Of a stretch of 64,000 nt of DNA, positions 1 through 64,000 are shown piece by piece. Numbering within the stretch: position 1 is the stretch's first letter; each line of letters begins with the position of its first letter. Source of the DNA: Candidatus Poribacteria bacterium. GTDB taxonomy: Bacteria; Poribacteria; WGA-4E; UBA9662. The position numbers were made by a program, and so were the translations under genes. The notes beneath the pieces were generated by a model. That model saw only the letters and a program-made list of their open reading frames with translations. It was not told the DNA's origin and searched no databases. Location of the stretch: the NCBI GenBank assembly GCA_036339735.1, contig JAYZAL010000026.1, positions 24,929 through 88,928 on the forward strand. Direction: 5' to 3'.

Positions 1-2
1 CT

Positions 3-935
3 TATGGTGTCTTGAGCAACCCGAATACACGACGCGAATATGATCGGTTAGAAGGCTTTTCTAATATTTCATCCAGTAGTAGACGAAATATGGACCCAGT
101 CAATTCGAAATCTACTATCAACGATATTTTTAATGATCTGTTTAAAAATAAACCCAGCCGAAAGTTCAACGATAAAAACAGCTCCGCAAAAAAACAAGAA
201 TCATCAGTTAATCGTAATACTCCCACCCATCACAAAAAGAAAGGCTCTAATCTTCAGAGACACATTACAGTGTCTTTTCGCGAATCAATCTTGGGTGGTG
301 AAGCGGTGCTCCAAATCAATCGTGATGAACCATGTCAAAAATGTAATGGAGAAGGAATAAAATCAGATTCAACCAAAGCTCCTTGTCCTCGTTGTATTGG
401 AACTGGTAAGGTAAAAGAAAATGATACCTGTCCTCGTTGTCGAGGAACTGGCATTATCATTCATCAGCCTTGTATTACATGTAGTGGTTGGGGAGTCACC
501 GAAAAAGAACGGAAGTTGAAAGTCAAAATCCCACATTCAATTGAGGAGGGAAAATCTCTGCGGCTAGCGGGGCAGGGACATTCTGGTCCATTGGGTGGGA
601 ATAGTGGCGACCTAATAGTTGAGATTAGGATTTCACCCGATCCATTTTTTGAGAAAGATGGAAATGATTTGCGTGCCGAAGTACCTATTAGTTTCGCCAA
701 AGCTGTGCTTGGTGGGCAGGTAAAAATTCCTACACTCAATGAATCGGTCGTGTTTTCAATTCCCAAAGGGACACAACCAGGACACACGTTTCGTCTGAAG
801 GGGCTTGGTGTTTGCCGAGAAGATCAACAGGCCGGAGATCTTTTGATCACTGTCAGTATTGATGTGCCAAGGACAGTCAACAACAAACAAGAGCAATTAT
901 TGCAAAAACTTTTGGACTTGGAGGAGCAAAATTAG
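3..935 (+). CDS. dnaJ: DnaJ class A co-chaperone, 5'-truncated by the window edge
   Basis: Frame is open from base 3 (YGVLSNPNTRREYDR, the end of a J-domain). Four CxxCxGxG repeats (CQKCNGEG, CPRCIGTG, CPRCRGTG, CITCSGWG) and a DnaJ C-terminal domain follow. Confidence 0.9.
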   Translation, partial: YGVLSNPNTRREYDRLEGFSNISSSSRRNMDPVNSKSTINDIFNDLFKNKPSRKFNDKNSSAKKQESSVNRNTPTHHKKKGSNLQRHITVSFRESILGGEAVLQINRDEPCQKCNGEGIKSDSTKAPCPRCIGTGKVKENDTCPRCRGTGIIIHQPCITCSGWGVTEKERKLKVKIPHSIEEGKSLRLAGQGHSGPLGGNSGDLIVEIRISPDPFFEKDGNDLRAEVPISFAKAVLGGQVKIPTLNESVVFSIPKGTQPGHTFRLKGLGVCREDQQAGDLLITVSIDVPRTVNNKQEQLLQKLLDLEEQN

Positions 936-1976
936 GTGAGCGGTAAAAACTCGGTCCGCGTAGCAGTTATCGGAACAGGCCGAATTGGCCAACTACATAT
1001 AGAAAACATTATTCGTCATATACCCGAAGCAGAGTTGATTGCAATTGCTGATGTTAACCCTTCATCAGTTGAACGCATAGCACAAAGGTTTACTATTCCA
1101 ACTGTCTCAACTGATTACCACGAGTTATTAGACCGGTCAGATATTGAAGCTGTTGTTGTTTGTTCTTCTACCGATACTCATGCTCAGATTATTCAAGATT
1201 CGGCACAAGCCGGTAAGCATATCTTTTGCGAAAAACCAATTGATTTTGATTTAGAACGGATTGACCAAACACTGAAGATCGTTGACATAGCTGGTGTAAA
1301 ATTACAAATCGGTTTTCAGCGCCGCTTCGATGTAAATTTTCGACATTTGAAGGATCTTCTATTGAAAGATCAAGTAGGGCAATTGCATTTGCTACGTATC
1401 ACCAGTCGCGATCCTGCTCCGCCCTCCATCGACTATATAAAACTTTCGGGTGGTATCTTTTTGGATATGATGATCCACGATTTTGATATGGCACGTTTCA
1501 TTACAGAGAGTGAGGTCGTCAAAGTTTACGCCAGTGGAGCGGTTCTGGTTGATCCAAATATTGGCTCCGTCGGTGATGTTGATACGGCCGTTGTAACACT
1601 CGAATTTGCAAATGGGGCCATTGGAAGTATCGATAATAGTCGGCAAGCCGTCTATGGCTATGATCAGCGAGTTGAAGTCCTAGGTAGTAGTGGCATGCTA
1701 AAAGCTGAAAATGACCAGAAACACACAGTAGCCGTGAGTAAAACTGACTACATCCAACGGTCTTCTCCTCCTTTCTTTTTTATTGAACGATATCGCGTGG
1801 CATACGTAGACGAGATTAAATCTTTTATCGATTCGATTCAGAACGATCGTGTGCCACTAGTAACAGGTGAAGATGGAAGAGCGCCAGTAGTCATTGGGTT
1901 GGCAGCACAACATTCTTTAACTGAGAAACGGCCAGTTTATCTAACTGAAATCGAGAATATGAAATCAGTCAGCTAA
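936..1976 (+). CDS. iolG: myo-inositol 2-dehydrogenase (Gfo/Idh/MocA family)
   Basis: GTGRIG Rossmann motif, CEKP, GFQRRFD, SRDP, GGIFLDMMIHDFD and YGYDQRVE motifs typical of IolG. Confidence 0.85.
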   Translation: MSGKNSVRVAVIGTGRIGQLHIENIIRHIPEAELIAIADVNPSSVERIAQRFTIPTVSTDYHELLDRSDIEAVVVCSSTDTHAQIIQDSAQAGKHIFCEKPIDFDLERIDQTLKIVDIAGVKLQIGFQRRFDVNFRHLKDLLLKDQVGQLHLLRITSRDPAPPSIDYIKLSGGIFLDMMIHDFDMARFITESEVVKVYASGAVLVDPNIGSVGDVDTAVVTLEFANGAIGSIDNSRQAVYGYDQRVEVLGSSGMLKAENDQKHTVAVSKTDYIQRSSPPFFFIERYRVAYVDEIKSFIDSIQNDRVPLVTGEDGRAPVVIGLAAQHSLTEKRPVYLTEIENMKSVS

Positions 1977-2220
1977 GTTGATCTTAGAAAATGATATAAG
2001 TCATATTCGATTTTTTTCTTACAATTAGTGAAGTGCCAACAATGAACATTATTATAAAGTTGAACAGACGCACAAACATGATTGTCAACCAGAATTTGTA
2101 ACAACGTATGTATCTAAATACTCAGTTCCCATGGGGTGAAAATTGTAGTCTAGCTGAGATATAAGCTGTTCAATGAATTGTTAAAGTAGAATTTAATCAC
2201 TATCATACGGGAGTAACAAA

Positions 2221-2991
2221 ATGAAACAGATCATAAAAATATTGAGTAGACAAGTGAAATTTGCTTGTCTCATTCTCACCCTGACGTGTTCTTTATCCTT
2301 AGCTAAGGAGACTTTTTATTCAGCTTTGGAAAGTAAGGCCGAAGTGGAAAAAGAGGGTGGGCAAGTTTTAGGAACCGCTAAATTTGTTGAGGCCAAATGG
2401 GGAAACGGATTTCTAGCCGCTGAAGGAAAAGATGTAGTTGCTTTTCCGGTTGAAGATCGTTTTACCAAACTAGAAGAGGGTACTGTTGAATTATTTGTTA
2501 AAATGGGCGTTGATGCTAAACAAATGACCGGTGAAATTTTCTTTTGGTTCACTTACAAAAGAGGAACTGATGCTATTTTCTTACAATTCGATGGTCGTAA
2601 GGGAGCGGGTACAACCGGAATGAGGATCAAAAGTGGTGGTGGTTGGCATGATGCGTACAGCAAACCCGTCAAATGGAAAAAAGGAGAACTGCATCACATG
2701 GCTGGAACTTGGGGGCCTGATGGTATAAAGCTATACCTAGATGGGAAGCTAGCCGCGGAAGATGAGTTCAACGGTGGACCAAAGCAGTTTGCAAAAACTT
2801 TTAGTATCAACAATGTAGAGCCAGAAAAAGTCGGAAATTTTGCTTCCAAGTGCGTCATTGACGAAGTTCGACTATCCGACCATCAAAAAAAGCCAGACGA
2901 GTTAATTTTGAACCCTAAAGAATTTTTTCCAGTTCACCCAATGGGAAAAGCAACTACAACTTGGGGTTATTTCAAAACACAGGCTAACTAG
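2221..2991 (+). CDS. Secreted LamG/concanavalin A-like jellyroll protein with a Poribacteria-type C-terminal tail
   Basis: Signal peptide, HHMAGTW..LYLDG and IDEVRLS LamG motifs, C-terminal PVHPMGKATTTWGYFK. GGAG Shine-Dalgarno upstream. Confidence 0.8.
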   Translation: MKQIIKILSRQVKFACLILTLTCSLSLAKETFYSALESKAEVEKEGGQVLGTAKFVEAKWGNGFLAAEGKDVVAFPVEDRFTKLEEGTVELFVKMGVDAKQMTGEIFFWFTYKRGTDAIFLQFDGRKGAGTTGMRIKSGGGWHDAYSKPVKWKKGELHHMAGTWGPDGIKLYLDGKLAAEDEFNGGPKQFAKTFSINNVEPEKVGNFASKCVIDEVRLSDHQKKPDELILNPKEFFPVHPMGKATTTWGYFKTQAN

Positions 2992-3444
2992 TAGCACCTG
3001 CCAGGTTCGTTGGTTGAAATGAAACTAGTAGTAAAGGGTTCCGATTTTTTTGGTATTTACATTAACCGGTTGGGGATGTGGTTAGGTAGATTAGCTTTCA
3101 TTTGATCAATTTGGTAGTACCCAGGCAGTCTCTTCTGGAATGGAAGTTTTCGTGTTTATCAATAAGTTGTTCCAATGAAGTTGGAGTAAAGTTCGGCCTG
3201 GTTTAATTGGGGGTTAATTTAGCTAAACTGTCACCAGTGAATCATTTTCTATGATAATACTTGAGACAGTTTGCTAGGAGACTACTGTAGAATAGTGACT
3301 TTTTTGCATGTGATATTTTTGGTGGAGCTATTTATTTTAGTGGTTGATTTGATAGATTGAAGAAATTCAGTTTGAGTGCAATAACCATTTTACTAACACC
3401 CTATTTTCTGGTCATTTGTTAAATAATTAAGGAACAAAGTTATC

Positions 3445-4494
3445 ATGAAAAATAAGATTCGATTCGGTATTATTGGCATTGGTGGTACTATTGGTGGTAC
3501 AGCTAAAATTTTAGCGAATGAGACAGAAGCGGAGTTAGTAGCGCTAGCTGACCCAGACCCAACTCGCCGAGCACGTATTCTAGACGAAACACAAGGCGTC
3601 GAAACTTTTGATGACTACAAGATAATGTTACAAAAAGTTCAGCTTGATGCGGTTTGTATAGGTCTGCCAACCTGGATGCATGCATCTGCGACTCAGGATG
3701 CACTAGAATCTGGCTTACATGTCCTCTGTGAAAAACCACCTGCCAATAATGCAGAAGAGATGAAGCCCTTGGCTCGATTGGCATCAGATAAAAATCTGTC
3801 CTGTATGTTCGTTCGTCAATCACGCTTTACTCCACAACTGATGGAAGGGCGACGTTTAGTTGCCAGTGGTGAATTAGGCGATGTTTATTATGTAGATACT
3901 CGTTGGGTTCGTACTCGGTGGTGTTCAGCTAAGGGTTGGAGACATGACAAGGCGAAAGGTGGAGGTGTTTTGCTAGATTTAGGCATTCATGCTATCGATA
4001 ATGCTTGGTTTATGATGGGTTGTCCTAAACCGATAGAAGTTACTGCGGGGTTGTACAACGCTTTTTCAGATTTAGCACCAGATGGACAAACTTATACTGC
4101 CGATGATGCAGCTTGTGGTTTGATACGATTCGACAATAATTGTGTCTTACATTTTACTGTTGCTTTCTCGCTTAATACGGCTGACGGAAAAACCTCGGAA
4201 GATAATCAACCAATCACAACTGAATATCAACGTGTTAGTTTACATGGGACAAAGGGTGGATTAGAAGATGGATGTCAGTTAATCGGTACTGCTCAGGGGG
4301 TTGAAGTGAAACCTATCGACACATCAGCCTATAGTGGTGATGCCGTTACTTTACAAACCCGTGAATTCATTCGGTCAATTAAAGAAGAAGATCAACCACT
4401 CAATTCTGCCGATCAAGCCGTCATGTTGATGCAGATGCTAGATGGAGCTATGGAATCGAGTGATACTCGATGTGCGGTAGCAATTGAAGAGTGA
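3445..4494 (+). CDS. Gfo/Idh/MocA family oxidoreductase
   Basis: N-terminal Rossmann fold, HVLCEKP, GGGVLLDLGIHAID. Confidence 0.9.
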   Translation: MKNKIRFGIIGIGGTIGGTAKILANETEAELVALADPDPTRRARILDETQGVETFDDYKIMLQKVQLDAVCIGLPTWMHASATQDALESGLHVLCEKPPANNAEEMKPLARLASDKNLSCMFVRQSRFTPQLMEGRRLVASGELGDVYYVDTRWVRTRWCSAKGWRHDKAKGGGVLLDLGIHAIDNAWFMMGCPKPIEVTAGLYNAFSDLAPDGQTYTADDAACGLIRFDNNCVLHFTVAFSLNTADGKTSEDNQPITTEYQRVSLHGTKGGLEDGCQLIGTAQGVEVKPIDTSAYSGDAVTLQTREFIRSIKEEDQPLNSADQAVMLMQMLDGAMESSDTRCAVAIEE

Positions 4495-4579
4495 CAAAGC
4501 TATGTGATATCATTCCGTTCACTGTTGTTTTTCGACTGAATCGGCAATCAATTTTTTCAATTCTATTTCAGGAGTTTTT

Positions 4580-4969
4580 ATGGCTATTTTCCTCCACACC
4601 CGTATTCGCGTTAGTGATTTAGACCAGTCTATCAAGTGGTATCAAGACCATCTTGGATTTCAAGTGATTAGTAGAAGTGATAAATCACCCGCAGGTAACC
4701 AAATTGTTCACCTAGAGTTACCTGGTAATGACCACACTCTAGAGCTAACTTACTCCGAAGATTATGACGTAAATGTGCCAGAAGACCTGATGCACTTTGC
4801 AATTGGTGTACCTGATTTGATTGCTTTCTGCGACCAATTAGAAAATGAAGACGTAGAAATTTGGCCTAGCGATTGGCGCCAGACCTTCCCTACAGGACGT
4901 AAAATGGCATTTATCGACGATCCAGACGGATACGAGGTTGAACTGCTAGAGCGCGCTGAAGAAAACTAA
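4580..4969 (+). CDS. VOC family protein (lactoylglutathione lyase-like)
   Basis: LHTRIRVSDL..SI.WY...LGF, LELT, HFAIGV, AFIDDPDGYEVEL. Confidence 0.85.
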   Translation: MAIFLHTRIRVSDLDQSIKWYQDHLGFQVISRSDKSPAGNQIVHLELPGNDHTLELTYSEDYDVNVPEDLMHFAIGVPDLIAFCDQLENEDVEIWPSDWRQTFPTGRKMAFIDDPDGYEVELLERAEEN

Positions 4970-4974
4970 GTCTT

Positions 4975-5907
4975 TTGAATTCGCCATTTACTAGTTCGTT
5001 TTCCTCTCTTTTAACTGAACAGGAAAATGAAGATTCAGTCGACATTGACTTAAAATCGAGTACTGAAATTGTTTCAATCTTCCAGAAAGAGGATCAAAAG
5101 GTGCTGTCTGCTGTTGAAGAGCAGGCTTCCGCTATTGCGACTGCTATTGATATGGTGGTGATGGCCTTTCGAAATGGTGGACGACTTCTCTACATGGGAG
5201 CAGGAACTAGTGGCCGGTTAGGTGTATTAGATTCTTCAGAATGTCCACCAACATTCAATACTGAACCAGGTCAAATCCAAGGACTAATTGCTGGGGGGGA
5301 CCAAGCTTTACGCCGATCAGTAGAAACAGCCGAAGATAGCCAGAAAATGGGGAGCCAGGTCATCCGGGACAACTCAGTCTCTAACGTTGATATCGTAGTA
5401 GGCATTGCTAGCAGTGGACGGACACCTTACGTTTTGGGCGGACTAGAACAAGCTCATCTGCTTCGAGCCCAAACTATTCTTATATGTTGTGTTCCCTCTA
5501 GTCCAAGTGATGCCGATATTAATTATATTGACCATTATATTCGACCCCAGGTTGGTCCAGAAATTATTACAGGTTCAACTCGTCTCAAGGCAGGAACAGC
5601 CACTAAGTTAGTTTTAAATATGTTGACGACCGGAGCTATGATTCAAACAGGGCACGTTTACGGTAACTTGATGGTCAATATGCAAGCAAGCAATAGTAAA
5701 ATCAGAGATAGGGCAATACGGACTGTAATGAGTGTTACTGGCTGTGAACGACCAACAGCGGAGTCTGCTTTAAATCAGGCTGATGGGCGTGTGAAGGAAG
5801 CGATTGTCTGCTTGATTCGGGGAGTCGATGTGTCAATAGCGACCGGATTATTAGAGGCGGAAAATGGCTTTTTACGGCCTGTTTTAGCCAACCCAGATTC
5901 CAGCTAA
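4975..5907 (+). CDS. murQ: N-acetylmuramic acid 6-phosphate etherase
   Basis: GAGTSGRLGVLDSSECPPTF, GPEIITGSTRLKAGTATKLVLNMLTT, YGNLMV. Confidence 0.95.
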   Translation: MNSPFTSSFSSLLTEQENEDSVDIDLKSSTEIVSIFQKEDQKVLSAVEEQASAIATAIDMVVMAFRNGGRLLYMGAGTSGRLGVLDSSECPPTFNTEPGQIQGLIAGGDQALRRSVETAEDSQKMGSQVIRDNSVSNVDIVVGIASSGRTPYVLGGLEQAHLLRAQTILICCVPSSPSDADINYIDHYIRPQVGPEIITGSTRLKAGTATKLVLNMLTTGAMIQTGHVYGNLMVNMQASNSKIRDRAIRTVMSVTGCERPTAESALNQADGRVKEAIVCLIRGVDVSIATGLLEAENGFLRPVLANPDSS

Positions 5908-5919
5908 TTTCAGCCCAAA

Positions 5920-6426
5920 TTATCTTTTGGGCTGAAGAACCAATCGATAACGCGCTGTGTCATAGGCTAATTGATCTTTAGTAGACAACTGAATTGGTGG
6001 TGTCTCTCCGTTAATTAAGAACTCCTCCCCTTTTTGTGGGTACCTTTGAATGTAGCGAAGACGTAATTCATTCCAAGGCATTGACGTCCAATCAGGACTT
6101 CCTGGTTGGCCTAAGTCTTCTTGTAAATCGTAGATGCCATAATAATTATTGGGGTTTTCAAAGAAATACGTCAGTAATTTATCACAGTCAGCTAGGCGAT
6201 AGTGAGTTCCCCACCCTTCATTCCGTGCTAATGGTAAGCTACTAGATGATTTGGAATTAGTTGGGAGAAGGTGATTCGTTGTTCTCTCTACTTCGTTTGT
6301 ATTTGGTGATTGAGTGCTTATCAATTCGCTGCTTTTGTTCAAATTGAGCCTAATTATCAGAGAGATAATACTAACAACCAACAATAAAATGCCTATAATA
6401 AAAAGGCGAACATGCTTGATTTTCAC
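5920..6426 (-). CDS. Hypothetical membrane-anchored protein
   Basis: 168-aa ORF that fills the murQ-larC gap, with an N-terminal hydrophobic helix and a Ser/Thr-rich linker. GAGG Shine-Dalgarno-like site upstream. Confidence 0.6.
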   Translation of the reverse strand: MKIKHVRLFIIGILLLVVSIISLIIRLNLNKSSELISTQSPNTNEVERTTNHLLPTNSKSSSSLPLARNEGWGTHYRLADCDKLLTYFFENPNNYYGIYDLQEDLGQPGSPDWTSMPWNELRLRYIQRYPQKGEEFLINGETPPIQLSTKDQLAYDTARYRLVLQPKR

Positions 6427-6475
6427 GACTTTATCCTCTATACATTGCTAGTTTTTGACTAACGGAGACCAAATT

Positions 6476-7207
6476 TTGAAAATTGCTTACTTCGATTGCT
6501 TTTCTGGTATTAGTGGAGACATGACACTAGGTGCTCTAGTCGATGTTGGAGTTGATCCTCAACATATTACAGAAGAGTTAACTAAACTCAATGTAAATAA
6601 TGAATTTACTTTGACTTTTGAACATACGAAAAAACAGGGGATTTCCGGTACAAAAGCCTCGGTGAATCAAACGAAAGATTGCCATCATAGTCGTCATCTG
6701 ACTGATATTTTTTGCTTATTGGACGAAAGCAAATTAGATGAAAAAATAATCGGTCAGTCGAAAAAAATTTTTGATCGGTTAGCTACAGCAGAGGCTACTG
6801 TTCATCAGATGCCCAAGTCAGAAGTTCATTTGCATGAAGTTAGCGCGATCGATTCAATTGTTGATATTGTTGGTTCGGTTATCGCTTTAGATATATTGAA
6901 TGTTGAAAAAGTATTTGCTTCACCGATTTCGGTTGGTACCGGATTCGTTCGTTGCTCTCACGGACTAATGCCGGTTCCAGTGCCAGGAACAATGGAATTG
7001 TTGAAGGACGTTACAATTCGACAGACCCAAATCCGAAAAGAACTAGTCACACCAACAGGGGCAGCAATTGTTACTACATTAGCTGCTGGTTTTGGGCCAA
7101 TGCCAGAATTGACGGTCATGCAAACGGGTTACGGTGCTGGTAGTCGGGATCTACCTGATACACCAAATCTCCTTAGGGTCATTATCGGAGAAAAAAAAAC
7201 GGCTTAA
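6476..7207 (+). CDS. larC: Nickel-pincer cofactor nickel insertase LarC, N-terminal part (larC1)
   Basis: YFDCFSGISGDMTLGAL, EVHLHEV..IDSIVDI, HGLMPVPVP, ELVTPTGAA, GYGAG. Probable TTG start at 6476 after GGAG (the ORF track starts at 6455). Confidence 0.93.
   Translation: MKIAYFDCFSGISGDMTLGALVDVGVDPQHITEELTKLNVNNEFTLTFEHTKKQGISGTKASVNQTKDCHHSRHLTDIFCLLDESKLDEKIIGQSKKIFDRLATAEATVHQMPKSEVHLHEVSAIDSIVDIVGSVIALDILNVEKVFASPISVGTGFVRCSHGLMPVPVPGTMELLKDVTIRQTQIRKELVTPTGAAIVTTLAAGFGPMPELTVMQTGYGAGSRDLPDTPNLLRVIIGEKKTA
7191..7200 (+). promoter_or_regulatory. Putative -1 ribosomal frameshift site (A_AAA_AAA within AAAAAAAAAC)
   Basis: A9 run just before the larC1 stop (GAA AAA AAA ACG GCT TAA). A -1 slip joins larC1 to larC2. 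Confidence 0.7.
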
Positions 7208-7680
7208 TCCCGGGAAAAACCCAAATGTCGTCTCTAATTGATCAGATTGTGGTCATCGAAACGAACGTAGACGACCAGTCAGCTGAAATTACGGCCTGGG
7301 TTATGGATCAACTGCTCGCAACTGGAGCTTTAGATGTTTTCTTAACGCCCATACTAATGAAAAAAGGTAGACCCGCCACTAAAATAACAGTCCTTTCAAC
7401 AATAGAACAACAATCTGCATTAACTCAATTACTTCTACAACAAAGCACCACTTTTGGTGTTCGCTCTTATTTAGCAGATCGTCAGAAACTCTCCCGAGAT
7501 TTTATTGAAGTAGAAACTGAATGGGGGATAGTAAAAGCTAAGCGTGGATTTTTGAATGACTCCATCACGAAAATTGTGCCCGAATACGAAGATTGTAGAC
7601 GGCTAGCAGAAGCCAATCAAGTCCCACTGCGAACCGTCTACGAGACCGTTATACAGGAAATCAAACTAGATGAAAATTAG
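7198..7680 (+). CDS. larC: LarC C-terminal part (larC2), in the -1 frame and open from the A9 run
   Basis: IETNVDD, GALDVFLTPILMKKGRP, STTFGVR, PEYEDC motifs. The -1 frame has no stop between 7192 and ATG 7225. Confidence 0.88.
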   Translation, partial: NGLIPGKTQMSSLIDQIVVIETNVDDQSAEITAWVMDQLLATGALDVFLTPILMKKGRPATKITVLSTIEQQSALTQLLLQQSTTFGVRSYLADRQKLSRDFIEVETEWGIVKAKRGFLNDSITKIVPEYEDCRRLAEANQVPLRTVYETVIQEIKLDEN

Positions 7681-7702
7681 TCGGTTGATTCGTAAATCAA
7701 AC

Positions 7703-9214
7703 TTAGAAAGTACTAGCTTTATTAGTAGAAGTACACCACCGCATGGTCATCAGATGATCAATCAGTACACTTTTGGCTTCTGGTGTACCAATATACTTCA
7801 ACGCTTCAACTCCATACCCACGTACGTAGCGGTCATTATCCTTTAATGCATCCTTCAGTGCGGGGACTGCCTCTTCCGCAACTGGACCTATTCGAGCTAA
7901 GGATAAAGCTGAGGTAAACCGAGTCTGCTTATCTTCATCTTTAACAAGCGCCCTGGCTAAAGCAGGTACTGATGTATCAGTGTTTCCTTGAATAATACCT
8001 AGTGCTTCAACCACATTTCGACGAATATTCACTGACTCGTCGTCTAACAAAGAAACCAAATTTGGTACCGAGTCAACTGCATCTATTTCGCCTAAAATGT
8101 AGGCTGCATAACCTCTAGTATCAGCTGATTTGTGATTAAGTAATTCAGTTACTCTTTCTTCTACTACCGAACCAACTGCGGTTAAAGCATAAGCTGCATG
8201 ACGTCGAACCGTTTCGTTTTCGTCTTGCAAAGCATTGGTTAATGGTTCGATAGATTCCGTGCCGATTGCACCTAAAGCATAGGCTGCATTCAAACCAACG
8301 GGTTCAGATGGATCCTTTAGAGATTGGATTAAAGTCGAGATCGCTTCACTTCCATTTTCTCCTAATGCACCTAGACGATTAGCTGCTTCTATCCGTTCTG
8401 GTTGGGTACCAATACGCAAAGCATTAATCCATTTACTAATTTCGACTTCGGTAGCCGAAGCTACTGTTTTATCTTCACCTCGTCCACTGGACCAATTCCA
8501 TAAGTGGTGCCACATAATACTTTGATCGTTTAACAACTGAGAATCGGATGGTGGGCACCAGTCTGTATCCTGATTATTCCAAGTTGGAATCGTTGGCGGT
8601 TTCATCCGAATAAATTCGAATTTGAGCATGTAACGGGTCAAGTCAGTTTGATTTGCTGTGGCTTGATGCCACAAATCATAATGTATAATTGCCATGGTGC
8701 CAGCTTCACCAACGGCCGAAAACTTAGTTTCAGATGAGTCTTGTTGTCGAGAAAGATAATACGGACTTCCCGGCATGACAGCTGTCGGACCGATCTCAAT
8801 CGGTGTGTCTTGTGGGTAATAAAATGCCATGGCCCACCAAGTACGATGATTACGAACTTTGCCGTATCCCCAGTAACTATCTTTATGCCAACCACCACCA
8901 CTACTTCCAGAGCGATTCGTATGTGGATGTCGATGTGGATGCATCATATAATTAGGCCCAATGACACTGGTGAAAGCTCCACGTACAGTTGGGTGGTTAA
9001 ACACATCTTGAATTTCTGGTACTCGCGGCAGTAGATTATTACCGGGATTGCCATCCATATCGACAACTTCATCTAGTTTTTGATAAATTGTGTCATGAAT
9101 GCTCTTAGGCAAATCTGGTTTAATAATCACGAAGCCATTAGTCAAAAACTCACGCATTTGCTCATCAGTGAACAAGTCATCAGAACTAATAGGGGGTAAA
9201 TTTGTATCAACCAT
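7703..9214 (-). CDS. PhyH-family Fe(II)/2-oxoglutarate dioxygenase fused to HEAT repeats
   Basis: F.TNGFVII start, WHKD...LWH facial triad, and C-terminal HEAT/PBS-lyase repeats (VRRHAAYAL, VRGYGVEAL). Confidence 0.85.
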   Translation of the reverse strand: MVDTNLPPISSDDLFTDEQMREFLTNGFVIIKPDLPKSIHDTIYQKLDEVVDMDGNPGNNLLPRVPEIQDVFNHPTVRGAFTSVIGPNYMMHPHRHPHTNRSGSSGGGWHKDSYWGYGKVRNHRTWWAMAFYYPQDTPIEIGPTAVMPGSPYYLSRQQDSSETKFSAVGEAGTMAIIHYDLWHQATANQTDLTRYMLKFEFIRMKPPTIPTWNNQDTDWCPPSDSQLLNDQSIMWHHLWNWSSGRGEDKTVASATEVEISKWINALRIGTQPERIEAANRLGALGENGSEAISTLIQSLKDPSEPVGLNAAYALGAIGTESIEPLTNALQDENETVRRHAAYALTAVGSVVEERVTELLNHKSADTRGYAAYILGEIDAVDSVPNLVSLLDDESVNIRRNVVEALGIIQGNTDTSVPALARALVKDEDKQTRFTSALSLARIGPVAEEAVPALKDALKDNDRYVRGYGVEALKYIGTPEAKSVLIDHLMTMRWCTSTNKASTF

Positions 9215-9244
9215 TGTTTTAATTCTCCAGTATTTAAATTTAGA

Positions 9245-10735
9245 TCAATTTACTGCACCTTCTATTACTTGGTCAACCGCAGTTTTCCAGCCAGCCAACT
9301 TCTCTTGTCGAAGAGATGTGCTCATGGAAGGCGTAAAAACTTGGTCCACTTTTCGGTACTTTTCGAGTTCAGCTACATCACTCCAAACACCGACGGTTAG
9401 TCCGGCCAGATAAGCAGCACCAAGAGCCGTTGTTTCAACCTGCTGAGGGCGTTCAACTGGTCGATCTAGCAGGTCTGCTTGGAACTGCATGAGAAAATTA
9501 TTATTAACTGCACCGCCATCTACTTTCAGGTAGTCGAAAGGTAGATTCGCTTCTGCTGCCATTGTCTGTACAACATCGACTGTTTGATAGGCTATTGATT
9601 CGAGTGTGGCCCTTACTATCTCTGCTCTCCCAATACCACGAGTAAGATTAACAATTGCGCCTCTAGCTGACGATTGCCAATAGGGTGTTCCCAAACCAGT
9701 AAAAGCGGGCACAACATAGACACCACCGGTGTCTTTTATGCTGTTAGCTATTTGCTCCGTTTCCTGAGCGGTCTCGATGATTTGTAATTCATCTCGCAAC
9801 CACTGAATAGCGGCACCTGCTATAAAAACACTTCCCTCTAAAGCGTACGATTTCTGATCAGAAGTAGAGCAGGCTAAAGTCGTCAATAATCCAGACGAGG
9901 ACGTCATCCGCTGATTACCAGTTTGCATTAACAAAAAACAACCAGTTCCATACGTATTTTTGATACTACCAGCTTGTGTACAAAGTTGGCCAAAAAGGGC
10001 TGCCTGTTGATCCCCTGCTATACCTGCAATAGGAACTTGGTCAGGTAGACCAACAACACCTTTTGTTGTACCGAACTGACATCTAGAAGGATATACCTCA
10101 GGGAGCATAGGAGCAGGAATCCGAAACAAATCAAGGAGATCAGGAGACCATTTTAATTGATCAATATCAAACAGTAACGAACGAGAAGCATTGGTTTCGT
10201 CTGTTGCGTGAACTAATCCATCTGTTAGGTTCCAGAGCAACCAAGTATCGATTGTGCCAAAAGCTAACTGTCCTTGATGAGCTTTTTGGCGATTAACGTC
10301 CACTTGGTCTAGAATCCAAGCAATCTTAGTTGCAGAAAAGTATGGGTCTACTACTAGCCCGGTTTTTTGTCGAACCCACCCCTCGTGCCCATCCAATTTT
10401 AGCTGAGAACACATGTCAGTAGTTCGCCGACATTGCCAGACTATAGCGTTGTAGACTGGCTGCCCAGTTTGACGATCCCAAACCACTGTCGTTTCCCTTT
10501 GGTTAGTGATTCCAACGCCAACGAAATTTCTATCAGATCGAGTTAGTTGAATAATCAGTTTCTGTGTTATTTGCCAAATTTCGATTGGGTTGTGTTCTAC
10601 CCAACCAGGCCGTGGGTAGATTTGTGTAAATTCACTGTAAGCCCGATCGACAATTCGGCCATTAACGTCAACTACCAGTACGGTTGTACCAGTTGTTCCT
10701 TGATCTATAGAAAGAATATAGTCGGCAGTCGCCAT
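9245..10735 (-). CDS. glpK: Glycerol kinase
   Basis: IDQGTTGT, GITNQRETT, WQCRRT, GDQQAALFGQ, KNTYGTGCF, KVDGGA. Confidence 0.95.
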   Translation of the reverse strand: MATADYILSIDQGTTGTTVLVVDVNGRIVDRAYSEFTQIYPRPGWVEHNPIEIWQITQKLIIQLTRSDRNFVGVGITNQRETTVVWDRQTGQPVYNAIVWQCRRTTDMCSQLKLDGHEGWVRQKTGLVVDPYFSATKIAWILDQVDVNRQKAHQGQLAFGTIDTWLLWNLTDGLVHATDETNASRSLLFDIDQLKWSPDLLDLFRIPAPMLPEVYPSRCQFGTTKGVVGLPDQVPIAGIAGDQQAALFGQLCTQAGSIKNTYGTGCFLLMQTGNQRMTSSSGLLTTLACSTSDQKSYALEGSVFIAGAAIQWLRDELQIIETAQETEQIANSIKDTGGVYVVPAFTGLGTPYWQSSARGAIVNLTRGIGRAEIVRATLESIAYQTVDVVQTMAAEANLPFDYLKVDGGAVNNNFLMQFQADLLDRPVERPQQVETTALGAAYLAGLTVGVWSDVAELEKYRKVDQVFTPSMSTSLRQEKLAGWKTAVDQVIEGAVN

Positions 10736-10781
10736 CTGATTTTACGTGCTAGGGCTAAAATACCCCTTCGGCTGGTTAAAT

Positions 10782-11735
10782 CTAGCTGGAAAGCTGGCCC
10801 ACAGGATTAGATAAGGTACCAAAACCAGCAATCTCAATTTGTACCAAATCGCCATCTGCTAACGGCAGGTCAGATGGAGTTATGATACCGGTTCCCGTAG
10901 AAACGACTGTACCCACAGGAACCGGGTTATGTCTCACGAGGTATTCAGTTAATTGCTCAAATTTCCAGTTGATCTGATTAGTATTGACTTCTCCCTGATA
11001 AATCAATTCGTCGTTCCGTATTATACGACATTTAATATCCAGATCATATGGATTATCTACTTCCGATACCGTTAATAGCATTGGCCCTAAGGCACAACAA
11101 CCAGCATAAATTTTGGACTGAGGTAAATAAAGTGGGTTTTCCCGTTCAATATCCCAAGCTGAAACATCATTACAAATAGTATAACCGACGATTTCACCAT
11201 CCCGTCCGAGGATATATGCTAATTCAGGCTCTGTTGCAGTGAAGGTTGAGTCACTGCGAATACCAATTGTGCCCCCAGAGCCAACACAACGCTCAGATGT
11301 AGCCTTGAAAAATAGCTCAGGTCGATCAGAGTTATAAACCTGACTGTAGATATCTGATTGGCTATCATCATCTCGCATATCAGCGCTCCGCTTGTAGGTA
11401 ACACCAAAGGCCCAGACTTCTGGTGCATCAATAGGAGCAAGGAGATGAGGTAGATCGGAACTAGGAGGGTTATCAAGCTGAGAGAGCTTTAGTTTACCAT
11501 TTGTACTCGTTTCTTTCTGATCCAAAGCGATGGAAGGTTGCGGAGAATTGACGGATAGCTGTTCCTGAATATCAGCTAAGATGATTCCTAGGCTAATACC
11601 TTCTTCAATGGAAACTTTCAATAAATCAAGTACTGTTGAAGATTCCTCAGTAGTCACGTCCACGATCTCATTTTCTCGTGTAACAACACCTACCCGCTTG
11701 CCTTTTTTCGGTAAATGATATTGGATCAGCTTCAT
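10782..11735 (-). CDS. Fumarylacetoacetate hydrolase family protein (2-keto-3-deoxypentonate dehydratase-like)
   Basis: EVWAFGVTY.RS, RPELFFKA, EPEL, CNDVSAWDIERENPLYLPQSK, STGTG. Confidence 0.8.
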   Translation of the reverse strand: MKLIQYHLPKKGKRVGVVTRENEIVDVTTEESSTVLDLLKVSIEEGISLGIILADIQEQLSVNSPQPSIALDQKETSTNGKLKLSQLDNPPSSDLPHLLAPIDAPEVWAFGVTYKRSADMRDDDSQSDIYSQVYNSDRPELFFKATSERCVGSGGTIGIRSDSTFTATEPELAYILGRDGEIVGYTICNDVSAWDIERENPLYLPQSKIYAGCCALGPMLLTVSEVDNPYDLDIKCRIIRNDELIYQGEVNTNQINWKFEQLTEYLVRHNPVPVGTVVSTGTGIITPSDLPLADGDLVQIEIAGFGTLSNPVGQLSS

Positions 11736-11754
11736 GATTTATTCCTTTTCAGCT

Positions 11755-12210
11755 TTATTCATACAATACAGCTGTGTCAATTCTTCTATAGTCAAGAATC
11801 TCTACTTCAGAAAAGAAGATTTCTATCTCTTGTATAGCGTTCTGAACAGAATCAGATGCATGCACTACATTATGAGCCAAGTGATTGGAAAAATCACCGC
11901 GAATAGTACCTGGGCTCGATTCAGATGGGTTCGTAGCACCATTGAGCAAACGTACAATCTCCACAGCATTTTGCCCTTCTAAACATATGGCAACTATTGG
12001 GTCAGTAGTCATAAAATTGACTAGGGATTCGTAAAACGGTTTGCCAAGATGTACTTTGTAAAGTTCCATAGCCATCTGTTCCGACAAATGAAGCAGTTTT
12101 AGTGCGACCAGTTTTAGCCCTTTGCGTTCATACCGGTGGACAATCTGACCTACTAGGCCACGTTGAACTGCATCAGGCTTAATGAGAACTAGTGTTTTTT
12201 CCGTTTTCAT
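11755..12210 (-). CDS. ndk: Nucleoside diphosphate kinase
   Basis: TLVLIKPDAVQRGL, PGTIRGDF, NVVHASDS with the catalytic His. Confidence 0.97.
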   Translation of the reverse strand: MKTEKTLVLIKPDAVQRGLVGQIVHRYERKGLKLVALKLLHLSEQMAMELYKVHLGKPFYESLVNFMTTDPIVAICLEGQNAVEIVRLLNGATNPSESSPGTIRGDFSNHLAHNVVHASDSVQNAIQEIEIFFSEVEILDYRRIDTAVLYE

Positions 12211-12213
12211 TAG

Positions 12214-13404
12214 CTATCCTTCCAATGCTTTCTGAATACGATCTAAACCTCGATTAATTTCTGTCTCTGAGGTCGCAAAGGAAAAACGCATATGATTATC
12301 GGCACCAAAGCCGTCGCCAGGTACGGCTCCAACTTTAGCTTCATCCAACAAGTATGTCGCCAAGTCTTGCGAGCTATTAATCGAATGGCCACTAATCGTG
12401 CGACCATAATGAGCTGAAAAATCAGGGAAAATATAGAACGCCCCTTGTGGCCTAACATAGGCAATACCATCGATATCGTCCAGCCTTTGACAGATTAGAT
12501 CTCTCCGTTTTTGGAAAGCTTTTACCATTTCCACTACTGGCTCCTGTGATCCAGTAATAGCTGCAAAAGCGGCTTTTTGTGCAATAGAAGTTGGATTAGA
12601 TGTGCTATGAGACTGAATCTTTGACATGGCTTTGATTGCATCTTCTGGTCCCGCCGTATAGCCGATTCTCCAGCCAGTCATCGAGTAAGCTTTAGATACA
12701 CCGTTGACAACGAAAGTAAGAGACTTAACAGCTTCACCAAAACTGGCTAAACTTTGATGTTTCGCTCCATCGTAGAGCAGAGCTTCGTAAATTTCGTCAG
12801 AAATTAAATAGAATTGGTGTTCAACAGCCAACTCTGCGATCATTTGTAAACTTTCTGTTGAGTAAGTCGTACCAGTTGGATTACTCGGACTACCAATAAT
12901 TATTGCCTTGGTTTTTTCAGTAACTGCCGACTTGATCTGATCTGGTGTCAGGGCAAAATTCTGATCTGGAGTAGTGTTAATTACAATAGGTGTAGCATCG
13001 GCTAATTTCACCATTTCGATATAACTAACCCAATAGGGAGCGGCAAATATAACTTCATCTCCTGGGTTACAGATAGCCTGTAGAATGTTGTAGATGGTAT
13101 GCTTAGCCCCACAAGAAACGATAACCTGATTAGCTTCGTAACTAAGGCCGTTATCACGTTCAAATTTATCCACAATAGCTTCTCTAAGTTCCGTGATACC
13201 TGCTACTGGCGTATACTTGGTGAACCCTTGATTTAGCGCGTCAATAGCCGCCGATTTTATATGGTCTGGGGTGTCAAAATCGGGTTCACCAGCACCAAAC
13301 TTGACCACGTCTAATCCATCAGCCACCATGGCATTGATTTTTGCTGTCAAAGCCAAGGTAGAGGAAGGGGCAACTTGTTTGCTTTTATCAGAAATTGAAA
13401 TCAC
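12214..13404 (-). CDS. aspC: Aspartate aminotransferase (class I/II PLP enzyme)
   Basis: GEPDFDTP, SPSNPTG, SDEIY, SKAYSMTGWRIG. Confidence 0.9.
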   Translation of the reverse strand: MISISDKSKQVAPSSTLALTAKINAMVADGLDVVKFGAGEPDFDTPDHIKSAAIDALNQGFTKYTPVAGITELREAIVDKFERDNGLSYEANQVIVSCGAKHTIYNILQAICNPGDEVIFAAPYWVSYIEMVKLADATPIVINTTPDQNFALTPDQIKSAVTEKTKAIIIGSPSNPTGTTYSTESLQMIAELAVEHQFYLISDEIYEALLYDGAKHQSLASFGEAVKSLTFVVNGVSKAYSMTGWRIGYTAGPEDAIKAMSKIQSHSTSNPTSIAQKAAFAAITGSQEPVVEMVKAFQKRRDLICQRLDDIDGIAYVRPQGAFYIFPDFSAHYGRTISGHSINSSQDLATYLLDEAKVGAVPGDGFGADNHMRFSFATSETEINRGLDRIQKALEG

Positions 13405-13460
13405 GTTCTACAATGTCCTTTTAGTTTTTAAAGTTAAGTTTAATTCGAATAACTATACTT

Positions 13461-14360
13461 TTACAAGAGTTGGCCTAATTTTTCATACAGCTTTCTTTCT
13501 TTTTGTGTTAACTTTTTTGGAATTTCGACTTGGATTTTGATACGCAGATCGCCACAACGACCAGTACGATCAACAACCCCTTGCCCTCGTACTCTTAGTT
13601 GATTACCGGGCTGTGTACCTGGCGGTATTGTCAATTCTACACTGTTAACCTCATCTTGACTCAAGGTGGGTATTCTAACCTTACCACCCAAAACAATAGT
13701 AGGGATTGGAACTGAAACTTGCGTAACTAGGTCTAGATCTTGCCGTTCAAAGCTGGGGTGAGGTTTAATCTTGACCTCTAAGAACAGAGCGCCCCTTTTT
13801 CCGTCTTGTCTTTGGCTTCCTTGACCTTTTAAATTAAGCTTGTTTCCGTCTTGAACGCCCGGTGGAACTTTTACCCGAATGCTTCGACCTTGAACCTGAA
13901 TATGTTTTTCTGTTCCGTATACCGCCTCAGATAAAGAAATTTCTAACTTGGATCGGAGATCTCCTGTTGGTTCGCTACGACGGCTACGAGCTCCTCCAAA
14001 CAGATCGTCAAACGCATCATTAAAGTCGCCAAATCCTGCCTGACGTCCAAATTCAGAATTCGAAAACCCTCTACGTCCAAACAAATCTGAGAAGTGCGAA
14101 AAAATATCGTCGGTATTATGGAATCCCTGAAAACCACTATTATGTACACCTGCATGACCATGCTGGTCATAAATCCGTCGTTTTTGGGAATCGGACAGAA
14201 CCTCGTAAGCATTGGATGCTTCCTTGAATTTATCCTCAGCCGCCTTATCGCCGGGATTTTTGTCCGGATGGTAACGAACCGCAACTTTACGGTAAGCTTT
14301 CTTAATTTCGTCTGGCGTGGCATTCTTGCTAATACCAAGAACTTGGTAATAGTCTCGCAC
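13461..14360 (-). CDS. DnaJ class B (CbpA-like) co-chaperone
   Basis: J-domain with HPD, G/F-rich region and C-terminal domain, no zinc finger. Confidence 0.9.
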
Positions 14361-14381
14361 AATCTATTTAGCTCCGTGAAC

Positions 14382-15392
14382 TTATTTGGGAATATTCAAC
14401 AGTCGCTCAGCAATTTGAACAGCATTTAATGCTGCTCCTTTTCGCAAATTATCAGCTACTACCCACATATTAAGACCGTTCTCGATTGAAACATCTTCTC
14501 GTATTCGACCCACGAATACGCTGTCCGAACCTGCTACATCAGTTGCTAATGGGTACTGGCGTTCAGCCGGTTGATCCATAACTACCACACCCTCTGAAGC
14601 CTGAAGAATCTCACGTGCATCATCAGCACTTAACTTTTCTCGAGTTTCTACATTAATCGATTCTGAATGAGCGTAAAAAACTGGAACGCGAACTGTCGTT
14701 GGTGATACACCAATCGAATCATCTTCAAAAATTTTGTGCGTTTCATGCACCATTTTCATTTCTTCTTCGGTATAGTCGTTTTCAGCAAATGGCCAATCAA
14801 ATGAAACATTAAATGCCATTTGGTGAGGAAAATTTTCACACTGCACTGGTCGACCGTTGAGAGCAGAAGTAGTTTGTTCAACTAACTCATTGATACAAGC
14901 ACCACCTTTACCCGAAACACTTTGGTATGTAGAAACAACGATCCGTTTTATACCAACCGCATCATAAATTGGTTTCAAGGCGACCAACATCTGGATAGTT
15001 GAGCAATTCGGGTTTGCGATAATACCTTGATGATCGTGAGCAGCATGCATGTTGACTTCCGGAATAACTAAAGGTGTATCCGGGTCCATGCGAAAAGCAC
15101 TCGTATTGTCGATAGAAATGCAGTTATTTTTGACTGCTGTAGGTAAGAACTCTTTACTTATTGACCCCCCAGCCGAAGCCAGTACTAAATCAATATCTTC
15201 GAATGAACCATGTGTTAGTTCTTCAACAACGACGGTTTCATCCTTAAAAGACTTTAGAGCACCTGCAGACCGGTGCGAGGCTAGCAATTTTAACGAGGCT
15301 ACTGGAAAATTTCGTTCCTCCAGTATTTCCAACATAGCAGTTCCGACAGCTCCTGTTGCTCCCATCAGGGCCACCCGATATTCACGACTCAT
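14382..15392 (-). CDS. asd: Aspartate-semialdehyde dehydrogenase
   Basis: GATGAVG, NPNCST, STYQSVSG.G, RVPVFYAHSE, DNLRKGAALNAVQIAE. Confidence 0.97.
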   Translation of the reverse strand: MSREYRVALMGATGAVGTAMLEILEERNFPVASLKLLASHRSAGALKSFKDETVVVEELTHGSFEDIDLVLASAGGSISKEFLPTAVKNNCISIDNTSAFRMDPDTPLVIPEVNMHAAHDHQGIIANPNCSTIQMLVALKPIYDAVGIKRIVVSTYQSVSGKGGACINELVEQTTSALNGRPVQCENFPHQMAFNVSFDWPFAENDYTEEEMKMVHETHKIFEDDSIGVSPTTVRVPVFYAHSESINVETREKLSADDAREILQASEGVVVMDQPAERQYPLATDVAGSDSVFVGRIREDVSIENGLNMWVVADNLRKGAALNAVQIAERLLNIPK

Positions 15393-15487
15393 AATTTTCT
15401 CTCAACGAATATACTCAGTATAATTTGGAATTATTCCGTTTGAAACTATATCTCTTTAACAAAAAACGGCTAAGAATGTAGCCACCT

Positions 15488-15516
15488 ATTTTAACACAGG
15501 ATACAAAATGGTGCAA
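15488..15516 (-). promoter_or_regulatory. Sigma-70 promoter for the asd-dnaJ-aspC-ndk run
   Basis: TTGCAC-N17-TAAAAT with extended -10 TG on the minus strand. Confidence 0.6.
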
Positions 15517-15600
15517 AACAAAGGAAACCAGTCTATTATTCTATTCTCCTATAGATCGTATAAAGAAAGAGCGTCAAGAATCTGATCTCTTAGTTTGAGG

Positions 15601-15629
15601 TTGCCACTGTCTTCCTAAAGTGCTATACT
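15601..15629 (+). promoter_or_regulatory. Sigma-70 promoter for the PorV-like gene pair
   Basis: TTGCCA-N17-TATACT with extended -10 TG. Confidence 0.65.
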
Positions 15630-15674
15630 CAGCTCGGATACAGCTCCCACCAATGCTAACAAAGTAAACTGTCC

Positions 15675-16601
15675 ATGTGCCGTACTGTTTCCCTCCTACT
15701 AATCACTTTCATCTGTACGGCTCAACTGTCCGATGCAGCTTTTGAACGTATCCAGCTTTCTGCACGTTCGATTGGTATTGGTGGCGCAAGTGTTGCCTTG
15801 ACTTCTGGAGCTGATTCAGTTTCCCAAAATGTAGCTGGACTAACGGTAGATTTATACGACCCCGAGCTGGCTTTGAGCTACCTAGAATTGTATGGATTAC
15901 TTCACTACAATGCAATTTTTGCAGCTATCCCTATTTTGCCAAACAATCGGCAGGAATCAGCCCTTGGACTTCACCTAACTAGCTCTACTGACAAATCTGG
16001 TGCATATCAAGAACTCGAGATGGGTTGTGCAGTAGGACGGCAAATTTCCTCATTGACTTATCTTGGTTTTGGATTTTCTTATCTAACATCTCAGGCTAAT
16101 TTAGGGATTATTCAAGTTGGTACCGGTCGAGGATTTTCTATGGATGTCGGAATTCAGCATCGATTGGCTAATCAAAAAGTTGTGGTTGGTGCTTCTATTG
16201 CTCACTTGCTTTCTTATATTGATTATGATCGTAAGCAAATTGAGGGGACTAAATCACGCCAATACACTGAAAAATTGAGTCCTCATATTCGCTTAGGTGG
16301 AATTATGAGTCTCGACTTGTTGTTCAGTCAATTACATTTTCCAGAATATAGATTCATTACTCCTGCGCTGAAAAAAACGGTAATTGCCCTTGAATTAGCA
16401 GGTCGCCGTTTTTCCTTAGGACTGGAATCAGAAGTACAGAATGGTTGTTTAAGGTTTGGTTATCGATACAATGGTGGACTAGATCAAGGAGTTTGTGCAG
16501 GCTTTGGCTACAAGTTTCACCAGTTCAAAATCGACTATAGTTGGGCTAATGGCCATTTTGGTACATCGTCTCATTTGGTTTCTATCACCCTTCGTCTTTG
16601 A
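15675..16601 (+). CDS. PorV/PorQ/FadL-like outer-membrane beta-barrel
   Basis: Signal peptide, then SARSIGIGGASVA..GADSV..NVAGL (the ARxxgxGga...NPAgL family motif), amphipathic strands, and a C-terminal IDYSW...HLVSITLRL. Confidence 0.7.
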   Translation: MCRTVSLLLITFICTAQLSDAAFERIQLSARSIGIGGASVALTSGADSVSQNVAGLTVDLYDPELALSYLELYGLLHYNAIFAAIPILPNNRQESALGLHLTSSTDKSGAYQELEMGCAVGRQISSLTYLGFGFSYLTSQANLGIIQVGTGRGFSMDVGIQHRLANQKVVVGASIAHLLSYIDYDRKQIEGTKSRQYTEKLSPHIRLGGIMSLDLLFSQLHFPEYRFITPALKKTVIALELAGRRFSLGLESEVQNGCLRFGYRYNGGLDQGVCAGFGYKFHQFKIDYSWANGHFGTSSHLVSITLRL

Positions 16602-16616
16602 GATCGGCAGGCAGTT

Positions 16617-17738
16617 TTGATGCAAAAAAAATGGGGCTTGTGGTTTTTAGGAGTTCTAGTCTTTTTACCAGCGATTCAAGCCGATTGGGTAAAAGGGAAC
16701 GAGATAGTTCGCTTAGCAGGCTTGGGTAATACGCGTGTTGCTACCAGCCGCCAAAGTGGTAGTTTAGTTGGCAATCCAGCAGCTTCGATTAATGGTAATA
16801 ATCTTTCATTCCAATGGGGTCTTGCCAATCTAGACTACCAGTCCCTGATTCCTCAAGCTGGTTTTCATACCCAAAACCGGATTAGCCTAGATTTTTTGCC
16901 TGGCTTTTACTACGCTAGACCATTTGGTAGATATAATCTCCACATTGGATTTATTGGGCGATTCAAAAACAAAACCCAAATTGGTATGGAACATACAGGT
17001 TCAGAATATATCATTAATGAACAAAGGTTCTTGGCAAAAGCAAGTTTGGTCTCTACTTATGACCTTCTATGGCAATCCGCATGGTCGTTTGGACTTAGCC
17101 GCCAGATCGGTACTAATCATTTAGGGTTCCGTATAAAGGCTTCAACACAAGAAGCCAAGGTTGGCCAAATTTTATCATCTCTAAACCTCGATGCTCAACA
17201 TAACAGCGACGTCAATGTCAACGACCCAAGAGCACTGATTCCAGCTGTTATTGATAGCCTCGACTTTGCTAATCCATCCCAATACTTAGAAAGGCTAGAC
17301 GACTCCCGAATTAATCAGAAGATTACTAAATACGACTTAGATTTTGGATACCAAAGTTACTTCTCATTTCGGAAAGTTGATGATTTTTGTGTCGGTATAA
17401 TGGTAGAAAATATGTTGCAACGTAAGTTAATTCAACAGTCATTCACTCAATTTGGTGTTGGTATCAGCTATCAGCCCAACAATTGGATGCTAAGTGGAAT
17501 CGATATATTCCGAGGTGCCCAGCGTTTTAGCTTCAATTTTGGACTGGAGGTTGGAACAAGCTGGGAAAAGGGATTTAATGGAGGTGTAGCAGTACGTTTC
17601 GGTATTCAACAAAATAGAGAAACGACCCCTTCATTAGGTGTCCAAATAGCCTTAGGCGGATCAACCTGGAATTATGCCTGGCAACGTAAAACGACTTCAA
17701 TAGGGCAGCATTTTTTTGGTTCAGCGATTCGATTTTAA
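16617..17738 (+). CDS. Second PorV/FadL-like outer-membrane beta-barrel
   Basis: Signal peptide, VRLAGLGNTRVA....SLVGNPAA motif, beta-strand pattern, terminal Phe (HFFGSAIRF). Confidence 0.6.
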   Translation: MMQKKWGLWFLGVLVFLPAIQADWVKGNEIVRLAGLGNTRVATSRQSGSLVGNPAASINGNNLSFQWGLANLDYQSLIPQAGFHTQNRISLDFLPGFYYARPFGRYNLHIGFIGRFKNKTQIGMEHTGSEYIINEQRFLAKASLVSTYDLLWQSAWSFGLSRQIGTNHLGFRIKASTQEAKVGQILSSLNLDAQHNSDVNVNDPRALIPAVIDSLDFANPSQYLERLDDSRINQKITKYDLDFGYQSYFSFRKVDDFCVGIMVENMLQRKLIQQSFTQFGVGISYQPNNWMLSGIDIFRGAQRFSFNFGLEVGTSWEKGFNGGVAVRFGIQQNRETTPSLGVQIALGGSTWNYAWQRKTTSIGQHFFGSAIRF

Positions 17739-17742
17739 GCCA

Positions 17743-18771
17743 CTAACTCCACTGACGATGGTTTAATGACATAGACCAATCGGTCAAAGGTAGACCTTTT
17801 CCTTCAATCCAATCTGCAGTCAAAACTACGTGGTCGATGGTTCGGCGATTGTTGGTAAACGTCACATGTATTAACCCATCATTACTTTGAATAATAGACG
17901 GATAATGAAAAGACCCTTCTCCTTGAATCAGATCTCTTTTATGTGGCCAGGTTTGTCCTCCATCGTAGCTTAAGCCAAGTGTCAAAGGATTTCTATCTTC
18001 GGGATGGTTGTTCCAAGCCATAACAATCCGACCATCCTTTAGGATGATGGCATCCAAAGCTGAAAATGGGCAGTAATTATCAGTTATTTCTGCCTTGGAC
18101 CAAGTACGACCTTGGTCTTGAGATAAGCTCCTGAGTACCCTCGGATCCTTTCCAGAAGGACGGATTAGCGCTAGGATTGAACCATCCTGAAGTGAGATTA
18201 GAGCAGGATGTTGGTTTCGTTCGCCCGGTATTTGCCCGCGAACTTTCCAGCTTCGTCCGTCGTCTTGACTCGCCCACACCTGCGAATGCCAAGTCGTAAA
18301 CTCAGTACCAAACAAGATATCACCGTTAAGAAGATGGATCGGCTGGCATCTCGGGACATGGCCCCAATCTTCTTCGATTACTTCTACAGCTGACCAAGTG
18401 TAGCCATTATCAGTTGACTTTTTTATTCGCAAATCACAAGTTACCCAGCGTACACCGGGACCGGCCTTCCCCTCTAATTTTCCATGCATCGTTCCATAAA
18501 TTAGTGAAAGTATGCCATCCTTGTTTTGAAGCAGAACGCCATTACCTTCAGGTTTGCCTGAGGTGTCTGCAATGGAAACAAGCTGCTGAAATTTCTGATC
18601 TGTTGGGCTACGACGTGCTAAGACCCAAGCAGCATCAGGCCGGGCTTCACCTTCTCCAGCATAATAACCAACTAACAGATCTCCATTTTTCAATTCAATC
18701 ATAGTTGAACAATGACAACTAGGATAGCGTTCAGTCGGCTCAGCAATTGCTTCCCACAGCAAAATTGACAA
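17743..18771 (-). CDS. BNR/Asp-box beta-propeller (exo-alpha-sialidase-like)
   Basis: Four Asp-boxes (STDNGYTW, SQDDGRSW, SQDQGRTW, SYDGGQTW), RNPL and YPSIIQ. No signal peptide. Confidence 0.85.
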   Translation of the reverse strand: MSILLWEAIAEPTERYPSCHCSTMIELKNGDLLVGYYAGEGEARPDAAWVLARRSPTDQKFQQLVSIADTSGKPEGNGVLLQNKDGILSLIYGTMHGKLEGKAGPGVRWVTCDLRIKKSTDNGYTWSAVEVIEEDWGHVPRCQPIHLLNGDILFGTEFTTWHSQVWASQDDGRSWKVRGQIPGERNQHPALISLQDGSILALIRPSGKDPRVLRSLSQDQGRTWSKAEITDNYCPFSALDAIILKDGRIVMAWNNHPEDRNPLTLGLSYDGGQTWPHKRDLIQGEGSFHYPSIIQSNDGLIHVTFTNNRRTIDHVVLTADWIEGKGLPLTDWSMSLNHRQWS

Positions 18772-18934
18772 AATATTTCACCTTCCAATTTAATCCGTAA
18801 ATAAGATAGGTCCGCTACTAGTCAAGAAGTAAAATGGACCTGATTTTTAGGACCGATCAGCCATCAACTGATAATTTGTGTCGATATACATTCCACTTAA
18901 AACATTTTCGCCTTTCCTATATTTTACGTCAATC

Positions 18935-18963
18935 TTGACAAATATAGCAAAATGATTTATAGT
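18935..18963 (+). promoter_or_regulatory. Sigma-70 promoter for the 19026-25167 operon
   Basis: TTGACA-N17-TATAGT. Confidence 0.7.
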
Positions 18964-19025
18964 TTGGCCCCATGGTTGTTAGATATTTCGAAACTATACG
19001 ACTTATCTACCATTGAGGTTCAGTC

Positions 19026-20060
19026 ATGCGGATTCCCAATATAATTATGTTATTGGTACTGTGGGCGGGGATTGGACTTTCACCGTTGAAGTTGTTAGCA
19101 CAATCCACCGACCAAAAGAGAATGACCGTTTCTCCTGATAGGCCAATAACAATTCCTTCAGCGGAGCCATTCACGCCCTCTACACTTTCTTCTGGTGGAT
19201 CCTCTCTTGATACAAACTTAATTGGGCCATCAAGTGGGTTCCACTTTGGGCAAGATATTCAGCTTCAGTCTGATAAAACAGTAGAGCAAATTCAACTTAT
19301 TCTGGGATCTGCTACCGTTGATGGTCATGTTCGAGGGGATGTGTTTGTGTTCGGAGGCAATCTAGCAGTAACTGAAACTGCTAGGGTAGAAGGAAAAACT
19401 AAGGTTTATTTGGGCCGCATTATAGGGAAAAAAAATCTTAGTGCTGGAACCTTCCAAGAGACTAATGGCTTTAAACTAGTTTTGGGAGTCATCAAGTTCA
19501 TTCAGTACCCCGAGCGTGTTTGGTTTGGTAATTCATACCCGTCTACCGTTTGGCCTATTGCTAGCATTAGCGTAATGTTCGTAGTCTATTTGATGATTGC
19601 TGGTATTCTACCTACTCAAATGACAACTATGGAAGAGGCCATCTCTCGTCGCATTATTGGTAGTACAATAATTGGGTTGTTAATTTTTCTTCTTTTAACG
19701 GGTTTGTTCTGGTTCGCTGTTTTTTCTATTATTGGTATTCCCTTGTTAATTTTACTTTTCTCGTTGTTAGTACCAATGGCAATATACGGGAAGGCTGCTG
19801 TATTTACTTCACTTGGATATAGTTTGATACCTAGAGATAAATCATTACTGTGGGCTGTTGCCTTTGGCTATATTCTTTATCAACTAGCTCTTCGTGTTTG
19901 GCCATTGCTTAGTTTGCCAACTTTTGTGTTAGTGAGTGCATTGGGTGTTAGTGCAACTATTCGGACAGTATTTGGCTCAAGACCACTACGAAATCGTACA
20001 CCATCTCTCTCCTCCCAGAATTATAGTTACTCATCTCGTAACCAGTCTACCCGGGATTAG
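19026..20060 (+). CDS. Membrane protein with a bactofilin-like beta-helix and several C-terminal TM helices
   Basis: Signal peptide, GSATVDGHVRGDVFVFGGNLAV...ARVEG repeats, then about 5 hydrophobic helices. Confidence 0.65.
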   Translation: MRIPNIIMLLVLWAGIGLSPLKLLAQSTDQKRMTVSPDRPITIPSAEPFTPSTLSSGGSSLDTNLIGPSSGFHFGQDIQLQSDKTVEQIQLILGSATVDGHVRGDVFVFGGNLAVTETARVEGKTKVYLGRIIGKKNLSAGTFQETNGFKLVLGVIKFIQYPERVWFGNSYPSTVWPIASISVMFVVYLMIAGILPTQMTTMEEAISRRIIGSTIIGLLIFLLLTGLFWFAVFSIIGIPLLILLFSLLVPMAIYGKAAVFTSLGYSLIPRDKSLLWAVAFGYILYQLALRVWPLLSLPTFVLVSALGVSATIRTVFGSRPLRNRTPSLSSQNYSYSSRNQSTRD

Positions 20061-20119
20061 GTTCTGGCAAGTGGCAACTTAAGGCTTGTTAGGTTATAAT
20101 CCTTTTCCCACAGAGTACC

Positions 20120-20737
20120 ATGGAGCTTATGCGAATATCATACCGAAGTCTTGCTTATTTAATTTTAGTTGTGTCAGTTTTTCTTTGTGGATGTGCTGCT
20201 TTCGAAACTACGAAGATTGAACCGGTTTTTGACCCAGAAGCAACCGTTCTACCCCGTTCTGGTACAATCGCCTACGCTAAAAATGGAATAGTCGCTCTGG
20301 CAGTTCCTCTCAACGATGTTAAGGCTGCGGATGCCTTTGCGGTCATTATTTATAACGGAACTGACCATTTCGTTTCACTGAAACGGAAGGAGTGTTGGAT
20401 GCTAGATGGTACTGGTGGGCAGACTAAACCCATCCATCGATCAATGTATACAGCTACTCTGGGAAAAAATTATAAACCCACACTGCCACCAGAATTTAAG
20501 TCTGAAGTATTTCGCTGGAACCGATCTATTCGGATTTATGGAGACACTGCGGCTTTACCAACTGAGGATGTGGAAACGACACGGATTATGCCAAAGCAAA
20601 AATCTCAATTCTTCCTCTATTTCCGGACCCGTAGTATCAAGTCTTCAAACCTACGAGTTGTTGTGCCTAAAATCTACAGTGAATATGATCAGAGCGAAAC
20701 CACTTTTGTATTCAAGTTCCGGGTAAAAAAAGGGTAA
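20120..20737 (+). CDS. Hypothetical lipoprotein
   Basis: Hydrophobic stretch followed by an LCGC lipobox; beta-rich body. Confidence 0.65.
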   Translation: MELMRISYRSLAYLILVVSVFLCGCAAFETTKIEPVFDPEATVLPRSGTIAYAKNGIVALAVPLNDVKAADAFAVIIYNGTDHFVSLKRKECWMLDGTGGQTKPIHRSMYTATLGKNYKPTLPPEFKSEVFRWNRSIRIYGDTAALPTEDVETTRIMPKQKSQFFLYFRTRSIKSSNLRVVVPKIYSEYDQSETTFVFKFRVKKG

Positions 20738-20742
20738 CGACC

Positions 20743-21738
20743 TTGCCAAATGCGACTTTCGGCCGTATTGGTCAGTCGCCTATAACCAATTTTAGCCTGT
20801 ATTTCTTCCTTTGCATACCTCTGTTCGTCGCATCCTATTCGTGTCGTAGTTTGCCAAAGTTGGTTCATTCGAATAGTCGAATTAATCAGAAATTAGAGAG
20901 TAGCCAGCCAATGATCAACTTTGTAGGTGAATTTGGTGGTATAGGTCAAAGTGCTGGTCAGTTCTTGTATCCAATGGACTTGGCTACTGATGTCAATGGA
21001 CTAATCTATGTAGCTGATATGGGTAATAATCGTATCCAAGTATTATCTCCTGAGGGTGATTTTCAGTATGAGTTTGGTTGCCAAGGCTGGAAAGTTGGAG
21101 AATTTGACGGCCCGACCGACATTGTAGTTGGTGATCAGTTAACGCTTTTCTGTACCGATGGAGGGAATAATCGGGTGCAAACCTACCGAGTAATTGATTC
21201 CCAACTTCAGTTATTTAGCCCACACCACCCACTACAAACAGACACCAACTGGCTTGATCAACCAACAGGAATCAGCAGATCACCAGCTGGCGAAATCTAC
21301 GTAGTTGATCAAGGCCATCATCGCTGGTTAAAATTTGATACCAACGGACGCTTACTGTTTCAGTGTGGCCGCTATGGTGACGGTATTAATCAATTTAATC
21401 AGCCCACTGATGTTGCTACAGATCGTACCGGCAATTTATACATAGTGGATTCAGGAAACGGACGAATCAAAAAATATGATTTTAGTGGTAACTTTATTAT
21501 GCAATGGTCTGAAAACTTGCACTATCCTAACCGGATCGCGGCTTACGATTTCATCTATGTTACAGACAAGCAGTCAGTGAAAGTTTTTACACCCACAGGT
21601 ACTTACGTAACCGAGATCGGCCCATTTGATCAACCTGCAGGTGTAGCAACTTTCGAAGATCGTTACCTTTACGTTACTGACTTACTGCGTAATACGATCT
21701 CTGTTTTTGATTTAAAATCGATACCTTCTGATCAATAA
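20743..21738 (+). CDS. NHL-repeat beta-propeller protein, probably exported
   Basis: Repeats F.YP.DLA.D..G.IYVADMGNNRIQV and FNQPTDVATDRTGNLYIVDSGNGRI; hydrophobic N-terminus with a Cys. Confidence 0.85.
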   Translation: MPNATFGRIGQSPITNFSLYFFLCIPLFVASYSCRSLPKLVHSNSRINQKLESSQPMINFVGEFGGIGQSAGQFLYPMDLATDVNGLIYVADMGNNRIQVLSPEGDFQYEFGCQGWKVGEFDGPTDIVVGDQLTLFCTDGGNNRVQTYRVIDSQLQLFSPHHPLQTDTNWLDQPTGISRSPAGEIYVVDQGHHRWLKFDTNGRLLFQCGRYGDGINQFNQPTDVATDRTGNLYIVDSGNGRIKKYDFSGNFIMQWSENLHYPNRIAAYDFIYVTDKQSVKVFTPTGTYVTEIGPFDQPAGVATFEDRYLYVTDLLRNTISVFDLKSIPSDQ

Positions 21739-21741
21739 ACC

Positions 21742-24700
21742 ATGCCGTCCATTACCTTGCTAATCTTGTTTTTTTTAGCAAATAATTGGTCAAAACAAGA
21801 AAAATGGTCGCAGGTGTTTTCTTTGACTCAAAAACATGAACAGTTTCAGATTGATGAATCGACGAAAAAAATCCGGTTAAAATCGGTTCCAATTATCCAA
21901 GAAACTGAGCAAATTTTGCTTGACGACCAAATACTAATACGTAACCAAGATTACCGAATTGACTACGAGGAAGGATTAGTCGAATTCAATCTTGTCCTAG
22001 TAAATAACCAGAAAGTAACCGTTATTTACCAAACGCTACCTTTTCCAGTTTCACCCATTTATGAAAGAGATTTTTTGTCAGCACCAGCTACAACGTCCTC
22101 ACCTGAATTAAATCAATCTAATGCGACTGATCCAATAGACTTACTCAAAGCCGATTCACAAACAACGATCAATGAACAACCAACTCTACAGGTTGCAGGC
22201 TCACAAACTTTTGGTGTTTCAGTCGGCACAGCTCAGTCGTTGTCCCAAAGCCAGGAACTGCGGGTTAATATCTTCGGTAATATTTCGGAAGACATAGAAG
22301 TTGTGGCTATGCTATCCGATCAAAATCTACCCATTCAGCCTGAAGGAACAACTGAAAATATCCAAGACTTTGACCAAAAACTAATTCGCATTACTAGTCC
22401 AACTATCAATGGTACTTTGGGAGACTTAATAGCCGATATTGGCAACACCGAAATTCAATTCCCGATGGCTTTGGAAGGTGTATTTGTTGAGGGGGATTTT
22501 CGCTATGGGTCATTTCGTTTGATTCCAAGTGCTGTACCCAAAGGCCTATCAACGAGTAAAACTATACAAGGCCAGGAAGGACGGAGCCAGTACAGGTTAG
22601 ATGTTGAGGGGCAATTCGTAGTAGCCAAGGCTGACAGCGAAATAGTTTGGCTCAATGGCGAAAAGATGAGACGGGGACAAACTAACGATTATGTAATCCG
22701 AGATTATGGCGATCCAATCATAGAATTTACCAATCGACATATTATTACTAATAATGACCTGATAAGGGTTGACTTTGAGTACATCCCTGAAGATTTAGTT
22801 TACCAACGTAGTATAAAAGGCTTTCGGGGTTTGTTTCATACACCTGATAGAACAGCAATAATTGGACTTTCCTATGCAAATGAAGCTGACCACGACAATC
22901 TGGATGATAATTTTGTACTTCTATCAGCCCAAGATTTGCGAGACCTACGGCAGAATCAACATGATAGTCGTAGCCTGATAGCACCTCAGCAACATACTGT
23001 GTGGGGAATTGAAACCCAGCTAGGACTATCCGATCTAGCTACACTAGATGGGCTAATGGCTTTTAGCACAACCGATACCAATACACTGTCAAATCAAGAC
23101 GCACGTTTGCATGGTCGATCTTGGAAATTACATTCAACAACTCAATATCCCTCGAGCGAAAAGCCCAAATTGGTTTTTAATCTTACCTATCATGATTTAA
23201 CGTCTAATTATCGGCCGGTTGGAGCCTCGAGCCAAAGTCGAAACCGATATCAATACAGTTCACAATACCAAAATCATAATTTTGACGACCAGTATCTAGG
23301 GACACGTCAATCAACAACCAACAGCCAGATAGTGCAGGAAGATGTTGGCACTGATGAGCGTCAACTGTCAGCAAAACTTCAGTTATTACCTTTTACTTGG
23401 ATGAACTTAACTGGGGGGCTTGGTAAAACAAGAACTAAGCAAACAAATGCTGAGTTTCATAATTTCGCATTAGACTTGGTTCCTAAAAGCCTTCCTCACC
23501 TATATCTCAGTCAATACAACAGCCAAAATTCCAACAAATTATCTGCCAACGTTTCAACCACTAACCAAAAATACCGGCAACAAGGAAACTTATCATATCG
23601 GAAATTACTTACACAGGATACTGAATTAAGGCTTCATAGTGGAATTGAGCGGCTTTTTTCTAAACCAACTATTAACGGTACTGGGACTCCTATGTCCCCA
23701 CAAAAAAGACAAATCAATCGTCTTCAAGTCGACCTACAATACCACAAATTAGTTACTCTCGATTACAAGTATGCACAAGAGAGGTCACAAACGAGACAAA
23801 CTTTACTGGCCGTCGATAACCGGCCTTTGATGCTTTCGGACTGGTTAAAAACTTCTCAGGCACAAACTTGGTCAATTGGCAACTTTTCTCAAGTACGCCG
23901 TTGGGTCAATTTTTCCAGTAATTTGTCTCGCCGAAGATTTAAAAATTACGGCCGTACAGATAGCACCGTACCTCCCGACACGACAACACAATTAGCTGAT
24001 ATTAACTGTCGAGTTACACCACTGAATGGAGCCATTAACTTTCAATTCACCTACGAACTTGACAAAAAGCTAGCGACAAAACGAAGAGAGGTTTATACTG
24101 ATATTAATCCCTATACTGGGCATCAAATCCGGCCAGGAGAAGGTCATTATGTCAAAATTGACGAATTGCACTATGTCGAAGATTATGAAAAAGGTCAGTT
24201 TATCAAAATCATCCAAAATCTAGCAGATAAACCCGTTACGGCAATTGACACCAAAGTACAATTGCGAGTGCGACCTAGGTCTTCTCGACCACAAATTTCA
24301 CCTAAATCACTGAATCGGAAAAGCTCCTCTTCGTTGGGTAATTCACCTTCATTTATTGAATCACAAAGATGGTGGACCATTTGGTTGAAATGGGTTAGCT
24401 TTTCGATGCGACACAGCCTAACAGAAGAACAAGAAGACGCTGACCAACTGGCCTTTTATCTTCTTCAACAAAGGCAGTCTCAGCGTACAGTTTACGGTCG
24501 GCATAACCAACGTTACCAAATCACTGTCTCTCCTTCACCCAAATTCACTTTGGACTTCAACTATGTGGAAAATCGGAGTCTAAACCGTCGAGTTAACAAT
24601 CGACAGCGTCAACATCAAGGGCGAAATTGGAATCTAAGGACTACTATCAACCCAACCGTTAGGCTGTCTCTAAATTGGCAATCAGAATGGCGGTACGATT

Positions 24701-25167
24701 TGGAGTTGTTCGACCGAATTGGCCAATTAAATTCATCTCTAGAGCAACTATCAAACTTGGATCAGATTGAACAGAGAAACGAACTCGATCTTCGTTATGA
24801 ATTGAATCAAAAATTTCGTCTTAACTGGGTCGGAATATATCAACAGACCAAAGATACGGACAGCGTAACTAATGACGCAACGGCTTATACCCAGACCTTA
24901 TCTCTTGAAAATCGGTTAACTTATTCAATGGTTGGAAAAGGTCGTTTTGATATGTCTTATCAGTTAGCGCATGGACAAAACCGAGGTGGGCAACCTTTCA
25001 TCCGTTACAATTTTTATTCAGGATTTAGTCATCAAGCTAAGTTTACTGTCAACTATCGTGTAGAAAAATATACTGATTTACAGTTGCGATTTAATTATCG
25101 CGTCTTGGCAACCGAAGTCCAAAAAACAGAACACCGAGCTGAAATGGAGGTTAGGGCTCAATTGTAA
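21742..25167 (+). CDS. Large outer-membrane beta-barrel protein, SprA-related
   Basis: 1141 aa with signal peptide. Two E.I.L....L.R..DY.I.Y modules, GSQTFGVSVG...LSDQNLPIQPEGTTENIQDFD, and many amphipathic strands up to the C-terminus (EMEVRAQL). Confidence 0.6.
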   Translation: MPSITLLILFFLANNWSKQEKWSQVFSLTQKHEQFQIDESTKKIRLKSVPIIQETEQILLDDQILIRNQDYRIDYEEGLVEFNLVLVNNQKVTVIYQTLPFPVSPIYERDFLSAPATTSSPELNQSNATDPIDLLKADSQTTINEQPTLQVAGSQTFGVSVGTAQSLSQSQELRVNIFGNISEDIEVVAMLSDQNLPIQPEGTTENIQDFDQKLIRITSPTINGTLGDLIADIGNTEIQFPMALEGVFVEGDFRYGSFRLIPSAVPKGLSTSKTIQGQEGRSQYRLDVEGQFVVAKADSEIVWLNGEKMRRGQTNDYVIRDYGDPIIEFTNRHIITNNDLIRVDFEYIPEDLVYQRSIKGFRGLFHTPDRTAIIGLSYANEADHDNLDDNFVLLSAQDLRDLRQNQHDSRSLIAPQQHTVWGIETQLGLSDLATLDGLMAFSTTDTNTLSNQDARLHGRSWKLHSTTQYPSSEKPKLVFNLTYHDLTSNYRPVGASSQSRNRYQYSSQYQNHNFDDQYLGTRQSTTNSQIVQEDVGTDERQLSAKLQLLPFTWMNLTGGLGKTRTKQTNAEFHNFALDLVPKSLPHLYLSQYNSQNSNKLSANVSTTNQKYRQQGNLSYRKLLTQDTELRLHSGIERLFSKPTINGTGTPMSPQKRQINRLQVDLQYHKLVTLDYKYAQERSQTRQTLLAVDNRPLMLSDWLKTSQAQTWSIGNFSQVRRWVNFSSNLSRRRFKNYGRTDSTVPPDTTTQLADINCRVTPLNGAINFQFTYELDKKLATKRREVYTDINPYTGHQIRPGEGHYVKIDELHYVEDYEKGQFIKIIQNLADKPVTAIDTKVQLRVRPRSSRPQISPKSLNRKSSSSLGNSPSFIESQRWWTIWLKWVSFSMRHSLTEEQEDADQLAFYLLQQRQSQRTVYGRHNQRYQITVSPSPKFTLDFNYVENRSLNRRVNNRQRQHQGRNWNLRTTINPTVRLSLNWQSEWRYDLELFDRIGQLNSSLEQLSNLDQIEQRNELDLRYELNQKFRLNWVGIYQQTKDTDSVTNDATAYTQTLSLENRLTYSMVGKGRFDMSYQLAHGQNRGGQPFIRYNFYSGFSHQAKFTVNYRVEKYTDLQLRFNYRVLATEVQKTEHRAEMEVRAQL

Positions 25168-25262
25168 ATTGTCTGGCTTCGTAATTAGTTCATGATTGAT
25201 TGATAGTTACGATGACCGTAAACTGTTTACTTTATTTCGTCTTCTCGTTTATCATTCTGTTA

Positions 25263-25344
25263 GGGGACTGTTGCTCACATTTTTCATATTCGTTTAGTCA
25301 AAAAAATCGCTGTTGTGTTGAAATAGAGAAACAGCAACAACCCC
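25263..25344. repeat. MITE-like element with imperfect terminal inverted repeats flanked by TA
   Basis: TA-GGGGACTGTTGCT ... AGCAACAACCCC-TA in the intergenic space between convergent genes. Confidence 0.4.
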
Positions 25345-25535
25345 TATATTATATCTATAGGACAAAATTTTGGTGGTAGGCTTCCTTAGCTTTGAACGAC
25401 GACAATTGTAGTTTGCATTTATGCTCAAAAGTAGTGAAAAATTATCGACTTGCCCCCAAATGACCTCTTAGATGAATTCTTCATCTAATGGTTATACAAC
25501 TTGTATCGACAATATACCAAAATAGAAGCCAATAT

Positions 25536-26840
25536 TTATTTAATTGACTTGGCAATTTTCTTTGCTAGGTTATAGTTACTCTTTGCTTTTTGGTCCCATG
25601 TTTGTTGATACTGATTAGATGATCCCGACCAATTCTGGTTAAACTCTATTGAACTGACCAAATCCTCATTAATTGGCAACCGTGATACTAATTGTCTCGC
25701 TTCATTGAGTTTTTCTTCCATTTGTTCCACGTCTTTACCTCGGCTACGTTTCTTATCCAACTTTGCCTCTGCTTTGTAAATTTCTTTCCAAGCCCGTTGA
25801 AGTTCTTGAAGCCGAAAAGTTATAAACCAGTCGAATAAGGAGTTAAGAACCTCATAACGCCTCTGAGATAAGTCGGCATCAAATGGGACTGACTTTTCGA
25901 TCTGAAACGGATTAGGAAAGCCATTAGGTGCTTGATCATACAGATCAGGAATAATCGGTAGACGGCTGATACTATCAGTAAAGAGTAAATTTTGGCCGGT
26001 TCGACTAATTACAAAATCGATGAATTTTTGGGCAGCATTAGTGTTCGGACTTCCCTTGATCAGAGCAATATTAGCTGGCACCATCGGTGTAATAGAAGGA
26101 TAAACAAAACCAACAGGTTGGCCACTTGATATAGCCGATAAACCAAAAAAATCGACGACTACACCAATTCCAAACTCACCACTCGCAATACCTTGTGGGA
26201 CTCCAAAACTCCGTTCGGTAATAACCGTCATGTTGCCAGCCATTTGTAGTAGCAAAGCCCAGCCTTTTTGCCACCCATACCCCTGCAGAATTGATTCTAC
26301 AGTTAAATGGGTGGTCCCACTACGAGAAGGAGAACACATAGAAAGATGATTATGATATATAGACTTGGTTAAATCAATCCACTCTCTGGGGAATGGAAGT
26401 TGATAAGCTTTCATATACTCATTGTTCCACATCATTCCATATCCACTCAAAGCAAAACCAAAAAAGTAGCTGTCAGGATCGTGGATAGGGTAGTCTCCAA
26501 TTGTTTTTGCAGTTTGGTCGATTAATTCTTTGGGTGGAGTATAAAGAGCTAATAAATCTTCTTTTTTAAGTAAAGCGAACGCATCAACAGCACTAGCCCA
26601 AAAGATATCGGAATTCGGTTTCGTAGCGGTCTCTCGGATATATGTCACTGCAGCTGATGTTTTCTTGGAACGAAAAACCAGTTTTATGTCTTGGTGTTTT
26701 TCTTCAAATGCTGTTTGATAGGTATCGAAAAGGTCCTTGGGAAATGAAGTCACAATCACTACTTCTGCCGAAAAAGTAGTTGAGCATGTTAGTAAAACTA
26801 AAAAAAATAAGGACGTCAAAAGCTGAATTCGATTATTCAT
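25536..26840 (-). CDS. Extracellular solute-binding protein (AfuA/PgtC-like)
   Basis: Signal peptide, VTSFP, DIFWAS, SPSRSGTTHL.VE.ILQ..GW..GW, GVVVDFFG, FIDFV.S..GQ. Confidence 0.8.
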   Translation of the reverse strand: MNNRIQLLTSLFFLVLLTCSTTFSAEVVIVTSFPKDLFDTYQTAFEEKHQDIKLVFRSKKTSAAVTYIRETATKPNSDIFWASAVDAFALLKKEDLLALYTPPKELIDQTAKTIGDYPIHDPDSYFFGFALSGYGMMWNNEYMKAYQLPFPREWIDLTKSIYHNHLSMCSPSRSGTTHLTVESILQGYGWQKGWALLLQMAGNMTVITERSFGVPQGIASGEFGIGVVVDFFGLSAISSGQPVGFVYPSITPMVPANIALIKGSPNTNAAQKFIDFVISRTGQNLLFTDSISRLPIIPDLYDQAPNGFPNPFQIEKSVPFDADLSQRRYEVLNSLFDWFITFRLQELQRAWKEIYKAEAKLDKKRSRGKDVEQMEEKLNEARQLVSRLPINEDLVSSIEFNQNWSGSSNQYQQTWDQKAKSNYNLAKKIAKSIK

Positions 26841-27161
26841 TTTATTTTTTGTTCCTACTTAAAGAAATTACCGTACTGGAAACTAAAAAGATATATCAAT
26901 ATATGAAATTTAGCTCTGGTAAAAGTTGAGAAGATTTTTTACCTGCTACACAAGTCGATGTAAGGATACGGGTCAAAAGCCTTTACATATTTTACTTTGA
27001 ATATGAATAGAAAATGAAAAACCATTTCTAATACTTATTAAGATAATCAAAGAATACACCTATACCAGTTGAGGTCGTAAATTCAATCATTTGATTCCAT
27101 CACCGATGGTAAAAGACGTGTAGATGAAATATGCCTAAAATTTTGGTTCAATGCCAAATCC

Positions 27162-27569
27162 CTAGTATTTGAATTTACCGGACAACCATCGTTCAATTGC
27201 AATCGATAAAGATAATCGTTTCGAAGTAAACAAAGCCATGCAAGCAGTGACCAAAATCGATAAAATTATAAAAACCTTTAGATTTAGGCGAAAGAACAAA
27301 GCAACGATGAGGGGAAATAGGAAAACTGCTCGATCAATAAATATCAAAAACGCCCAACTATCTCCATTGTTTTTTTCAACTTTTGCGCCACAAGCCTTAC
27401 AATATTCCTTTATCCTAAAATAACCTTTAGTTATGTTTGCTTCACGACACTCCACACATAATCCTTTCAAACCAATCATTATGTAGTTTATCAATGTAGG
27501 TTTGAAGCGTGACACGACTAATACAAAATTAGCAAAACTTAGGCAATACAAAAAGGGATGCATTAGCAA
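27162..27569 (-). CDS. DUF983-like small membrane protein with zinc ribbon
   Basis: GLCVEC....I..GYF.I.E.CKACG....GD followed by two TM helices. The real start is probably downstream, at MIGLKG (about 27479). Confidence 0.6.
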   Translation of the reverse strand: MLMHPFLYCLSFANFVLVVSRFKPTLINYIMIGLKGLCVECREANITKGYFRIKEYCKACGAKVEKNNGDSWAFLIFIDRAVFLFPLIVALFFRLNLKVFIILSILVTACMALFTSKRLSLSIAIERWLSGKFKY

Positions 27570-27825
27570 CTCTGGTTGCAGAGCTTTTCACTAGGTAATA
27601 CACCAAATTTCATGTGTATAATGGCATTCTGTTCCGGTTATTGATAAATGGATTACATTACTGATGTATAACGACCATCACGATGACACAATCCAAAATT
27701 AGTTTTTATGTTAGCTTTGGTAATGAAAAATAGGTGTTCGCTTATAGTATTCATTATAAAACGACTATGCTTTTTCTTCATGAAGTCAAAATTATTGATC
27801 ATTTTGTTAAAACTAGTGAATACTG

Positions 27826-27890
27826 TTGACTCTCACGACTGAGTATTTATACTTATTGAAAGTAATACTATACTGTGGCAGAATGCCACA
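27826..27890 (+). promoter_or_regulatory. Sigma-70 promoter with downstream palindrome
   Basis: TTGACT-N16-TATACT (27826-27853), then TGTGGCA-GAA-TGCCACA (27874-27890). Confidence 0.5.
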
Positions 27891-27918
27891 ATTATAGCAT
27901 CAACCAAATAGTCCAGCA

Positions 27919-29142
27919 ATGAGCGCATCAAACTATCAAGTTAAACGTTTAAATGACCAACCCCTTGTTTCAGATGGTCATAATACTAATGGTCCATCAG
28001 TGATCAAGGTGCCGACTTGGTTGGATGTCGACCAGCGCCCATTTACAACCAAAAATGGCAAAAAAATCATCGCCAACTATTACCTATATTACGCAAACCA
28101 CAATGGAAAATTCATCCACATGGCTTGGAGTCATAAAATTGACTCCGGGTGCTGGTTCAAATTTAACCGGCCAGATTTAGGACTGAATGTAGCTGAAATA
28201 CCTGGACGAGGTGTATTAGATTTGGCTAATGGTCCACAAAGGATCCATCTAAATTCGTCAAGGTCTATTTATTTAGGCAAACCCAATGGGAAATCGGGGC
28301 ACATCGCTTCCCCTGATGTTCATGTTGATCATCAGAAGAAACGAATAGTCATGTATTTTCACGGAAACGGTAGTGGGGTAGCTTTTCGACGAAATTCAAA
28401 CGGTCAACGCATACCCTACCCAGCCAACCAAAACACTTATGTTGCTACATCGGTTGACGGTCTAAATTTTAACCCTGCTGATCTAGGTGGGCAAACTAAA
28501 CATGGTATTTTACCTGTTTGTATCGGTCGAGCTTACATGAGAGTGTTTTCCTATCGAGGCCAAACATACGGATTTTCACGGTCGGCCCTCATTAATATTT
28601 CACCTCGTAATCCACTAGCCCTTCCAGATCCTGATTTTCCAACCGAGTCGACATGGACTGCCAGCGGAATTCAAGAAGAAACAGAACTATCTCAGTATTT
28701 TCGTGAATATTATTTGCCTAAAATTAATCATTATCGTAGCGAACTAAATCAACCAAGTTTCAAACAGGTTGATTTAGAGGGACAGGTTTTTCCTCGCCAC
28801 CTTTGTGTTAGAAGACTACCTGAGGACCATCATTTAGAAGTTTTCTTTAGCGTAAAATTCAAAAAAGGAGGTAATTTTGAGCAATGGCGGCCTCCAGATG
28901 ATTCAGAAAAGATTCTAAGAGTCGTCTATGATCTGAGTTGTGAACCTTGGCAAATACAACGAGAAGACACTGGCCAGATTAGGATTGAAGAAATATTGAA
29001 GGCAGAAAAATATTGGGAGTTGAAGGGCCTTTGTGACCCTTTTGTTTTTGTAGATACTGATAAGCGCATCTATCTTTTCTACGCAGGTGGACCGATTCAG
29101 TCGGAAGGTGCAATTGGTATGGTAGAATTAAGTCCTAAGTGA
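27919..29142 (+). CDS. Putative five-bladed beta-propeller glycoside hydrolase-like protein
   Basis: NGPSVIKVP.W, YYLYYA.H, HIASPDVHVD..MYFHG, ATSVDGLNF, CDPFVF..YLFYAG..EGAIG. Confidence 0.6.
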   Translation: MSASNYQVKRLNDQPLVSDGHNTNGPSVIKVPTWLDVDQRPFTTKNGKKIIANYYLYYANHNGKFIHMAWSHKIDSGCWFKFNRPDLGLNVAEIPGRGVLDLANGPQRIHLNSSRSIYLGKPNGKSGHIASPDVHVDHQKKRIVMYFHGNGSGVAFRRNSNGQRIPYPANQNTYVATSVDGLNFNPADLGGQTKHGILPVCIGRAYMRVFSYRGQTYGFSRSALINISPRNPLALPDPDFPTESTWTASGIQEETELSQYFREYYLPKINHYRSELNQPSFKQVDLEGQVFPRHLCVRRLPEDHHLEVFFSVKFKKGGNFEQWRPPDDSEKILRVVYDLSCEPWQIQREDTGQIRIEEILKAEKYWELKGLCDPFVFVDTDKRIYLFYAGGPIQSEGAIGMVELSPK

Positions 29143-29189
29143 ATTGATACAATATTCTTGATTTAAAAGTATTAAATTTTTTTTCATAA

Positions 29190-31037
29190 GTGGGACCTAG
29201 AACTGTAATCTTTTGTTTCTGCATTTTCGCTATGTTTAGTTTAATTTGCGAATCTAATCACAATCTTTCTATTGATAAAGTTGAACCACCCAATTGGTGG
29301 GTAGACATGAAATGGAATTGTGTTCAGCTAATGATCTATGGAAAAGGGTTAACTAACATATCAGCCGAATTTCAAAATGATCAGCTCGCAACTACTGTCT
29401 TAAAATCCAGTAATTCCTACGCGTTTGTCCAAGTGAAAATTCCAGATAACCTACCTCCCGCAACCTATCTTCTTGAAATCACCGCATTGGGCCAAAAGGC
29501 CGTAATTGATTTCCCCATTTTATCGAGAGACACCAGTCCGTACCGACACCAGGGTTTTAATAATGCGGACGTCGTTTATTTAATTACGCCGGATCGGTTT
29601 GCCAACGGTGATCTCACTAACGATCTAGCTGATGGAGTCGTCAGTGATTTTGATCCAAACAGCATATCAAAACGACAAGGCGGCGATTTGTCAGGTATTA
29701 TTGATAGACTGCCATATCTACAGGATTTGGGCGTTTCAGTACTTTGGCTAAATCCTGTTTTGGAAAATAATGGAACTAATAGTTATCATGGTTATGCCGC
29801 TACTGACTTATATCGTATTGATCCTCGCTTAGGGAGTAATACTGAATATAAAGAGCTTGTCGATCAGGCACATGCTCACCAAATCAAAATTATTTTTGAT
29901 CATGTTAGTAACCATATTGGTATTGGGCATCCTTGGGTTCAAAATTTACCATCCGAAAATTGGTTGAATGGAAATATCACTGAACATAGTAGTGATAAGC
30001 ATTACATATCATCGATCAATGATCCACATGCAGATCCTAATACAGTGAAACTGCTTCAGTCTTTTTGGTTTGTCGATTCTATGCCAGATCTTAACCAAAG
30101 AAACCCATATTTAGCAAATTATCTAATCCAAAACACTTTATGGTGGATTGAGTTCACTGGGATTGACGGAATCCGTGAGGACACTTACCCATATGCGGAT
30201 CAGGAGTTTTTATCCCGATGGGCTGCAACAATTTTGAGTCAATATCCAAGTTTTAATATTGTGGGAGAGATCTGGACTAATTCACCAGCTTCTGTAGCCA
30301 TGTTTCAAAAAGGAAATTTGTTACATCAGCAAAAAGAGACTAATCTACCATGTGTGATGGATTTCCCTCTGTGTCAGGCATTTCGTCAATATTTGATGGG
30401 GACCGGTAAGTTACAAAATGTTTACGAGGTTCTTGCCCAAGATTTCTTATACTCAGATCCCAACAATTTGCTCACTTTTTTTGATAATCACGATATGCCT
30501 CGCGGTGTGTTTATTGCCAAAGAAAATATTCAAAAGACTAAACAGGTGATAGCAATGCTGTTGACCCTACGTGGCATTCCACAGCTATTATATGGGACAG
30601 AAATTAATATGGTTGGTGGCGAGAGCCATGTACAACTACGAGCTAATTTCCCAGGAGGGTTCCCAAATGATATGCGAAACGCTTTTGATAGAAATGGCCG
30701 AACGGAAGCAGAAAACGATATTTTTACATATTTGAGAAAGTTATTGGAAGTTAGAAAAAGGGTTTCTCCTCTGACTACCGGCAAACTAATTCACTATCCG
30801 CCCAATTATCATAACGATGTTTACAAGTATCTTCGGATCAGCGAGGAAGAAATAGTACTAGTTATTATCAATGGCCACGATGAGAAAAGACAAGTTGACC
30901 TTTCTGAATTGGCTCACTGGTTTGATACAGAATCTAGATTTGTCAATTTGATTACTGACCAAATTTGTACGATTAGTTTCACCGAAAAGCTTGTGGTAAC
31001 AAGTTGGCAGACACTAATTCTGCATCAAAGACCTTAA
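29190..31037 (+). CDS. GH13 cyclomaltodextrinase/neopullulanase (SusA-like)
   Basis: KVEPPNWW, YLITPDRFANGD, SYHGY, DHVSNH, DGIREDT, VGEIW, DNHD. Signal peptide. Confidence 0.9.
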   Translation: MGPRTVIFCFCIFAMFSLICESNHNLSIDKVEPPNWWVDMKWNCVQLMIYGKGLTNISAEFQNDQLATTVLKSSNSYAFVQVKIPDNLPPATYLLEITALGQKAVIDFPILSRDTSPYRHQGFNNADVVYLITPDRFANGDLTNDLADGVVSDFDPNSISKRQGGDLSGIIDRLPYLQDLGVSVLWLNPVLENNGTNSYHGYAATDLYRIDPRLGSNTEYKELVDQAHAHQIKIIFDHVSNHIGIGHPWVQNLPSENWLNGNITEHSSDKHYISSINDPHADPNTVKLLQSFWFVDSMPDLNQRNPYLANYLIQNTLWWIEFTGIDGIREDTYPYADQEFLSRWAATILSQYPSFNIVGEIWTNSPASVAMFQKGNLLHQQKETNLPCVMDFPLCQAFRQYLMGTGKLQNVYEVLAQDFLYSDPNNLLTFFDNHDMPRGVFIAKENIQKTKQVIAMLLTLRGIPQLLYGTEINMVGGESHVQLRANFPGGFPNDMRNAFDRNGRTEAENDIFTYLRKLLEVRKRVSPLTTGKLIHYPPNYHNDVYKYLRISEEEIVLVIINGHDEKRQVDLSELAHWFDTESRFVNLITDQICTISFTEKLVVTSWQTLILHQRP

Positions 31038-31346
31038 TAAAATAACTGATAATATTGTCATCTTCGTGATTACGATTTGATTTGACGAATTTGCCCATGT
31101 ATCCTTCAGAAAGTAAAATTGTGTGTTTTAGTTTTTTTCTGTGGTAACTTATTTGGGCTTTTCGGACTGACTTATAAAAACCAAGCACAAAATAATGTCG
31201 TTCCATGAGCAGACATACGCCGAAAACTATAATAAATTGACTACTCAGCTTGTAACTGCTGGAGCACATAATCCGCGTAGTAGGGTAAATCTTAGATTCA
31301 GACTGACATATGAATCCATGTAATTCAAGATACTATTAGATAGAGT

Positions 31347-34103
31347 ATGAAGAATAATCAGTTAACCAACAGTCGATGGATAAAATTATTGCTTGTCGGT
31401 CTGTTTCTGTTAATTCTGAACAGTGCTTACCTGATCAGCTTTGGTAGCCCTAACCTTTTTTATATCGGTAACGTGCTACTTCATATTTCTCTCGGTCTAG
31501 TTCTGACTATTATTTCATCACTACTGCTAATCAACTGGTGGCCAATTTATGTTCGTAAGCATTTTGGCTTCTGGCGATTTGGTCATTTACTCCTCGCAGT
31601 TGCAATCATCTCTGGTGTTTGGCTGATGATTGTCGGTGGTACGCGCCCCAATCGCTGGCTTTTACTAACCCACATCATCACAGCTTCGTTTAGTGTTCTA
31701 TTTCTACTGAGTTACCTCATCCTGATTTTGAAGTTTTGGGTAAAACCATCTACAATAGTTCTATTAACTTCCATATTATTTCCGTTGGGTATGTTGTTAT
31801 TCCGTCAATACTTGCCTAACCCAGACTATCTAGTCAAAAATCCGACTGAAAATATACCAACTAGCATGTATGAAGAAGGAGGAGGCTCTAGCAGTCCTTT
31901 TTTTCCTTCTTCTGCAGAAACTGACACGGGGCAATTAATTCCAACCAACTTTTTCTTGACTTCAGAAACTTGTTCTGCCAAAGGCTGTCATACCGACATA
32001 TATAATCAGTGGCATCAGTCTGCCCATCACTTTTCGTCTTTTAATAACCAATGGTATCAGAAGTCAATCACGTATATGCAAGATGTAAATGGTATTCAAT
32101 CGTCTAAGTGGTGCGCTGGTTGCCACGATCTAGCGGTTTTATTCAATGGTGTTATGGATCAACCAATCCGAGAAAATTTGCACAGGCCTGAAGCTCAAGC
32201 AGGTTTAGCCTGTACAGCCTGTCATTCGATTGAAAGAGTTAAGGACACTATGGGAAATGGAGGTTATGTAATTAAGTATCCACCTTTGCACGAGGTAGCA
32301 GCAAGTAAAAACCCAATTGTCCGGAAACTACATAATTACTTAATACGACTCGACCCTGAGCCACATCGCCGTAGCTTTTTAAAACCATTTCATCGAGAAA
32401 ACTCAGCTGAATTTTGTTCAACTTGTCATAAAGTACACTTAGATGAACCAGTGAATAATTTCCGCTGGTTCCGTGGGTTTAATACTTATGATCAATGGCA
32501 AACTAGTGGCGTATCTCATCAAGGCGCTTTGTCTTTCTATTATCCCGAGAAAGCATTGGATTGTGTAGATTGCCACATGCCTTTAGTTGATTCACAGGAT
32601 GCTGGTAATGTTAAAGGTAGAATCCATAGCCACCGATTCCCAGCCGCCAATACAGCATTACCCTTTGTGAATCATCACCAAGAACAATTAGAAGCTGTAA
32701 CTGCATTCTTAAAGGACGATCAGGTAACAGTAGATATTTTTGCTCTTAATCGTAAAGGCAAGACAACCCAAATTGAAGAAGCTGTATTGCAGCCTGGAGA
32801 GGAGGTACGAATTGATGTGGTCGTCAGAACTCGAAAAGTCGGTCATCGCTTTCCAGCTGGTACGATTGACGCTTTCGACATTTGGTTAGAACTGAAAGCA
32901 GTAGACGAGAATGGAGTGGTAGTGTTTTGGAGCGGTTATATCGAGGCAGAAGATGGTAATGGTCCGGTTGACTCCAGTGCTCATTTTTACAAATCTCATA
33001 TGATTGATGCTCATGGAAACCCGATTAACAAACGAAATGCTTGGGCTACACGAACAGTTTTGTACAATCGAACTATTCCACCTGGTGCGGCGGATACAGT
33101 TCGTTTTAAGCTAAAAGTGCCAGAAAATAGTACAGGAAAAATAAATTTTCAAGCTAAATTGAATTATCGAAAATTCAACTGGTGGCACACTCAATGGGCT
33201 TACGCGGGTATTCGCGACCCCAATGATACTGATTTTGATTTAGACAAATCCTACGATGACGGGAAATGGGTCTTCACTGGAGACACATCCAAAGTAGCGG
33301 GTAAAATCAAACAGATTCCTAATTTACCAATTGTAGTTATGGCAGAGGATAAGATTTCAATTCCAGTGGGAAGTACATTTACAACGCCAAGCTTGAATCA
33401 ATCACCTACAAACAACATTCGTGAACGATGGAACGATTATGGTATTGGTCTTTTACTGCAAGGAGATCTGAAATACGCAGAAAAAGCATTTATAAAAGTA
33501 ACAGAACTTGAACCCGATTATATGGATGGCTGGGTCAATGTCGCTCGCTGTAGAATTTCAGAGGGTGATATTGCTGGAGCTAAGGAAATGCTGAAAAAAG
33601 CTTTTGTCATTCAAAAAGGCTTGGCTTCTACTGACCCAAATCGAGCTAAAGTTCATTATTTTTATGCTCTGTCTTTGAAGCCACACGGCCTGTACGACGA
33701 AGCACTCGAGCACTTACAAAAAGCAGCAGATCAATTCCCACGAGATAAAAAAGTAAGGAATGAAATAGGCCGACTATATTATCTGAAGAGAGAATATGAT
33801 CAGGCTATCATTGAGCTGAAGAAAACCTTGGAAGTTGACCCTGAAAACCTAGATGCTCATTATAACCTGATGTTGTGTTACCGAGCCGTCGGAAACAAGA
33901 TCGAGGCTGTGACGGCACAAAAGCTTTACTTACGTTTTAAAGCCGATGAGTCGGTTGATCAAATCACTGGTTTGGCACGACGAGCGGACCCAGACGCCAA
34001 CCGAGAGCGACAGCCTATCCACGAACATACCTCAAATTATATCTCAGCCAGAACTTCGGCTTCTCTTTCCGAGCAATCCCCATTAGCGCAAAACTACGAT
34101 TAG
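31347..34103 (+). CDS. Membrane-anchored multiheme c-type cytochrome with C-terminal TPR repeats
   Basis: About 5 N-terminal TM helices, heme motifs CAGCH, CTACH, CSTCH, CVDCH plus CSAKGCH, and C-terminal TPRs. Confidence 0.85.
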   Translation: MKNNQLTNSRWIKLLLVGLFLLILNSAYLISFGSPNLFYIGNVLLHISLGLVLTIISSLLLINWWPIYVRKHFGFWRFGHLLLAVAIISGVWLMIVGGTRPNRWLLLTHIITASFSVLFLLSYLILILKFWVKPSTIVLLTSILFPLGMLLFRQYLPNPDYLVKNPTENIPTSMYEEGGGSSSPFFPSSAETDTGQLIPTNFFLTSETCSAKGCHTDIYNQWHQSAHHFSSFNNQWYQKSITYMQDVNGIQSSKWCAGCHDLAVLFNGVMDQPIRENLHRPEAQAGLACTACHSIERVKDTMGNGGYVIKYPPLHEVAASKNPIVRKLHNYLIRLDPEPHRRSFLKPFHRENSAEFCSTCHKVHLDEPVNNFRWFRGFNTYDQWQTSGVSHQGALSFYYPEKALDCVDCHMPLVDSQDAGNVKGRIHSHRFPAANTALPFVNHHQEQLEAVTAFLKDDQVTVDIFALNRKGKTTQIEEAVLQPGEEVRIDVVVRTRKVGHRFPAGTIDAFDIWLELKAVDENGVVVFWSGYIEAEDGNGPVDSSAHFYKSHMIDAHGNPINKRNAWATRTVLYNRTIPPGAADTVRFKLKVPENSTGKINFQAKLNYRKFNWWHTQWAYAGIRDPNDTDFDLDKSYDDGKWVFTGDTSKVAGKIKQIPNLPIVVMAEDKISIPVGSTFTTPSLNQSPTNNIRERWNDYGIGLLLQGDLKYAEKAFIKVTELEPDYMDGWVNVARCRISEGDIAGAKEMLKKAFVIQKGLASTDPNRAKVHYFYALSLKPHGLYDEALEHLQKAADQFPRDKKVRNEIGRLYYLKREYDQAIIELKKTLEVDPENLDAHYNLMLCYRAVGNKIEAVTAQKLYLRFKADESVDQITGLARRADPDANRERQPIHEHTSNYISARTSASLSEQSPLAQNYD

Positions 34104-35053
34104 CTATCAAGCAAGCAGTGTAAGCAATGTTGCCAATATTGTTTGATATAGTCTTGGGTGGGAGCTGGCAAATCGGAGAAAAGATGATCTACCCATTTCG
34201 ATAGTTCGGTTCCGGTTTCAGCTTCGATTGATCGCTTCTCCGGTAGAGATAAGGAACAATGAGTCTTTTGGTATTTTTCTGAAGCTTTGTTATCGAAATC
34301 CACAACTTCAAATAATAAAAGATTGATGATCAACGCTGAAGTAATTCGTTTAGGCTCATCGAGTTCACCGTCGCTTATTCGGTGGCTAGAAAAAAGCTGT
34401 AGTTTTGGTAATGATCGAAAATAAACCAGTCTATGAAAGAGGTTATCTATTTGTTGATTTGCAACATTAAGATCTAATAAATGAGAAATTGGCCGAGGAC
34501 TGATTTGCAGTCCACACAGAGCTACCTCCGCTTTCTGAATAGTAATCTGTTCTTCTTCTAAATTTTCCAAAAAATCGGTTTCGTAAGCATTATAGCAAAG
34601 GATCGGTTTTAGATCGATAATGGTTTTTGGAATTTCCTCTAGGGTTGGTGGACAAAGCCGGCAAGACTCAATGGTTTTAGTCGCTCTTTGTTTTAATTGT
34701 GTGATTAAAGTATTACCAATCTGAAAAAATTTCACCAACGGATTTTTACTTATCAGGTCAGGCGCTTTATCAATATTCTGGTTGGTCGCGTAGTCCAAAC
34801 CTAAACTTAGAAACCGAATGCCCTGCTCAACAGCTTTTTGAAGACCTCGAGCTCCAAAGTCGGTTGTTCGCATTTTAATCAATTTGTGAGATATTTGGAT
34901 CACTTGATCTTGAATCTGGTCAGCGAGGGAACGAGAGATTTGCCCCGACAGAACACCATTGCGGATAACACGGTGGAGGAAAAGCGAGTCACCGTCATTT
35001 GGCTCAAGCAACTGTAATGACTCTAATTTATTCTGATTCTGGCTCAACATCAA
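34100..35053 (-). CDS. Hypothetical protein resembling the C-terminal half of DUF6178
   Basis: FLSLGLD......A..LI...PLVKFFQIG motif; all-helical. Confidence 0.5.
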   Translation of the reverse strand: MMLSQNQNKLESLQLLEPNDGDSLFLHRVIRNGVLSGQISRSLADQIQDQVIQISHKLIKMRTTDFGARGLQKAVEQGIRFLSLGLDYATNQNIDKAPDLISKNPLVKFFQIGNTLITQLKQRATKTIESCRLCPPTLEEIPKTIIDLKPILCYNAYETDFLENLEEEQITIQKAEVALCGLQISPRPISHLLDLNVANQQIDNLFHRLVYFRSLPKLQLFSSHRISDGELDEPKRITSALIINLLLFEVVDFDNKASEKYQKTHCSLSLPEKRSIEAETGTELSKWVDHLFSDLPAPTQDYIKQYWQHCLHCLLDS

Positions 35054-35813
35054 CCAAATCTAGCTGATTTAGATCAACCTGTTGTTGCAGTTGTTCTTCT
35101 GTGACTCTGATCCCGGTAGATTGATCTCTATCTTCTACTCTTACTTCTCTTTCAGATTGAATTTGTATCAGCCGTTGGCTCGAACTTCTGGGGTCGGATT
35201 GATTGAGATCAAATATTTCGCTCATCAAGCGGATGAACAACTCATAGTCAGCCTCCCAAACCGCATAACATATTCCACGCGTTCGCTCATCTTCATAGCT
35301 AATTAGTTCAGATGTCGGATTTATCAAGCCGGTTTGTATTTGCAAAGCTCGAAACTCACCCTCAATTTCGACTCGGCTACGTATCATCTCAGCTAAAACA
35401 GTTACATCGATTTGGTAAAGGAAATCAGCTAATTCTTCTGAATCAATATTCATCATTTCGAACAGCCAAAAATCAAGTGCATCTTCATCTAGTTGTCCAT
35501 CTTTCCATAGGGCGACATCCATGATTTCTTCAAATTGTTCCGCAGAAACACAAGACAACATAACCGAAGACAGGCCGGTTCCTAAGTGTAAATTCAGAAC
35601 TTGTAAGATGTCTTCAGCTGAACTAGACTGAACCAGCTCAGTACAATCAGGAACTAACTCATATAAAGACTCTTTCTCGCGGGGGGTCTGGGCATTGGAA
35701 ATCAAAGCTAACTGGTGATCAGTAGTATAGCTTTGGAATAACATTTCTGCGTGGCGGGTTGGAAGTCGAAAAAGCTCTTGTGTTTCTTGGTTTAGATCGA
35801 CAAGCATCTCCAT
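35028..35813 (-). CDS. Acidic hypothetical protein resembling the N-terminal half of DUF6178
   Basis: L.PD..ELVQ, S.EQF....D...W.DG.LD.....FWL pattern. Confidence 0.55.
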   Translation of the reverse strand: MEMLVDLNQETQELFRLPTRHAEMLFQSYTTDHQLALISNAQTPREKESLYELVPDCTELVQSSSAEDILQVLNLHLGTGLSSVMLSCVSAEQFEEIMDVALWKDGQLDEDALDFWLFEMMNIDSEELADFLYQIDVTVLAEMIRSRVEIEGEFRALQIQTGLINPTSELISYEDERTRGICYAVWEADYELFIRLMSEIFDLNQSDPRSSSQRLIQIQSEREVRVEDRDQSTGIRVTEEQLQQQVDLNQLDLVDVEPESE

Positions 35814-35974
35814 AATAATTACAACAGCCCTCTGTTCTCAGAACGGCCCTAATTCTAGCATAATTTTTCCACCGATGCCTGTTTTTTGTCTTTTTACTGA
35901 CAATGGGCTAGAGTTCGAGGAGACGTGATACAATAGGCTAAATTTTTTAAAGCATAGGCCAGAAGAGATCTTTA

Positions 35975-36574
35975 ATGAATTTTCTAGCTCACCTATTTCT
36001 ATCTGAAGAAGACCCCGAAATTATGGTCGGTAACTTCATCGCTGACATGGTTAAGGGAAACAGCTTTTTAGGATACCCAAGTACTATTGGCAAAGGTATT
36101 AGAATACATAGAAGCATTGATAAATTCACTGATAGCCACCCGACAGTTCAACTTAGTAAAAAGCGCTTACGCCCGAAGTATCGGAAATATGCAGGAGTTA
36201 TTGTAGATATGTTCTACGATCACTTACTCGCTGTTGATTGGCACACTTACTCACCGATTCCTTTAGCTAGTTTTGCTGAGAAAGCTTACAAAACTCTTGG
36301 CAGCTACCAAGCGCTAATGCCACTTCGTGGCCAGCGTACCCTATTCTACATGCAAAAAGGAAATTGGTTGGTTAGTTACGCTGAACTATCAGGGATCAGC
36401 CAAGCTTTGGGTGGTCTTTCTAACCGGACTCGATACAAGTCAGGAATGGAACGATCGATAAATGATCTGCAATCTGATTATTCAGCTTATCGAAATGAAT
36501 TCTCTAGTTTTTTTCCTGAGTTAATCGAATTCAACCGATTGGAGTTGAATAAAATTCTAAGCGGAGCCAGTTAA
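35975..36574 (+). CDS. acpH: Acyl carrier protein phosphodiesterase
   Basis: MNFLAHLFLS, GNFIADMVKG, HRSIDKFTDSH, DMFYDHLLA. Confidence 0.9.
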   Translation: MNFLAHLFLSEEDPEIMVGNFIADMVKGNSFLGYPSTIGKGIRIHRSIDKFTDSHPTVQLSKKRLRPKYRKYAGVIVDMFYDHLLAVDWHTYSPIPLASFAEKAYKTLGSYQALMPLRGQRTLFYMQKGNWLVSYAELSGISQALGGLSNRTRYKSGMERSINDLQSDYSAYRNEFSSFFPELIEFNRLELNKILSGAS

Positions 36575-38166
36575 GAACTGCAGGATAAGGTCGAGCACCC
36601 AGGTCGGTTCCGGGCCCATTCTGGCCGTTTAGTGGCGTAGTCGTTTTGGTTAGGTTGTTCATCGTATGGATACTGTAACAATTTCAAGAGTTCCTCGATA
36701 AACACGTGGTTTCCATTTTCTGCTTCTTCGATGGCCGTTTGGGCCAGATAGTTCCTTAGAACATATTTCGGGTTAACACGGTTCATCTTATCTCGCCGAA
36801 CTCTATTAGACACTCCTTCTTGATTTACTTGCTTAATGTAATCAGAAAGCCATTGACCAATTTCATGTACAATGTCGTCTGTAAGTTCTTCGGGCTGGTA
36901 GTAGGCACTAATTAGTGGTTCCATAAGTTCTCGATAGTTTATATCGGGAACCGGTATCTTCTCAGCGTCAATCATGGCTAGCTGGCGATAGAAAATAGTC
37001 ATATCAGTTTCAGCTAGGGCCAGGATTTTTGGGAGTTGAGTTATTAGTTTTTTGTTTGGCCGGTCTAAACCCAGTTTCCGGGTCATCATTGATTCCCAGC
37101 CTGACTCAAATATCTGCTTGTAACTATCAAGTGCGTTCAATAGCGGTTCTTTTTCCTGAGTTAAACAGTAAATCGATTGGGCTAATTGGGCGAGATTCCA
37201 ATGAGCAATGTGCGGTTGATTGCCAAAACAGTAACGTCGGCCGTGTGCATCGGTGGTATTTGGTGTCCACTTAGGATCATAGTTATCCAACCATCCGTAG
37301 GGTCCATAGTCGATGGTTAAACCCAAAATTGACATATTGTCCGTATTCATTACTCCGTGCACAAACCCAACTCTCATCCATTCGATTATTAACTCAGCTG
37401 TTAATTGGCAAACTTGCTTGAACCAATCAATATAAATTTCCGCTGATGGCCTCCCTAAATGGGGGAAATCAGTTTGAATTGTGTAGTCAACCAATTGTTT
37501 CAAAATATTAGTTTCGCCACGAGCTGCAAATATTTGAAAGCTGCCGAATCGGGTGAATGTAGGAGACACCCGGCAGACGACTGCTCCTGGCTCCATTTTA
37601 GGGTTTCCATCATAAAACATGTCCCGAAGTACCGTTTCGCCAGTGGTAATCAGACTCAAAGCTCGAGTAGTTGGAATACCAAGATGATGCATAGCTTCAC
37701 TGCACAGAAATTCACGAATAGAAGATCGTAGGACAGCCAAACCATCTGCTTGACGGGAATATGGTGTAGGTCCAGCTCCCTTGAGTTGCAAAGCCCAACG
37801 ATCTCCACTTTGGTTAACTATTTCACCGAGATTGATCGCTCTCCCATCACCTAATTGGCCAGCCCAATTTCCAAATTGATGGCCGCCATAACAGGTAGCG
37901 TAAGGTTGCATACCTGATAGTAATCGGTTGCCTGACATAGTTTGCACGAAGTCGGGTGAATGGCAGGCTTGTGAACTCAGATCGAGTAAGTTTGCTACTT
38001 GCGGGGAATACGCAACCAATTGGGGGTTTGTAACTGATTTCGGTTTCACATAAGAGAAGCAGGCACCTTCGACTTGACGACAGAAGTTATCAGCTTCCGG
38101 GTCAGAGGGTAATTCTCTGGTGAACCGATTATCAAACTTTAGCTGCTGTAGTTCGTAATACATCAT
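36571..38166 (-). CDS. selO: Protein adenylyltransferase SelO (YdiU)
   Basis: YGGHQFG..AGQLGDGRA, QLKGAG.TPYSR..DG.AVLRSSIRE, HGVMNTDN, IDYGPYG, NPKYVLRNY, C-terminal CSTLSCSS. Confidence 0.95.
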   Translation of the reverse strand: MMYYELQQLKFDNRFTRELPSDPEADNFCRQVEGACFSYVKPKSVTNPQLVAYSPQVANLLDLSSQACHSPDFVQTMSGNRLLSGMQPYATCYGGHQFGNWAGQLGDGRAINLGEIVNQSGDRWALQLKGAGPTPYSRQADGLAVLRSSIREFLCSEAMHHLGIPTTRALSLITTGETVLRDMFYDGNPKMEPGAVVCRVSPTFTRFGSFQIFAARGETNILKQLVDYTIQTDFPHLGRPSAEIYIDWFKQVCQLTAELIIEWMRVGFVHGVMNTDNMSILGLTIDYGPYGWLDNYDPKWTPNTTDAHGRRYCFGNQPHIAHWNLAQLAQSIYCLTQEKEPLLNALDSYKQIFESGWESMMTRKLGLDRPNKKLITQLPKILALAETDMTIFYRQLAMIDAEKIPVPDINYRELMEPLISAYYQPEELTDDIVHEIGQWLSDYIKQVNQEGVSNRVRRDKMNRVNPKYVLRNYLAQTAIEEAENGNHVFIEELLKLLQYPYDEQPNQNDYATKRPEWARNRPGCSTLSCSS

Positions 38167-38206
38167 CTGTTCCTTTTTTATTATTCCAATCTAAAAACCA
38201 ATTTGG

Positions 38207-39223
38207 CTAAAGCTCAAGAATCATTACCCACATTGGATTTTTGCCCAAGTATTGACTACGAAGAAAAGTTAACAGACCAGTTTCGGGATCAATTTGATAG
38301 GTGGCTAATTTGCCAGAACCTTGACCTGCAGCAAAAAGGAAGCTACCACTTGGGTCGAGGTTAAATGTTCTGGGTATGGGTTCGGTTTCTTGCCTACCAA
38401 TAGCTATTAAATTTTCGCCATCATCCGAAACCGAAAAAATAGCGATGCTGTCGTGCCCTCGATTAGCAACATACAGAAATTTACCACTTGGGTGAAGGTG
38501 GATTTGAGCACATGTGTTCTCTTCTCCAAATTTATCAGGTAGGGTCGAAAGAGTCTGATTGGCTTTCAAACTTCCATCGTCAGGATTAAACTGGTAAGTG
38601 GTTACGCTGGAACCATTCTCGTTTGCTACATAGATTACATTTTTATCGGGGTGATAGCAGTAATGACGAGGCCCATCCCCGTCGCCAGCTTTTATGATGG
38701 GAACAGGATTAGGATGAAGTTGGCCAGTTTTTACAGAAAATAAAAATTGATAAATCGAGTTAGGTTCGACAGTATGAGGCACGAAGGCGTAGCGATTACT
38801 AGAATCAGTAATTATACAATGTGCATGTTTGGCAGTATCAATCCAGCAAGCCGGTTGAGCATGTACTGTTTTGTCGTCATTAAGCGGATTGGAAGCAACT
38901 CCACCGGCACCATAGTAGGCAGACAATAAGTATCTATCTGTGCGATCTAGAGCGATATAACAAGGGTTAGAAGGAAGCTTGGTTTGGCCAATAAAGCTGA
39001 GATTGCCACTGGGAGCATCGAGACAAAATGTGGCAACTTGCTCGGTCGAGCGAAGCCCTGCGTAAAAATGTCGTTTTGTCCCATCAACGGTCAGTGGACC
39101 CGGGGTCCCGTCGACAGTTACTGTTTGGCAAAGTGTTAAATCACCTGTGTCAATGTCCATTTTGTGGACTAAAATTTTTTTCTCATTAGCGATGGAAAAA
39201 TAAGCGAAATATGGCATACCCAA
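38207..39223 (-). CDS. pgl: Lactonase family seven-bladed propeller (6-phosphogluconolactonase-like)
   Basis: HAHC, GPRH, YVANE, FLYVANRGHDSIA, PRTFNLDP.G. Probable ATG at 39217. Confidence 0.8.
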   Translation of the reverse strand: MGMPYFAYFSIANEKKILVHKMDIDTGDLTLCQTVTVDGTPGPLTVDGTKRHFYAGLRSTEQVATFCLDAPSGNLSFIGQTKLPSNPCYIALDRTDRYLLSAYYGAGGVASNPLNDDKTVHAQPACWIDTAKHAHCIITDSSNRYAFVPHTVEPNSIYQFLFSVKTGQLHPNPVPIIKAGDGDGPRHYCYHPDKNVIYVANENGSSVTTYQFNPDDGSLKANQTLSTLPDKFGEENTCAQIHLHPSGKFLYVANRGHDSIAIFSVSDDGENLIAIGRQETEPIPRTFNLDPSGSFLFAAGQGSGKLATYQIDPETGLLTFLRSQYLGKNPMWVMILEL

Positions 39224-39291
39224 CTCCTTCGATTCGTTCGTGTTTTTCTCTTAGAACAAATTAAATTACGGTCAGAGATACGATTTTTCTA

Positions 39292-40041
39292 TTACCTAAC
39301 GCGCTTAAAAATGATGATGTGTTGACGTGGTAGGGTATGAATAGTTTCGACCCATTCCAGTGGGTGTGGGCTGGCTTCTTTCAGTACTTGAAGCTCTGAC
39401 ATCTTGTGTAGGCGCTTGATTGGTACGCTAGGATCTTCTAATCGATATTCTACAAAGACTAATCGGCCACCAAGTTTTAGGCTTTTGCAAATACTTCTTA
39501 TCATTTCATAAGGATGAGAAAATTCATGGTAAACATCAACCATTATTGCTAAATCAATACTGCTGATAGGTAGATTTGGATCATCTATCTTACCAAGTAT
39601 GCCTTTAACGTTAGTAATCTGATATTGTTTCATGTTATCTATTAATAATTCGACCATCTCTGGCTGAATATCAACCCCATACAAAATGCCCTCAGGGCCA
39701 ATCGGAGCCGCCATTTGGCGAGCGATGTAACCAGTACCAGCCCCGATGTCCGCAATCTTATCTCCAACTTTTAAATTTAATGCTTCTACTAGCAGGCTAA
39801 CCCGTTCTTCTTGCTCTCGTTCAGGTCGTTCCAACCATCCAGCAGCTAAATGCCCCATGACATGCGAAATTTCCCTTCCCATGTAGAATTTGCCGATACC
39901 ATCGGGTGAAGCTTGACCGAAATGATAACGAGTGTTTTCAGTTTTCTTTTCTTGATTGTGGGTGTCAGTTTTTTGTGCTAGTAAAACCTGGTTTGAAATT
40001 GAAAGTAATACAAAAGAAATAAAAGCTATCAGCTGCCTCAT
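39292..40041 (-). CDS. Class I SAM-dependent methyltransferase with a signal-like N-terminus
   Basis: WLERPERE.EE, IADIGAGTGY, VDIQPEM, MVDVYHEF. ATG 40041 follows AGGAAAGG. Confidence 0.85.
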   Translation of the reverse strand: MRQLIAFISFVLLSISNQVLLAQKTDTHNQEKKTENTRYHFGQASPDGIGKFYMGREISHVMGHLAAGWLERPEREQEERVSLLVEALNLKVGDKIADIGAGTGYIARQMAAPIGPEGILYGVDIQPEMVELLIDNMKQYQITNVKGILGKIDDPNLPISSIDLAIMVDVYHEFSHPYEMIRSICKSLKLGGRLVFVEYRLEDPSVPIKRLHKMSELQVLKEASPHPLEWVETIHTLPRQHIIIFKRVR

Positions 40042-40244
40042 ACCTTTCCTCCTGGTTCTTTTGACAGTTTGTACCAACCCAAATCAAGATTGTTTTTTAT
40101 CATTTGTTAAAGTTTATGTCAACGAGACCACAAACAAATTATAAGAAAGAGAATCCCTATTGGCAACCAGAAAGCTTTATCTGACAATAAAATCTTGGCT
40201 AAACACCGGAATCTGACATTTTTTTTACTTCGTTAAGTTGGTGG

Positions 40245-40273
40245 TTGTCGAAAAATGACTTTTGTGGTACAAT
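40245..40273 (+). promoter_or_regulatory. Sigma-70 promoter for the dnaN operon
   Basis: TTGTCG-N17-TACAAT with extended -10 TG. Confidence 0.55.
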
Positions 40274-40384
40274 TTAGGGGTATTTCTGGGACATGATCCG
40301 GCAGGTTTTATTTAGGTTTTTCAGCGATTTAGTAGTCATTTTGAAGCACGTTCTTTTAGCTAGTCGCCAACTAGAGGGTTTGAG

Positions 40385-41488
40385 ATGGAACTGATATTTG
40401 AAAAAGAAGATTTATCGAAAGCGATACAGATTTTGCAAGGGGTAGCGTCAGGTCGTAACACTTTGCCCATTTTATCTAATGTATTGATTCGTGCTGGTGC
40501 TGGTCAAATCGAGATTGCAGCTACTGATTTAGAAGTCGGAATTAGAATGAAAGTAGCAGGACAGATTCAAGAAGAAGGTGAGATCACCGTTTCTGCTCGC
40601 AAATTAGGTGAAATTGTTCGTGAGTTACCAGAAGAAGATATTCGAATATCCACTGTTGGAAACGATCGTGTTGAAATCGTTTGTGGCTCCGGAAAGTATA
40701 AAATTATTGGTTTGCCTAGTGACGAGTTTCCGCCAATTCCATCAATTGATGGCAGTTCATTCACCATTAGTGGAGAAGAATTGCGATCCATGATTCAGAG
40801 AACTGAATTCGCAGCTTCCACAGATGAGGCTCGTTACTATCTCAATGGATTGTTCTTTAACCTAACGGAAGAGTCTACTCAAATCGTAGGAACTGACGGT
40901 CATCATTTATCCATTGTGACAGAAAAAAGTTTAGAACCCAAACCGGACGAGCCGATCAGTGTAATTGTTCCATTGAAAGCTGTCCGTGAAGTCCTTAAAA
41001 CTTTTTCAGATTCGTCGTCTATTCAATTTTCGGTCAAAGGTAATCAAATTTTATTTGCTGATGATAGTGCGACCCTAGTTTCTCGGTTGGTGGATGGTGA
41101 ATACCCCAAATACGAAGGAATCATCCCTGATAATAACGACATTCAAGTCGTGGTTGAAAGGGAAAAGTTAATTGGTACTGTTCGTCGTGTGTCCTTACTC
41201 GCTAACCAAAATACCCATTCAGTACGTTTAGAACTAGAAAACAATCAAATGCGTTTATCAGCCAGGACACCGGAACTAGGAGAAGGTGAAGAGACGTTGG
41301 ACATTGGAGGTGAAATCGAAGGGCTTGAGATAGCTTTGGATGCCCGCTATTTGAGAAACGTTCTGTCACATATTGATGCCCATGAGGTAATAATGGGGTT
41401 TAAAGACAGTGTCAGCATTGCAATAATTAAACCAGTGGAAGACGACTCTCACCTATGTTTAATTATGCCAATGCGCCTGAACACCTAG
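40385..41488 (+). CDS. dnaN: DNA polymerase III beta sliding clamp
   Basis: LPILSNVL, ATDLE, RYYLNG, GTDGHHL, SRLVDGEYP.Y, LIMPMR. Confidence 0.97.
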   Translation: MELIFEKEDLSKAIQILQGVASGRNTLPILSNVLIRAGAGQIEIAATDLEVGIRMKVAGQIQEEGEITVSARKLGEIVRELPEEDIRISTVGNDRVEIVCGSGKYKIIGLPSDEFPPIPSIDGSSFTISGEELRSMIQRTEFAASTDEARYYLNGLFFNLTEESTQIVGTDGHHLSIVTEKSLEPKPDEPISVIVPLKAVREVLKTFSDSSSIQFSVKGNQILFADDSATLVSRLVDGEYPKYEGIIPDNNDIQVVVEREKLIGTVRRVSLLANQNTHSVRLELENNQMRLSARTPELGEGEETLDIGGEIEGLEIALDARYLRNVLSHIDAHEVIMGFKDSVSIAIIKPVEDDSHLCLIMPMRLNT

Positions 41489-41507
41489 CCATTTGTTCGG
41501 TGATCTA

Positions 41508-42740
41508 ATGTGGTTAAACCACTTGACTCTCCGTAATTTCCGAAACTATATTGATCTCGAAGTTCAGTTTCCCGATTCTGTCAACTTGCTAGTTGGTAGC
41601 AATGCTCAGGGGAAAACAAATCTTTTGGAAGCCATTTACTTCACTAGTACTGCTAAATCACATCGAACAAACGCTGACCGAGAGTTGGTCCACCATGATT
41701 CAGATTGGTTTTTTCTTCAGGCTAAAATTGCTATCAATTTAATAAATGACAGCAGTGTAAAAGACAAATCAACACTTCAACAAAATCAAGCTACGGGTAC
41801 AGAAGAACTAATTGTTGAAGCTTCTTATCAAGCTCCAACTCAAAAGCGGTTTAAACTGAATGGCTATCTTCTCCCTAGGCTGTCAGAGTGGGTCGGTCAG
41901 TTTCAGGTGGTTTTTTTTTCACCAGAATCACTAATACTGGTAAAAGGTTCGCCGGGAGATCGCCGACGCTTTCTAGACCAACTTATCTGCCAAGTCAACC
42001 CCTTTTATTTGAGCCAACTCCAACGATATCAATCTTCTTTGAAACAGCGAAACGAATTGCTAAAACAAATCCGGCAACAGCAGCAATCAACTGATTTGCT
42101 GAAAGTGTGGGATGAATTGCTGGTAGAAGATGGCGTTTACATCACTCAAACTCGCGCTTCGATATTACGTCAACTCCAACAATTTTCCCAAGACTATCAT
42201 TCTCAACTAACTCAGTCGACAGAAACCTTATACATCAGCTATTGTCCTTCTCTGGAGTCGGGAAGTGAAGTCGAGAAGATGGATGATCAATCTGAGGGCC
42301 ACTTGTGTTTAGGCGATCATTTTCGTCTTAAATTACAAAAGTCTTTGTCTAGCGATGTTGTTTATGGGAGTACATCGGTTGGCCCACATCGAGATGAATT
42401 CAAGCTATTTATTCAACCAAGTGCTCTGAGTGGAACCAAGCGAGAGGTGAAATTATATGGTTCTCAAGGACAACAGCGAACGGTAACCCTATCCCTCAAG
42501 TTGGGTGAAGTCGAATTAATACATGATCAGACAGGGAACTCGCCCGTTGTTTTGTTGGACGATGTTCTTTCCGAACTCGATGATATTCGTTCACGATTGT
42601 TGTTTGGAACATTCCAAAAACTTAGCACCCAAACTTTTATTACTGCTACAAAAGAAGAAGACTGGGTTTCGAGCCTTCCTGCCAAATTCAGCCGACATTA
42701 TCGACGGATTGTAGTGGAGCAGGGAAAAATTGTAGCCTGA
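41508..42740 (+). CDS. recF: DNA replication/repair protein RecF
   Basis: LRNFRNY, GSNAQGKTNLLEAI, RRRFLD, GPHRD, GSQGQQR, LLDDVLSELD. Probable ATG at 41508. Confidence 0.96.
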   Translation: MWLNHLTLRNFRNYIDLEVQFPDSVNLLVGSNAQGKTNLLEAIYFTSTAKSHRTNADRELVHHDSDWFFLQAKIAINLINDSSVKDKSTLQQNQATGTEELIVEASYQAPTQKRFKLNGYLLPRLSEWVGQFQVVFFSPESLILVKGSPGDRRRFLDQLICQVNPFYLSQLQRYQSSLKQRNELLKQIRQQQQSTDLLKVWDELLVEDGVYITQTRASILRQLQQFSQDYHSQLTQSTETLYISYCPSLESGSEVEKMDDQSEGHLCLGDHFRLKLQKSLSSDVVYGSTSVGPHRDEFKLFIQPSALSGTKREVKLYGSQGQQRTVTLSLKLGEVELIHDQTGNSPVVLLDDVLSELDDIRSRLLFGTFQKLSTQTFITATKEEDWVSSLPAKFSRHYRRIVVEQGKIVA

Positions 42741-42746
42741 GATAGA

Positions 42747-43223
42747 ATGAGTGATGTTCGTCAAAAAACAGTGACATTATACCAAGCCTTGGAAGAGGTT
42801 ATTGGCCAGAATGGATATGGACCTAAGCTTGTTGAGCGACGTGTATTGAAAGTATGGTCAGAAATTCGACCTTTTGGGCAATTTTCAAAAGCTCTTTCAT
42901 TTCAGAATGGTCTTCTGAGTATTATTGTGTTTCACAGTAGTTGGCTTACCGAGTTGCATTATCAGCAGCAATCTATTATTGAACAACTAAATCGGCACTT
43001 GGGCCATCAGATGGTTAAGCAATTAGCCGTTAAGATTTCAACAAAAATTGTTGAACGACCACCTGACATTCGGCAAATATCTCAAACTGACACTGAATAT
43101 AAGAAAGTAATACAGCCTAGGAATAACCATTCTCGAAAAGAAACCGCAGAGTTAGCTGTTTCGAGCATACAAAACCCTGAGTGCCGACTATTACTAAAAC
43201 AAATTTTTTTATCAACTATATGA
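42747..43223 (+). CDS. dciA: DUF721/DciA family helicase loader
   Basis: Sits between recF and gyrB; W.EI.......L.I....SSWLTEL....II..LN..LG pattern. Confidence 0.75.
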   Translation: MSDVRQKTVTLYQALEEVIGQNGYGPKLVERRVLKVWSEIRPFGQFSKALSFQNGLLSIIVFHSSWLTELHYQQQSIIEQLNRHLGHQMVKQLAVKISTKIVERPPDIRQISQTDTEYKKVIQPRNNHSRKETAELAVSSIQNPECRLLLKQIFLSTI

Positions 43224-43260
43224 AATGGGACGAACAAAGACATAGGATCTCGTGCCCTAG

Positions 43261-45831
<2,571 letters not shown>

Positions 45832-45852
45832 AGCTGAAGTAAGGAATACTTT

Positions 45853-48312
45853 ATGAAAATAGACCGACACGGCGATCAACAGATTGTTACTCGCTATATT
45901 GAAGAAGAACTAAAAGAATCGTATCTGACATATGCGATGAGTGTTAACACCAATAGAGCGATTCCTGATGTTCGTGACGGATTAAAACCAAGCACACGCC
46001 GAATCATTTTCGCCATGGGTGAACTGAACATGACTAGTGATCGGCCAACCGATAAATGTGCTGCAGTCGTGGGGGAAGTAATGAAAGATTACCACCCCCA
46101 CGGTGATGGCCCGATCTATTCTACTCTGGTAGGTCTTGTTCAAGATTTCGTCATGCGATATCCATTGGTTTATGGGCAAGGAAACTTTGGCTCAATCGAT
46201 GACGATCCGCCTGGTGCAATGCGCTATACGGAATGTAGACTAGAGAAAATTGCCAATGAAATGTTGGTTGATATCAAAAAAGACACGGTTGACATGCAGC
46301 CGAACTACAAGGAGTCTGTCAATGAACCAACCGTATTGCCAGCCCGATTACCTAACCTGATTCTGAATGGGACAACTGGAATCGGTGTTGGTTACTTAAC
46401 TCGGATCCCCCCCCACAATTTGGTCGAACTTGTTGATGCGCTCATGTTAATACTTGAACGAGGTGAAGATAGCGTTACAACTTCAGATTTATTAGAAACT
46501 ATGCCGGGCCCGGACTTTCCGACGGGTGGAATTATTGTAGGCCGCAATGGCATTCGTAATATGTACGAAACTGGACGTGGTAGTATGACTGTTCGGGCGA
46601 GAGCCATTATTGAGAGACTCAATAATGGTCGTGAACAAATTGTCATAACCGAAATTCCATATCAGATCAAGAAAAACCAATTACTTAAAAAAATATATGA
46701 CCTTGTTACAAATAAGACAATCACAGGAATTTCGGATATCCGGGACGAATCAGACAAAGAAATTCGAGTGGTTATTGAGTTAAAACGAGGTGAAGTCGCT
46801 CAGGTAGTTCTAAATCTTCTGTATAAGCATTCTCAGATGCAAACAAATTACAGTGCGATTATGTTGTGCTTAGTTGATGGTATGCCCAAAGTTCTGAGCT
46901 TATATGAAATTTTATACTACTATATACAGCATCGGCGTGATGTAATTCGTCGTCGTACACAGTTCGAATTAACGCGAAGCGAAAGAAGAGCCCATATCTT
47001 GGAAGGTTACCGAACTGGACTCAACAATATTGAGCAAATAATCGAAATCATCCAAACAGCAGAATCCCCTGCAGTAGCTCGTCAGGAACTGATAGCTAAC
47101 TATCAGCTGTCCGAACTGCAAGCTAATGAAATTCTTAGCATGACTTTGCGCCAATTAACAGGATTAGAACGTCAGAAAATTAATGACGAATACGCCGATT
47201 TATTGGAGGAAATTGAGGAATACCGGACGATTTTGGAAAATGATTTTTTGGTCTCTGACATCATAAAGCAAGATCTAATAGAATTGAAAAAAAATTATGG
47301 AGATGAGCGAAAAACCGAGATAACTGACGCTGTCCGAGAGTTCCAAATTGAAGATTTGATAGCTGATGAAGAAATGGTAGTTTCAATTTCTCATTTAGGT
47401 TATATCAAACGAGTACCGATCTCAACCTATCGACGTCAAAATCGTGGTGGAAAAGGCGTCATTGGGATGGGAACTAAGGATGATGATTTTCTAGAGCATA
47501 TATTTGTTGCTTCTGCACACCAGTATATCCTCTTTTTTACGGATCGAGGGAAATGCTATTGGCTAAAGGTCTTTGAAATACCAGAAGGTAGTCGCCAGTC
47601 AAGGGGTCGTTCATTAGTCAATCTTCTCCGTTTGGAGAGTGACGAGCGAGTAACGGCCTTCCTGCCAATACGAGAATTTGATAGCCAACGATCAGTATTT
47701 ATGGCGACACAAAAAGGAACGATCAAAAAGTGTAATCTCAGTGTTTTTAGTAATCCCTATTCAGCCGGTATTATTGCAATTAAATTGGACGAAGACGATC
47801 GATTAATTGGCGTATCATTGACTGATGGGAATCATGCGATAGTTTTGGTAACACAAGATGGGATGTCAATTCGGTTTGATGAGAGTGAGACTCGAGAAAT
47901 GGGACGAACTGCGCGTGGTGTGAGGGGTATCCGTTTAGAGAAGTCAGACCAAGTAGTTGGAATGGTAACATCCAAAGACGAAACTGAAACATTGTTGGTA
48001 GTTACTGAAAACGGCTATGGTAAACGAACGTCTCTAGAAGAGTATCGACAACAGTCACGTGGTGGTAAAGGTGTAATCACCATTAAAACTACTCGGCGAA
48101 ATGGGATTGTAGTAGCAGTGAAGGTTGTAAACAACGATGATGAACTTATCATCATCAGTTCTAAGGGTATGATTACACGTATGGGAGTGGGAGATGTTCG
48201 AACCATTGGTCGCAACACACAAGGAGTGCGTCTAATGTCTTTGGCCGATGATGAGCGAGTGGTTGATTTAGGTAAGATTGTTACGGAAAATCAAGGAGAA
48301 AGTGGTGATTAA
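45853..48312 (+). CDS. gyrA: DNA gyrase subunit A
   Basis: RAIPDVRDGLKP, YHPHGD, AMRYTE (catalytic Tyr), GyrA-box QNRGGKG, C-terminal beta-pinwheel repeats. Confidence 0.97.
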   Translation: MKIDRHGDQQIVTRYIEEELKESYLTYAMSVNTNRAIPDVRDGLKPSTRRIIFAMGELNMTSDRPTDKCAAVVGEVMKDYHPHGDGPIYSTLVGLVQDFVMRYPLVYGQGNFGSIDDDPPGAMRYTECRLEKIANEMLVDIKKDTVDMQPNYKESVNEPTVLPARLPNLILNGTTGIGVGYLTRIPPHNLVELVDALMLILERGEDSVTTSDLLETMPGPDFPTGGIIVGRNGIRNMYETGRGSMTVRARAIIERLNNGREQIVITEIPYQIKKNQLLKKIYDLVTNKTITGISDIRDESDKEIRVVIELKRGEVAQVVLNLLYKHSQMQTNYSAIMLCLVDGMPKVLSLYEILYYYIQHRRDVIRRRTQFELTRSERRAHILEGYRTGLNNIEQIIEIIQTAESPAVARQELIANYQLSELQANEILSMTLRQLTGLERQKINDEYADLLEEIEEYRTILENDFLVSDIIKQDLIELKKNYGDERKTEITDAVREFQIEDLIADEEMVVSISHLGYIKRVPISTYRRQNRGGKGVIGMGTKDDDFLEHIFVASAHQYILFFTDRGKCYWLKVFEIPEGSRQSRGRSLVNLLRLESDERVTAFLPIREFDSQRSVFMATQKGTIKKCNLSVFSNPYSAGIIAIKLDEDDRLIGVSLTDGNHAIVLVTQDGMSIRFDESETREMGRTARGVRGIRLEKSDQVVGMVTSKDETETLLVVTENGYGKRTSLEEYRQQSRGGKGVITIKTTRRNGIVVAVKVVNNDDELIIISSKGMITRMGVGDVRTIGRNTQGVRLMSLADDERVVDLGKIVTENQGESGD

Positions 48313-49777
48313 AGCGACCAACCTAGTTTTGATATTGCTAACTGTTCAGTCGATATTAACCACTGTTGGGCTAGCTAGTTCGACAGATAGTTTAGCACTA
48401 ATACAAAATTCGGTTACTAATCGTTCTTTAGTGCCTAGGTACAAGGAAGCTCATCAAAATTACCTGAAACTAAGTTGGGCCACCTACTTGCGGGCGCAAC
48501 GTCAATTTCCAAAAGCACGTAAACTCTATTTGAAAGTGGCCGAATTTTATCCTGAATCGGCTTTTTTGCATACGCAGATTGCTAATACTAGTTTGGCAAT
48601 CCAAGATATCAAGACGGCTGAAAAGTCAGCACTCCGAGCCATCGAGTTAATTCAAAAGGATAAAACAAAGGAAAAACCAGAGCCATATTTTCTGCTCGGG
48701 CAAATTTTGTTAAAACAACGTTCTAGATCGGGAACTGGACAAAATTGGCAGCGGGCAATCATCGAGTTTCAGAAGGTTACAAAAATAGATCCTGATCATG
48801 TCAATGCGCATCGTTATATAGGTGAACTATCTCTACTTAAAGGTGATTACTTGCTGGCAATTGAAGCTTTTAAGTCCCTGACCCGAATAATGCCTTATCA
48901 GCCACAGTTCTACATGAGATTAGGAGAATCTTATCAAAAGAGTGACCAGAAATTAGATGCAATTGAGGCTATGGAACGTGCGGTCAAAATCGACCCTTTA
49001 TTTAGTGATGCTCACGAGCTACTCGGTGAGCTATATATTGATTATTATGACGAATTAGAAACTGCAGTGTATGGATCAGCTGAATTGGAATTAACCCTTA
49101 TTTCAAAAGCTCAATCTGCTCTGCAAAAAGCGATCGCTGCATATAGCCAAGTAAGAGAATTAAGGCAAAAACAGATAAAAGCGGAAAAGCTAGCCGAATA
49201 TGATCAAGGTATTATGACCTTTCGTTCACGATTGGGTAGTTTGTATTTAACCGCCGACCAACCAAAGCTAGCGATAGAAACTTTAGAACCGATTTTAGAA
49301 ACGGATTCGAATCACAGCGACACTAACTATCTTCTTGGTTTAGCATATCAAAAAGTTGGCAAATTTGATCGATCTGAACACCACTTGCGACTAGTAGTTC
49401 AGACGACTAAGAGATCGGCTGCTTATAACGCATTGGGTTATTTGTTAGCTGAACAAAACAAAAATTTGACCGAAGCTGTTGAGCTGATCACGTTTGCTCT
49501 TGAACAGGATCCTGAAAACGGTGCATACTTAGACAGCCTTGGCTGGGTATATTACAAACAAGGGCAGATTAAACAAGCCATCAATCAATTAGAACGAGCT
49601 GTAAAGTACGAACCAGATAGCTGGGAAATTCAAGATCATTTAGGTGATGCATATTTGAAAAGTGGAAAAGTAAAAAAAGCTCTCGAATCTTGGGAAAGAG
49701 CCATTGAACTAGCCCCTGATAATCAAGTCATCCATAATAAATTACAGCAGAACGCGGGCGAAAAGAAAAAGAGATAG
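48278..49777 (+). CDS. Exported tetratricopeptide repeat protein
   Basis: Signal peptide, many TPRs, AYNALGYLLA...AYLDSLGWVYY..HLGDAY. Start is probably a GTG at 48302 or 48305. Confidence 0.85.
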   Translation: MLRKIKEKVVIKATNLVLILLTVQSILTTVGLASSTDSLALIQNSVTNRSLVPRYKEAHQNYLKLSWATYLRAQRQFPKARKLYLKVAEFYPESAFLHTQIANTSLAIQDIKTAEKSALRAIELIQKDKTKEKPEPYFLLGQILLKQRSRSGTGQNWQRAIIEFQKVTKIDPDHVNAHRYIGELSLLKGDYLLAIEAFKSLTRIMPYQPQFYMRLGESYQKSDQKLDAIEAMERAVKIDPLFSDAHELLGELYIDYYDELETAVYGSAELELTLISKAQSALQKAIAAYSQVRELRQKQIKAEKLAEYDQGIMTFRSRLGSLYLTADQPKLAIETLEPILETDSNHSDTNYLLGLAYQKVGKFDRSEHHLRLVVQTTKRSAAYNALGYLLAEQNKNLTEAVELITFALEQDPENGAYLDSLGWVYYKQGQIKQAINQLERAVKYEPDSWEIQDHLGDAYLKSGKVKKALESWERAIELAPDNQVIHNKLQQNAGEKKKR

Positions 49778-49841
49778 TTAATTCCATTAGTAATGGGAGA
49801 CCCGCTGTATATGAAGTGCGTTGGGAGAGGGACGCGTCAAG

Positions 49842-51071
49842 ATGGAAAAAGTAATTGGTCTGAAATGCCGGGAATGCGGCGAGAAATACGAAAAGTCACC
49901 AATTCATGTTTGCGAAATATGCTTTGGTCCATTGGAAGTCGAGTATGACTATTCGTTGGTATCCAAATCGATTTCCAGACAATCAATTGAATCTGGCCCA
50001 CTAAGCTTATGGCGTTATTCAGATCTACTTCCGGTAGATGGAGAGCCAATCTGTGGCCTGCATTCGGGTTTTACACCGCTGGTTAGAGCAAGAAATTTAG
50101 GGGATGCCTTGGGTATCCGCGAAATCTATATCAAGGATGATTCGGTTTGTCAACCAACTCTTTCCTTCAAAGATCGAGTCGTCGCAGTTGCCTTGACCAA
50201 GGCCAAAGAATTTGGCTTCGAGACTGTTTCCTGCGCTTCAACTGGTAACTTGGCTAACGCGGTAGCTTCTCACGCAGCCAGTGCAAACTTGAACTGTTTC
50301 ATTTTTATACCCACGGATCTAGAGTTAGGTAAAGTGGTTGGTACACAAGTCTACAATCCAACGGTGGTCGGTATTCACGGTGTCTATGATGACGTCAACC
50401 GGCTGTGTAGCGAGATTGCTGGCGTTTATCCATGGGCTTTTGTTAATATCAATATTCGCCCATTTTATTCTGAAGGCTCTAAAACACTTTTCTATGAAGT
50501 AATGGAGCAATTAGGCTGGCAAACACCGGATCATATTATCGCCCCCGCCGCTGGTGGTTCACTGATAACCAAAATTCAGAAATCTATCAAAGAATTCCGA
50601 CGGCTCGACCTGGTACAAGAAAAACCTGTTCACATTCATGTAGCACAAGCCAAGGGTTGCGCCCCAATTGTTAACACATTAAAATCGGGAGACGATTTTG
50701 TAAAACCAGTTCGGCCTGATACTATAGCCAAGTCGTTAGCAATTGGTAACCCTGCAGATGGAATCTATGCTGTAGAAGCCGTTAAAAATTCCGGAGGATA
50801 TGGCGAATATGCTACCGACGAAGAGATCGTTGAAGCGATACAATTATTGGCTACCACTGAGGGTATTTTTACTGAAACGGCTGGAGGAGTAACGCTGGCA
50901 GTAACTAAAAAATTAATTCAGAATCAACAAATCCAGCCTGAGGATAGTGTAGTAGTTGCAATCACTGGCAATGGTATGAAAACTATTGAAGCTTTAGATG
51001 GTAAAGTTACACTTTCTCACCAGATTGCTCCTCAGCTGAAGGCTTTCAGAGAATTGATGAACGACATATAA
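49842..51071 (+). CDS. thrC: Threonine synthase (fold-type II PLP enzyme with N-terminal zinc ribbon)
   Basis: CRECG..CEIC, PTLSFKDR, ASTGNLA, EGSKT, AIGNPADG, ITGNGMK. Confidence 0.85.
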   Translation: MEKVIGLKCRECGEKYEKSPIHVCEICFGPLEVEYDYSLVSKSISRQSIESGPLSLWRYSDLLPVDGEPICGLHSGFTPLVRARNLGDALGIREIYIKDDSVCQPTLSFKDRVVAVALTKAKEFGFETVSCASTGNLANAVASHAASANLNCFIFIPTDLELGKVVGTQVYNPTVVGIHGVYDDVNRLCSEIAGVYPWAFVNINIRPFYSEGSKTLFYEVMEQLGWQTPDHIIAPAAGGSLITKIQKSIKEFRRLDLVQEKPVHIHVAQAKGCAPIVNTLKSGDDFVKPVRPDTIAKSLAIGNPADGIYAVEAVKNSGGYGEYATDEEIVEAIQLLATTEGIFTETAGGVTLAVTKKLIQNQQIQPEDSVVVAITGNGMKTIEALDGKVTLSHQIAPQLKAFRELMNDI

Positions 51072-51155
51072 TTTCTCTGAATATCAGCTTGATATTCGTA
51101 ACTTTGTAGTTGCGGGTAAGAGATTTTAGCGTGTTTATCGCAAAAGGGCATCCGA

Positions 51156-53372
51156 GTGGAAGTTCTCCAAGGAACAATTGAGAGAGTTGTATTTGAAAAC
51201 GTCGATAATGGTTATGTAATTGCTCGCCTTAATTCCGAGTCCTCGCCTGGAGAACTCATCACCGTTGTTGGAAACTTGGCTTCAATTAATCCTGGGGAAA
51301 GCTTACTGCTAAAAGGATTGTGGGTCAACAACCCTAAATACGGACGCCAGTTCAAAATCGAGCAGTACGAAACAGTCCTTCCTTCCACTATTATTGGCTT
51401 ACGTAAGTATTTGGGTTCCGGACTAATAAAGGGTGTTGGCCCTGTAATGGCCAACCGAATTGTTGATAAATTCGGACCTGACACACTAGAAATCATCGAG
51501 AATCAACCTGAAAAACTTAGCCAAGTTGAGGGTGTTGGAAAAAAGAGAATTGGTATTATCAAATCGGCATGGTCTGCGCAACGTGAGATCAAAAATGTGA
51601 TGATCTTTCTGCAGTCGCATAATGTTAGTACAACTCACGCTACAAAAATATACAAAACCTACCAAGACCAAGCTATCCCTGTTGTAAAAGAAAATCCTTA
51701 CCGTTTAGCCGATGACATTTACGGTATAGGTTTCAAAACAGCAGATTCTATTGCCCAAAATTTAGGTGTAGACAATGAATCACCATACCGAGTACAGGCA
51801 GGGCTAAAATATGTGTTGAGCCAGAAAGCGGAAGAAGGACATGTATTTCTATTTAGGACCGAGCTAATCTCTACATGCCAAGAGATACTAGAATTATCGG
51901 AATCCGCGATTTCTGAAGGGATCTCAGCTTTGATTGCAGCCGAAGACATAATATCCGAAACAATTCGGGAAGAAGAAGCAATTTTTTTAGCTCCTTTTTA
52001 CTACGCAGAAGTTGGTATCGCTAATATCATTGGTAGAATGTTGCAATTTCCACCTGCGTCTTTGAGCCAGGCAGATTTTGATCGATCGATTGACCAAATA
52101 CAGCATTCGCTTGCCATTCACCTGGCAAATGGTCAGAAGAAAGCTATTCAAACAGCGGTTAATTCCCAGGTAATGGTTTTGACAGGAGGACCTGGAACGG
52201 GAAAAACAACAACGACACTGGGTATGATTCGATTGTTAGAAAAATTAGGTTATAGAATACTGTTGGCAGCTCCAACTGGACGAGCTGCTAAAAGATTAAG
52301 TGAAGCTACCGGTCGGGAAGCTAAAACAGTACACCGATTGCTGGAGTTTTCACCGAACGAAGGTGGCTTTCAACGTAATCGACATAATCCCTTAGAGGCC
52401 GATGTGGTAATTGTAGACGAAGTATCGATGATTGATTTGGTTTTAATGAACAATTTGGTAAAAGCTGTCTCACAAAAGACCAAACTAATTCTAATTGGTG
52501 ATGTTGACCAGCTACCATCAGTCGGGGCTGGTAATGTACTGAAAGATATGATTGCTTCCGAAGTCGTCGATCTAGTTCGTCTGACCGAAGTATTCCGTCA
52601 AGCTCAGGAAAGCATGATTATTACTAACGCTCATCAGATTAATTCAGGTCAAGGACCAAACTTGACAGGCGACGCAAGTCGAGATTTTTTCTTTATAGAA
52701 GTTGATGATGTTGATCAAGTCGCTGAACAAATCGGTCAGTTAGTACAAAGTCGGTTACCCAAACATTATGGTTTTGATCCATTCAATGACGTTCAGGTCC
52801 TATGTCCCATGCGTAGAGGAGTAGTTGGATCGGAGAATCTGAATAAGTTACTTCAAAAGCTGCTTAATCCACCTAATTCGGGCATGATAAACAGTGGAAG
52901 TATGTTTCGTGTGGGAGACAAAGTAATGCAAGTCAGAAACAATTATGAATATGATGTTTTTAATGGCGATATTGGTCGAGTAGAGGCAGTTGACCAAATT
53001 GATAAAGTTCTTCAGATCCGTTTCCCAGACAAGATTGTTGATTACGACATGGCTGACCTTAACGAATTAGTATTGGCTTATGCTACAACAGTACACAAAT
53101 CCCAAGGCAGTGAATATCAAGCAGTCATACTACCTCTAGTGACACAGCACTATATAATGCTTCAGAGAAATCTGCTCTATACCGGAATCACAAGAGCCAA
53201 AAAGATAGTTGTCCTAATCGGCAGCAAACGAGCATTGAACATTTGTGTTCATAATAACAAGGTTACTCATAGAAATACCCACTTATCAGCCCGCCTGCAA
53301 GACCGAATTATAGCCACTACTAACGGTCGAAACCGACCTGATAGCGCTGATTACTCACTGTCAGGCCTCTGA
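51156..53372 (+). CDS. recD2: ATP-dependent RecD2 DNA helicase
   Basis: N-terminal OB and HhH regions (YLGSGLIKGVGP), GGPGTGKT, DEVSM, GDVDQLPSVG, AYATTVHKSQGSE, YTGITRA. Confidence 0.95.
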   Translation: MEVLQGTIERVVFENVDNGYVIARLNSESSPGELITVVGNLASINPGESLLLKGLWVNNPKYGRQFKIEQYETVLPSTIIGLRKYLGSGLIKGVGPVMANRIVDKFGPDTLEIIENQPEKLSQVEGVGKKRIGIIKSAWSAQREIKNVMIFLQSHNVSTTHATKIYKTYQDQAIPVVKENPYRLADDIYGIGFKTADSIAQNLGVDNESPYRVQAGLKYVLSQKAEEGHVFLFRTELISTCQEILELSESAISEGISALIAAEDIISETIREEEAIFLAPFYYAEVGIANIIGRMLQFPPASLSQADFDRSIDQIQHSLAIHLANGQKKAIQTAVNSQVMVLTGGPGTGKTTTTLGMIRLLEKLGYRILLAAPTGRAAKRLSEATGREAKTVHRLLEFSPNEGGFQRNRHNPLEADVVIVDEVSMIDLVLMNNLVKAVSQKTKLILIGDVDQLPSVGAGNVLKDMIASEVVDLVRLTEVFRQAQESMIITNAHQINSGQGPNLTGDASRDFFFIEVDDVDQVAEQIGQLVQSRLPKHYGFDPFNDVQVLCPMRRGVVGSENLNKLLQKLLNPPNSGMINSGSMFRVGDKVMQVRNNYEYDVFNGDIGRVEAVDQIDKVLQIRFPDKIVDYDMADLNELVLAYATTVHKSQGSEYQAVILPLVTQHYIMLQRNLLYTGITRAKKIVVLIGSKRALNICVHNNKVTHRNTHLSARLQDRIIATTNGRNRPDSADYSLSGL

Positions 53373-53392
53373 TCCACATATTAATGCAACTT

Positions 53393-55645
53393 CTATGATC
53401 CTATACTTTGTAGGAACCGGCCCAGTAGATCACCATATTTAGCGATTAGCCCAGCAAAGACAACTGATACCATGGACATCAACTTAATTAAGATATTTAG
53501 CGAAGGACCGGAAGTATCCTTGAACGGGTCACCAACCGTATCACCGACAACAGTCGCTTTATGAGCTTCGGAACCTTTTCCTCCTACTTCTCCAGTTTCG
53601 ACATACTTTTTAGCATTGTCCCATGCACCGCCGGCATTGGCCATCATAACTGCTAGAACAAAACCCGTTGCCAATCCACCAGTTAGTAGACCTAAAACTC
53701 CGGCTACACCCAAAAAGAGACCGATAAGTACTGGTATTGTAAGGGCAATTAATGCTGGGTAGACCATTTCTCTTTGTGCGCCAACTGTAGAAATTTCGAC
53801 ACACCTAGCGTAATCTGGTTTTTCAGTTCTTTGCATGATACCGGGTTTTTCCTGAAATTGTCGACGAACCTCTGTCACCATAGCTCCAGCAGCTCGTCCA
53901 ACAGCTTTCATAGTCAAAGCACAAAAGTAGAATGATATCACCGAACCAGAAAATAGGCCGACTAATACTTTGGGATTCATCAGCGTTACGTCGTAGTAAG
54001 TCATGAATTGTGGTATTGTGACCTTCAAGGTTTCGACTGGACCAACACCCGGAATGTTTAATACATCTTGATGCGCTGAGTGGATTAGGCCATAACGAAT
54101 TTCCTCAATATAGGCTGCTAATAAGGCTAAGGCCGTCAAAGCAGCAGATCCGATAGCAAAGCCTTTGCCGGTAGCAGCAGTCGTATTACCAAGTGAATCC
54201 AGTTGGTCAGTACGATGACGGACTTCAGGATCTAGCTGAGCCATTTCAGCATTTCCACCAGCATTATCAGCAATTGGACCGTAAGCATCAGTTGCTAGCG
54301 TAATTCCTAACGTAGCTAGCATTCCTACGGCCGCGATACCTACTCCATAAAGACCCATTAGCGGTTCAGTTGCCCCACCAGGAATATAAAAGCTAAGTCC
54401 AATTGCAATTACAATGGTGATTACCGGTATAGCAGTAGATTCCATTCCAACTGCTACTCCTTCAATAATCACCGTTGCTGGCCCAGAGCTTGATTGTTTG
54501 GCAATGCCCCTAGTTGGTGCATAATCGTGGGAGGTGAAAATTTCAGTTACTTTTCCAATAATTAGTCCTGCGGTTAATCCAGTAACAATAGCTGCCCAAA
54601 CCTGCCACTTATTGGGTAAATCGAGATAGTGAAGAACTAGTGCAGCAGCTACTGCAATGGCAACTGAGCTGAAGTTAATGCCAAGATTCAAAGCACTCAT
54701 TAGTTGCTTCATCGTCGCCCCTTCTTTAGTACGAACTAGATAAATACCAATAATTGATAATATGGCTCCTAAACCCGCCAAAATCATAGGGGCGGAAAGA
54801 TATTTTAATTGTAATTCAACATTGGTGTAATCTTTAGCTGCTACAGCTGCCACACCTAGAGCTGCGGTGGCAAGTATTGACCCAGCATAAGATTCGTATA
54901 AATCTGCCCCCATACCAGCCACATCTCCAACGTTATCACCTACGCTGTCAGCTATAACGGCTGGGTTACGAGGGTCATCTTCAGGAATACCAGCTTCAAC
55001 TTTACCTACCAAATCAGCTCCTACATCCGCAGCCTTCGTATAAATACCACCACCGACACGAGCAAACAAAGCTTGTGTTGAAGCTCCCATTCCGAAACTC
55101 AGCATGATAACAGTTATTTGTGGTAGAGGATTCTCAGCTAGAAAACCTGGAAAAATCTTTGGAAACAGATAATAAAGGATCAACAACCAAGCAGCGATGT
55201 CAAGTAATGCAAAACCGACTACAACTAGACCCATAACAGCTCCCGCTCGAAAGGCAATTCGAAGCCCATTGTTGAGACTGCTTTGAGCTGCACAAGCTGT
55301 TCGAGCTGATGCATTAGTCGCCGTTTTCATACCTAAAAAGCCACAAAGACCTGAGAAAAAACCACCCGTTAGAAATGCAAAGGGGACAACTTTATTTTGA
55401 GCTTCTAGACCAAAAGCCATAATTAGAAATATGACACATAGTAGAAAAAAAACCACACCAACGACTTTATACTGTTGATTGAGATAGGCCATAGCTCCTT
55501 CTCGAACGACTTGTGCTATCTCCACCATGGCTGGTGTTCCTTCACTTTGCTTCATCACCTCGCGATAGAAAATGTAGGCAAACAACAAAGAAATAATAGA
55601 ACCGACGGGTACGATCCACCAAGCAAATGGTAACGGTAGTATCAT
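53393..55645 (-). CDS. hppA: Membrane-integral cation-pumping pyrophosphatase, K+-dependent
   Basis: [59 protein letters not shown]. Confidence 0.96.
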
Positions 55646-55683
55646 TTAGGTTTCCTTTTTTACTAATTTGAACATAGCTACTT

Positions 55684-57039
55684 TTAATTCTCAGGTTCCA
55701 GGTTTATATCAATGTTTGCAATATTGAGCTGTTTTAAAATTTCTCCAACTAAATAAATAGATCCGGTAACGCAGACTAAATCAGCGTTACTTTCTATAGA
55801 TATTTGAAATGCCTTTCTTACATCTGGAACTGACACGATTTCAGTCCCAAACGTCTTCCAATTTTCGGCTAGCATTTGCGCTGCAGTCACTCTTTGGTTA
55901 TTAAATGGTTGAGTTGTGATAACTAGATCAGCAAATTGGCAAATATATCGACCGATTGAGGTAATTTGTTTATCTTGCATCAAACTAACGATAACAATTA
56001 ATTTCGGTTTGTTAAATAAATGCGTGATGCTTTGAAATAATGCCTCTATGGAATCTGGCGTGTGTGCTCCGTCCAGAATCACTTGATTAACTAAACTTTG
56101 AGATCGATTTTCTAGAGAAACAACCTGAAAACGTCCCATCAACTTTGTTTTGGCTAATCCTTTCTCGATCACTAGAGGGGACAATTCTTGATTCAGTTTC
56201 AAATTCCGAACAGCGGTAACAGCAGTTGCGGCATTGATCGGTTGATATGGACCAGGTACTGAAATTGACAAGTTGGAATAACTACCGAAATCAAATAGTT
56301 GACCATTTACATCGTGCTCCTTTATCTTCAGATCAGGTGGGACACGAACAATAGGCGCCTGATGATGTTTAGCTGTTTTTTCAAATATAGAGTCAGCTGA
56401 TTCAGTTTGTGGGCCTAAAACAAGCGGGGTTCGCGGTTTAATAATACCAGCTTTCTGGTCAGCGATATCGGCAATTGTATCCCCTAAAACTTTCTGGTGT
56501 TCTAGGCTTATTGGTGTGATGACTGATAATTCAGGTTGAACTATATTGGTCGCATCCAATCGTCCACCCAAGCCTACCTCAACCACAGACCAATCTATTT
56601 CCTGTTGGGCAAAATAGTAAATGGACAAGGCAGTATAAAGCTCGAAGAAAGAGAGACGACCCCATCGGTCTTGTTGTTTGAGAACAGAGGCAACGGCGGG
56701 TTGAATATCGAATAAACATTGTGCAAAATCATTCTGAGAAATAGGAATGTTGTCAATGCAGCACCGTTCACGGGGCGAGACAAAATGAGGAGAGGTAAAC
56801 AAGCCGGTGCGATAACCAGCTTGAGTCAAAATGCTTGCGATATAAGTAGCTGTTGATCCCTTTCCCTTACTTCCACCAATGTGAACAAATCTCTGTTTTT
56901 TGTGTGGATTATCAAGACGTTCAAGAAGTTCGGTAATACGCTTTAAATTATAGTGACGAGCGTGCTGGCTAAAATTCGGGCTTTTTTCAGTATTTAAAAA
57001 TGTGTCAATATAGGCTAAAGCGGACAGGTAAGTGGTCAT
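55684..57039 (-). CDS. folC: Folylpolyglutamate/dihydrofolate synthase
   Basis: HIGGSKGKGST, FTSPH, EVGLGGRLDATN, LDGAHT, VTGSIYLVG. Probable ATG at 57039, just after the glyA stop. Confidence 0.93.
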   Translation of the reverse strand: MTTYLSALAYIDTFLNTEKSPNFSQHARHYNLKRITELLERLDNPHKKQRFVHIGGSKGKGSTATYIASILTQAGYRTGLFTSPHFVSPRERCCIDNIPISQNDFAQCLFDIQPAVASVLKQQDRWGRLSFFELYTALSIYYFAQQEIDWSVVEVGLGGRLDATNIVQPELSVITPISLEHQKVLGDTIADIADQKAGIIKPRTPLVLGPQTESADSIFEKTAKHHQAPIVRVPPDLKIKEHDVNGQLFDFGSYSNLSISVPGPYQPINAATAVTAVRNLKLNQELSPLVIEKGLAKTKLMGRFQVVSLENRSQSLVNQVILDGAHTPDSIEALFQSITHLFNKPKLIVIVSLMQDKQITSIGRYICQFADLVITTQPFNNQRVTAAQMLAENWKTFGTEIVSVPDVRKAFQISIESNADLVCVTGSIYLVGEILKQLNIANIDINLEPEN

Positions 57040-57043
57040 TCTG

Positions 57044-58312
57044 TCATGACCAAAGCAATTGGTCAATTCCCTCGTAAATAGGAAAAGTACGACACAGCCT
57101 TTCAACTTTGGTTTTGACTTTTTGGCGAGCGGGTGGACGCCGACGATTTTTGATAGTTTCAGTGATGAGATCAGCTACTTGGATCATTTCTTTTTCTTTC
57201 ATACCACGTGATGTTATCATCGGTGTTCCAATCCGAATACCACTGGTTGTATTGGCTGATCGAAGGTCAAATGGGATCGTATTCTTATTGACAATAATAC
57301 CGGCATCTTCCAGGTAGTTGGCTGCCTGACGACCACTTAGCTTCTCGGAAACAGAAGTCAGATCGATTAGCATTAGATGATTGTCCGTACCACCGGTAAC
57401 TAAACGAAAACCATTTTCGGTCAGGCGACTAGCCAGAGCAGCCGCATTAGTAACGACTTGTTTCTGGTAATCAGCGAATTCAGGTTGTGCGGCTTCTTTA
57501 AATGCCACAGCCCGGGCTGCAATAGCATGCATAAATGGGCCACCTTGCAAGCCAGGGAAGACTGATTTATCGATATCGTCGGCTAGTTCTTGCCGACACA
57601 TGATAATAGCGCCTCGGGGTCCACGTAATGTTTTGTGAGTAGTTGTGGTCACAACATCACAATAAGGGACAGGGTCGGGATGAACACCACCTACAATCAG
57701 ACCGGCTATATGAGCAACATCACCCAAAAGATAAGCACCAACTGAGTCAGCGATTTCCCTCCATGGCGCAAAATCAATCTCACGCGGGTACGCACTAGCA
57801 CCCACAATAATCAGGTTGGGCTTGTGTTTTTGAGCTAATTGGGAGACAGTTTCCAAATTTATCCGCTCAGTCTCAGAGTCTAGTCCATAATGGACTATTT
57901 CATAGTACTTACCAGAAAAGTTTTGTGGCAAACCGTGTGACAAGTGTCCACCATGATCTAATTTCATGCTCAATACAACATCCCCAGGTGAGAGTAAAGC
58001 ATGAAAAACAGCTAGATTTGCCTGAGATCCAGAGTGGGGTTGTACGTTGACGTGTTCGGCGGAGAATAAGGCCTTTGCACGATCAATCGCCAGCTGTTCA
58101 ATTTGATCACTATGGTCGCAGCCGTTGTAGTATCTGGCCGTCGGATAGCCCTCAGCATATTTGTTAGCAAAAACTGTACTTTGTGCCTGCATCACCGCAT
58201 GACTAGCAAAATTTTCGGATGGGATTAGGGTTAAGTAGTTCTGCTGCCGAGTCAGGTCGGCTACTGCGATTTCAAATACTTCGGGGTCAAATCTGGATAG
58301 GGGTTTCTTCAT
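57044..58312 (-). CDS. glyA: Serine hydroxymethyltransferase
   Basis: [48 protein letters not shown]. Confidence 0.97.
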
Positions 58313-58336
58313 CGTTCTCCTAAATGAAAAGGCTAA

Positions 58337-58365
58337 ATTTTAACACGCTACAGGTGGGGTTTCAA
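58337..58365 (-). promoter_or_regulatory. Sigma-70 promoter for glyA-folC-hppA
   Basis: TTGAAA-N17-TAAAAT with extended -10 TG. Confidence 0.6.
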
Positions 58366-58706
58366 CCTAATGTGTAGATTTTAAATGACCGATGTATTTG
58401 CAATGGAAAACCATTATTTTAAAACCAGAACTAATACCACGAAGAGGCTATACAGTTCAGGGTCTTATCAAATAATGTGCTGAAAAATATAGATAGATAA
58501 AGAAACTATCTAACCTAATTATTTGGAAATGTCAGTCTACAAACGGGATGAAAATACTTATAGCAAAGGCGGGACGACCACGCTCAATTATCGAGCAATA
58601 GCAGTTGTCCAGACATGATGTGAAACGAAATTAAAATCAGAAAAACTTTAGTTCGCAGGGTCTAGTCTAAGGTAGATTTGCCTGATTATGTGATGATAGC
58701 GATGAA

Positions 58707-60179
58707 TCAAAATTTTCTTGACCAATTACTGAACCATCGTTCAACAACTACTTTCTTCTGAGTGAAAAATTCGACTGCATCTCTTCCTTGCCCATGCATA
58801 TCACCAAAGAAGCTGTCTCCCCAGCCACTAAAAGGAAAGAATGCCATTGGGGCTGCAACGCCCAAATTGATACCGATGTTGCCTACATGGGCTTGGTAAC
58901 GAAATTGTCTAGCGGCAGCACCGCTACTAGTAAAAAGGCATGCCATATTACCAAACCGACTTCTATTGACTAATTCTATAGCATCCTCGATAGTTTCAAC
59001 ATGTATCAGGCTCAAGACAGGACCAAAAATCTCCGTCTGCGCGATGTCGCTATCCGGTGAAACTTTTTCCAGGATAGTAGGTCGGATAAAGTGTCCTTTT
59101 TCAAACCTCTCAATTTTGGTTTGTCTACCATCCACCAAAATCTCAGCACCATTTTCTAAACCCAACTGAATTTGGTTTTCAATCCGGTTCTTACTTTCAG
59201 CAGTAATAACTGGTCCCATTTCGACTGATTGATCTAATCCGTTTCCAACCACACGTGTAGAAGCTTGTTCGGCAATAGCATCAGTAAACGGGGATCTAGC
59301 TTCGCCAACGGTTACAGCAATCGAAGCAGCTAAGCAACGTTGGCCTGCACAACCAAAAGCGCTGTCAGCTGTGATTTGGCTAGTCATCCCAAGATCAGCG
59401 TCAGGCATGATAATAATTGGGTTTTTAGCTCCGCCTTGACATTGGGCCCGCTTGCCATTACCTGTTGCTCTGGCATAAACCTTTTTGGCTACTGGGGTAG
59501 AACCCACAAAACTAATAGCCTTAACTTGAGGATGATCAATCAAAGCTTCCGCCACTTCTACATTACCATGAAGCAAATTAACCACGCCTTTGGGGAAGCC
59601 AACTTGATGCAATAGCTGGAAGATTTGTTGCATGGTATTTGGTACTTTTTCGGATGGTTTTACTATGATTGTATTACCACAGGCAATAGCATAAGGCAAA
59701 AACCAGAACACAATCATAGCTGGGAAATTAAAAGGTGTAATAGCCGCACAAACACCGACTGGCTGACGAATCATCGTCTCATCAATACCTTGGGCAATGT
59801 CTTCTGAATTATAACCCTGCATTAGCATTGGAATTCCACAAGCAACTTCGACATTCTCAATAGCTCGACGGAGTTCACCTTTAGATTCGGCTAAGGTTTT
59901 TCCACATTCTATTGTGATAGTCTGGGCTAATGAGTCTAGGTTTTCTTCCAACAGTTGCTTCAAACTAAACAGATACTGAATGCGATCGGTGGCAGGTGTT
60001 TGTCTCCATTCTTGAAGGGCTTTCTGGGCCGCCTGAACCGTACTATCAACATCAGTGGAAGATGAGGCTGGAATTTGACTAATCACCTCATCAGTAGTTG
60101 GGTTAAGGACATCAATTTTCTCACTAGCTGTTGGATAAACCCACTGTTGATTGACGTAATTAGGTAAAGTTTCTATCAT
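58707..60179 (-). CDS. mmsA: CoA-acylating (methyl)malonate-semialdehyde dehydrogenase (MmsA/IolA)
   Basis: [52 protein letters not shown]. Confidence 0.9.
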
Positions 60180-60201
60180 TTTTTAAGTAGTTCCTTCAAT
60201 A

Positions 60202-61908
60202 TTAGATGCGACTGGCATAAACGTAGTAAGCTCCGATTGTTAAGCCATCTGAATCAGTTAAGTAGGTTTGCAATCTGGTCTCACCAGCAGATAGTTGAAA
60301 AGTAAAAGACACGCTTTTATCGGATGTTGATATGGCTTGTGTCTGTTGGTCTTCACCAATTTTGATGGTAGCGGATTGTAATTCTAAGGCTCTTCCACCA
60401 TTATACAAGTCGATGTTGTCGCCTGGAATACCTTCTGTAAGTCGGCGATCTTCCTCTCTGGGCCAACGTCTCAATTCAAAATGATATTCACCGTCATGGG
60501 CAAAATCGACTGCCCAGTAACCATTACAGACCAAACCTTGTCGAATTTGGCCTTGGTTCCAAGCATGTTGCTGGCCATGCCAATCATGGCTAGTTAGTAG
60601 AGATATCTGCTCCTGTCCACTACCAATAATAATGGGGCAGTCTTCATCAAATCGAGGTGAGACTAAGTCCCACCAATCCTCATAGTGTTGACATAGGTCC
60701 AGAACGACCTCGGGGTGTTGATCAGCTAAATCCTGACGTTGCTCTGGATCTAAGAGAATATCGTATAATTCTCGACCGTTGATCAGTCTCCAACGCTGAT
60801 TCATCGTTGCACTTTGTTTCCATTTAATCGGATGTTCAACTCTTTGCGAATCAGTAACAATTACTCTTTCAGCCAGTTGATCGATTTCAAATCTCAACCG
60901 TGGGGCTAAACTAATACCATGAAAATCTGCAGCCTCTGGTGAGTCAATATTACATAGATCAATCAGTGTTGGCAACAAATCGATATTGGCAGTCAAGTCA
61001 TCTATTTCATCTCCACTGGTGTGTCCGCCATTCGGCCAATGTAGAAAGACAGGCACCCGGTGACCACCCTCATATTCAGATCCTTTTTTACCTCGCATCC
61101 CAGCATTGAAACCATTAATCACAAATTGATCTCGGTCTAACTGACAACCTTCAGCTGAACCGTTATCGGTCATAAAAATGAAAATAGTGTTATCTGCGAT
61201 CTCTAGTTGCTCTAATTCCTGCCGCAATCGACCAATATTTTCGTCAATATTGGTGATCATCCCATAGAAGTTGGCTCTGGATTCTGGTACCTGTTGGTCA
61301 ATGTAGGGTGTGGCATATTTCTGTGGAACGCGAAATGGTCCATGTGGGGCGTTAGTCGGAATATAGCAGAAAAATGGCTGATCCTGATGTTTATGAATAA
61401 ATTTGGTGGCTTGCTCAAACCAAATATCGGTGCAATAGCCTTCGAATGATTCTTCAACACCATTACGCCAGTAAGTATCGTCAAAGTAATCGTTACCCCA
61501 GTAATCGGGCGTTTGACTAATGCCACCACCACCATGATAGAGGGATTCGTCAAAGCCTCTATCATGTGGACGGAAAGGATAGTTATCGCCGAGATGCCAT
61601 TTACCAAACATACCAGTCCGATAACCATTGGCTCGAAAAATGTCAGCCATAGTAGTTTCATCGTTACGCAATAGCGACCGACCACCGATGGTATGCCAAA
61701 CGCCGGTGCAATTGCAATACCGGCCAGTCATAATCCCAGCTCTGGTCGGGGCACAAGTTGGTCCAACATGAAAGTTCGTTAAACGAGTACTTTTGGCATG
61801 CAATTGGTCTAAATGAGGCGTATTAATAACTGGATTCCCGTGGCAGGCCAGATCACCATATCCCTGATCATCAGTAATTATGAAGACAACGTTAGGACTT
61901 TGGTTCAT
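60202..61908 (-). CDS. Arylsulfatase (formylglycine-dependent, S1)
   Basis: PNVVFIITDDQG, CAPTRA (CxPxR), GKWHLG, TDNG. Confidence 0.93.
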   Translation of the reverse strand: MNQSPNVVFIITDDQGYGDLACHGNPVINTPHLDQLHAKSTRLTNFHVGPTCAPTRAGIMTGRYCNCTGVWHTIGGRSLLRNDETTMADIFRANGYRTGMFGKWHLGDNYPFRPHDRGFDESLYHGGGGISQTPDYWGNDYFDDTYWRNGVEESFEGYCTDIWFEQATKFIHKHQDQPFFCYIPTNAPHGPFRVPQKYATPYIDQQVPESRANFYGMITNIDENIGRLRQELEQLEIADNTIFIFMTDNGSAEGCQLDRDQFVINGFNAGMRGKKGSEYEGGHRVPVFLHWPNGGHTSGDEIDDLTANIDLLPTLIDLCNIDSPEAADFHGISLAPRLRFEIDQLAERVIVTDSQRVEHPIKWKQSATMNQRWRLINGRELYDILLDPEQRQDLADQHPEVVLDLCQHYEDWWDLVSPRFDEDCPIIIGSGQEQISLLTSHDWHGQQHAWNQGQIRQGLVCNGYWAVDFAHDGEYHFELRRWPREEDRRLTEGIPGDNIDLYNGGRALELQSATIKIGEDQQTQAISTSDKSVSFTFQLSAGETRLQTYLTDSDGLTIGAYYVYASRI

Positions 61909-62321
61909 TCATCCTCTTCCTTTTCTACAAAGTCGATAGCCAAACCATTTATACAGTATCGTAAACCTGTTGGCTTAGGTCCGTCGGGAAAAACATGTCC
62001 CAGATGTCCATCACACTTGGCACACAGAACCTCTATTCGCTTCATGAAGTGGGAGTTATCTTCAGCAGTATCGATACAGTCCGAATCCATGGCTTGATAA
62101 AAGCTAGGCCAACCACAACCAGAATCAAACTTTGTTTCCGATACAAAGAGGGGGTTACCACAGCCCGCACAAACAAAAGAGCCTTCACCTAAACCTTTCA
62201 TCTCGTTAGTAAATGGACGCTCTGTACCTTTCTTACGTAAAATTTTATACTGCTCAGGAGTTAGCTTTTTCCGCCATTCTTGATCACTTAATTCGATCTT
62301 GTCTTTTCGATTTTGGCTCAT
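61905..62321 (-). CDS. msrB: Peptide methionine (R)-sulfoxide reductase
   Basis: GTERPF, two CxxC zinc motifs, SGCGWPSF, HLGHVF.DGP, RYCIN. Confidence 0.97.
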   Translation of the reverse strand: MSQNRKDKIELSDQEWRKKLTPEQYKILRKKGTERPFTNEMKGLGEGSFVCAGCGNPLFVSETKFDSGCGWPSFYQAMDSDCIDTAEDNSHFMKRIEVLCAKCDGHLGHVFPDGPKPTGLRYCINGLAIDFVEKEEDE

Positions 62322-62376
62322 TTTGGGCTCCTACTGTACATATACTTGTTATAACAATATTGTCTACACTTTCAGC

Positions 62377-63498
62377 CTAGCTCACGTGTTGCAGTTTTGT
62401 CACCCGTCCGGTAGCAACCCACTCGGCTATAAAGATGTTACCTTCAGCGTCAAAGCAAGCGTCATGTGGATGAATGAACTTACCATCCATCCATTCTTGA
62501 GGCCGTTGGCGAATTTTCTCTTTCACTGTTTTATCGTCTAGGTTAGTAGTAACTCGTTCTACATCAGCCCCTAAACGAACTACTACTTCATTTTGTTTGT
62601 TAAGAATACTAACTCTAGCGTGTAATTCTGGTACTAACATCAAATCATTCCAAGTATCAATATTAGCAGGCAGACCGTACCCTTCTAAGGTTTCTAGGTA
62701 CTTACCGTCCAAGGTCAAATATTGCAAAGTATGGTGAGCTCGGTCGCAAACAACAATTTGGGGCTCTCTTCCAGGACGATTATCAACCCAAATACCGTGT
62801 GGAGTAGAAAATTTTCCTTTACCATCTCCTGGCCCCCCAAACTTGGAAATCCAATTACCATCTTTATCATATCGGTGAACGAAAAACGAGCCGTATCCGT
62901 CGGCTAGTAAGAAATCACCACCTTCAAGAAAAGCAAAATTAGTCGGCATGAAGGCGTCTCGTCCCCATCGTTTCTCTCTAACAGTATCTTCATTTGCCCG
63001 ATAAACGCCACTTTCCATAGGTGCATATTTTTCCCAGACGACTTCGCCAGTTAAGGTCATTTTGGCAAAAGACTTAACTTGTTGGTACGCGCAAACGTAA
63101 AGAAATTGCTCATTTCCTTCAGTTCGCACTTCAATCCCATGGCCTCCACCCTGAAACTGGTTACCAAACGAGCGCACATATTTACCAGTTTGGTCAAAGA
63201 CAAAAATTGATGGATGATCTGGTTCTTCAATTCTTCCTTCGTGAATTACATACAGTAACCCATCTGCGTCTACTGCCACATTATGCGTGGTTTGCCACCT
63301 GAACTGATCAGGTAATTTAGCCCATTGGTGAAAAACTTCATACTGATGTTCGCCTTGTCCAATAACCAGATTTTTTCGACCCGATTTATCTGACGCTTTA
63401 AGGATAGTTGGAGCGAAAACGGTTGTTAAGGTTGCCGCACTAGCCGTTTTAATAAAGAGACGCCGGCTCTGTGCTTGATCGTATTTTCTGTCTTTCAT
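62377..63498 (-). CDS. Tat-exported NHL-repeat protein (amidating lyase-like)
   Basis: SRRLFIK twin-arginine signal, PTNFAF, ADGYGS, FSTPHGI, VCDR, FIHPHDACFD. Confidence 0.8.
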   Translation of the reverse strand: MKDRKYDQAQSRRLFIKTASAATLTTVFAPTILKASDKSGRKNLVIGQGEHQYEVFHQWAKLPDQFRWQTTHNVAVDADGLLYVIHEGRIEEPDHPSIFVFDQTGKYVRSFGNQFQGGGHGIEVRTEGNEQFLYVCAYQQVKSFAKMTLTGEVVWEKYAPMESGVYRANEDTVREKRWGRDAFMPTNFAFLEGGDFLLADGYGSFFVHRYDKDGNWISKFGGPGDGKGKFSTPHGIWVDNRPGREPQIVVCDRAHHTLQYLTLDGKYLETLEGYGLPANIDTWNDLMLVPELHARVSILNKQNEVVVRLGADVERVTTNLDDKTVKEKIRQRPQEWMDGKFIHPHDACFDAEGNIFIAEWVATGRVTKLQHVS

Positions 63499-63530
63499 TT
63501 GACCAGACCTCGCCTAAATAATGTTGGCTC

Positions 63531-63559
63531 ATTCTAAGCCATCTTTACTAGGTTGTCAA
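63531..63559 (-). promoter_or_regulatory. Sigma-70 promoter for the NHL gene and downstream run
   Basis: TTGACA-N17-TAGAAT on the minus strand. Confidence 0.7.
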
Positions 63560-63632
63560 ATAAATATAGAACTGGAAAATCAGGTTGTGACAGGGATTCA
63601 GCAGGAAGAGTGAAAAAAATAACCCAAAGTAC

Positions 63633-63660
63633 TAAACAAATTGATTAGTCTGACCGATAA
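63633..63660 (+). promoter_or_regulatory. Sigma-28 (FliA/SigD)-type promoter P1
   Basis: TAAA-N16-ACCGATAA upstream of flagellin. Confidence 0.75.
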
Positions 63661-63731
63661 GGAATCAGCCAGTCAGTTGAAGCGACAACCGCCACTGACT
63701 AAGCCACGGAGACCAGGGTCAAAAAAAAGAT

Positions 63732-63759
63732 TAAACAAAACGACCCACACCTCCGATAA
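63732..63759 (+). promoter_or_regulatory. Sigma-28 (FliA/SigD)-type promoter P2
   Basis: TAAA-N16-TCCGATAA upstream of flagellin. Confidence 0.75.
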
Positions 63760-63859
63760 GAGGACAACCCAGTCAGTTCTTGGCAGAAACGACTGAGGTA
63801 GCAAGCAACAAACTTATCGCAAGATTGACCGAATTGATTAGAACAACAGGAGCAAGATC

Positions 63860-64000
63860 ATGGCATTAGCAAGCGGATTCAGAGTTAACACCAACACCAC
63901 CTCATTTCACACGTATCGATCCTACTCCAACTCCCAAGCCGGCTTGGAACAAAACATTGAACGATTATCCTCCGGCCTTCGCATCAACCGGGCGGCTGAC
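63860..64000 (+). CDS. fliC: Flagellin, N-terminal 47 codons (runs off the window; absent from the ORF track)
   Basis: Manual translation gives MALASGFRVNTNTTSFHTYRSYSNSQAGLEQNIERLSSGLRINRAAD, with the flagellin hallmark ERLSSGLRIN.AAD. AGGAG Shine-Dalgarno at 63848-63852. Confidence 0.92.
   Translation, partial: MALASGFRVNTNTTSFHTYRSYSNSQAGLEQNIERLSSGLRINRAAD

Follow-up and report, generated by a model that had tools for sequence, protein, structure and literature searches.

Nine A's at the break between the two reading frames of larC in a marine Poribacteria genome: a very probable programmed recoding site

The larC gene of a marine Poribacteria genome is carried in two reading frames that break at a run of nine A's (A9), and this run, at the LarC hinge, is very probably a conserved site of programmed recoding, whichever machinery changes the frame. 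The gene was analysed within a stretch of 64,000 nucleotides, here called the window, whose larC features are listed in Table 1. As the main route, slippage of RNA polymerase during transcription is favoured over -1 slippage of the ribosome, with about even confidence. The site is a further case of a recoding type already known, so that the result is confirmatory for this window and not a surprise.

Table 1. Features of the larC locus, in window positions
Feature	Position	Strand	Basis or remark
larC1 frame (LarC N-terminal, nickel-side domain)	6455..7207	+	ORF list, PF01969, TIGR00299
TAG in the -1 (LarC2) frame	7174..7176	+	17 nt 5' of the A run
A9 run, candidate slip site; heptamer A_AAA_AAA at 7192-7198	7191..7199	+	sequence; relatives; L. 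plantarum
Zero-frame stop TAA, which would end free LarC1	7205..7207	+	two codons past the run
larC2 frame, -1 relative to larC1: linker NGLIPGKTQMSSLIDQ and CTP-binding C-terminal domain	7198..7680	+	PF01969, NF052512, 6bwo
larC2 stop TAG	7678-7680	+	
ATG in the LarC2 frame, possible internal start, not conserved	7225..7227	+	ORF 7225..7680

In the window larC stands alone, flanked by genes of the opposite strand. The 3' end of larC1 reads GGA GAA AAA AAA ACG GCT TAA, and the -1 frame, read from 7198 as AAC GGC TTA ATC CCG GGA AAA ACC CAA ATG, remains open until the stop of larC2. The sequence and the list of open reading frames therefore agree with the original prediction, which had described this larC1 end, the A9 run and a stop-free -1 frame leading into the C-terminal domain of LarC. 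Because the TAG that precedes the run in the -1 frame sets a 5' limit, the frame change must fall within 7177-7204. Translation of larC1 may begin at TTG 6455 or, more likely as judged from the sequence, at TTG 6476, which lies 9 nt past a GGAG at 6463-6466. The predicted fused LarC would be about 401 aa long from TTG 6476, the length that had been anticipated, and 408 aa long from TTG 6455.

LarC is the nickel-inserting enzyme in the synthesis of the nickel-pincer cofactor. The first open reading frame matched the Pfam family PF01969 (Ni_insertion) over model positions 1-237 with an E value of 4.6e-92 (309.5 bits, against a cut-off of 22.1), and the -1 frame matched positions 241-375 with an E value of 2.6e-46 (158.9 bits), so that no part of the family model is missing at the break. 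The NCBIfam models gave the same assignment, with 209.4 bits for TIGR00299 (LarC1; cut-off 90) and 145.5 bits for NF052512 (LarC2; cut-off 50). Compared with known structures, the LarC2 frame matched PDB 6bwo, the LarC2 of L. plantarum, with an E value of 2.2e-35, and 12bi with an E value of 4e-22. Other genes of the lar pathway occur elsewhere in the source genome: larE on contig C104 (TIGR00268, 318 bits against a cut-off of 150), larB on contig C64 (NF033503, 295.7 bits against 175) and, on contig C6, a larA-like gene with a weak Lar_N match of 33.7 bits.

The break is shared with many relatives. LarC was found in 171 of 176 Poribacteria genomes and is split in 34 of them, which belong to 12 genera and range from single-contig chromosomes to metagenome-assembled genomes (MAGs) with hundreds of contigs. 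All 34 split genes carry the run at the same codon, directly after G-E/K-K, as A9 in 26 cases and as A10 in 8, and all 34 require a -1 shift. The two forms differ only in the base that follows the run (C in the one, A or G in the other), and the frame relation is thus unchanged. The expectation of the original prediction, that split and A run would be kept in relatives, is borne out by these genes. A TAA of the -1 frame reaches into the first A's in 18 genomes (17 from genus g8, plus the single one of g13), so that the shift can only take place within the run itself. From the run onward the linker is kept in the -1 frame and resembles that of fused relatives (GEKK-NGLEQDQV against GEKKESGLESDQV). 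Unshifted Poribacteria larC genes have A7 at most at the site, in all 48 genes looked at, and no in-frame larC with a long A run was present among the 34 split and 48 unshifted genes. LarC2 is under purifying selection: its dN/dS is 0.08-0.14 in split clades (dS about 0.6-0.7) and 0.11-0.21 in fused clades, with 0.09 in g1 and g3 together. A LarC tree built with FastTree from 82 rows, with G042b left out and G064 and G041 left out as broken, is compatible with either some 5-7 losses or some 7 gains of the split and does not decide between them.

The best known counterpart is larC of Lactiplantibacillus plantarum, for which the literature describes two open reading frames joined by a programmed ribosomal frameshift and a LarC product, according to the accessible part of PMC13510736; for the Poribacteria gene the joined product is predicted. 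In the plasmid record of an L. plantarum lar operon the gene reads TTC GAA AAA AAA AAC TAA, with A10 and with LarC2 in the -1 frame, and this frame is identical to the crystallised LarC2 of PDB 6bwo at 142 of 143 aligned residues. Both sites lie in the same family and at the same hinge, after ...LR-x-x-x-G/F-E-K-K, and share a poly-A run, a -1 relation and a stop within one or two codons, and they differ in that the L. plantarum gene has A10 and sits in a larB-C-E operon, whereas the window has A9 and a solitary larC with larB, larE and the larA-like gene on other contigs. The idea that the kept recoding site matches that of L. plantarum thus finds support in the common hinge and run and in the -1 relation of all the split Poribacteria genes. 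The Poribacteria site was probably gained independently, as the distance between the phyla and the fused, run-free larC of Poribacteria outgroups suggest.

Antonov and others had named DUF111, which is Pfam PF01969 and hence LarC, as a programmed-frameshift family (Antonov et al., 2013; PMC3711429). In the available text of that article, the DUF111 cluster gives as much as 39% frame change in reporter assays in E. coli and, like the window gene, has an A-rich heptamer set, annotation as two hypothetical genes and fused homologues; the cluster was drawn from the 1106 complete genomes of 2013, and the accessible portion leaves the choice between polymerase and ribosome unsettled (PMC3711429). 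Among 111 LarC hinges with at least nine A's in the species-genome matches listed, whose frames were assigned with a motif-anchored classifier, 95 need a -1 shift and 16 are in frame, with no case that needs +1. In a sample of hinges with at least six A's, the gene is split in 8 of 9 hinges with A9 or longer versus 2 of 20 with A6-A8, a count that leaves out a 21st locus, L312 (A7), which is not LarC. Two Bacillota MAGs (L301 and L375) have a -1 split at only A7, with a TAG directly after it. Literature searches combining Poribacteria with LarC, and larC with transcriptional slippage, returned nothing on this site.

Under the favoured reading, standard decoding would halt at the zero-frame TAA and give free LarC1, and for a fraction of the products reading would go on in the -1 frame, across the linker and LarC2, giving a full-length LarC of about 401-408 aa with the junction peptide ...VIIGEKK-NGLIPGK... 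RNA polymerase would slip on the T9 template and add one A, so that a share of the mRNAs would carry A10 and be translated through normally, with a -1 slip of the ribosome on A_AAA_AAA probably contributing as well. The original prediction did not name this polymerase route, which accounts for the observations no less well than the ribosomal one. We infer that full-length LarC is made in the source organism, and the arrangement may serve to set an excess of LarC1 over LarC.

The length of the run argues for the polymerase. The homopolymer is of about the length of the RNA-DNA hybrid (8-9 or more), with A9 here and A9 or A10 in all 34 split genes, and it never falls below nine in them, although a slippery heptamer needs only seven; the larger share of split genes among the sampled hinges with at least nine A's points in the same direction. 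A close parallel is dnaX of Thermus thermophilus, which, as far as the accessible text of PMC3711429 goes, has A9 in the gene, works by transcriptional realignment and yields two products with no need of a hairpin or a Shine-Dalgarno (SD) element. The same text gives reporter yields that climb with the length of the run, from 10% at A7 to 40% at A9 and 63% at A11. Thermus dnaX is nevertheless a different gene, in which slipped transcripts lead to the shorter product, whereas at larC they would lead to the longer one, and RNA heterogeneity has been shown for it, against a single A10 contig from an RNA library for the larC site. That contig, X15 (depth 21.9), has A10 at the site and no matched DNA, and since it shows 10 further differences from the window, it may come from a strain with a genomic A10. 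DNA can be present in RNA libraries such as X15. A contig from DNA (X3) and three genomes of the genus show A9, as do the contigs of the other two of the three RNA sets (X16 and X17), in which minor variants would be hidden.

A programmed -1 ribosomal frameshift is the chief competitor, and we regard it as possible, with some doubt, as the main route. In this case the mRNA would keep A9, and the lysine tRNAs on AAA AAA (7193-7198) would slip back by one base and continue with AAC GGC TTA. The heptamer A_AAA_AAA is indeed present and in phase, as had been pointed out for 7192-7198, but this carries no weight for the window, since every A9 run holds an in-phase A_AAA_AAA in every register. The A10 forms of Poribacteria hold A_AAA_AAG or A_AAA_AAC in phase. 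The uniform direction also agrees with the ribosome, for the shift is always -1 and never +1, in the 34 Poribacteria genes and in all 95 shifted hinges listed, as ribosomal -1 slippage predicts. To give such a one-way register, polymerase slippage would need a strong insertion bias. Moreover, the A7 splits followed by a stop in Bacillota look like ribosomal sites, the RNA contigs X16 and X17 retain A9, and the homologous L. plantarum event is termed ribosomal in the accessible part of PMC13510736. It also counts against the polymerase that, out of 146 A/T runs of at least nine in the source genome, 119 are tolerated within open frames of 150 codons or more, which argues that A9 slippage is not very efficient in this organism. 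Against the ribosome stand the A10 of the X15 contig, the run length that exceeds what the heptamer needs and the lack of a recognisable stimulator. Both routes would yield an identical junction peptide, and published protein evidence would therefore not separate them.

The stimulators were examined in some detail, since they had been part of the original prediction. The SD-like AGGG (7175-7178) and GGAG (7187-7190) are where they were described, yet they are not conserved as stimulators: an SD core (GGAG, GAGG or AGGA) starting 10-20 nt upstream of the run was found in none of the 34 split Poribacteria genes. The window has only AGGG as an SD-like element, at -16, and the GGAG that adjoins the run, shared by 10 of the 34, consists of plain Gly-Glu codons. 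Downstream, the GC stems CGG/CCG and GGG-AAAAA-CCC do lie within 7200-7222, and they were dropped as candidate stimulators for showing neither excess stability nor a shared fold. The 55 nt 3' of the run fold in the window with -7.3 kcal/mol (z = +1.0), which is no better than shuffled sequences, and the mean z of such folds is +0.15 in the 34 split genes versus -0.47 in 45 fused larC genes, with pseudoknots lying outside the folding model. A shared 3' fold was sought in the 34 split, 45 fused and 3 UGA larC genes and none was seen, the folds differing between genera. The -1 frameshift signal of E. coli dnaX combines an upstream SD element with a downstream hairpin as stimulators. With this signal (A_AAA_AAG) the window has in common a heptamer of lysine codons and the -1 direction, and the A10 Poribacteria forms that read A_AAA_AAG in phase come nearest to it, but neither of its two stimulators was found at the larC site.

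Three further explanations dispense with recoding at the RNA or protein level. The A9 is a typical place for an indel error and the source genome is a draft of 107 contigs, so that a homopolymer assembly error, or a dead gene, was an obvious alternative and had been named as one from the outset. This is extremely improbable, and the assembly error is in effect ruled out by recurrence: the same A9/A10 break appears in 34 independent assemblies of 12 genera, in the plasmid record from L. plantarum and in no fewer than 95 further species genomes, and A9 is also seen in the contigs from three more public runs (X3 from DNA, X16 and X17 from RNA libraries). As many relatives and L. plantarum have the run at this same point, it represents a real and kept frame-change site. 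The LarC2 part is intact, with a dN/dS of about 0.09, which does not suit a dead gene. With 146 runs of its kind in the genome, an A9 is not unusual in itself; what stands out is the frame break, the larC run being the sole A/T run of at least nine in the source genome where two long frames abut. Four A8/T8 sites with abutting long frames were also noted there. A second explanation is phase variation at the DNA level, with replication slippage switching the population between A9, which would give only LarC1, and A10, which would give full LarC. Homopolymers are unstable, the X15 contig has A10 in a slightly different strain, and in-frame LarC hinges with A9-A11 occur in other lineages (the 16 of 111 listed); however, the consensus assemblies of all 34 split Poribacteria genes show the "off" register, with no in-frame case that has a long run, the X3 DNA has A9, and LarC, as a cytoplasmic cofactor enzyme, is in our judgement not the usual type of phase-variable gene. 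We therefore consider this very unlikely.

The last of these explanations, which is hardly probable either, is that LarC1 and LarC2 are separate polypeptides that assemble, with LarC2 initiated at ATG 7225 or at a non-canonical re-initiation codon. This ATG comes eighteen nucleotides after the LarC1 stop, and according to the accessible text of PMC3711429 internal initiation occurs beside frameshifting in some clusters. True two-gene larC1/larC2 arrangements do exist in Paenibacillus cellulositrophicus and Niallia taxi, where the cut is at the same hinge as in the window, right after ...VGE. These Bacillales loci have a real intergenic spacer with an SD element and an ATG, with no A run and no frame constraint, and are in this respect unlike the window. 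Initiation at ATG 7225, which had been offered as an alternative, does not hold up within the genus, where G001 has ATT and G002 has AAG in its place; in 22 of the 34 split genes the LarC2 frame lacks any ATG, GTG or TTG before the conserved ETN motif, and in 27 of 34 there is none between the run and this motif. Separate initiation would also leave unexplained the invariant A9/A10 with its strict -1 relation, and it is further opposed by the linker, whose conservation in the -1 frame begins at the run.

In a wider and more tentative reading, to which we give somewhat less than even confidence, the signal at the larC hinge, including the L. plantarum case called ribosomal, would be a transcriptional-slippage site that adds one A on runs of 9-11. 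No fewer than four phyla would have acquired or retained it (Poribacteria, Bacillota, Bacteroidota/Saprospiraceae and an Actinomycetes MAG), in every case with a register that a single added A restores. Its role would be to fix an excess of LarC1 over full LarC, which some Poribacteria would achieve by a UGA codon placed in frame within the linker. A need of the cell for more LarC1 than LarC is suggested by three observations: the run is strictly conserved, the register is always -1, and UGA-split and two-gene forms exist in parallel. Such an excess bears on the nickel loading of the LarC hexamer, which is described in the accessible part of PMC13510736 as having a LarC2 core, LarC1 trimers and a flexible linker.

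For annotation, pipelines will call such a locus two genes or a pseudogene; the better reading, in Poribacteria and in no fewer than 95 further species genomes, is a single recoded larC whose products are LarC1 and full-length LarC. With its A7, A9, A10 and A11 hinges, in and out of frame, larC forms a large natural series that could serve to separate slippage of the polymerase from that of the ribosome.

The break of larC at an A9 run, with the LarC1 and LarC2 reading frames in different registers, is confirmed as an observation. The junction reads ATC GGA GAA AAA AAA ACG GCT TAA, and the coordinates of the original prediction, which proposed a -1 programmed ribosomal frameshift at this place, all agree with the window sequence. 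No PF01969 model position is lost at the break when both frames are matched to the profile. Since the LarC2 frame is closed upstream by a TAG, any frame change is confined to 7177-7204, and the sole slippery element in this interval is the A9 run. The gene is solitary, lying between genes of the opposite strand. One neighbour, of 503 aa (7703-9214, minus strand), combines a PhyH dioxygenase part with many HEAT/PBS-lyase repeats, and another (4975-5907, plus strand) is a GKRP/MurQ-like SIS-domain protein; neither has a lar link.

Features of the larC locus in the window
Feature	Position	Strand	Basis
LarC1 ORF	6455..7207	+	Pfam PF01969 positions 1-237, 4.6e-92; NCBIfam TIGR00299
TAG in LarC2 frame, upstream frame limit	7174-7176	+	window sequence
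A9 run	7191-7199	+	window sequence
LarC2, -1 frame	7198 to TAG 7678-7680	+	PF01969 positions 241-375, 2.6e-46; NF052512
Zero-frame stop TAA of LarC1	7205-7207	+	window sequence

LarC is present in 171 of 176 Poribacteria genomes, 34 of which give two matches meeting near model position 238; three carry an in-frame TGA, one (G064) has the gene in three pieces, one (G041) runs off the end of its contig, and the remainder show a single uninterrupted match. All 34 split genes were retrieved, from the window genus g1 and genera g3, g8, g10-g16, g21 and g22. Every one requires -1, and immediately behind Gly-Glu/Lys-Lys comes a run that is A9 in 26 genomes and A10 in 8; the two forms are distinguished solely by the base that follows (C versus A/G, giving Asn versus Lys in the -1 frame) and are therefore two states of one site. 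In 18 genomes, 17 from g8 plus the single g13 genome, a -1-frame TAA overlaps the first two A's and so pins the shift to the run. Among the unshifted Poribacteria genes, the 48 examined show interrupted runs here (GAG AAG AAG, GAA AAG AGA and similar), of at most A7. On a LarC tree, the outgroups within Poribacteria have a fused gene and lack the run, and the split state is scattered over four families and two sister lineages, which implies about 5-7 losses or 7 gains. The GAA AAG AGA AGC of the fused g6 gene has the appearance of an earlier A10 interrupted by A-to-G substitutions.

The split reflects neither an assembly error nor gene decay. The preference of the original prediction for recoding is borne out by the 34 of 34 split genes sharing the site and by A9 in contigs of the DNA run X3 and the RNA libraries X16 and X17. 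The dN/dS of LarC2 in split clades is 0.08-0.14 (dS about 0.6-0.7), in the same range as the 0.11-0.21 of fused clades. The window's own genome, G000 (107 contigs, 4.32 Mb, 92% complete; window on contig C26), holds 146 A/T runs of at least 9, 119 of them within open frames of 150 codons or more (76 sense poly-A, 43 sense poly-T), and AAA makes up 71% of its Lys codons; in a genome-wide census the larC A9 is the only such run with a frame break.

Separate initiation of LarC2 at ATG 7225, named as an alternative in the original prediction, is rejected. Even within the window genus the codon is not kept, G001 having ATT and G002 AAG. Of the 34 split genes, 27 lack ATG, GTG and TTG from the run to the invariant ETN-x-DD motif, and 22 lack them throughout the open LarC2 frame ahead of that motif. 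From the run onward, the -1-frame linker corresponds in length and sequence to that of fused relatives (e.g., GEKK-NGLEQDQV versus GEKKESGLESDQV). True two-gene larC1/larC2 of Bacillales, with an SD and ATG right after ...VGE, are quite unlike the window locus; in Paenibacillus cellulositrophicus (L168) and Niallia taxi (L169), the LarC1 stop right after ...VGE is followed by an SD-like stretch and the ATG of LarC2, with no A run.

The LarC1 (residues 1-271) and LarC2 (272-412) of Lactobacillus plantarum are described as lying in separate ORFs, which a programmed ribosomal frameshift links (PMC13510736). In a plasmid lar operon of this species (larB, a LarC-family gene, larC, larE), LarC1 ends TTC GAA AAA AAA AAC TAA (A10), and the -1 frame, K-LSQQIVNR-TADAVLMIEAN..., shares 142 of 143 aligned residues with the crystallised LarC2 (PDB 6bwo). 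The same junction recurs in a Lacticaseibacillus paracasei plasmid. The Poribacteria site thus represents the same device, placed at the same hinge, and the proposal of a shared recoding was right in substance: poly-A run, -1 and hinge position coincide. Of the four new programmed-frameshift families that an earlier screen built on A-rich heptamers had listed, one was 'DUF111' (PF01969), with up to 39% frame change in E. coli reporters (Antonov et al., 2013; PMC3711429). The kind of recoding is thus already known; what is new here is the phylum, with deep conservation of the site.

In species-representative genomes, a pattern scan for A9 with ETN-x-DD codons 25-55 nt downstream gave at least 120 loci. 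A LarC1-type motif lay in one upstream frame at 111 of the loci listed, while 8 other matches listed were not LarC and 1 was ambiguous. Among these 111 hinges, 95 need -1 (A9 in 48, A10 in 45, A11 in 2), 16 are in frame and none requires +1. By the record titles of the first 80 loci, the -1 set includes Lactiplantibacillus, Loigolactobacillus, Apilactobacillus, many Clostridia, Halanaerobiales, Saprospiraceae, Poribacteria and an Actinomycetes MAG. A second sample, with A6 or more, comprised at least 30 loci passing the LarC1-motif filter, one of which (L312) was not LarC and was left out; among the matches listed, 8 of 9 hinges with A9 or longer were split at -1 versus 2 of 20 LarC hinges with A6-A8, both A7 then TAG. 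The Bacillota MAG loci L301 and L375 have a -1 split larC with only A7 and an immediate TAG (TTA AAA AAA TAG), and L226, a close relative, has A9 at the corresponding place. In-frame A9-A11 hinges occur at L176, L179/L377, L237 and 12 further loci; an example is Apilactobacillus micheneri, with A11 in frame, versus A11 at -1 in A. ozensis. If the run slips, such in-frame hinges would lose part of their full-length product.

DNA alone cannot separate polymerase from ribosome slippage, the junction peptide being identical by both routes. Slippage of RNA polymerase on the run has about an even chance of being the main route, and is favoured because the run is never shorter than 9 in the 34 split Poribacteria genes, none of them has an SD at the usual distance upstream, and the sequence downstream gave no 3' structure that is stable or shared, so that the SD-like AGGG and GGAG and the GC stems first put forward as stimulators are rejected. 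Thermus dnaX offers a precedent, its A9 being reported to work by transcriptional realignment, and yield is reported to climb with run length (PMC3711429). The one RNA-library contig with A10 (X15, depth 21.9) also counts here; ten further differences separate it from the window sequence, and it lacks matched DNA, which makes genomic A10 in another strain an equally good reading.

Ribosomal -1 slippage on the same run is a serious though less probable candidate: the register strictly goes one way, the A10 forms carry an in-phase A_AAA_AAG or A_AAA_AAC, variants with A7 and a stop occur, contig sets of two RNA libraries (X16, X17) read A9, and G000 tolerates its 119 long runs inside open frames. 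Two polypeptides, phase variation and error are, even taken jointly, unlikely.

Other forms of larC occur in Poribacteria. In L157 (G081), L158 (G107) and L159 (G110) the gene lies in one frame with an in-frame TGA in a His-rich linker (..KHQPHT*TSQ.., ..KHEHDH*VSD..), which makes a third means of separating LarC1 and LarC2; this TGA is possibly read through at a low rate. The three-piece gene of one g8 genome (L139, G064:C9:15903-17273; Pfam positions 1-110, 119-191 and 237-375) lacks the PNLLR motif and is probably a decayed copy. The outgroup genome G042 has two full-length fused copies (C167:5036-6181, C21:14586-15713).

LarE, LarB and a weak LarA-like match lie on other G000 contigs, so the lar pathway is predicted to be in use. 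The public runs containing the 6455-7680 stretch are seawater or marine metagenomes of 14 studies, plus six RNA libraries; genus g1 therefore seems free-living in seawater, unlike the named sponge-derived relatives, the named matches of LarC1 being Candidatus Poribacteria MAGs. At four T8 runs of G000 (C19:73206-73213, C38:153742-153749, C79:83366-83373, C101:30263-30270) two long frames in different registers abut, which could reflect normal gene ends or additional slip sites.
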